A stretch of DNA of 24,000 bases from Luoshenia tenuis. GTDB taxonomy: Bacteria; Bacillota; Clostridia; Christensenellales; GCA-900066905. Every line of letters begins with the position of its first letter. Position 1 is the stretch's first letter. A program made the position numbers and the translations under genes. A model generated the notes under the pieces. That model made no database searches, had not been told where the DNA came from, and worked only from the letters and a program-made list of their open reading frames with translations. The stretch covers positions 416,040-440,039 of the forward strand of contig NZ_JACRSO010000003.1 in NCBI RefSeq assembly GCF_014384745.1, given 5' to 3'. Shown piece by piece: positions 1 through 24,000 of this stretch.

Positions 1-102
1 GCCATCACCCCGGAGGGGGAGGCGAAAATTCGGGATTTCCTTGGCGAGTGGCAGGAGATCGACCGGATCTATACCTTTATCAAGGAGGGGATCGAGCAAT
101 GA
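1..102 (+). CDS. C-terminal end of a probable PadR-family transcriptional regulator (5' part outside window)
   Basis: Frame 1 is open from base 1 to TGA at 100-102 (AITPEGEAKIRDFLGEWQEIDRIYTFIKEGIEQ*). The stop overlaps the next gene's ATG (ATGA at 99-102). PadR > DUF1700 > DUF4097 is a recurrent Firmicutes gene order. The family call rests mostly on this context, since only 33 aa are visible. Confidence 0.45.
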   Translation, partial: AITPEGEAKIRDFLGEWQEIDRIYTFIKEGIEQ

Positions 103-689
103 ACAAACAGGCATTTTTGGAGGGGCTGGCGGGCTATCTGGACGCGCTGGACCCAGAGGAGATCAAAAAGACCTGCGCCTATTACGCCGAGATGATCGAC
201 GACCGGGTGGAAGAGGGCATGGAAGAGGAACAGGCCGTGGCCAGCATGGAGCCGCTGCCGGTGATCGCCAAAGAGATCTTGAGCCAGGCGCCGCTTGGCA
301 ATCTGATCCGCGCCCGCGCCAAGACGGGGCGCAGGCTCTCGGGCGGGTCCATCGCCCTGATCGCCATCGGCTCGCCCATCTGGCTGCCGGTGGCGCTGGC
401 GGTACTGGCGGTGGGGCTGACGCTTTACCTGGTCTTTTGGGTGCTGGTGCTTTGCCTGTTCGTGCTGGACGCGACGCTGGCCCTTTCCGGCCCGCTGATG
501 TTTATCAGGGCGTTTGGCGCCGGCGGCGGGGCCAACCTGGTTTTCTGCATCGGCATGGGTTTAAGCGCGTTGGCGCTGGCGGTATTGGCCTTCCCCTGTG
601 CGATGGGCGCGGCCAAGGGTACGCTGTGGCTGGGCAAGTGGCTGCTGCGCAAGATCAAGGCCCCGTTTATCCGTAAGGAGGTGGCGTAA
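99..689 (+). CDS. DUF1700 (HAAS-type) membrane protein
   Basis: ORF 48-689, with preferred ATG at 99 overlapping the upstream stop. The N-terminus MNKQAFLEGLAGYLDALDPEEIKKTCAYYAEMIDDRVEEGMEEEQAVASM matches the recalled DUF1700 helical head. The C-terminal half is hydrophobic (IALIAIGSPIWLPVALAVLAVGLTLYLVFWVLVLCLFVL...). Confidence 0.8.
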   Translation: MNKQAFLEGLAGYLDALDPEEIKKTCAYYAEMIDDRVEEGMEEEQAVASMEPLPVIAKEILSQAPLGNLIRARAKTGRRLSGGSIALIAIGSPIWLPVALAVLAVGLTLYLVFWVLVLCLFVLDATLALSGPLMFIRAFGAGGGANLVFCIGMGLSALALAVLAFPCAMGAAKGTLWLGKWLLRKIKAPFIRKEVA

Positions 690-690
690 G

Positions 691-1620
691 ATGATGAAAA
701 AGCTATACAGGATCGCCGCGATCGTACTGGCCCTGGGGCTGGTGCTGAGCTTTTGCGGCGTAGCGGCGGCCGGGTTCGACTTTGAGAAGCTGGGCACGCA
801 GCTGGAGTATGAGCAGCGCACCTTCTCCGCCCAGCCGCAAGGGGTGAGCGCGCTTTCCATCTCGGTGACGAACGAGCCGGTGCGGATCATCCCCTCCGAG
901 GATGGGCAGATCCACATCACCTACTGGGAGACCGAGTTCGACCACTATAACGTGACGCAGGAGGGCGGCCTGATCAGCTGCAATTACTGGGACAGCCGGG
1001 CCTGGTACGATCACATCATGGTGCTGAATTTTTCCTTTACCCCGCATGAAGTGACGGTGGCCCTGCCCGAAGGGGTAACGCTGAAGGCCAGCGTGCGCAA
1101 CGTCAACGGCCCGGTGGAGGCCGAGGGCGTAACGCTCAATACGCTCAGCGCCAGCACCGTCAATGGACGGATCAGCCTGAGGGATGTGCAGGCCCAGGGC
1201 GAGATCAGCCTTGTGAACACCAATGGCGGGATCGATGGCTCGGCCGTGAGGGCGGGCGCGTTTACCGCGACGACCCAAAACGGCGCGGTGGACCTGGCGG
1301 GCCTGGAGAGCGGCGAGGGCGCGGCGGCGCGCAGCGTCAACGGCCCGGTCAGCCTTGTAGACTGCCGGGTGGGCGGTTTGACGGCGGAGAGCATGAACGG
1401 CCGCATCGACTTAAGCCGGGTGCGCGCGCAGGGCAATGTATCGCTGACTACGGTGAACGGCCCGATCGGCGGCACGCTGATCGGCGAGCAGGCGGAGTAC
1501 GCTGTGAGCACCTCCACCGTAAACGGGGGCAGCAGCCTGCCCAACTCCGTGGGCGGGGAATGGGAACTGATGGCCCGCTCCACCAACGGCGGGATCGACC
1601 TGAGGTTTGTCGAGCGATAG
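691..1620 (+). CDS. DUF4097 family beta-strand repeat protein (putative adhesin/LiaG-like)
   Basis: ORF 598-1620, with preferred ATG at 691, 1 nt after the upstream TAA. It has an N-terminal anchor or signal MMKKLYRIAAIVLALGLVLSFCGVAAA. The body is a run of NG-containing repeats (VNGPVE, VNGRISL, TNGGIDG, QNGAVDL, VNGPVSL, MNGRIDL, VNGPIGG, VNGGSSL, TNGGIDL), typical of DUF4097. Confidence 0.8.
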   Translation: MMKKLYRIAAIVLALGLVLSFCGVAAAGFDFEKLGTQLEYEQRTFSAQPQGVSALSISVTNEPVRIIPSEDGQIHITYWETEFDHYNVTQEGGLISCNYWDSRAWYDHIMVLNFSFTPHEVTVALPEGVTLKASVRNVNGPVEAEGVTLNTLSASTVNGRISLRDVQAQGEISLVNTNGGIDGSAVRAGAFTATTQNGAVDLAGLESGEGAAARSVNGPVSLVDCRVGGLTAESMNGRIDLSRVRAQGNVSLTTVNGPIGGTLIGEQAEYAVSTSTVNGGSSLPNSVGGEWELMARSTNGGIDLRFVER

Positions 1621-1634
1621 TAAAAAGCATGTCA

Positions 1635-1668
1635 AAAAGCGGCCCGCCAAGATTGGCGGGCCGCTTTT
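1635..1668. terminator. Bidirectional intrinsic terminator between convergent DUF4097 and MFS genes
   Basis: There is a perfect 14-bp stem, aaaagcggcccgcc (1635-1648) / ggcgggccgctttt (1655-1668), with loop aagatt. An A-run on the left and a T-run on the right allow it to work on both strands. Confidence 0.8.
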
Positions 1669-1679
1669 ACGTAATCCTT

Positions 1680-2894
1680 TTAGGCTTGGGCCTTGGGTTT
1701 ATCCTCCTTGATGATGAGGGCTGCGGCCATATTGATCAGCGAAAGGCCGGCGGCGATAAAGAACACGTACTGGTAGCCCCACTCGTACCAGATCCACCCG
1801 CCCAGGGCGGAGGCGGCGATGGAGACCAGGTGATCCAAACTGATGCCGGTGGAGAGGGTGGGCATGATGTCCTCCGGCGTTTCGGCGATGTTGCGCAGGT
1901 AAACCGTGCGTGCCACCGCAAACTGCATGCCCATGCGGTTGAGCACGTAAAAAGCAAAGCAGCACCACAGCGCCACCTCCGGGGAGAAGGCCTGCTGCAC
2001 GAAGGCGTAGCCCAGATAGACGAAGATGAAGACGAGCCCCTCGCCGAACATCACCTTTTTGACGCCGAACTGATCCACCAGGCGCCCCAGCAGGGGGATA
2101 AACAGCACCCCGATACCCGAGCCGATGACCGAGAGGATGGCCATGGTATCGGTCTGCTGCAGCATCAGCTCGATCAGCACCCAGGGGCCGAACACCGTCA
2201 TGATCTGCTTGTGCGCGCCGTTGACGATGGCCAGCACGTAATAGATGGCATACCGCTTTTTAAATACGAAGCGGAACTTGGGCCTGCCTTTTTCGTACAC
2301 CTCGCCGGCGTTGCGGCGCATTTTGATAAACAGAACCGCCGCCGCGGCCGAGCAGGCCGCCGCGATGATAAAGATCACGATAGGATTGGAAAAGCTTAAA
2401 AAGCCGCTGCCAAAGCCGAAGAATACCAGCAGGCCCGCCACCATGACAAACGCGGTGCGAAAGCCGGTAAACTTGCCCAGCCAGCTGCCGGTCTTGCCGT
2501 CCTTGATGAGGGAAACGGCGATGGATTCCTGCAAGGGCATGTAAAGGTGCATGCCGGTGGAGTTGATGAACAGGAAAACCAGCATCAGCCCAAAGGGCGG
2601 AGTCCACAGCCCCAGCACCAGCACGCCCGCCGCGCACAGCAGCTGGGCGATGATGGCCAGGCGCAGATCCCCCAAAAAGCCGGCCAGCGAGGTCATCACC
2701 AGCAGCAGCATGCCGGGCAGCTCGCGCGGCGTTTCGATCAGCCCGCGCTGCAGGGCGGTCACGTCATAGACATCCTTAAAATAGTTGCTGTACACCGAAT
2801 CGCTCAAGCCCATGCCCAGGCCGATCAGGGCGGAGATGATGAAAAACAGCTTGACGTTCGGGTCCATCTTGCGTAGATACTCCCTCAAAACCAT
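1680..2894 (-). CDS. MFS-type transporter
   Basis: 404-aa ORF that is hydrophobic throughout with many TM-like segments. An MFS motif-A-like GRLVDQFGVKK lies in the second half. The start is uncertain. M1 at 2894 has GAGGGGG only 1-2 nt upstream, and M10 at 2867 (MDPNVKLFF...) is an alternative. Confidence 0.75.
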   Translation of the reverse strand: MVLREYLRKMDPNVKLFFIISALIGLGMGLSDSVYSNYFKDVYDVTALQRGLIETPRELPGMLLLVMTSLAGFLGDLRLAIIAQLLCAAGVLVLGLWTPPFGLMLVFLFINSTGMHLYMPLQESIAVSLIKDGKTGSWLGKFTGFRTAFVMVAGLLVFFGFGSGFLSFSNPIVIFIIAAACSAAAAVLFIKMRRNAGEVYEKGRPKFRFVFKKRYAIYYVLAIVNGAHKQIMTVFGPWVLIELMLQQTDTMAILSVIGSGIGVLFIPLLGRLVDQFGVKKVMFGEGLVFIFVYLGYAFVQQAFSPEVALWCCFAFYVLNRMGMQFAVARTVYLRNIAETPEDIMPTLSTGISLDHLVSIAASALGGWIWYEWGYQYVFFIAAGLSLINMAAALIIKEDKPKAQA

Positions 2895-3153
2895 ACCCCC
2901 TCAATTTTAAGCGCCAAACGGGCGCAAGATATCCCCTTTTAAATACCCGTAAAAATGACCCGCGTGAGTAAAGAACGGACGGCCTTAAAGGCCACAAGCG
3001 CGGCCCGCGCGAGAAAATGATATGCCACAGCGCCCCATTGACATTTTATGGGAGCGTTCCCCAATATTCTACCATAAGGGCCGCTTTTCACCTAGCATTT
3101 TTTGCGCTATAGGGCGAGGGGGAACGGCGTTTGATATTTAGCTGGCAAAGGAT

Positions 3154-3181
3154 TTGCTTTTGGCCGCGCCTGTGGTATCAT
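3154..3181 (+). promoter_or_regulatory. Candidate sigma-A promoter for esterase copy 1
   Basis: TTGCTT (3154-3159), a 16-nt spacer including the extended -10 TGg, then TATCAT (TGgTATCAT spans 3173-3181). It lies about 55 nt upstream of ATG 3238. Motif match only. Confidence 0.35.
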
Positions 3182-3237
3182 AATAGGGTAGACGGGGTGT
3201 AAAGCCCCGAGAGAGAAAAAAGAGGGGGAAAAGAAAA

Positions 3238-4086
3238 ATGGCACTTGTCACCATGAATTTTGAAAGCCAGTACCTGATGGTCAACCACGAGGTCAGCGTG
3301 ATCCTTCCCGACAAGCCACGGGAACAATCCCCTGCCGATTTTTACGGCAGCGGCAAAAAGTACCCGGTGCTTTGGCTGCTGCACGGCACCTTTGGGGACC
3401 ACAGCGACTGGCTGCGAAAGAGCATGATCGAGCTGTACGCCTGCGAGAACGACCTGATCGTGGTGATGCCCAGCGCGCTCAACAGCAATTACATGAACTG
3501 GAAGGGCTTTGGCACCGGCTTCTTTATGGAGGATTACCTCATCAAAGAATTGATGCCGCTGATCTATAACTGGTTCCCGGCCTCGGACAGCAAAGAGGAC
3601 AACTTTATCGCCGGCCTCTCCATGGGCGGGGGCGGCACGATGCAGTATGCCTGCGCCTACCCGGAGCACTTTGCCGGGGCAGCCATCCTCTCGGCCGGGC
3701 CGATGGATTACAAGGCGCTTTTCGCCTGCCAACCGGGGGAGGAGGGCGACCCGTTTATGACCCGGTTCCGCGGGCGGGTGCAGACCCAGGTAGACCAGCT
3801 GGGCGGGCTGGACGCGTTTTTGGACAGCGCCTGCAACCCCTGGGATAAGCTGCCCGGGCTGATTGAAAAGGGGACGCTGCCCCGGCTGTATTTCGCCATC
3901 GGCAGGGAGGACTTTGGCTACCAGAACTACCTGAAGTTTAAAGATTATGCCGGCAAGATCGGGCTGGAGGCGACCTTTGAGGAGTTTGACGGATACGAGC
4001 ACGAGTGGCGCTTTTGGGACTTGACCATCCAGCGGGCACTCAAGTTCTTCGGCTTTGACTCTCGGGACGCGGGCAATCCCTTTTAA
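3238..4086 (+). CDS. Esterase family protein (alpha/beta hydrolase, putative esterase/CE1-like), copy 1
   Basis: 282-aa ORF with a G-rich RBS (agagggggaaaag) upstream. It carries the nucleophile elbow GLSMGGGG and an HGTFGDHSDW oxyanion-region motif. It is paralogous to 21891-22742. Confidence 0.9.
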   Translation: MALVTMNFESQYLMVNHEVSVILPDKPREQSPADFYGSGKKYPVLWLLHGTFGDHSDWLRKSMIELYACENDLIVVMPSALNSNYMNWKGFGTGFFMEDYLIKELMPLIYNWFPASDSKEDNFIAGLSMGGGGTMQYACAYPEHFAGAAILSAGPMDYKALFACQPGEEGDPFMTRFRGRVQTQVDQLGGLDAFLDSACNPWDKLPGLIEKGTLPRLYFAIGREDFGYQNYLKFKDYAGKIGLEATFEEFDGYEHEWRFWDLTIQRALKFFGFDSRDAGNPF

Positions 4087-4098
4087 GGGCAGGGGACG

Positions 4099-4128
4099 AA
4101 AAAAGCGGGCGGCGAAAGCCGCCCGCTT
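4099..4128 (-). terminator. Intrinsic terminator of the DUF2500 gene (may also stop esterase copy 1)
   Basis: The stem is aagcgggcggc (4103-4113) / gccgcccgctt (4118-4128) with a GAAA loop. On the minus strand the stem is followed by a T-run (plus-strand A-run 4099-4104). The plus strand has no T-tail. Confidence 0.75.
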
Positions 4129-4254
4129 GGCGATTGAGAGGACGCTGCACGACGGAAAAAAGCGAAAAGCAGCCGCAACAGCAATGCCCAAGTTTTTAAT
4201 GGAATCAGCCGTTCAACCCGGGAAAACGCTTGTATGGCGGCAGACAGCGACGGA

Positions 4255-4623
4255 TTAATCTCTTTCAAACCCGATATACCTTGCGCTTTGATAGGTAAGC
4301 GTACCCTTATATCCCTTTTTCAGCTTCAGGTATTGGGGTTTGCTTACGCGCAGCTCAATTTGTCCGCCGCTTTCCAGGGCAAAGGTCACATAGTAGGTGA
4401 TGCGCTTTTGCGCGCGCATCCCGGGGGCGGTATTTCGCTGGCGATAAACGTAATCTTCTTGAGCGCGCTTGTTGGACAGGGCCGCGCGAACCACGATGCG
4501 TGGCGCGCGTTTGTCTTTGAGCCAGCGCGCTGCCACATAAATAATTGAGAACCCCAGTATAGCGGCAAATAGCATCATGAATAAGGCGATAGAAAGATCC
4601 CTGGATGATTCAAAGAAAGGCAT
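4255..4623 (-). CDS. DUF2500 domain-containing small membrane protein
   Basis: ORF 4255-4650, with preferred ATG at 4623 preceded by GGAAGGAGA. The product MPFFESSRDLSIALFMMLFAAILGFSIIYVAARWLKDKRAP... has one N-terminal TM helix followed by a beta-rich domain (ITYYVTFALESGGQIELRVSKPQYLKLKKG), as recalled for DUF2500. Confidence 0.75.
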   Translation of the reverse strand: MPFFESSRDLSIALFMMLFAAILGFSIIYVAARWLKDKRAPRIVVRAALSNKRAQEDYVYRQRNTAPGMRAQKRITYYVTFALESGGQIELRVSKPQYLKLKKGYKGTLTYQSARYIGFERD

Positions 4624-4688
4624 TTCGTCTCCTTCCGCACAATTTTCCAAGCGGCGTATGGCGTGCGCGCCAATGCGGTTTATAATCT

Positions 4689-4823
4689 GTCATTCCGAGC
4701 CTGGCGAGGAATCTCGGGGCAACCAATTGGTTGGGCCCGTGCCGCTGCGGTGCGGGTAAAGCGCGGCTAAAAGAGGATGCGGGAGATTCTTCGCGCGGGC
4801 TTTCGTCCCCCGCTCTGAATGAC
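4689..4823 (+). repeat. MITE/REP-like unit, copy 1 (A-arm ... B-arm)
   Basis: The A-arm is gtcattccgagcctggcgaggaatctc (4689-4715). The B-arm is gagattcttcgcgcgggctttcgtcccccgctctgaatgac (4783-4823). The arms are inverted versions of each other, and each is itself a hairpin (ATTCC/GGAAT). Confidence 0.7.
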
Positions 4824-4881
4824 GGGGGAATAAAGGGGGCCTCGCATGATATGGGGACGGCGGTTTCGGGCGCGCCCCTCT

Positions 4882-7149
4882 CTATCCTTCCACCTCAAAG
4901 TCCTCCGCTTTGAGCAGCGGGCTTAGCTCCCCGGTGCAGTAGCAGTACAGCCGGTGCAGGGGACGGGTCATGGTCACGTAGAGCAGGCGCGCGTCCAGAT
5001 CGCTGCCCGGGTAGCGCCCGGCGCTGACATCCGGGATGAGCACTGCGTCAAACTCCAGCCCCTTGGCCAGCGGGGCAGACACCACCATCACCCCGCCGGC
5101 ATAGTGGGTATCCTTGGGGGTGAGCCGCTGTACCGGTTGGCCCAGCGCCTTTTGCAGGGCGCGGTGCAGCGGGCGGCACTCGTTTTCATCCCGGGCGATG
5201 ACGGCGATGGTGCGGTACCCCTCATCCAGCAGGCGCTGGATACGGGCGGCCAGCGCCCCGCCAAGCGCCCGGGGTTTGACGAAGAAAAGCGCCGGGGCCT
5301 CCCCATGGCGCAGCACGGGCTGGGCCGCCACCATGCCGGGATAGGGCCGGCGGGCGCAGACCGTGCCCGCCAGGCGCATGATCTCCACCGTAGAGCGGTA
5401 GCTGGTGGTCAGCCCCAAAAAGGCGGGCGCGGGGTCGGAGAATACGGCGGACAGGTCCTCGCGCCAGGCGGTGGTGCCCCGGTAGGCGCGGATGCCCTGG
5501 GCCAGATCCCCAACCAGGGTGAAGGAGCTGTTGCCCGCCAGGGTGCGCAGCAGGTCAAACTGGAAGGGCGAAAAATCCTGCGCCTCGTCCACCACGGTAT
5601 GGCGGATAGCCATCTCCTCGTGCAGGCCGTAGAGATAGCGGCGGATCAGCACCAGGGCGGGCAGATCCTCCTCGGCGGCGCGCCCGGCCTGAAGCGCGGG
5701 CAGGGCTACCCGCGAAAGGGCGGCCCAGGCTTGCGGATCGATCCCCTGCGGCACGGGGCCGGAGAGAAAGGCGATATAGGCATCCATCACCCGGGGTGGG
5801 GTGAGCGCCGCGGCGGCCGCAGCGGGATAGACCCGGATCTGCTCGCGCAGGGCATGAACGGCCTGATCCCGCTGGGCGTAGATGCGCTGCATAGCGGCCC
5901 GGCGCTGGGGGCTGTCCTCCGGGGAGGTGCGGCGCAGCAGCAGCGCCATGGCGGCGGCCCGCTCCTCCCGCGCGGCGATCAGCGCCCCCAGCATCTCGCT
6001 TACCCGGCGGCGCAGGGGTTTTTTCAGCTCCTCCATCCGCCGCTTAAGGGGGAAGGGTTTGAGGTCCTGAAGATAGAGCCTTAGCACCTCCTCACCCGAG
6101 AGCACGGTCTGCCCCTCCAGCGTAAAGCCCTCCTTAGGCGGCAGGCTGCGTTCTACCTGCTCCAAGTAGCGCGCCACCGCGTCCCGGAAGGCCAGCGTGC
6201 CCCGCAGGCGGGCCGCCAAGGCCAGATCCTGCTTTTGCGCCTGGGGCGCGGCGGGGTCCAGCAGGGTAAAGAGCGGGTCCTCGGTTTGCAGGCGGGGCAT
6301 ATCCTTGCCCAGCAGGCGGGCACATAGCTGGGGGAATGTCCACTGGCGCACCTGGTCCACGCCCAGCTCCGGCAGAACGGCGGAGATATAGTCCAAAAAC
6401 AGGGGGCTGGGGGCCAGGATCAGCATCTGCGAAGGGGCCAGCTCCCCCCGGTGGACGTATAAAAGGTAGGCGATGCGGTGCAGGGCGATGGTGGTTTTTC
6501 CGCTGCCGGCGGCGCCCTGCACCACCACCGGGCCGCGCAGCGGGGCGCGGATGATGTCGTTCTGCTCGCGCTGGATGGTGGAGACGATGTCTTTAAGCCG
6601 GTCGTCCTTGCTCTGGCCCAGCACGTTTTGCAGGTAGGCGTCCTGCGCCACCACGTCGGTATCAAAGATGGTTTGCAACTGGCCGTCCTGTATGGTCATC
6701 AACCGCTTAAGGCTAAGTTCCCCTTCGATCTCCCCATCCGGCGCCCGGTAGGAGACCTGGCCCAGCTGCCCGGCGTAGTACAGGTTGGCCAGCGGCGCGC
6801 GCCAGTCGATCACCCAGGGGGTCTGGGTGCGGCTGTCCAGCACCCCGGCCTTGCCGATATAGTAGGCGGTAGGGGCGGTTTCGCCGCTCTGGGTAAAATC
6901 CACACGGGTAAAATAGGGGGCCTTTGCGGCCAGCTGCAGGTTGTGGAGGGCCTGGGACGTCATGCGGTATTGCAATTCGTGCAGCATCAGGGCCGCACCC
7001 TCGCCGCTGCGGCGGCGGGTATCCTCCAGCGCCTCCCGGCGCTCGCGCTCCTCCTCGCGGGCCAGGCCGGTCTCCCGGGCGATGAGGGAGAGGGTTTTTT
7101 GCAGGTGCGCCTGCTCCTGCGGATATGCGGGATGATCTTGCAAAGACAT
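4882..7149 (-). CDS. helD: HelD-type UvrD-like helicase (RNA polymerase recycling ATPase, helicase IV family)
   Basis: ORF 4882-7332, with preferred ATG at 7149 preceded by AAGGAGGG. It has an N-terminal coiled-coil followed by PYFTRVDF, Walker A GAAGSGKTT, and a DEAQD-like VVDEAQDFSPFQF. The C-terminal UvrD_C motifs are AKGLEFDAVLI and LLYVTMTRPLHRL. Confidence 0.85.
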   Translation of the reverse strand: MSLQDHPAYPQEQAHLQKTLSLIARETGLAREEERERREALEDTRRRSGEGAALMLHELQYRMTSQALHNLQLAAKAPYFTRVDFTQSGETAPTAYYIGKAGVLDSRTQTPWVIDWRAPLANLYYAGQLGQVSYRAPDGEIEGELSLKRLMTIQDGQLQTIFDTDVVAQDAYLQNVLGQSKDDRLKDIVSTIQREQNDIIRAPLRGPVVVQGAAGSGKTTIALHRIAYLLYVHRGELAPSQMLILAPSPLFLDYISAVLPELGVDQVRQWTFPQLCARLLGKDMPRLQTEDPLFTLLDPAAPQAQKQDLALAARLRGTLAFRDAVARYLEQVERSLPPKEGFTLEGQTVLSGEEVLRLYLQDLKPFPLKRRMEELKKPLRRRVSEMLGALIAAREERAAAMALLLRRTSPEDSPQRRAAMQRIYAQRDQAVHALREQIRVYPAAAAAALTPPRVMDAYIAFLSGPVPQGIDPQAWAALSRVALPALQAGRAAEEDLPALVLIRRYLYGLHEEMAIRHTVVDEAQDFSPFQFDLLRTLAGNSSFTLVGDLAQGIRAYRGTTAWREDLSAVFSDPAPAFLGLTTSYRSTVEIMRLAGTVCARRPYPGMVAAQPVLRHGEAPALFFVKPRALGGALAARIQRLLDEGYRTIAVIARDENECRPLHRALQKALGQPVQRLTPKDTHYAGGVMVVSAPLAKGLEFDAVLIPDVSAGRYPGSDLDARLLYVTMTRPLHRLYCYCTGELSPLLKAEDFEVEG

Positions 7150-7246
7150 GAGCAGCCCTCCTTTATCAAAATAATCTGCCCTGCGGGCAGCAAAATACGC
7201 CCCGCGGCCTGGAAGGCCGGGGGTGCAAAGCGCGCAGGGAATTAAT

Positions 7247-7274
7247 ATTATAGCATGCCGGGTGCGAATGTAAA
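7247..7274 (-). promoter_or_regulatory. Candidate promoter of helD
   Basis: The minus strand reads TTTACA (7274-7269), a 16-nt spacer, then extended -10 TGcTATAAT (7255-7247). It lies about 100 nt upstream of ATG 7149. Confidence 0.5.
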
Positions 7275-7465
7275 GGGGACCGCAAAAAAAGACAGCGCCC
7301 CTAGACCGCCGGGCGCGAAAGACGCGGCCCAAAGCATGGGTTTATCAATGCCGATCAAGGCTTCCTGCCCTGTGATGCGGAGCTTGCGCGGGGAAGCTAT
7401 TGACAACTACCGGGCCCGGCTATTCTCAAGCCGCGCGAGTCGGGCGTAGCTGTGAGGTGAGGCGG

Positions 7466-7622
7466 GAGATGCTTCGCGTAGCCTTACGGCCTCGCTCTGA
7501 ATGGCAAGGCTATCGCCCTATTAGCCGCTCCCGGGCTATCGCCCCCTCATCCGCTCCTGATTTCCTATGTTTCCCCTATTCTCTCGCCCACCATAAACTA
7601 GCCGCCCTCTGTTCCGAATGAC
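7466..7622 (-). repeat. Degenerate MITE/REP-like arms in minus orientation
   Basis: gagatgcttcgcgtagccttacggcctcgctctgaatggca (7466-7506) and ctctgttccgaatgac (ending at 7622) are B-type arms on the plus strand, which makes them A-type on the minus strand. Together with 7662-7722 they mirror the arrangement at 14712-14850. Confidence 0.5.
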
Positions 7623-7661
7623 AATGTAGCGAGTGCTAAAGTTTAGGTTTTCATACAATGG

Positions 7662-7722
7662 CATCTCTCCCTCCGGCGCACCCAACGGGTGCGCCACCTC
7701 CCTCGTCAAAGGGAGGCAAGTG
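7662..7722 (-). repeat. 61-nt double-hairpin element (type C), minus orientation
   Basis: The reverse complement, cacttgcctccctttgacgagggaggtggcgcacccgttgggtgcgccggagggagagatg, is near-identical to 14712-14772. It contains two stems: cctccct/agggagg and ggcgcaccc/gggtgcgcc. Confidence 0.75.
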
Positions 7723-7757
7723 GGGGTTAAATCAAAGGGCATAGCATTCCTCTCTCT

Positions 7758-7913
7758 GTCATTCCGAGCATAAGCGAGGAATCTCCTGATCTCCTGAGCA
7801 GCCCCGCCCGCACCGCGTAGCACAGGGGCCACCCCTGCCGCGCAGGTTCAGCGCCGCTTTCCTGCCTATGCCCTGAGATTCTTCACTTCGGCTTCGCCTT
7901 CGTTCTGAATGAC
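7758..7913 (+). repeat. MITE/REP-like unit, copy 2
   Basis: The A-arm is gtcattccgagcataagcgaggaatctc (7758-7785). The B-arm is gagattcttcacttcggcttcgccttcgttctgaatgac (7875-7913), nearly identical to the B-arm at 14919-14957. Confidence 0.75.
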
Positions 7914-7965
7914 AGGCTTGCGCATAAACCTATCCTTTCCCGCGCAGATTATCGTTTCTAATTCT

Positions 7966-8090
7966 GTCATTCCGAAGCCGTAAGCGAGGAATCTCTTTAC
8001 GCCCTGTTGGCCTTGCCTGCATCACGTAGCCATAGGTCAAACACTGCTTTCTCGCCCATGCACGAGATTCTTCGCTCCCTCTGAATGGCA
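7966..8090 (+). repeat. MITE/REP-like unit, copy 3
   Basis: The A-arm is gtcattccgaagccgtaagcgaggaatctc (7966-7995). The B-arm is gagattcttcgctccctctgaatggca (8064-8090). The internal segment (..ttac..tggcct..cctgcatc..) resembles copy 4 at 14822-14957. Confidence 0.75.
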
Positions 8091-8297
8091 AAAGCCGTGC
8101 AGCGTGCATGAACTTAAGGGCGGCGGACCGAAACCAGCTGACGAACCGGTTTGCAGGGAGGAAAAGCGGCCGGGTGCGTCGAATAATATAGGCGTTGTAT
8201 AGACATTGTAGGGACATCGTATAAATGAACGAGGGCATTGCCTTTATCGGGCGGCGGGGCCGCACGGGGGAAAGGAGAACGGGTTATCGTGCTTCCG

Positions 8298-8501
8298 ATG
8301 GAGAAGATCAACCGCATCAACGCCCTGGCGCACAAATCCCGCACACAGGGGTTGAGCGAGGCGGAAAAGCAGGAGCAGCTGGCCCTGCGGGCGGAATACC
8401 TGCAGGCGCTGCGCAAAAATGTGAGCGCGATGCTGGACAACGTGATCATAGAGGAAGAGGACGGGACGCGCCACAGGCCGGCCAAGCGCAAGGAACGGTA
8501 A
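8298..8501 (+). CDS. DUF896 (UPF0291, YnzC-like) small protein
   Basis: MEKINRINALAHKSRTQGLSEAEKQEQLALRAEYLQALRKNVSAMLDNV... matches the recalled DUF896 pattern (INRINELA.K.K..GLT.EE..EQ..LR..YL). The in-frame GTG at 8289 is an alternative start, closer to the AGGAG at about 8272. Confidence 0.8.
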   Translation: MEKINRINALAHKSRTQGLSEAEKQEQLALRAEYLQALRKNVSAMLDNVIIEEEDGTRHRPAKRKER

Positions 8502-8526
8502 AGCCGCTTAAGATTTTAGGCGGCTT
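8501..8526 (+). terminator. Weak hairpin after the DUF896 gene
   Basis: aagccgc (8501-8507) pairs with gcggctt (8520-8526) around a 12-nt loop, followed by tctcatt. The stem is short and the T-tail poor. Confidence 0.3.
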
Positions 8527-8558
8527 TCTCATTACGGGATAAAGGAGGCGGCAAAAAA

Positions 8559-9374
8559 GTGTTTGACTGCCATATGCACACCCATCTTTCGGGAGATTCG
8601 CAGGCGCGTTTGGATGAGATGTGCCAGGCCGCGCTGCAAAAGGGCATCGGCACCCTTTGCACCACCGAGCACGTGGATATCGGCCATCCGGACAAAGAGA
8701 CGTTGTTTTTGTGCGAGCCCTACCGGGAGCGCGAGCAGATTGAAAGGGCGCGGGAGCGGTTTGCGCAGCTGAAGATCCTTTGGGGATTGGAGGTGGGGTA
8801 CATGCCCGCCACCATTGTCCAGACCCGGCTGTACGCGCAGCGGTACGAGCTTGATTACCTGCTGTACTCAGTGCACGTGGCGGGGGAATGGGATTGCTAC
8901 GATAAAGAGTATTATGAGGGGCTGACCCGCCGCCAGGCCTACCTGCGCTACCTGGACGCCGTGATCGACTCGCTGGACGCCTGGGATGGGTTCGACTGCA
9001 TGGGGCACTTGGGCTATATCGCCAAATGCGCGCCCTATGAGGACCCGGCCCTGCGCCTGGGGGACTACCGGGAGGCGGTGGAGGCGATCCTGCAAAGGCT
9101 GGTGCGGATGGGCAAGGGACTGGAGATCAACACCTCCAGCTTCCCCAAGACCGGCGGGCCCATGCCGGAGGCGGATATTTTGCGCCGCTACCGGGAGATG
9201 GGGGGAGAGATCGCCACCATCGGCTCGGACGCGCACGCGCCCGAAGCGGTGGGCCAGCACTTTAAGGCGGCGCTGGAGCTGGCCCGGACGGCGGGCTTTG
9301 AGCGGCTTTGCTACTTTGAAGGGCGCAGGCCTGTATTTGAACCGATCGATAAAATGATGGCCGCGCTGCGGTAA
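8559..9374 (+). CDS. Histidinol-phosphatase HisJ-family PHP-domain phosphoesterase
   Basis: GTG start at 8559, 10 nt after AAAGGAGG. The N-terminal metal motif is MFDCHMHTHLSGDS (HxH), with later His and Asp residues (EHVD, YSVH, GHLGY, GSDAHAP) in PHP-domain order. Confidence 0.85.
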   Translation: MFDCHMHTHLSGDSQARLDEMCQAALQKGIGTLCTTEHVDIGHPDKETLFLCEPYREREQIERARERFAQLKILWGLEVGYMPATIVQTRLYAQRYELDYLLYSVHVAGEWDCYDKEYYEGLTRRQAYLRYLDAVIDSLDAWDGFDCMGHLGYIAKCAPYEDPALRLGDYREAVEAILQRLVRMGKGLEINTSSFPKTGGPMPEADILRRYREMGGEIATIGSDAHAPEAVGQHFKAALELARTAGFERLCYFEGRRPVFEPIDKMMAALR

Positions 9375-9390
9375 AAAGGGGGATGTGGGG

Positions 9391-10452
9391 ATGAACCAAT
9401 TATTTGAGACCTTTACCCTGAAGGGCAGGACGGCGCCTAACCGGCTGATGCTACCGCCCATGCTGACCCGCAGGGACGACCGGGAGCTAAACGGCCGCGC
9501 GGACGCGGGGCACGTGGCCCATTACGGCGCGCGGGCCAGGGGCGGCGCGGGGCTTGTGGTGGTGGAGTGCACCGCCATCGCCCCTGAGGCGCGGCTGGGC
9601 CGGGGCGAGCTGGGCCTATGGGAGGACGGGCAGATTGAAGGGATGGCGGCCATCGCCCGGGCGGTAAAGGCGGCGGGCAGCTTATGCTTTGTGCAGCTGC
9701 ACCACGCCGGGTTCAAGGCGGCTGCGACGGTGACTGATGATCTGACCGCGCCCAGCGACTGCGAAAGGGAGGGCCGCAAGGCCCGGGCGCTGCGGGCGGA
9801 AGAGATCGAAACGATTATCGGGCAATTCGTGGCGGCGGCCAGACGCGCCCATGCGGCGGGGATGGACGGGGTGGAGCTACACGGCTGCCATGAGTACCTG
9901 CTCAACGAATTCACCTCGCCCACCTATAACACGCGCACGGACGCATACGCCGGGTATGCCCTGCCGCTGCGGGTACTGCGGGAGGTAAAGGACGCCCTGC
10001 CGGAGGACTTTATCGTAGGCTACCGCATGGGGGTAAACGATAACGACTTTGATGCGGGCGTAAAGCTGGCCCAGGCGCTGGAGCAGGCGGGGGCGGATTA
10101 CTTGAGCGTATCGGCGGGGTTGGGGCCCGTGCCGGACTCCGTTCCGGAGGACTTTGGATACAACTGGTTCGTGTACGGCGCGTCTCTGGTGCACGCGGCG
10201 GTAAAGGTGCCGGTGGTGGCGGTCAATTCCATCCGCACGCCGGAGCAGGCAAAGGGCGTGATTACCCGCGACCTGGCGGATATCGTAGCGGTGGGCCGGG
10301 CCTTTTTGGCGGACGAAAACTTTGGCGCGCGGGCCCGGGCGGGGGAGCCGGTCAACCCCTGCTATGGCTGCCCCGGCGGGTGCAACTGGTTAAAAGGCCG
10401 GGACTGCCCGGCGCTTTTGAGGGCCAAAAGGAAGGAGAGGGACCATGTTTGA
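9391..10452 (+). CDS. NADH:flavin oxidoreductase (Old Yellow Enzyme-like TIM barrel) with C-terminal Cys cluster
   Basis: ORF 9385-10452, with preferred ATG at 9391. OYE-type motifs are present: LPPM near the N-terminus, QLHHAG, and GVELHGCHEYLLNEFTSP. It ends with CYGCPGGCNWLKGRDC. Its stop overlaps the next gene's ATG by 8 nt. Confidence 0.85.
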   Translation: MNQLFETFTLKGRTAPNRLMLPPMLTRRDDRELNGRADAGHVAHYGARARGGAGLVVVECTAIAPEARLGRGELGLWEDGQIEGMAAIARAVKAAGSLCFVQLHHAGFKAAATVTDDLTAPSDCEREGRKARALRAEEIETIIGQFVAAARRAHAAGMDGVELHGCHEYLLNEFTSPTYNTRTDAYAGYALPLRVLREVKDALPEDFIVGYRMGVNDNDFDAGVKLAQALEQAGADYLSVSAGLGPVPDSVPEDFGYNWFVYGASLVHAAVKVPVVAVNSIRTPEQAKGVITRDLADIVAVGRAFLADENFGARARAGEPVNPCYGCPGGCNWLKGRDCPALLRAKRKERDHV

Positions 10453-10909
10453 GGGTAAATTCGTCCAGGGGATGGAGGCGGCAAAGCCCGCGCTGGCGGT
10501 GCGCTGGGCCGTGTTTGTGGAGGAGCAGGGCTTTTCCGGCGATAAAGAGGTAGACGAGCACGACGCGCTGGCCCACCATGGGATGATTAACGTGGGCGGA
10601 AAGACGGTGGCGGCCGGCCGGCTGATCATGGAAAAGCCGGGGGTGCTGCGCATCGGGCGGATTGCGGTGCTGAAGGAATACCGGGGCCAGGGCTATGGGG
10701 ATTTGATGGTGCGCATGCTGCTGGACCGGGCGCTGCGCTACGGGGCAAGGGAAATTTTGGTCAACGGCCAGGAGCGGGTGGCGGCGTTTTACGAGCGGTT
10801 CGGCTTTAAGCGCTGCGGCCCCAATTACGACGAGGAAGGCTGCCCCCACGTGCCCATGAGCGTGCAGGCGGAGGATGTGCGCTTCCCCAGCGCGTGCGGA
10901 GCACAGTAG
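10445..10909 (+). CDS. GNAT family N-acetyltransferase (ElaA/YjcF-like)
   Basis: 154 aa. The acetyl-CoA motif A is RIAVLKEYRGQGYGDLMVRMLL, followed by a C-terminal FYERFGF. Confidence 0.85.
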   Translation: MFEGKFVQGMEAAKPALAVRWAVFVEEQGFSGDKEVDEHDALAHHGMINVGGKTVAAGRLIMEKPGVLRIGRIAVLKEYRGQGYGDLMVRMLLDRALRYGAREILVNGQERVAAFYERFGFKRCGPNYDEEGCPHVPMSVQAEDVRFPSACGAQ

Positions 10910-10945
10910 CCTAGGCGGGGGCGAACAGTGAAGGAGGCAATGCAG

Positions 10946-11527
10946 ATGGCCGAGGAAATGCTGACGATATATGACGATGATTTAAACCCCGTGGGCGAGC
11001 TGCCCCGGGCCCAGGCCCATGGTACGCAGCACTGGCACCGGGTGGTGCACGTGTGGCTGTACGGGACCTTCCGCAGGGAGAAATGCGTATTTTTGCAAAA
11101 GCGCGCGGCACAGAAAAAAACCTATCCCGGGTTTTACGACGCCGGCACCACCGGGCATATATCGGCCGGGGAGACGCCGGAGCAGGCCGCCCTGCGGGAG
11201 GTGCGCGAAGAGGTGGGCCTTGCGCTGCAGGCCCAGGATTTGACGGAGCTGGGCCAGTGCCGGGAGGACGAGGCGGGCGACCGGGAGGTGGCCACGGTAT
11301 TTCTGGCCCGGGCAAGCGCGCAGGACTTTGCCCCCGGCGAGGAGGTCGAGGGGATGATCGCCATGCCGCTTGGCCGCTTTGAATCCCTGGTGCGGCGGGA
11401 AAAGGACGGGGCCGCGGCCCGCACGCTTAGCGGGGAGCGGGTGTTTTTGACCCGGGATAAGCTCTGCCGGCACCCGGAATCGGCCCTGCTGGCCATCAGG
11501 GCCCTGCAGGCGATCAAGGAGGAATAG
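10946..11527 (+). CDS. NUDIX hydrolase
   Basis: It has a complete Nudix box, GHISAGETPEQAALREVREEVGL (G-x5-E-x7-REvxEExG). ORF 10928-11527. The ATG at 10946 sits 8 nt after AGGAGG (10932-10937). The ATG at 10940 and GTG at 10928 are too close to the SD. Confidence 0.85.
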   Translation: MAEEMLTIYDDDLNPVGELPRAQAHGTQHWHRVVHVWLYGTFRREKCVFLQKRAAQKKTYPGFYDAGTTGHISAGETPEQAALREVREEVGLALQAQDLTELGQCREDEAGDREVATVFLARASAQDFAPGEEVEGMIAMPLGRFESLVRREKDGAAARTLSGERVFLTRDKLCRHPESALLAIRALQAIKEE

Positions 11528-11531
11528 TAAA

Positions 11532-13013
11532 ATGGCAGATAAGCGGCAGATCCTCTTTTTAATGACCGATACCACCCGGTGGGATATGCTGGGCTGCTAC
11601 GGCAATGCCGCCATGCACACCCCCAACTTGGACGCGCTGGCGGCGCGGGGCACCCGGTTTGAACGGGCCTATACCTGCCAGCCGGTGTGCGGGCCGGCCC
11701 GCAGCGCCATCTTTACCGGGCTTTACCCTCACTCCTGCGGCGGGTGGACCAACTCGGTGGCGCTGGCGGCGGACGTCAAGACCCTGGGGCAGCGGCTGAC
11801 CGAGGCGGGCGTGCACTGCGGCTACATCGGCAAATGGCACCTGGACGGGGGCGATTACTTTGGCAACGGCGTCTGCCCCGAAGGGTGGGACGCGGATTAC
11901 TGGTACGATATGCGCTGCTATTTGGAGGAACTGACCGAGGAGGAGCGGCGCTACTCCCGAGTGGAGGGCAACCCCGTAAAGCCCGAATTTACCTATGGCT
12001 ACCGGGTGGCCGACCGGGCGGTGCGCTTTTTGCAGGAGAACGGCGGGGAGGACTTCTTTTTGACCGTCAGCCTGGATGAGCCTCACGGCCCCTCGCTCTG
12101 CCCCGAGCCCTTTGCCTCCATGTTTGAGAATTATCAGTTCCCCAAAAGCGCCAATGTGTGGGACGATCTGCAGAATAAGCCGCCCCACCAGCGGGCCTGG
12201 GCGGGGGAGAACCTGAAGCGGGATGCGGACGCGCTGAAGCTGACCCCGCGCTACCTTTTGGGCTGCAATGCCTTTGCCGACCAGCAGCTGGGCCGGGTGA
12301 TCGATGCCGCGCGGGAGTTGGCGCCCGATGCGATGATCGTATTCACCTCGGATCACGGGGACTTTATCGGCTCCCACGCCTTAAGCGGCAAGGGCCCGGC
12401 GGGGTATGAGGAGATCTGCCACATCCCCCTGATCATAGCGGGCGGCGCGGCGCTGGAGGGAAGGGTGTATCCCCACCCGGTCTCCCATATCGACCTGGCG
12501 CCCACCCTATTGCATTACATGGGGGTGGCGGCGCCCACCCTGCCGGGGCACGACCTGGCGCCCGCGCTGGCGGGCGGGGCGGAGCCGGTGGATGAGCAGG
12601 TGTTCTTTGAATTTGGCCGCTATGAGGTGGACCACGACGGGTTCGGGGGCTTCCAGCCCATGCGGGCGGCCTTTGACGGGCGCTATAAGCTGGTGGTGAA
12701 CCTGCTGAGCACCGACGAGCTGTACGACCTACAAGAGGACCCCTGCGAGATGGAGAACCTCATCGGCCGGGAGGATACCGCCGCGGTGCGGGACGCCCTG
12801 CACGACCGGATTTTGGAGATGATGAACCGCACCCGGGACCCCTTCCGGGGCTATTATTGGGAGCGGCGGCCTTGGCGGGCGGACGCGCGGCCCGCGACTT
12901 GGGCCTATACCGGCTATACCCGACAAAAGGAGACCGAGCCGGGGGAAGCGCGCCAGCTGGATTACGATACCGGGATGCCCATGGAAGAGGCCACCCGCTT
13001 TAAAAAGGTGTAG
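11532..13013 (+). CDS. Cys-type sulfatase (arylsulfatase family), no signal peptide
   Basis: 493 aa. PVCGPARSAIFTG fits the sulfatase signature [SAPG]-[LIVMST]-[CS]-[STACG]-P-[STA]-R-x2-[LIVMFW]2-[TAR]-G, with Cys as the formylglycine precursor. The N-terminus MADKRQILFLMTDTTRWDMLG has no hydrophobic leader. The RBS AAGGAGG lies 9 nt upstream. Confidence 0.9.
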   Translation: MADKRQILFLMTDTTRWDMLGCYGNAAMHTPNLDALAARGTRFERAYTCQPVCGPARSAIFTGLYPHSCGGWTNSVALAADVKTLGQRLTEAGVHCGYIGKWHLDGGDYFGNGVCPEGWDADYWYDMRCYLEELTEEERRYSRVEGNPVKPEFTYGYRVADRAVRFLQENGGEDFFLTVSLDEPHGPSLCPEPFASMFENYQFPKSANVWDDLQNKPPHQRAWAGENLKRDADALKLTPRYLLGCNAFADQQLGRVIDAARELAPDAMIVFTSDHGDFIGSHALSGKGPAGYEEICHIPLIIAGGAALEGRVYPHPVSHIDLAPTLLHYMGVAAPTLPGHDLAPALAGGAEPVDEQVFFEFGRYEVDHDGFGGFQPMRAAFDGRYKLVVNLLSTDELYDLQEDPCEMENLIGREDTAAVRDALHDRILEMMNRTRDPFRGYYWERRPWRADARPATWAYTGYTRQKETEPGEARQLDYDTGMPMEEATRFKKV

Positions 13014-13038
13014 GGGTTCGGCTTGGCCTTATCGCGCC

Positions 13039-13169
13039 GTCTTTCTGAGTGCAGCGAGGAATTTCGAGGGAAGACCGCTGGGAAGGTTTTTCCACAGGCG
13101 CTGTGGGGAGGCGGAGCGGGGCATGTGACGCGAGAGATTCTTCGCGGTGCCTGCGGGCTCTTCAATGAC
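13039..13169 (+). repeat. MITE/REP-like unit, copy 5 (left flank of the yjdF cassette)
   Basis: The degenerate A-arm is gtctttctgagtgcagcgaggaatttc. The core is ..accgctgggaagg..ggcgctgtggggaggcggagcggggcatgtgacgcg.. and the B-arm is gagattcttcgcggtgcctgcgggctcttcaatgac. It is a direct repeat of 13905-14038. Confidence 0.7.
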
Positions 13170-13239
13170 GGGGAAAGGCTATGCGTACTTACGCGACATA
13201 TGCCCCGCTTACACGGCGGGGAAAGGATATAAAGATTGA

Positions 13240-13388
13240 AAGAGGTGCTTGAACAGAAGAAAACAAGCTGATCTTACGCAAAGGGGAAAACACAGTCCCG
13301 GTTGGTAGTCCGGGCGCGGCTTCAAGCAAGCTGCCAGTAACCTGCCTCCTTGGTTGTCCACCCTTTGCGGTTTAAAATAAAGGAGGAA
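13240..13388 (+). promoter_or_regulatory. Structured 5' leader of yjdF; candidate yjdF-motif (azaaromatic) riboswitch with an SD-sequestering helix
   Basis: The leader sits directly upstream of a YjdF-family gene, which is the defining context of the yjdF motif. An 8-bp long-range pair joins tgcttgaa (13246-13253) and ttcaagca (13321-13328). There is a hairpin cccgg/ccggg at 13297-13314. An anti-SD cctcctt (13345-13351) is perfectly complementary to the SD aaggagg (13380-13386). I could not compare it with the Rfam consensus from memory. Confidence 0.4.
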
Positions 13389-13811
13389 ATGATGGAACAG
13401 GTAAAAGCGACGCTGACGGTGCTGTTTGAGGACCCTTTTTGGGTGGGCGTGTATGAGCGGGAGAGCGGCGGGCGCTATGGCGCCTGTAAGCTGACCTTTG
13501 GCGCGGAGCCCAGGGACTATGAGGTGTATGCCGCCCTGCTGCAAAACTGGGAGCGTTTGGAACCGGGACAGGAAATGGCCGCGCAGGCGGCAGCGCAAAG
13601 GCGGATCAACCCCAAACGGATGCAGCGGGCCGCCCGGCGGCAGATGCAGGACGCGGGCGTGGGCACCCGGGCCCAGCAGGCGCTGAAGTTGCAACAGGCG
13701 GCGGGGAAGCTGGCCCGACGCAGGCGGACCCGCGAAGAGCGGGAGCGGGAGGCGCGGCGGCAGTTTGCCCTGCGCCAGCAGCGCAAAAAAGATAAGCACA
13801 AAGGGCACTGA
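13389..13811 (+). CDS. yjdF: YjdF family protein (DUF2992)
   Basis: ORF 13350-13811, with preferred ATG at 13389 just after AAGGAGG. The product is MMEQVKATLTVLFEDPFWVGVYERESGGRYGACKLTFGAEPRDYEVY..., followed by a very basic K/R-rich tail, as recalled for DUF2992/YjdF. Confidence 0.85.
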   Translation: MMEQVKATLTVLFEDPFWVGVYERESGGRYGACKLTFGAEPRDYEVYAALLQNWERLEPGQEMAAQAAAQRRINPKRMQRAARRQMQDAGVGTRAQQALKLQQAAGKLARRRRTREEREREARRQFALRQQRKKDKHKGH

Positions 13812-13832
13812 GGCAGCGCGAAACAAAACGGG

Positions 13833-13867
13833 AGCCGGCCGGATCGAGCGATCTGGCCGGCTTTTTA
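13833..13867 (+). terminator. Intrinsic terminator of yjdF
   Basis: agccggcc (13833-13840) pairs with ggccggct (13855-13862), with an inner GATC/GATC pairing, followed by a T-run reading ctttttat. Confidence 0.85.
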
Positions 13868-13904
13868 TGAAGTGGAACCCGCAAAATAAAGGCTGAAACC
13901 GTGC

Positions 13905-14038
13905 TGCGCACAGATGGATTTTGTCGCGCGGGAGAAGCGACCGCTGGGACGGGCGTTTCCATGGCGCTGTGGGGAGGCGGGGCGGGGCAGGTAACGCAGG
14001 AGATTCTTCGCAGGCCTGCGGCCTTGCGTTTCAATGAC
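13905..14038 (+). repeat. MITE/REP-like unit, copy 6 (right flank of the yjdF cassette)
   Basis: ..accgctgggacgggcgtttccatggcgctgtggggaggcggggcggggcaggtaacgcaggagattcttcgcaggcctgcggccttgcgtttcaatgac is collinear with 13073-13169, with scattered mismatches of all types. Confidence 0.7.
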
Positions 14039-14121
14039 AAGGAAAGGGCGAGGTGCAATGGGGGAATGAGTGAAGGTTTTTCAGTCCGGTTCGAGCGGGA
14101 AGATATAGATGGAAGGGTATA

Positions 14122-14705
14122 GGTTTTCGTTCAGTAGAGAACCAAGGCATAATGCGAAATAGGGAGGAAAGTTAGGGAACGTGTTTTATATGTTAAGGGA
14201 GCGCGGAACGAACGCCGCCGGTGGAAATCTATAGTGCCCGCGCCCGGTGGGCGATGAAGGGCACGATGATTTCTGTGAGCGTAAGTTGAGGGCAAGTGCC
14301 CTTTGGCACGAAGGCCGAAACCTCAGCGAACAGAGGTGGCCCCAGAGATGGTCCCGGTAAGTGAGTGCAGCGCTCTGTGAGCATGAGACAAGGGCGAGCG
14401 GACAACGTGCCGCGAAGCCTGCGTCCATAGCGAACAGAGGGGGCGTAAGCAGGGGGATTCCGATTTCCCCCTTTAGGCTAAAGCCCCTCTGTTCACTGTG
14501 GGTTTGCCCATCGCGGCGTGCCGGCCGCTCGGGCGCACCTCACGTTCACAGAAATCATCGCGCCCTTTTCCCGCCACTGGCGGCGGGCGCTATAGATTTC
14601 CCCAAACGGCCACTCCGAGGTGGGGACGGAGGTTTTTCAAACCCTCCGATGCTGATGAACCAATTAATTTTCCAGCCGTTTCGCTTATGTTATGCCTTTT
14701 GACTT
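14122..14705. repeat. ~580-bp imperfect palindrome made of nested hairpin modules (function unknown)
   Basis: Matching inverted blocks are 14144-14159 / 14679-14698. A second pair is 14223-14234 (ggaaatctatag) / 14590-14601. A third pair is 14264-14278 (cgatgatttctgtga) / 14546-14560. A fourth pair is 14325-14336 / 14486-14494. There is also a perfect 11-bp central stem, gaacagagggg (14432-14442) / cccctctgttc (14484-14494). A ~70-nt module occurs three times. Confidence 0.7.
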
Positions 14706-14711
14706 AATCCA

Positions 14712-14772
14712 CACTTGCCTCCCTCTGACGAGGGAGGTGGCGCACCCAAAGGGTGCGCCGGAGGGAGAGATG
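14712..14772 (+). repeat. 61-nt double-hairpin element (type C), plus orientation
   Basis: cacttgcctccctctgacgagggaggtggcgcacccaaagggtgcgccggagggagagatg. The stems are cctccctc/gagggagg and ggcgcaccc/gggtgcgcc. This is the inverted twin of 7662-7722. Confidence 0.75.
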
Positions 14773-14821
14773 ACGCCGAGCGAAAACCCATAGGTTTATG
14801 CGCAGGCAGCAGGCTACCCTT

Positions 14822-14957
14822 GTCATTCCGAGCGTAAGCGAGGAATCTCGTTACAACCTCTCGCTTGTGGCCTGCATCCTCGCAGTCCCGATAAAGCGCC
14901 TCTTTCCAGCTACGCCATCAGATTCTTCACTCCGGCTTCGCCTTCGTTCTGAATGAC
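14822..14957 (+). repeat. MITE/REP-like unit, copy 4
   Basis: The A-arm is gtcattccgagcgtaagcgaggaatctc with a GTAA loop. The B-arm is cagattcttcactccggcttcgccttcgttctgaatgac. Confidence 0.8.
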
Positions 14958-14986
14958 ACACTTGCGTATAAAGGTATACTATATTT

Positions 14987-15012
14987 GTCATTCCAAGAGC
15001 AGCGAGGAATCC
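14987..15012 (+). repeat. Solo A-arm hairpin
   Basis: gtcattccaagagcagcgaggaatcc has no matching B-arm before the GH3 terminator. Confidence 0.55.
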
Positions 15013-15103
15013 TGAAGGTTAGCCGCTGAGGGTAGCTTGCGCTCGGTCGCGGTGGAGTTGGATAGAGCGCTGTTGCTAAAGCGGGAGGGGGCCCTGGCAA
15101 AGG

Positions 15104-15133
15104 CAAAGCCCCCGCACGTTGGCGGGGGCTTTG
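15104..15133 (-). terminator. Hairpin terminator downstream of the GH3 gene
   Basis: A 12-bp GC-rich stem, caaagcccccgc (15104-15115) / gcgggggctttg (15122-15133), lies 15 nt beyond the stop at 15149. The minus-strand tail cctttgcc is only weakly T-rich. Confidence 0.6.
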
Positions 15134-15148
15134 GCGAATCTTTTGGCG

Positions 15149-17401
15149 TCAGCCGCCCAGGGCGGCGTTCATCTTGTCGATCAGGCCGCGCAGACGGTCG
15201 TTATCAAAATCAGCGCCCACAAAGCTGCGGACCGAGCGCAGCGGCAGGTTGAGCATCACGTGCAGCATCATATCGTCCTTAGCCTTTTCGTCCTCCAGGT
15301 CCAGGTCGGGCATCATCTGCCCCAGCAGCTTTTTGGCGGCCGGGCCGGTGCGCGGGTCGGCCAGCAGGTCGCCCACGGTCCAGTTCTCGTGCACCTGTAC
15401 GGGAGCTTGGGCGGGATTTTGGAATCGCACCTGGCCGGTCAAGCGGATATCCCGGGAGGAGGCGCCCACTAAAATCTCAAACGTACCATCGGCCGCGCGC
15501 CAGGCATGGCTTTCCACATCGTAAAAGGCAAAGGCGCGCATATCAAGGGTCAGGGTCACTTCCTTTTCTTCGCCTGGCTGCAGGGTTACCTTGGCAAAGC
15601 CGCGCAGCTCTTTATCCGGCCGCAGGGCCGCGCCGGTGCAGTCCCGCACGTAGAGCTGGACGATCTCCTTGCCCGGGCGGGAGCCAGTGTTTTTCACCTT
15701 GAGGCGGCAGGTCAGGGTATCGTCCGGGCCCAGGGTATCGGCGCTTAAGCAAAGATCGCTGTAGGCGAACTGGGTGTAGCTTAGGCCAAAGCCAAAGGGG
15801 AAGCGCACCGGCATCTTTTTACTGTCGTAATACCGGTAGCCCACAAACACGCCCTCCCGGTATTCCACGGTATCCTTGACGCCGGGGAAGTTGAGGTAAG
15901 AGGGGTTATCCTCCAAGCGCAGGGGGAAGGTCTCGGCCAGCTTGCCGCAGGGGCTGCAATCGCCAAAGAGCAGGTCCACCGTGGCGGCGCCCACGGCCTG
16001 CCCGCCCAGATACCCTTCCAGCAGGGCGTTGACCTGATCGATCCAAGGGGTCTCCACCGGCGAACCGTTGTACAGCACCACCACCGTATTGGGCTGGGCC
16101 GCGGCCACGGCCTCGATCAAGGCGTTATGGCTCTGGGGCATGCGCATGTGCGTGCGGTCATACCCCTCGGACTCAAAGGCGTCCGGAAGGCCGGCGAACA
16201 CCACGGCCACATCCGCCGCCTTTGCCACGGATACGGCTTGCGCAATCAGCGCCGGGTCGGGCGTTTCCCCCTCCAAAGAATAGCCGGGGGCATAAGTTAC
16301 GTTGAAGCGCCCCTGGGCCGCCTCCAGCGCGCCGGTCACCTTGGTGGCGTTGATGTGGGAGCTGCCGCCCCCCTGGTAGCGAGGCGTTTTAGCAAACGCG
16401 CCGATAAAGGCCACCTTTTGCTCCTTGGCGATGGGCAGGGCGCCCTGGTTTTTCAGCAGCACCATGCTCTCCCTGGCCACCTTGCGGGCCAGCTGGTTTT
16501 GCGCATCCAGATCGCAAACGGTGGGCTTGTGATTTTGCAGGTAGCGCAGGGTGATGTTTAAGATGCGCTCCACCGCCCGGTCCAGCACGGCCTCGTCCAG
16601 CCGCCCTTCGCGCACGGCGCGCACGATCTCCCGGTCGTTCACCCCGCCGCTGGCGGGCATCTCCAGCTCCAGCCCGGCTTTCAGGCCCTTGACCCGGTCG
16701 TTGCAGGCGCCCCAGTCGGTCATCGCATAGCCCTCAAAGCCCCATTCATCCCGCAGCACATCGGTGAGCAGCCACTTGTTCTCGGAGGCAAATTCGCCAT
16801 TGATGCGGTTATACGAGCACATCACCGTCCAGGGCTGGGCCTTTTTTACCGCCCGCTCAAAGGCGGGGAAGTAGATCTCCCGCAGGGTGCGCTCATCCAC
16901 CTGGGAAGAGGAGGTCATCCGCCGGTACTCCTGGTTGTTGGCGGCAAAGTGCTTCAGGCTGGTGCCCACATTTTGGCTTTGCACGCCCCGGATGTGGGCG
17001 GCGGCCATCTCGCCGGCCAGGCAGGGATCCTCAGAGAAGTACTCAAAATTGCGTCCGCACAGCGGGCTGCGCTTGATGTTGACCGCCGGGCCCAGCAGCA
17101 CGCTGACGTCCTCGGCCTGGCACATCTGCCCCAGGGCCGCGCCCATTTCCTCCAGAAGGGCGGTATCAAAAGAGCAGGCCGTGGCCGAGGCCGCCGGGAA
17201 GCAGACCGCCGGCACGCTGAGCTTCAGGCCCAGATGATCCGCCTCGGAGGCCTGCTTGCGCAGCCCGTGGGGCCCGTCGCACACCATCACGCCGGGCAGG
17301 CCGAGCCGCTGCACCGATTTGAGATGCCAAAAATCCTCCCCGGAGCACAGGCCCGCCTTTTCCTCCAGGGTGAGTTGGGAGATGATCTCTTTTACCGTCA
17401 T
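15149..17401 (-). CDS. Glycoside hydrolase family 3 beta-glucosidase (BglX-like) with C-terminal Fn3-like domain
   Basis: 750 aa. The N-terminus is LTLEEKAGLCSGEDFW, with KHFAANNQE. The catalytic nucleophile context is GFEGYAMTDWGA. The C-terminal part carries FPFGFGLSYTQFAYSDL. The RBS GAAAGGAG lies upstream. Confidence 0.9.
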   Translation of the reverse strand: MTVKEIISQLTLEEKAGLCSGEDFWHLKSVQRLGLPGVMVCDGPHGLRKQASEADHLGLKLSVPAVCFPAASATACSFDTALLEEMGAALGQMCQAEDVSVLLGPAVNIKRSPLCGRNFEYFSEDPCLAGEMAAAHIRGVQSQNVGTSLKHFAANNQEYRRMTSSSQVDERTLREIYFPAFERAVKKAQPWTVMCSYNRINGEFASENKWLLTDVLRDEWGFEGYAMTDWGACNDRVKGLKAGLELEMPASGGVNDREIVRAVREGRLDEAVLDRAVERILNITLRYLQNHKPTVCDLDAQNQLARKVARESMVLLKNQGALPIAKEQKVAFIGAFAKTPRYQGGGSSHINATKVTGALEAAQGRFNVTYAPGYSLEGETPDPALIAQAVSVAKAADVAVVFAGLPDAFESEGYDRTHMRMPQSHNALIEAVAAAQPNTVVVLYNGSPVETPWIDQVNALLEGYLGGQAVGAATVDLLFGDCSPCGKLAETFPLRLEDNPSYLNFPGVKDTVEYREGVFVGYRYYDSKKMPVRFPFGFGLSYTQFAYSDLCLSADTLGPDDTLTCRLKVKNTGSRPGKEIVQLYVRDCTGAALRPDKELRGFAKVTLQPGEEKEVTLTLDMRAFAFYDVESHAWRAADGTFEILVGASSRDIRLTGQVRFQNPAQAPVQVHENWTVGDLLADPRTGPAAKKLLGQMMPDLDLEDEKAKDDMMLHVMLNLPLRSVRSFVGADFDNDRLRGLIDKMNAALGG

Positions 17402-17450
17402 GCGTTAACGCTCCTTTCAAAGCCCGAAAAAGGCTTATCCGCTTTTCTCC

Positions 17451-17479
17451 ATTGTAACGCGAAACAAAGGGGTTGTCTA
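17451..17479 (-). promoter_or_regulatory. Candidate promoter of the GH3 gene
   Basis: The minus strand reads TAGACA (17479-17474), a 17-nt spacer, then TACAAT (17456-17451). Motif match only. Confidence 0.35.
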
Positions 17480-17643
17480 GGTGTAAACCCTTTGCAAATT
17501 TTGGGGAACAGCCGCCCGCACAGCGCGCGGGCGTGGCGGGTGAAAGATGGGGCAAGCGCAAGGGTAAGGTGGAAAAGCGCATGGGCAGGATGGGGCAAGC
17601 GGAGCTGGACCGCATCGATCAAAGTCGGGCCAAGCGAATATAA

Positions 17644-17671
17644 AGAAATTCTTCGCAAGGTTCGGAACGAC
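17644..17671 (+). repeat. Degenerate B-arm remnant
   Basis: agaaattcttcgcaaggttcggaacgac resembles gagattcttcgc..ctgaatgac. Confidence 0.35.
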
Positions 17672-17827
17672 ATTTATTCTGCTGAGGACGGCAGATTTCT
17701 CCCGGCACAAGAGCACGGGGATAGCGGGAGTTGTTGGGGGGATAAACGGCCCGCCTGGCGCCAAGCGTTTGGGAAAGTGATTTTTTACATTGGCTGTAAG
17801 GTCAAAGGGAGGGGGGAATTGTGATGG

Positions 17828-17865
17828 AAAAAACGGCAAGGGCAGGGAATTTTCCCTGCCCTTGC
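17828..17865 (-). terminator. Strong intrinsic terminator on the minus strand with no annotated gene upstream of it
   Basis: There is a perfect palindrome, gcaagggcagggaa (17836-17849) / ttccctgcccttgc (17852-17865). On the minus strand the stem is followed by cgTTTTTTcc (plus-strand A-run 17828-17833). Confidence 0.75.
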
Positions 17866-18457
17866 GCTTGCATCTATCCAATTTATCTTTTGATGGGCCT
17901 TGAGGCGCCCGCCCTTTACCCCGCCTTTGGGGGCCTGTGGCGGCGGGCGCATGCATCGCCGGCGATAGAGTCCCCCAAAAGGCGGCGCCCTTTTTTCCGC
18001 GGCTGGGGGGAGGTATGATCAATCTATCTATATTCTATCGGAGGAAAAGCATCTTCTCCTTTCCGTTCGTTTTGGGGCGCTTGGGCCCCGCGTCTTGTGG
18101 CATGTATATTGCGGCAAAGCCGTCTTTATCTATGTGAGAGAGAAGGGGTTGATTCGGGTTTACCGCCGCAAAAAAACCGGGGCAGCCAAAACGATGGCGC
18201 CTGGCGGCGGGCCCGCCGGTACTTGTACCTCGCTATCTTCCATAACCTCGTTCACTTCCTTTCTCCGGGCCGCCCCTTTATCCATTATAACTTTGGGGGT
18301 TCCCCGTTTCGTTATATTGAATATATCAGGGGGTTATGACCAATTCGTGAGTAAGTTTTTAATAAACTGTTACGACACCATTTTTTTACAAGCCTGAACG
18401 GAATGTGAAATTCTGCCAATTCGTGCAGGGAATGTAAAGATTATTTAGCAGCCTAAA

Positions 18458-18486
18458 TTGTTTTTTGCCGCTATCCGTGCTATGAT
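18458..18486 (+). promoter_or_regulatory. Candidate promoter of the MATE-GNAT operon
   Basis: TTGTTT (18458-18463), a 17-nt spacer including the extended -10 TGc, then TATGAT (TGcTATGAT spans 18478-18486). It lies in the only AT-rich patch upstream of GTG 18609. Confidence 0.5.
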
Positions 18487-18608
18487 TAAAAGTACGCTAA
18501 TATCGGTGTTTGGCGCATTCGCCGCGCGGCTGTCGGGGGCAGGCCGTGCGGCTTTTGGCCGCCCGGGCGGGGACACCATCATTTCACAATTCGGGGGGAG
18601 AGGGACGA

Positions 18609-19961
18609 GTGCACAAGATTTTCGTGCGGGATAAGAGCTTTTACAAATTGATTTTGACGCTGGCTATACCGGTGGTGCTGCAGAACATGATCACCATCGG
18701 CGTAAACATCATGGATACCATGATGCTGGGCAGCTATGGGGAGGTGCAGATCTCCGGCTCGTCGCTGGCCAACGAGTTTATCAACATCTTCCAGATCCTG
18801 TGCATGGGCATGGGCGGAGGCGCGGCGGTGCTTACGGCCCAGTACTGGGGGCGGGGAGACGTAGGGTCGCTTAAAAAAGTGGTGACCATTATGCTGCGGG
18901 TTGGGGTGGCTGTGGCCGCGGCCTTTGCGCTGGTCACCTGGATATGGCCGGATGCGCTGATGCGCCTGTACACGCCGGATGCGGCCATCATCGAAAAAGG
19001 GGTGTTATACTTCCGCATCAGCGCGCCCTGCTATCTGCTGATGGCCGTATCGCTGACGCTGACCATCGTGCTGCGCTCGGTCCATCTGGTGCGCCTGCCG
19101 CTCATCGCCGCCATCGTCAGCTTTGTGGTAAACATCTTTTTTAACTGGGTATTCATCTTCGGCAACCTGGGCGCCCCGGAGATGCAGATCGAAGGGGCGG
19201 CGCTGGGCACACTGATCGCCCGCATCGCGGAGTTTGGCATCATCGCGGGGTACTTTCTGTTTGCAGACCAGCGCGTGGGTTACCGCCTGCAGGACCTGGT
19301 GGCCAAGTGCGGGGACCATGTGCGCACCTTTTTCACCTACAGCCTGCCGGTGATCGTTTCAGACACCCTGCTGGCCCTGGGCAACAATATGGTGGCCATC
19401 ATCGTAGGACATATCGGTGCCAGTTTTGTGGCGGCCAACGCCATCATCGCCCAGACGGTCAAACTATCGACCGTGTTCAACCAGGGGTTGAGCAACGCGG
19501 CCTCCATCGTTACGGGCAACACGCTGGGCAAGGGGGAGCGGGAGACCGCCTACCGCCAGGGCGTGAGCTTTACGGCTTTAAGCGTATTGATCGGCCTGGC
19601 GGCCGCGGGCATCCTGCTGGCCATCACCCCGGCGATCATAAACGGTTTTAACATCACCCAAGAGACCCGGGACATTGCCTTCCAGCTGATGATGGCGGTA
19701 TCGGTGATGGTGATCTTCCAGACCATGCAGGGCGTGCTGACCAAGGGCGTACTGCGGGGCGGCGGGGATACCAAGTTTTTGATGATCGCAGACGTGGCGT
19801 TTTTGTGGCTGGCCTCGGTGCCGCTGGGGTACCTGGCGGGGCTGGTGTGGAGCTGGCCGCCGTTTTGGATCTATACCGCGCTGAAGATCGACTGGGCCAT
19901 CAAGTCCATCTGGTGCCTGTTCCGCCTGAAATCCAAAAAGTGGATACGGGTGGTGGAATAG
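18609..19961 (+). CDS. MATE family efflux transporter
   Basis: ORF 18510-19961, with preferred GTG at 18609 after GGGGAGAGGG. The N-terminus VHKIFVRDKSFYKLILTLAIPVVLQNMITIGVNIMDTMMLGSYGE is the conserved MATE start. The 450-aa product is polytopic and hydrophobic. Confidence 0.9.
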   Translation: MHKIFVRDKSFYKLILTLAIPVVLQNMITIGVNIMDTMMLGSYGEVQISGSSLANEFINIFQILCMGMGGGAAVLTAQYWGRGDVGSLKKVVTIMLRVGVAVAAAFALVTWIWPDALMRLYTPDAAIIEKGVLYFRISAPCYLLMAVSLTLTIVLRSVHLVRLPLIAAIVSFVVNIFFNWVFIFGNLGAPEMQIEGAALGTLIARIAEFGIIAGYFLFADQRVGYRLQDLVAKCGDHVRTFFTYSLPVIVSDTLLALGNNMVAIIVGHIGASFVAANAIIAQTVKLSTVFNQGLSNAASIVTGNTLGKGERETAYRQGVSFTALSVLIGLAAAGILLAITPAIINGFNITQETRDIAFQLMMAVSVMVIFQTMQGVLTKGVLRGGGDTKFLMIADVAFLWLASVPLGYLAGLVWSWPPFWIYTALKIDWAIKSIWCLFRLKSKKWIRVVE

Positions 19962-20408
19962 GTGGCCGCAGAGCGGGTGAGGATCAAAAGAGCCGGCGGG
20001 CAGGAGCTGGACGCGGTGATGCGCCTGTGGTTGGCAGGCAATGTGCAGGCGCATGGCTTTATTCCCGAGGCATATTGGCATGGGCATTTTGAGGAAGTGC
20101 GTAAGGCCGTCAGCCAAAGCCGGGTATATGTCGCCTATGCAGGCGGCGCGGCTATAGGCTTTATTGGGCTGGTGGATGGATACGTCGCGGGCCTTTTTGT
20201 GGATGAGCACAGCCGCGGCAGCGGCGTGGGCCGGCGGCTTTTGGCGCGTGCCAAGGCGGAAAACAGCGCGCTGACCCTACAGGTATACCGGCAAAACGCG
20301 GGTGCGGTGCGCTTTTACCGGCGGGAGGGCTTTGTTGTGGCCTCAGAGCAGTATGATGAGCAGACCGGCCAGCGCGAATATACGATGCGCTGGCAAAGAG
20401 AGAAATAA
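19962..20408 (+). CDS. GNAT family N-acetyltransferase
   Basis: The GTG start immediately follows the MATE stop (TAGGTG). Motif A is GLFVDEHSRGSGVGRRLL, followed by a C-terminal FYRREGF. Confidence 0.8.
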   Translation: MAAERVRIKRAGGQELDAVMRLWLAGNVQAHGFIPEAYWHGHFEEVRKAVSQSRVYVAYAGGAAIGFIGLVDGYVAGLFVDEHSRGSGVGRRLLARAKAENSALTLQVYRQNAGAVRFYRREGFVVASEQYDEQTGQREYTMRWQREK

Positions 20409-20415
20409 GGGACAC

Positions 20416-20447
20416 AAAAAAAGGATGGCGTTTAAGCCATCCTTTTT
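20416..20447. terminator. Bidirectional intrinsic terminator between convergent GNAT and Gfo/Idh/MocA genes
   Basis: aaaaaggatggc pairs with gccatccttttt around loop gtttaa. The A-run on one side and T-run on the other serve both strands. Confidence 0.85.
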
Positions 20448-20461
20448 GTAAAGCCGTATAA

Positions 20462-21649
20462 TTAGTTGTCCAGGCAGGCCTCGGCAGCGGTGCCGTTTAC
20501 ATAACCGCTGGGCAGCGGAGCCGGCTGGGTGAAGGGGGTCTGCATGGTGTAGACCTTGCCATCTTCCTTGCAGCTCTCCATAATGCCGTGGACGATCTCC
20601 ATGGCGTGCAGGCCCATCTCGGCGCTGCAGCGCGGGGCACGATTGTTGCGCAGGGCATAGGCCATATCCGCCACGCCGATGCCGCGGATAGAATCCTGCC
20701 ACATGACCTCGGGGGCCGTGCCGGGCTCGTAGAACACCTTGTTCTTGTTCACATAGCCATGGGTGAGGGGCACCTCGTAGCGCTCCATCACGTTGTTGCG
20801 CATCAGGTACACCGGGCCGCCGTAGGTGTTCGGATCCGGGCAGATGATGCAGCCTTCGGTACCCCAGATCTCCAGGCGGGTGGTCTCGCCGATGCTCTCG
20901 GAGAGCACCGTCAGGTTGCCCAGCACGCCGTTTTCAAACTCCAGGGCGCCCTGGAGGATGTTGGGCTGGGGCAGATCGAACTTCTCTTTATACCGGGGCG
21001 AGCGCGGATTGCTGAAAGCCTTCTGCTCGCTGGACTTTTTGGCAAAGCCGTTGACGCGCTTGACCGGGCCCAGCAACGCGAGCAGGGCGTGCATGTAATA
21101 GCTGCCCATATCGAACATGACGCTGCCGCCGTACTGCATGACGAACGGGAGCGAATCCCCCTCGCCGGCGGGCTGATAGTTACGGGTGAGCACCGCCTGG
21201 GCGTTGACCGGCTGGCCGATCATCCCGGCGTCCAGCAGCTTGCGGCAGGTCTGCAGGCCGCCGCCCAGGAAGGTATCCGGGGCCATGCCCAGGTAGAGGC
21301 CCTTTTCCTTAGACAGATCGTAAAGCTTTTTGGCCTCCAGATATTCGCCCGCCATCATCTTCTCGCTCTGCACGTGCTTGCCGGCCTTGAGCGCCGCCTC
21401 AGTCACCTCAAAGTGGCTTAAGGGGTAGGTGGTGTTGACCACGATCTGGATCTCGGGATCGTTCAAGATCTCCTCATTGGTCATCTGGCGGATGCCGAAC
21501 TGCTCGGCACGGGCCTTGCTGCGCTCGGGGATGATGTCCGAGCAGCCCACAACGTCCAGGATGCCAAAGGTGTTGACCATGGTGTTCAGGTAGGTGTAGC
21601 TGATTGCGCCCGAGCCGATCAGGGCGACTTTTACCGGTTTGATAGCCAT
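20462..21649 (-). CDS. Gfo/Idh/MocA family oxidoreductase
   Basis: ORF 20462-21784 (TTG-initiated in the track), with preferred ATG at 21649 preceded by AAGGGAGGAAAG. The N-terminal Rossmann fold is MAIKPVKVALIGSGAISYTYL. HVQSEKMMA occupies the position of the family EKP motif. Confidence 0.9.
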   Translation of the reverse strand: MAIKPVKVALIGSGAISYTYLNTMVNTFGILDVVGCSDIIPERSKARAEQFGIRQMTNEEILNDPEIQIVVNTTYPLSHFEVTEAALKAGKHVQSEKMMAGEYLEAKKLYDLSKEKGLYLGMAPDTFLGGGLQTCRKLLDAGMIGQPVNAQAVLTRNYQPAGEGDSLPFVMQYGGSVMFDMGSYYMHALLALLGPVKRVNGFAKKSSEQKAFSNPRSPRYKEKFDLPQPNILQGALEFENGVLGNLTVLSESIGETTRLEIWGTEGCIICPDPNTYGGPVYLMRNNVMERYEVPLTHGYVNKNKVFYEPGTAPEVMWQDSIRGIGVADMAYALRNNRAPRCSAEMGLHAMEIVHGIMESCKEDGKVYTMQTPFTQPAPLPSGYVNGTAAEACLDN

Positions 21650-21845
21650 AATCTTTCCTCCCTTAAATCTCTTGCCCGGCGCAAAACGCCGGGATTGTCC
21701 TTGCGTGTCCCCCTGTTTATAGCCGACTTCACCGTTTATAAACAGTCCAAGTAAACAATACCACATTCTGCCTGAAGGTGACAACAGTTTTTATGGGCTG
21801 GGGCACAATATTTTAGCGGGCGCGCGCCCGTTGCGGGCGGCACGC

Positions 21846-21873
21846 AAAAAGGGGCGGAATGATCCGCCCCTTT
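21846..21873 (-). terminator. Intrinsic terminator of esterase copy 2
   Basis: The minus strand reads aaaggggcgga-tcat-tccgcccctttttg, a GC stem plus T-run, beginning 18 nt after the stop. Confidence 0.85.
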
Positions 21874-21890
21874 CAGCATTTAAAGGAACC

Positions 21891-22742
21891 TTAAAAGGGA
21901 TTGCCCGCATCCCGGGAGTCAAAGCCGAAGAACTTGAGCGCCCGCTGGATGGTCAAATCCCAAAAGCGCCACTCGTGCTGGTAGCCGGGGATCTCCTCAA
22001 AGGTGGCGTCTAGGCCGATTTCCTCGGCATAGGCGCGGAACTCCTTAAAGTTCTCATAGAGCATATCGTCCGTGCCGATGGCGAAGTACAGCCGGGGCAG
22101 CACGCCCTTTGCAATCTGCTCGGGCAGCTTATCCCAGGCGTTGCGGGGGCTGTCAAGATAGGCCTGCTCCCCGCCCAGGGAGGCAATGCGGTTTTGGATG
22201 CGCTTTAGATCCATGGCGCCGAAGCCCTCGGGTGCCTGGCCCGCGCGCACCCGCTCGATCTCCTTATGCAGGTTGCGCGGCGAGTTGGAAAGTATCGCCG
22301 CCGCGGCAAATTTCTCCGGATAGAAGGCGGCGAACTGCCCCGTGCCGCCCCCGCCCATGGAGAGGCCGGCGATAAAGTTGTCCTCCCGCTTGTCCGAGGC
22401 CGGGAACCAGTTGTAGATCAGCGGCATCAATTCTTTGATGAGGTAATCCTCCATAAAAAAGCCGGTGCCGAAGGTGGGCCAGTTGATATAATCGCTGTTC
22501 ATCGCGCTGGGCATGACCACGATCAGGTCGTTCTCGCAGGCGTACAGCTCGATCATGCTCTTTCGCAGCCAATCGCTATGGTCCCCAAAGGTGCCGTGCA
22601 GCAGCCAAAGCACCGGGTACTTTTTGCCGCTGCCGTAAAAATCGGCTGGGGATTGTTCCCGCGGCTTGTCGGGAAGGATCACGCTGACCTCGTGGTTGAC
22701 CATCAGGTACTGGCTTTCAAAATTCATGGTGACAAGTGCCAT
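21891..22742 (-). CDS. Esterase family protein (alpha/beta hydrolase), copy 2
   Basis: 283 aa with GLSMGGGG. The first ~115 aa and last ~28 aa are almost identical to 3238-4086, and the middle is diverged. Confidence 0.9.
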   Translation of the reverse strand: MALVTMNFESQYLMVNHEVSVILPDKPREQSPADFYGSGKKYPVLWLLHGTFGDHSDWLRKSMIELYACENDLIVVMPSAMNSDYINWPTFGTGFFMEDYLIKELMPLIYNWFPASDKREDNFIAGLSMGGGGTGQFAAFYPEKFAAAAILSNSPRNLHKEIERVRAGQAPEGFGAMDLKRIQNRIASLGGEQAYLDSPRNAWDKLPEQIAKGVLPRLYFAIGTDDMLYENFKEFRAYAEEIGLDATFEEIPGYQHEWRFWDLTIQRALKFFGFDSRDAGNPF

Positions 22743-22925
22743 TTTTCTTTTCCCCCTTTAAAACTGCGTTTTGTGCAGGCTGCCTCTCTTAAACGCTGCA
22801 GGGCAGCTTTACACGGTGTTACTGATGAAGATAGAATACCATGTTTTAGGCGGTTTGTAAATCGTTTTAGCTCCCGCCCGGCGCGGAATAAATCAACTTG
22901 ATTGGCGCGCGGCGCGCAAAACGTG

Positions 22926-22931
22926 TATAAT
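22926..22931 (+). promoter_or_regulatory. Possible -10 box for the downstream sensor-like gene
   Basis: A perfect TATAAT lies 44 nt upstream of GTG 22975. No convincing -35 is present (TTGATT sits 22 nt away). Confidence 0.25.
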
Positions 22932-22974
22932 GGAGCTATTACAAAAATGAATTGGATAAATTGGGGGTGGCGGC

Positions 22975-24000
22975 GTGAAAAAGGTCCTGGCACTGATCTT
23001 AGCGGCGCTGCTTTTTTGCTGCATGGCTGCCCCGGCTTTAGCACAGGCGCCGGGCGGGCGCGTGGTGCGGGTGGCTTATCCCATCCAGCCGGGGTTATCC
23101 GATAAGGATGAATTTGGCAAATACAGCGGCTATACTTACGAATATTTAGAGGAGCTGGCCCAGTATACCGGCTGGGATTACGAGTTTGTCGAGGTGGAGG
23201 GAAGCGCGGACGAAAGCCTGACGAAGCTGATGGAGATGGTGGAAAACGGCCAGGTCGACCTGATGGGGGGCATGCTTTACTCGGACGCGCTGGCCCAGCA
23301 GTACGATTATTCCAGCTACAGCTACGGCACGGTGGAAACGGTGCTGCAGGCGCCCTATGAGACCGCGCAGACGGCGCTGATCAACTCCCAGGCCAACCAA
23401 CACATGCGCATCGCCGTGGTCAAGACCAGCGGGGCCAGGATAGGGGAGCTGGAGGAGTTTTGCAAGATCAACCTGGTGGAGCCGGAGTACGTGCTGTGCG
23501 CCGACGCGAATGAGCAGGTCGAAGCGGTGCGCCAGGGCCGGGCGGACGCGCTGCTCAACACCAGCCTGAACTATCTGGAAGGGGTGCGCACGGTGGCCCG
23601 GTTTGCGCAAAAGCCCTTTTACTTTATCACCACCAAGGGGCAGAGCACGGGGCTGATGGAGGAGCTAAGCGGCGCGATGCTGGCCATGGAGCAGGCCAAC
23701 CCCCAGTTCAGCGCGGCGCTGTTTGAAAAGTACTTTGCCTCCACGGCCGGGGAGCTGGCCCTGAGCGAGGAGGAGCAGGCCTATGTGGCCCAGGCCGGCA
23801 CGCTGCGGGTGGGCTACCTGCAAAACAAGGCGCCCTTTCAATACCAGGGGGAGGATGGGCAGGCCCGGGGCATCTCCATCGACCTGCTTACCCAGATCGC
23901 CAACAACACGGGGCTGCACTTCAGCTTTATCCCCGCTAAGGATATGGAGGCGCTGAGCAAATTGGTACAGGGCGGCCAGGTAGACCTGGTGGCCGGCATG
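22975..24000 (+). CDS. Secreted/membrane-anchored protein with tandem family-3 solute-binding domains (5' part; probably the sensor region of a larger signalling protein)
   Basis: This ORF is not in the track because it runs off the window. The frame is open from GTG 22975 to 24000 (342 codons, read by hand). The signal peptide is VKKVLALILAALLFCCMAAPALAQA. Two SBP_bac_3-like modules start at RVVRVAYPIQPGLS and LRVGYLQNKAPFQYQGEDGQARGISIDLL. Confidence 0.75.
   Translation, partial: MKKVLALILAALLFCCMAAPALAQAPGGRVVRVAYPIQPGLSDKDEFGKYSGYTYEYLEELAQYTGWDYEFVEVEGSADESLTKLMEMVENGQVDLMGGMLYSDALAQQYDYSSYSYGTVETVLQAPYETAQTALINSQANQHMRIAVVKTSGARIGELEEFCKINLVEPEYVLCADANEQVEAVRQGRADALLNTSLNYLEGVRTVARFAQKPFYFITTKGQSTGLMEELSGAMLAMEQANPQFSAALFEKYFASTAGELALSEEEQAYVAQAGTLRVGYLQNKAPFQYQGEDGQARGISIDLLTQIANNTGLHFSFIPAKDMEALSKLVQGGQVDLVAGM

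Follow-up and report, generated by a model that had tools for sequence, protein, structure and literature searches.

Several groups of multicopy structured intergenic repeats are known in bacteria, such as REP/BIME, BOX, Correia and bcr; of these, the BOX elements are modular, with the organisation A-B(n)-C. A different situation is represented by 3'ETS-leuZ of E. coli, a small RNA derived from a spacer of a stable-RNA operon. Integrative elements at the 3' ends of tRNA and tmRNA genes form a third group, characterized by duplication of the att site and by Williams-type sublocations. Finally, ROOL and GOLLD are orphan structured RNAs of Firmicutes-rich environments, 580-800 nt in length. They often reside near tRNA genes and are possibly co-transcribed with them (PMC5737381). 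Drum RNA was dropped as a tRNA-adjacent parallel, as such placement is not stated in its source paper.

The window considered here is a stretch of 24 kb from the genome of Luoshenia tenuis. An imperfect hairpin of about 600 nt is predicted for approximately 14100-14745 on both strands. The folding energies of 14100-14720 are -300.6 kcal/mol (plus strand) and -274.8 kcal/mol (minus strand), compared to about -220 and -208 for shuffled sequences, yielding z = -10.5 and -10.4, respectively. A reading made from the sequence only had described a palindrome built of hairpin modules, and its four inverted block pairs were all found in place, as were three copies of a module of about 70 nt and a perfect 11-bp match GAACAGAGGGG/CCCCTCTGTTC between modules, involving positions 14432-14442. 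A repeat search yields inverted arms 14214-14301/14523-14610 (88 nt, 74% complementary) and a second pair 14309-14336/14486-14513. In the global alignment of the left and right arms 162 of 217 positions are identical, and the left arm contains an extra module. Three matches to the module pattern in the window compare with 0.00 expected from shuffles, and the folds of the modules, about 67 nt each, support the suggestion that each can fold on itself. Both ORFs overlapping the palindrome (14186-14428 and 14361-14702) have no Pfam match, and look-ups of the exact proteins give no called gene on record. The interpretation of the region as non-coding is supported. The 2.1-kb gap around the palindrome indeed contains the yjdF gene, together with a riboswitch. 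No tRNA or tmRNA genes occur anywhere in the window.

The palindrome probably consists of two diverged, facing copies of one structured element, which would act as a transcribed RNA and spread by duplication. The left copy occupies approximately 14144-14446 on the plus strand and carries an extra tandem hairpin H2, and the right copy occupies approximately 14741-14443 on the minus strand (Table 1).

Table 1. Features of the palindrome and its flanks, in window coordinates.
Feature	Position	Strand	Evidence
yjdF/azaaromatic riboswitch RF01764	13274-13377		Rfam, 81.7 bits; sole family passing in 24 kb
DUF2992 (yjdF) gene	13389-13811	+	Pfam
Left outer hairpin GGTTTTC-N8-GAGAACC, base of left arm	14122-14143	+	sequence; fold of left arm alone
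Left unit 5' extension (AAGGCATAATGCGAAA ... GGGAGCGCGGAACGAAC), homologous to 14698-14611 of the minus strand	14144-14213	+	arm alignments
Motif copy 1, full length	14214-14342	+	cmsearch, model R1: 100.2 bits, E 2e-22; module z -2.5
Copy 1, P1 (GAAATC with GATTTC)	14224-14229 with 14268-14273	+	
Copy 1, H1	14235-14263	+	
Copy 1, H2 (first module)	14272-14336	+	
Motif copy 2, partial, with degenerate H1	14352-14446	+	cmsearch: 52.2 bits; module z -4.3
Copy 2, extra H2 (second module)	14374-14440	+	
Central hairpin AGGGGGA-N8-TCCCCCT, common to both convergent units	14451-14472	.	sequence; both arm folds
Motif copy 3 (right arm)	14480-14610	-	cmsearch: 94.1 bits, E 7e-21; module z -4.0
Copy 3, H2 (third module)	14552-14486	-	
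Copy 3, H1	14589-14561	-	
Right unit 5' extension	14611-14698	-	arm alignments
Right unit outer end, with hairpin CCTCCCTC-TGAC-GAGGGAGG at 14719-14738	14699-14741	-	BLAST of L054 against window
Neighbouring hairpin GGCGCACCC-AAA-GGGTGCGCC and flank	14740-14772	.	window self-BLAST

The three motif copies are the only matches of the covariance model R1 in the window. Copy 2 is a tandem duplicate with a period of 102-104 nt (direct repeats D1/D2). When the left arm is folded alone, its 5' extension pairs with the sequence 3' of the first H2, forming a closing helix. The central hairpin was not called in the terminator scan; it is followed by TTTAGG on the plus strand only, and thus would be a weak terminator at best. 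The right arm is 85% identical to positions 6840-7099 of L054, a homologous locus from another metagenome, and in the BLAST comparison this homology ends at 14741. We infer that TGGTTCATCAGCATCGGAGGGTTTGAA (14661-14635, minus strand) within the right 5' extension may correspond to the reverse complement of a tRNA 3' end; it resembles the anti-T-arm segments opening tRNA- or tmRNA-adjacent units in three other loci (L025, L029, L050). The outermost hairpins of the two arms, 14122-14143 and 14719-14738, are unrelated. The segments 14687-14739 and 14740-14772 recur in inverted orientation at 7662-7747 (self-BLAST, 86 nt, 89.5% identity), and thus 14740-14772 represents a repeat module of its own. 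Between its genes, this genome is a mosaic of several small hairpin repeats.

The core of the unit, about 125 nt, consists of the helix P1 enclosing H1 and of the adjacent H2, both hairpins being GA-rich. H1 has an internal loop of tandem G-A, an asymmetric loop (G/AUGAA), and a tip of 5 bp that ends in a 3-nt loop. The base of H2 is UCUGU/ACAGA, its three internal loops are rich in G-A and its tip is variable; GG follows the hairpin, and GNRA tetraloops occur at 7 of 31 H2 tips. As the search for homologues required an exact match to a pattern on this base, its invariance is partly an ascertainment effect. Covariation was analyzed in 38 distinct sequences at 28 modelled pairs, with the model R1 built from relatives. 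Pairing is observed in 93.1% of the paired cells, compared to 71.8% in shuffled alignments and 33-40% with slid partners. Double changes occur at 23 of the 28 pairs, and the covariation score of 0.495 (0.145 in shuffled data) is reached in none of 500 shuffles. The MAFFT-only alignment agrees (92.1% versus 72.5% paired, score 0.512 versus 0.163), the slid controls give 33-42% over the analyses taken together, and RNAalifold reports compensatory changes at 19 of the 28 pairs. Thus compensatory changes exceed both the shuffled and the slid controls. Among the paired cells there are 37 G-U or U-G wobbles versus 11 A-C or C-A mismatches, an asymmetry to which no exact probability is assigned, as the sequences are related. 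The modules fold better when read in the TCTGTGAGC orientation. Each copy folds on its own strand, and the compensatory conservation extends across several lineages of Clostridia/Bacillota. With compensated helices, strand asymmetry and a consistent orientation, the element looks, as far as sequence can tell, like a structured non-coding RNA.

The family comprises about 45 sites in MAGs of Clostridia/Bacillota and in metagenomes, a range limited by the exact-pattern collection; the hosts of the homologues are uncultured MAGs or metagenome contigs. Most members are single units or head-to-tail tandem arrays, the latter sometimes spacer-less (L008, L001). The MAG SUG1366 contains at least 13 near-identical copies, many of them at contig ends; the element is indeed a member of a repeated family. 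The SUG1366 elements are imperfect palindromes of 650-900 bp, and thus the inverted organisation may not be accidental.

The copies lie downstream of the neighbouring gene and in the same orientation, very often inside stable-RNA operons. The observed arrangements, all with the motif in sense, are 23S-motif-5S-tRNA (L049, L013), two motifs followed by 5S (L040), 16S-three motifs-tRNA-Ala-motif-tRNA-Ile-23S (L044), a motif followed by 23S (L053), tmRNA followed by a motif (L025), and tRNA followed by a motif (L022, L027, L029, L050). Near stable-RNA genes the sense orientation is seen in 10 of 11 loci, the exception (L030) adjoining RNase P RNA. Other sites are 3' of protein genes. Of the features lying closest upstream within 1 kb, 20 share the strand of the motif and 7 are on the opposite one (21 versus 6 after a spurious antisense ORF is replaced by the Pfam-supported DUF2992 gene), whereas the downstream features (16 versus 12) have no orientation bias. 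Terminator-like sites are not more common downstream (8 of 26 copies) than upstream (9 of 26), and the order gene-motif-terminator was therefore dropped as a general rule. In some stand-alone copies a -10-like box precedes the unit, and terminators flank it at either end. In three loci (L026, L009, L001) the stop codon of the preceding gene falls in GGA-UAR of P1; this is not a rule either, since in L015 dnaJ stops 11 nt earlier.

The junctions of the units with adjacent genes have several recurrent features. All 5' junctions that were read follow GG (the preceding letters being CAGCTGG, CCGGTGG, CCAGTGG or ACAGAGG). In L025 (CGACTCCCCTCGCCTCCACCA), L029 (CCGGGCACACCAAAATAAAAGCCGCCT) and L031 the 3' end of the adjoining tmRNA or tRNA is repeated, in direct orientation, behind the unit, and an inverted copy of the same T-arm is found at the other end of these units. 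Full units open with a segment antisense to the T-arm and to the acceptor 3' strand of the tRNA or tmRNA next to them, and close by repeating its 3' end in direct orientation (...CCA). In other cases the first 8-19 nt of the downstream 5S rRNA or tRNA stand fused in front of the copy.

In the window, yjdF (plus strand) and the GH3 gene (minus strand) are convergent and one motif copy lies 3' of each, which explains why the copies face each other. As the facing copies are homologous, the 600-nt hairpin would have arisen as a by-product and would not be the functional fold. Evidence against transcription of the window copies comes from their position, beyond the predicted terminators of yjdF (13833-13862, followed by a T run) and of GH3 (15104-15133), and from the promoter scan, which finds no sigma-70 sites for either copy.

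Searches did not assign the element to a described family. In the window, only RF01764 passes the gathering score of Rfam 15 and the palindrome is unmatched; at E<=10, the region 13800-15200 gives only chance-level miRNA or terminator-like matches. No family was found for the canonical copy in L032, and no family match overlaps the motif in 37 loci. The Rfam searches exclude ROOL, GOLLD, OLE, raiA, HEARO, IS605-orfB and group II introns, as well as the hammerhead, SRP, 5S and tRNA models. Resemblances to a K-turn, a hammerhead (CUGAUGA...GAAA), a tRNA cloverleaf and 5S rRNA were also considered by eye and rejected, the defining elements or model support being missing. A blastn search of plasmids and phages with the element (word size 11) gave no match. 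In IMG/VR the strict pattern has no matches and the relaxed pattern has 30, none of them confirmed by the covariance model; thus the element does not seem to be phage-borne, and in contrast to ROOL and GOLLD no association with prophages was found. The motif also differs from these RNAs in size, with 125-330 nt per unit, and has no similarity to their Rfam models.

The motif resembles the repeats of the REP/BIME, pneumococcal BOX, Neisseria Correia and Bacillus cereus bcr types: it is short, ORF-less, hairpin-forming, multicopy and modular, and the combination of H1 with H2 and an extra H2 parallels the A-B(n)-C organisation. It shares with such repeats the location at gene flanks, often between convergent genes, the probable co-transcription with the neighbours, the direct and inverted arrangements, and the tendency to break short-read assemblies. 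However, its core is larger and more ornate (at least 28 covarying pairs, conserved G-A loops), it occurs in several MAG lineages rather than in one species, it strongly prefers operons of stable RNAs (rRNA, tRNA, tmRNA), and neither terminal inverted repeats nor target duplications were found. Like the 3'ETS-leuZ-type RNAs, it resides in spacers of tRNA and rRNA operons, from which the maturation nucleases would release it; but those RNAs are short and single-copy, have little structure and act through base pairing, whereas the motif is a structured twin hairpin found also after protein genes or alone. The 3'-end repeat and the tandem stacking, which resembles att-site accretion, are reminiscent of integrative elements at tRNA and tmRNA genes. 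On the other hand, the unit is only about 250-330 bp long and has an inverted T-arm at its other end; no integrase was seen among the Pfam families listed for ORFs near the copies, and the window copy has no tRNA nearby.

The sequence-only reading had proposed a single structured RNA of about 580 nt with mutually exclusive folds. As a regulatory or ornate RNA in which the hairpin between the arms and the alternative pairings form a switch, this appears extremely improbable. The predicted stability is indeed extreme on either strand, and CCCCTCTGTTC does have alternative partners. However, the strands fold about equally, as those of any DNA inverted repeat would, and the mismatches between the arms (13 G-U versus 11 A-C) carry no strand signal. 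The arms are 70-75% identical overall, with 88 of 126 core positions the same (30% differ). Of the 28 modelled pairs compared between the arms, 21 are identical, none has a single-sided change and 7 have double changes, all of which retain pairing within the arm and break it between the arms. Since the differences are double and pair-preserving, selection seems to maintain the hairpins of each arm and not the giant hairpin; indeed, H1 and H2 persist in the minimum-energy folds computed for the arms individually (z = -3.3 and -4.8). The homologues mostly lack the partner arm, the Rfam models of large RNAs are unmatched, and the alternative partners of the right-hand stem simply reflect the homology of the three modules. 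Another possibility, also unlikely though less remote, is that the whole palindrome of about 640 bp is a non-autonomous, MITE-like foldback transposon, with the arms as inverted repeats and the transposase encoded elsewhere. Same-strain contigs from four other samples, 100% identical to the window, end in this region at 14123 (L037), 14159, 14237 and 14719 (L035), as at a repeat or a presence/absence variant; together with the SUG1366 copies, these stops suggest that the element is mobile or variable as DNA. Moreover, a related right arm lies in different flanking DNA in L054, and the outer 55 nt of the right arm recur inverted with their flank. On the other hand, where the arms differ the changes are compensated within each arm, the right arm resembles L054 more than it does its partner (85% versus 72-75%), the family consists mostly of units not arranged as palindromes, and the window contains no further motif copy. 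Instead of short terminal inverted repeats, which were not found, there is arm-wide complementarity (about 250 nt at 70-75%), and no target-site duplication was seen around 14094-14123 and 14719-14772, with the ends known to about 30 nt. No transposase, integrase or reverse transcriptase is present among the 25 commonest Pfam families listed for 82 ORFs within 2.5 kb in 34 loci, a scan in which families seen in a single ORF may be unlisted, nor among the scanned window ORFs, which encode metabolic enzymes, a helicase and a transporter. No empty site was found via GH3 relatives: there is only one 97% cluster, whose contig ends 128 nt past the gene, in a neighbouring repeat, and the next relatives are 65% identical. 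Thus the present evidence is against an ordinary MITE.

It is quite unlikely, and less likely than a foldback transposon, that the unit is a single-stranded DNA element of the IS200/IS605-derived (PATE) or REP/RAYT kind, mobilized in trans by a Y1 HUH transposase, with the two hairpins as its left-end and right-end structures and insertion 3' of a short target ending in GG. Such elements would account for two adjacent imperfect hairpins with neither terminal inverted repeats nor target duplications, for the GG at every 5' junction read, for the unit end ...ACAGAGG (the left and right cleavage sites of IS200/IS605 resemble each other), and for the BIME-like intergenic mosaics of small hairpin repeats. 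Tolerance of G-T on one strand fits a top-strand substrate, and wobbles of the G-U type, as well as covariation, would equally survive in a hairpin used as single-stranded DNA. However, tnpA, tnpB and RAYT are absent from the 25 commonest Pfam families listed (82 ORFs), no copy has an ORF between its two hairpins, and the Rfam IS605-orfB and HEARO models are unmatched. The opposite copies in the window, about 130 nt apart, each match their own upstream gene, which fits a bias linked to transcription rather than to the replication strand. The divergent paralogues in several lineages are unlike species-specific REPs, and the spacer-less head-to-tail arrays would be atypical.

The element is thus most likely, on the sequence evidence, a co-transcribed or processed structured RNA spreading by duplication. 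We infer that it acts as RNA: it would be transcribed with the upstream gene or just after it, and the invariant bases and G-A loops could form a surface recognized by a protein or another RNA. It might then be freed by the RNases maturing rRNA and tRNA and accumulate as a small RNA, or it might serve in cis as a processing or stability module. New copies would arise by duplication or recombination.

If so, some uncultured Clostridia of gut and digester communities would carry a structured RNA module that is unclassified, shows unusually clear covariation and multiplies within genomes. Its sites, in rRNA spacers and at tRNA and tmRNA flanks, would belong to the operons that the cell transcribes most strongly. 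RNA biology would gain a new orphan motif whose consensus is defined and whose many natural variants could serve in probing, pull-down and structural work; for genome annotation, the module would account for one class of long palindromes between genes, as well as for breaks in the assemblies of these lineages. The duplicated ends of flanking tRNA, tmRNA and 5S genes raise the testable question of how the module moves. One can speculate, at a fairly low probability, that the family is a novel kind of structured RNA, mobile or duplicative, which specifically colonises stable-RNA operons and could capture the ends of stable RNAs at the level of RNA or of recombination. Bacteria would then possess a counterpart of SINE-like or tRNA-end-mimicking elements, its maturation being carried out by RNase P, RNase Z or the CCA-adding enzyme. 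The element might also be an abundant new small RNA produced in step with rRNA.

The four inverted block pairs, three modules and two ORFs that the sequence-only reading had described in the palindrome between the sulfatase and GH3 genes were all found where it had placed them. The pattern TCTGTGARC-N35-65-AGYGAACAGAGG matches the window three times, where shuffles predict 0.00. The region 14100-14720 is predicted to fold into an imperfect hairpin of about 600 nt on either strand (-300.6 and -274.8 kcal/mol; shuffles about -220 and -208; z -10.5 and -10.4). The left arm and the reverse-complemented right arm are identical at 162 of 217 positions, with one extra module in the left arm. Neither ORF has a Pfam match or occurs in the records of called genes. 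The neighbouring genes are also as described earlier: a sulfatase gene, the yjdF riboswitch with a DUF2992 gene, and a convergent GH3 gene. A 111-nt direct repeat (13073-13178 and 13939-14047, 81% identical) flanks the entire yjdF cassette, that is, the riboswitch, the DUF2992 gene and its terminator; insertion or duplication of the cassette as a whole may lie behind this arrangement.

Homologues were collected using the conserved ends of the module as a pattern. The search yielded 34 loci from species-representative genomes, of which about 28 are true relatives, and 18 loci from metagenomes, about 10 of them true. The hosts are MAGs labelled Clostridia, Clostridiales, Christensenellales/-aceae or Bacillota, unlabelled metagenome contigs, and one Burkholderiales-labelled MAG, MAG137 (JBLNCA01). 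The latter carries five diverged copies (loci L014, L015, L025, L027, L028), and all remaining labelled hosts are Clostridia/Bacillota; its label could be mistaken, or the family broader than it appears. In the alignment of flanks, conservation reaches upstream of the module into a second hairpin. The common core of about 123 nt consists of GG, helix P1 around hairpin H1, hairpin H2 (the module) directly after it, and a closing GG. H1 within P1 reads CGAGC-G-CUGCC-AGU-GGCAG-AUGAA-GCGAG; its lower stem contains a tandem G-A pair. H2 has a UCUGU/ACAGA base, a GA/GA loop, two more G-A-rich internal loops and a variable tip, and the same four-helix hairpin is predicted for all three modules despite their differing inner sequences. 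RNAalifold predicts 28 pairs, with compensatory changes in 19. A covariance model built from the relatives, R1, has three matches in the palindrome (see the table) and no further match in the window, including an unfiltered search of the repeat-rich spacer at 7.3-8.6 kb.

Positions and arrangements of features in the window and at loci of other genomes and metagenomes (handles beginning with L)
Feature	Sequence	Position	Strand	Remark
Module 1	window	14272-14336	+	~67 nt
Module 2	window	14374-14440	+	~67 nt
Module 3	window	14486-14552	-	~67 nt
R1 match	window	14214-14342	+	100.2 bits
R1 match	window	14480-14610	-	94.1 bits
R1 match	window	14352-14446	+	52.2 bits; essentially an extra H2
Azaaromatic (yjdF) riboswitch	window	13274-13377		upstream of DUF2992 gene
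GH3 gene	window		-	convergent with yjdF (+)
Second hairpin repeat	window	14820-14849, 14985-15011, 7747-7785, 7965-7996		
Second hairpin repeat, variant	window	14911-14958, 7874-7917, 8064-8090, 13997-14039		
Contig end, left	L037; L058; L059	14123; 14159; 14237		window positions
Contig end, right	L035	14719		window position
Motif in operon	L049, L013		sense	23S-motif-5S-tRNA
Motif in operon	L040		sense	two motifs, then 5S-tRNA
Motif in operon	L044		sense	16S-three tandem motifs-tRNA-Ala-motif-tRNA-Ile-23S
Motif in operon	L053		sense	motif, then 23S
Motif beside gene	L025		sense	tmRNA, then motif
Motif beside gene	L022, L027, L029, L050		sense	tRNA(s), then motif
Stop codon in P1	L026	1012-1017		
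Stop codon in P1	L009	about 4996-5001		
Stop codon in P1	L001	about 691-696		
tRNA/tmRNA-adjacent unit	L025	140-410		end helix GGAGUCG/CGACUCC
tRNA/tmRNA-adjacent unit	L029	150-420		
tRNA/tmRNA-adjacent unit	L050	870-1160		
tRNA/tmRNA-adjacent units	L031	1-480		two in tandem; end helix GGAUUUG/CAAAUCC
Unit end helix	L042			16-bp helix
rRNA-operon units	L044	3650-4400		
rRNA-operon units	L040	4200-4679		
rRNA-operon units	L049	3040-3360		L013 alike

The twin-hairpin fold is conserved and belongs to a defined strand. In 38 distinct R1 matches, which are related sequences, so that the figures give no exact probability, standard pairs fill 93.1% of cells, versus 71.8% in column shuffles and 33-40% with partners slid by 1-3 columns. 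Two-sided changes occur in 23 of the 28 pairs, and the covariation score is 0.495 versus 0.145 in shuffles; none of 500 shuffles matches the observed value, whatever the measure. A MAFFT alignment, not fitted to the model, agrees (92.1% versus 72.5% paired; score 0.512 versus 0.163). Part of the near-invariance of the H2 base helix stems from the way homologues were collected; copies found only by the model show compensated variation in it (e.g. 7242-7367 of L034). As to the strand, paired cells of these related sequences hold 37 G-U/U-G against 11 A-C/C-A combinations, single modules fold better in the TCTGTGAGC orientation, and 7 of 31 H2 tips are GNRA tetraloops.

We reject the single large structured RNA proposed earlier. 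At the 28 modelled pairs the two window arms are identical in 21 and differ by two-sided changes in seven, all of which keep pairing; there are no one-sided changes. Thus substitutions at paired positions have kept the hairpin of each arm and weakened pairing between the arms, whose cores share only 88 of 126 positions. H1 and H2 persist when either arm is folded by itself (z -3.3 and -4.8), and mismatches between the arms favour neither strand (13 would read as G-U on the plus strand, 11 on the minus strand). The right arm is 85% identical to the metagenome copy L054, whose flanking DNA is unrelated, versus 72-75% to the left arm. The arms are therefore separate paralogues, and their origin by recent local inverted duplication was rejected. 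The "mutually exclusive partners" of the sequence-only reading, like the giant hairpin, are explained by the proximity of three homologous modules.

Stable-RNA genes at the loci were annotated with Rfam and ARAGORN. Unexpectedly, the motif resides in stable-RNA transcripts, being found on the sense strand within or beside their operons (see the table). Other copies closely follow protein genes. In three loci the stop codon (UAG/UAA) of the upstream ORF lies within the first bases of P1 (GGAUAA or GAAUAG), and dnaJ of L015 ends 11 nt short of P1. The motif is usually co-oriented with upstream genes: of 40 copies or arrays, 20 share the strand of the closest feature up to 1 kb upstream and seven lie opposite to it, or 21 to 6 once the Pfam-supported DUF2992 gene replaces a spurious antisense ORF at the left window copy. 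Downstream features of the same set have no orientation bias (16 to 12). yjdF shares its orientation with the left copy and GH3 with the right one; the two copies face each other because these genes converge. Both copies lie past the terminators of their genes, and a promoter scan called no sigma-70 promoter-like site. No tRNA was found in the window, despite a stretch resembling an inverted tRNA 3' end in the right arm (14661-14635).

Stand-alone units of about 210-330 nt have 5' and 3' ends that pair with each other, and their inner helix covaries (ACGCGCC/GGCGCGU, CCCGCC/GGCGGG, UUGCC/GGCAA). Where the neighbour is a tRNA or tmRNA gene, the 5' end repeats that gene's T-arm and acceptor 3' strand in inverted orientation (15/15 nt in L050, 16/16 in L029), and the 3' end can directly repeat the neighbour's 3' end through CCA (L025, L029, L031). 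These units have terminators on either side and a -10-like box upstream. In rRNA operons, each motif is preceded by a duplicated leader together with the start of the gene downstream, either 8 nt of 5S or 19 nt of the tRNA, the latter reaching G18-G19 of the D-loop; the units are tandemly repeated, with a period of 148 nt in L044. At every junction read, the motif begins directly after GG.

The motif is multicopy. The MAG SUG1366 has at least 13 copies, about 95% identical over 500-900 bp, many at contig ends; two that are complete (L030 3131-4038, L021 6691-7352) form imperfect palindromes in which a single arm carries the motif. In L023 both arms carry it, in diverging orientations. MAG137 has at least five diverged copies in differing contexts. 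Head-to-tail arrays occur in L001 (four copies), L044 and L031, and L008 has two same-strand copies in tandem plus a convergent one. Contigs that other samples yielded for the window's strain match the window at 100% identity as far as they reach, and their ends (see the table) indicate that no short-read assembly crosses the palindrome. Independent assemblies of the strain and of a 97% relative all break at or in the palindrome or in adjacent repeats, even though no exact inverted match exceeds 15 nt, which suggests further copies or population variation. L054 ends at the equivalent of 14483, and L091, the relative, about 128 nt after the GH3 stop.

A second short hairpin repeat, GTCATTCCGAGC(G/A)TAAGCGAGGAATC, with a variant GAGATTCTTC..TTCGTTCTGAATGACA, fills the spacer at 7.4-8.1 kb as well as those flanking the palindrome; it also adjoins motif copies in another genome (L008). 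Positions 7662-7747 are an inverted 86-nt copy (89.5%) of 14772-14687, comprising the outer end of the right arm and the small hairpins GGCGCACCC..GGGTGCGCC and CCTCCCTC..GAGGGAGG. What follows this copy at 7.7 kb is the second repeat family and not the motif; the intergenic regions of this genome are thus mosaics of exchangeable modules. An inverted pair of ~870-bp segments with 82% identity (3223-4088 and 22757-21889, about 18 kb apart) is probably two paralogous genes of ~282 aa.

The captured RNA ends could result from site-specific recombination at att-like sites, from unequal crossing-over at short GG-ended homologies, or from an RNA-mediated process. Another possibility is that the motif would be a single-stranded-DNA substrate of an HUH transposase, which is expected to leave similar covariation. 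The window copies are oppositely oriented about 130 nt apart and each matches its own gene, which favours transcription over the replication strand as the cause of the orientation bias. The 25 commonest Pfam families, the only ones listed for 82 copy-adjacent ORFs, include no transposase, integrase or reverse transcriptase, none was found among the scanned window ORFs, and IMG/VR, the phage collection and the plasmid collection gave no true matches. We favour, with some reserve, an element that acts as RNA. It would be co-transcribed or transcribed separately, then set free or kept in place by the machinery that matures rRNA and tRNA; a recognition surface may be provided by the invariant bases together with the G-A loops, and the element would multiply by duplication or recombination. 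Against this reading stand the location of both window copies past the terminators of their genes and the lack of a called promoter-like site.

In behaviour the closest systems are the multicopy structured intergenic repeats REP/BIME, BOX, Correia and bcr, and by genomic position spacer-derived small RNAs. ROOL and GOLLD share proximity to tRNA genes (PMC5737381), but have no sequence or structure similarity to the motif. The earlier suggestion of a new non-autonomous element stands in part, at the level of the family, although transposon hallmarks were not found. Since the tests made gave no Rfam match, no MITE hallmarks such as short terminal inverted repeats, and no transposase or integrase partner among the families listed, the motif is classed as a dispersed structured intergenic element, or orphan ncRNA motif, outside the named families. 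The evidence points to an unclassified, well-supported family of structured motifs with an unusual link to stable-RNA operons.
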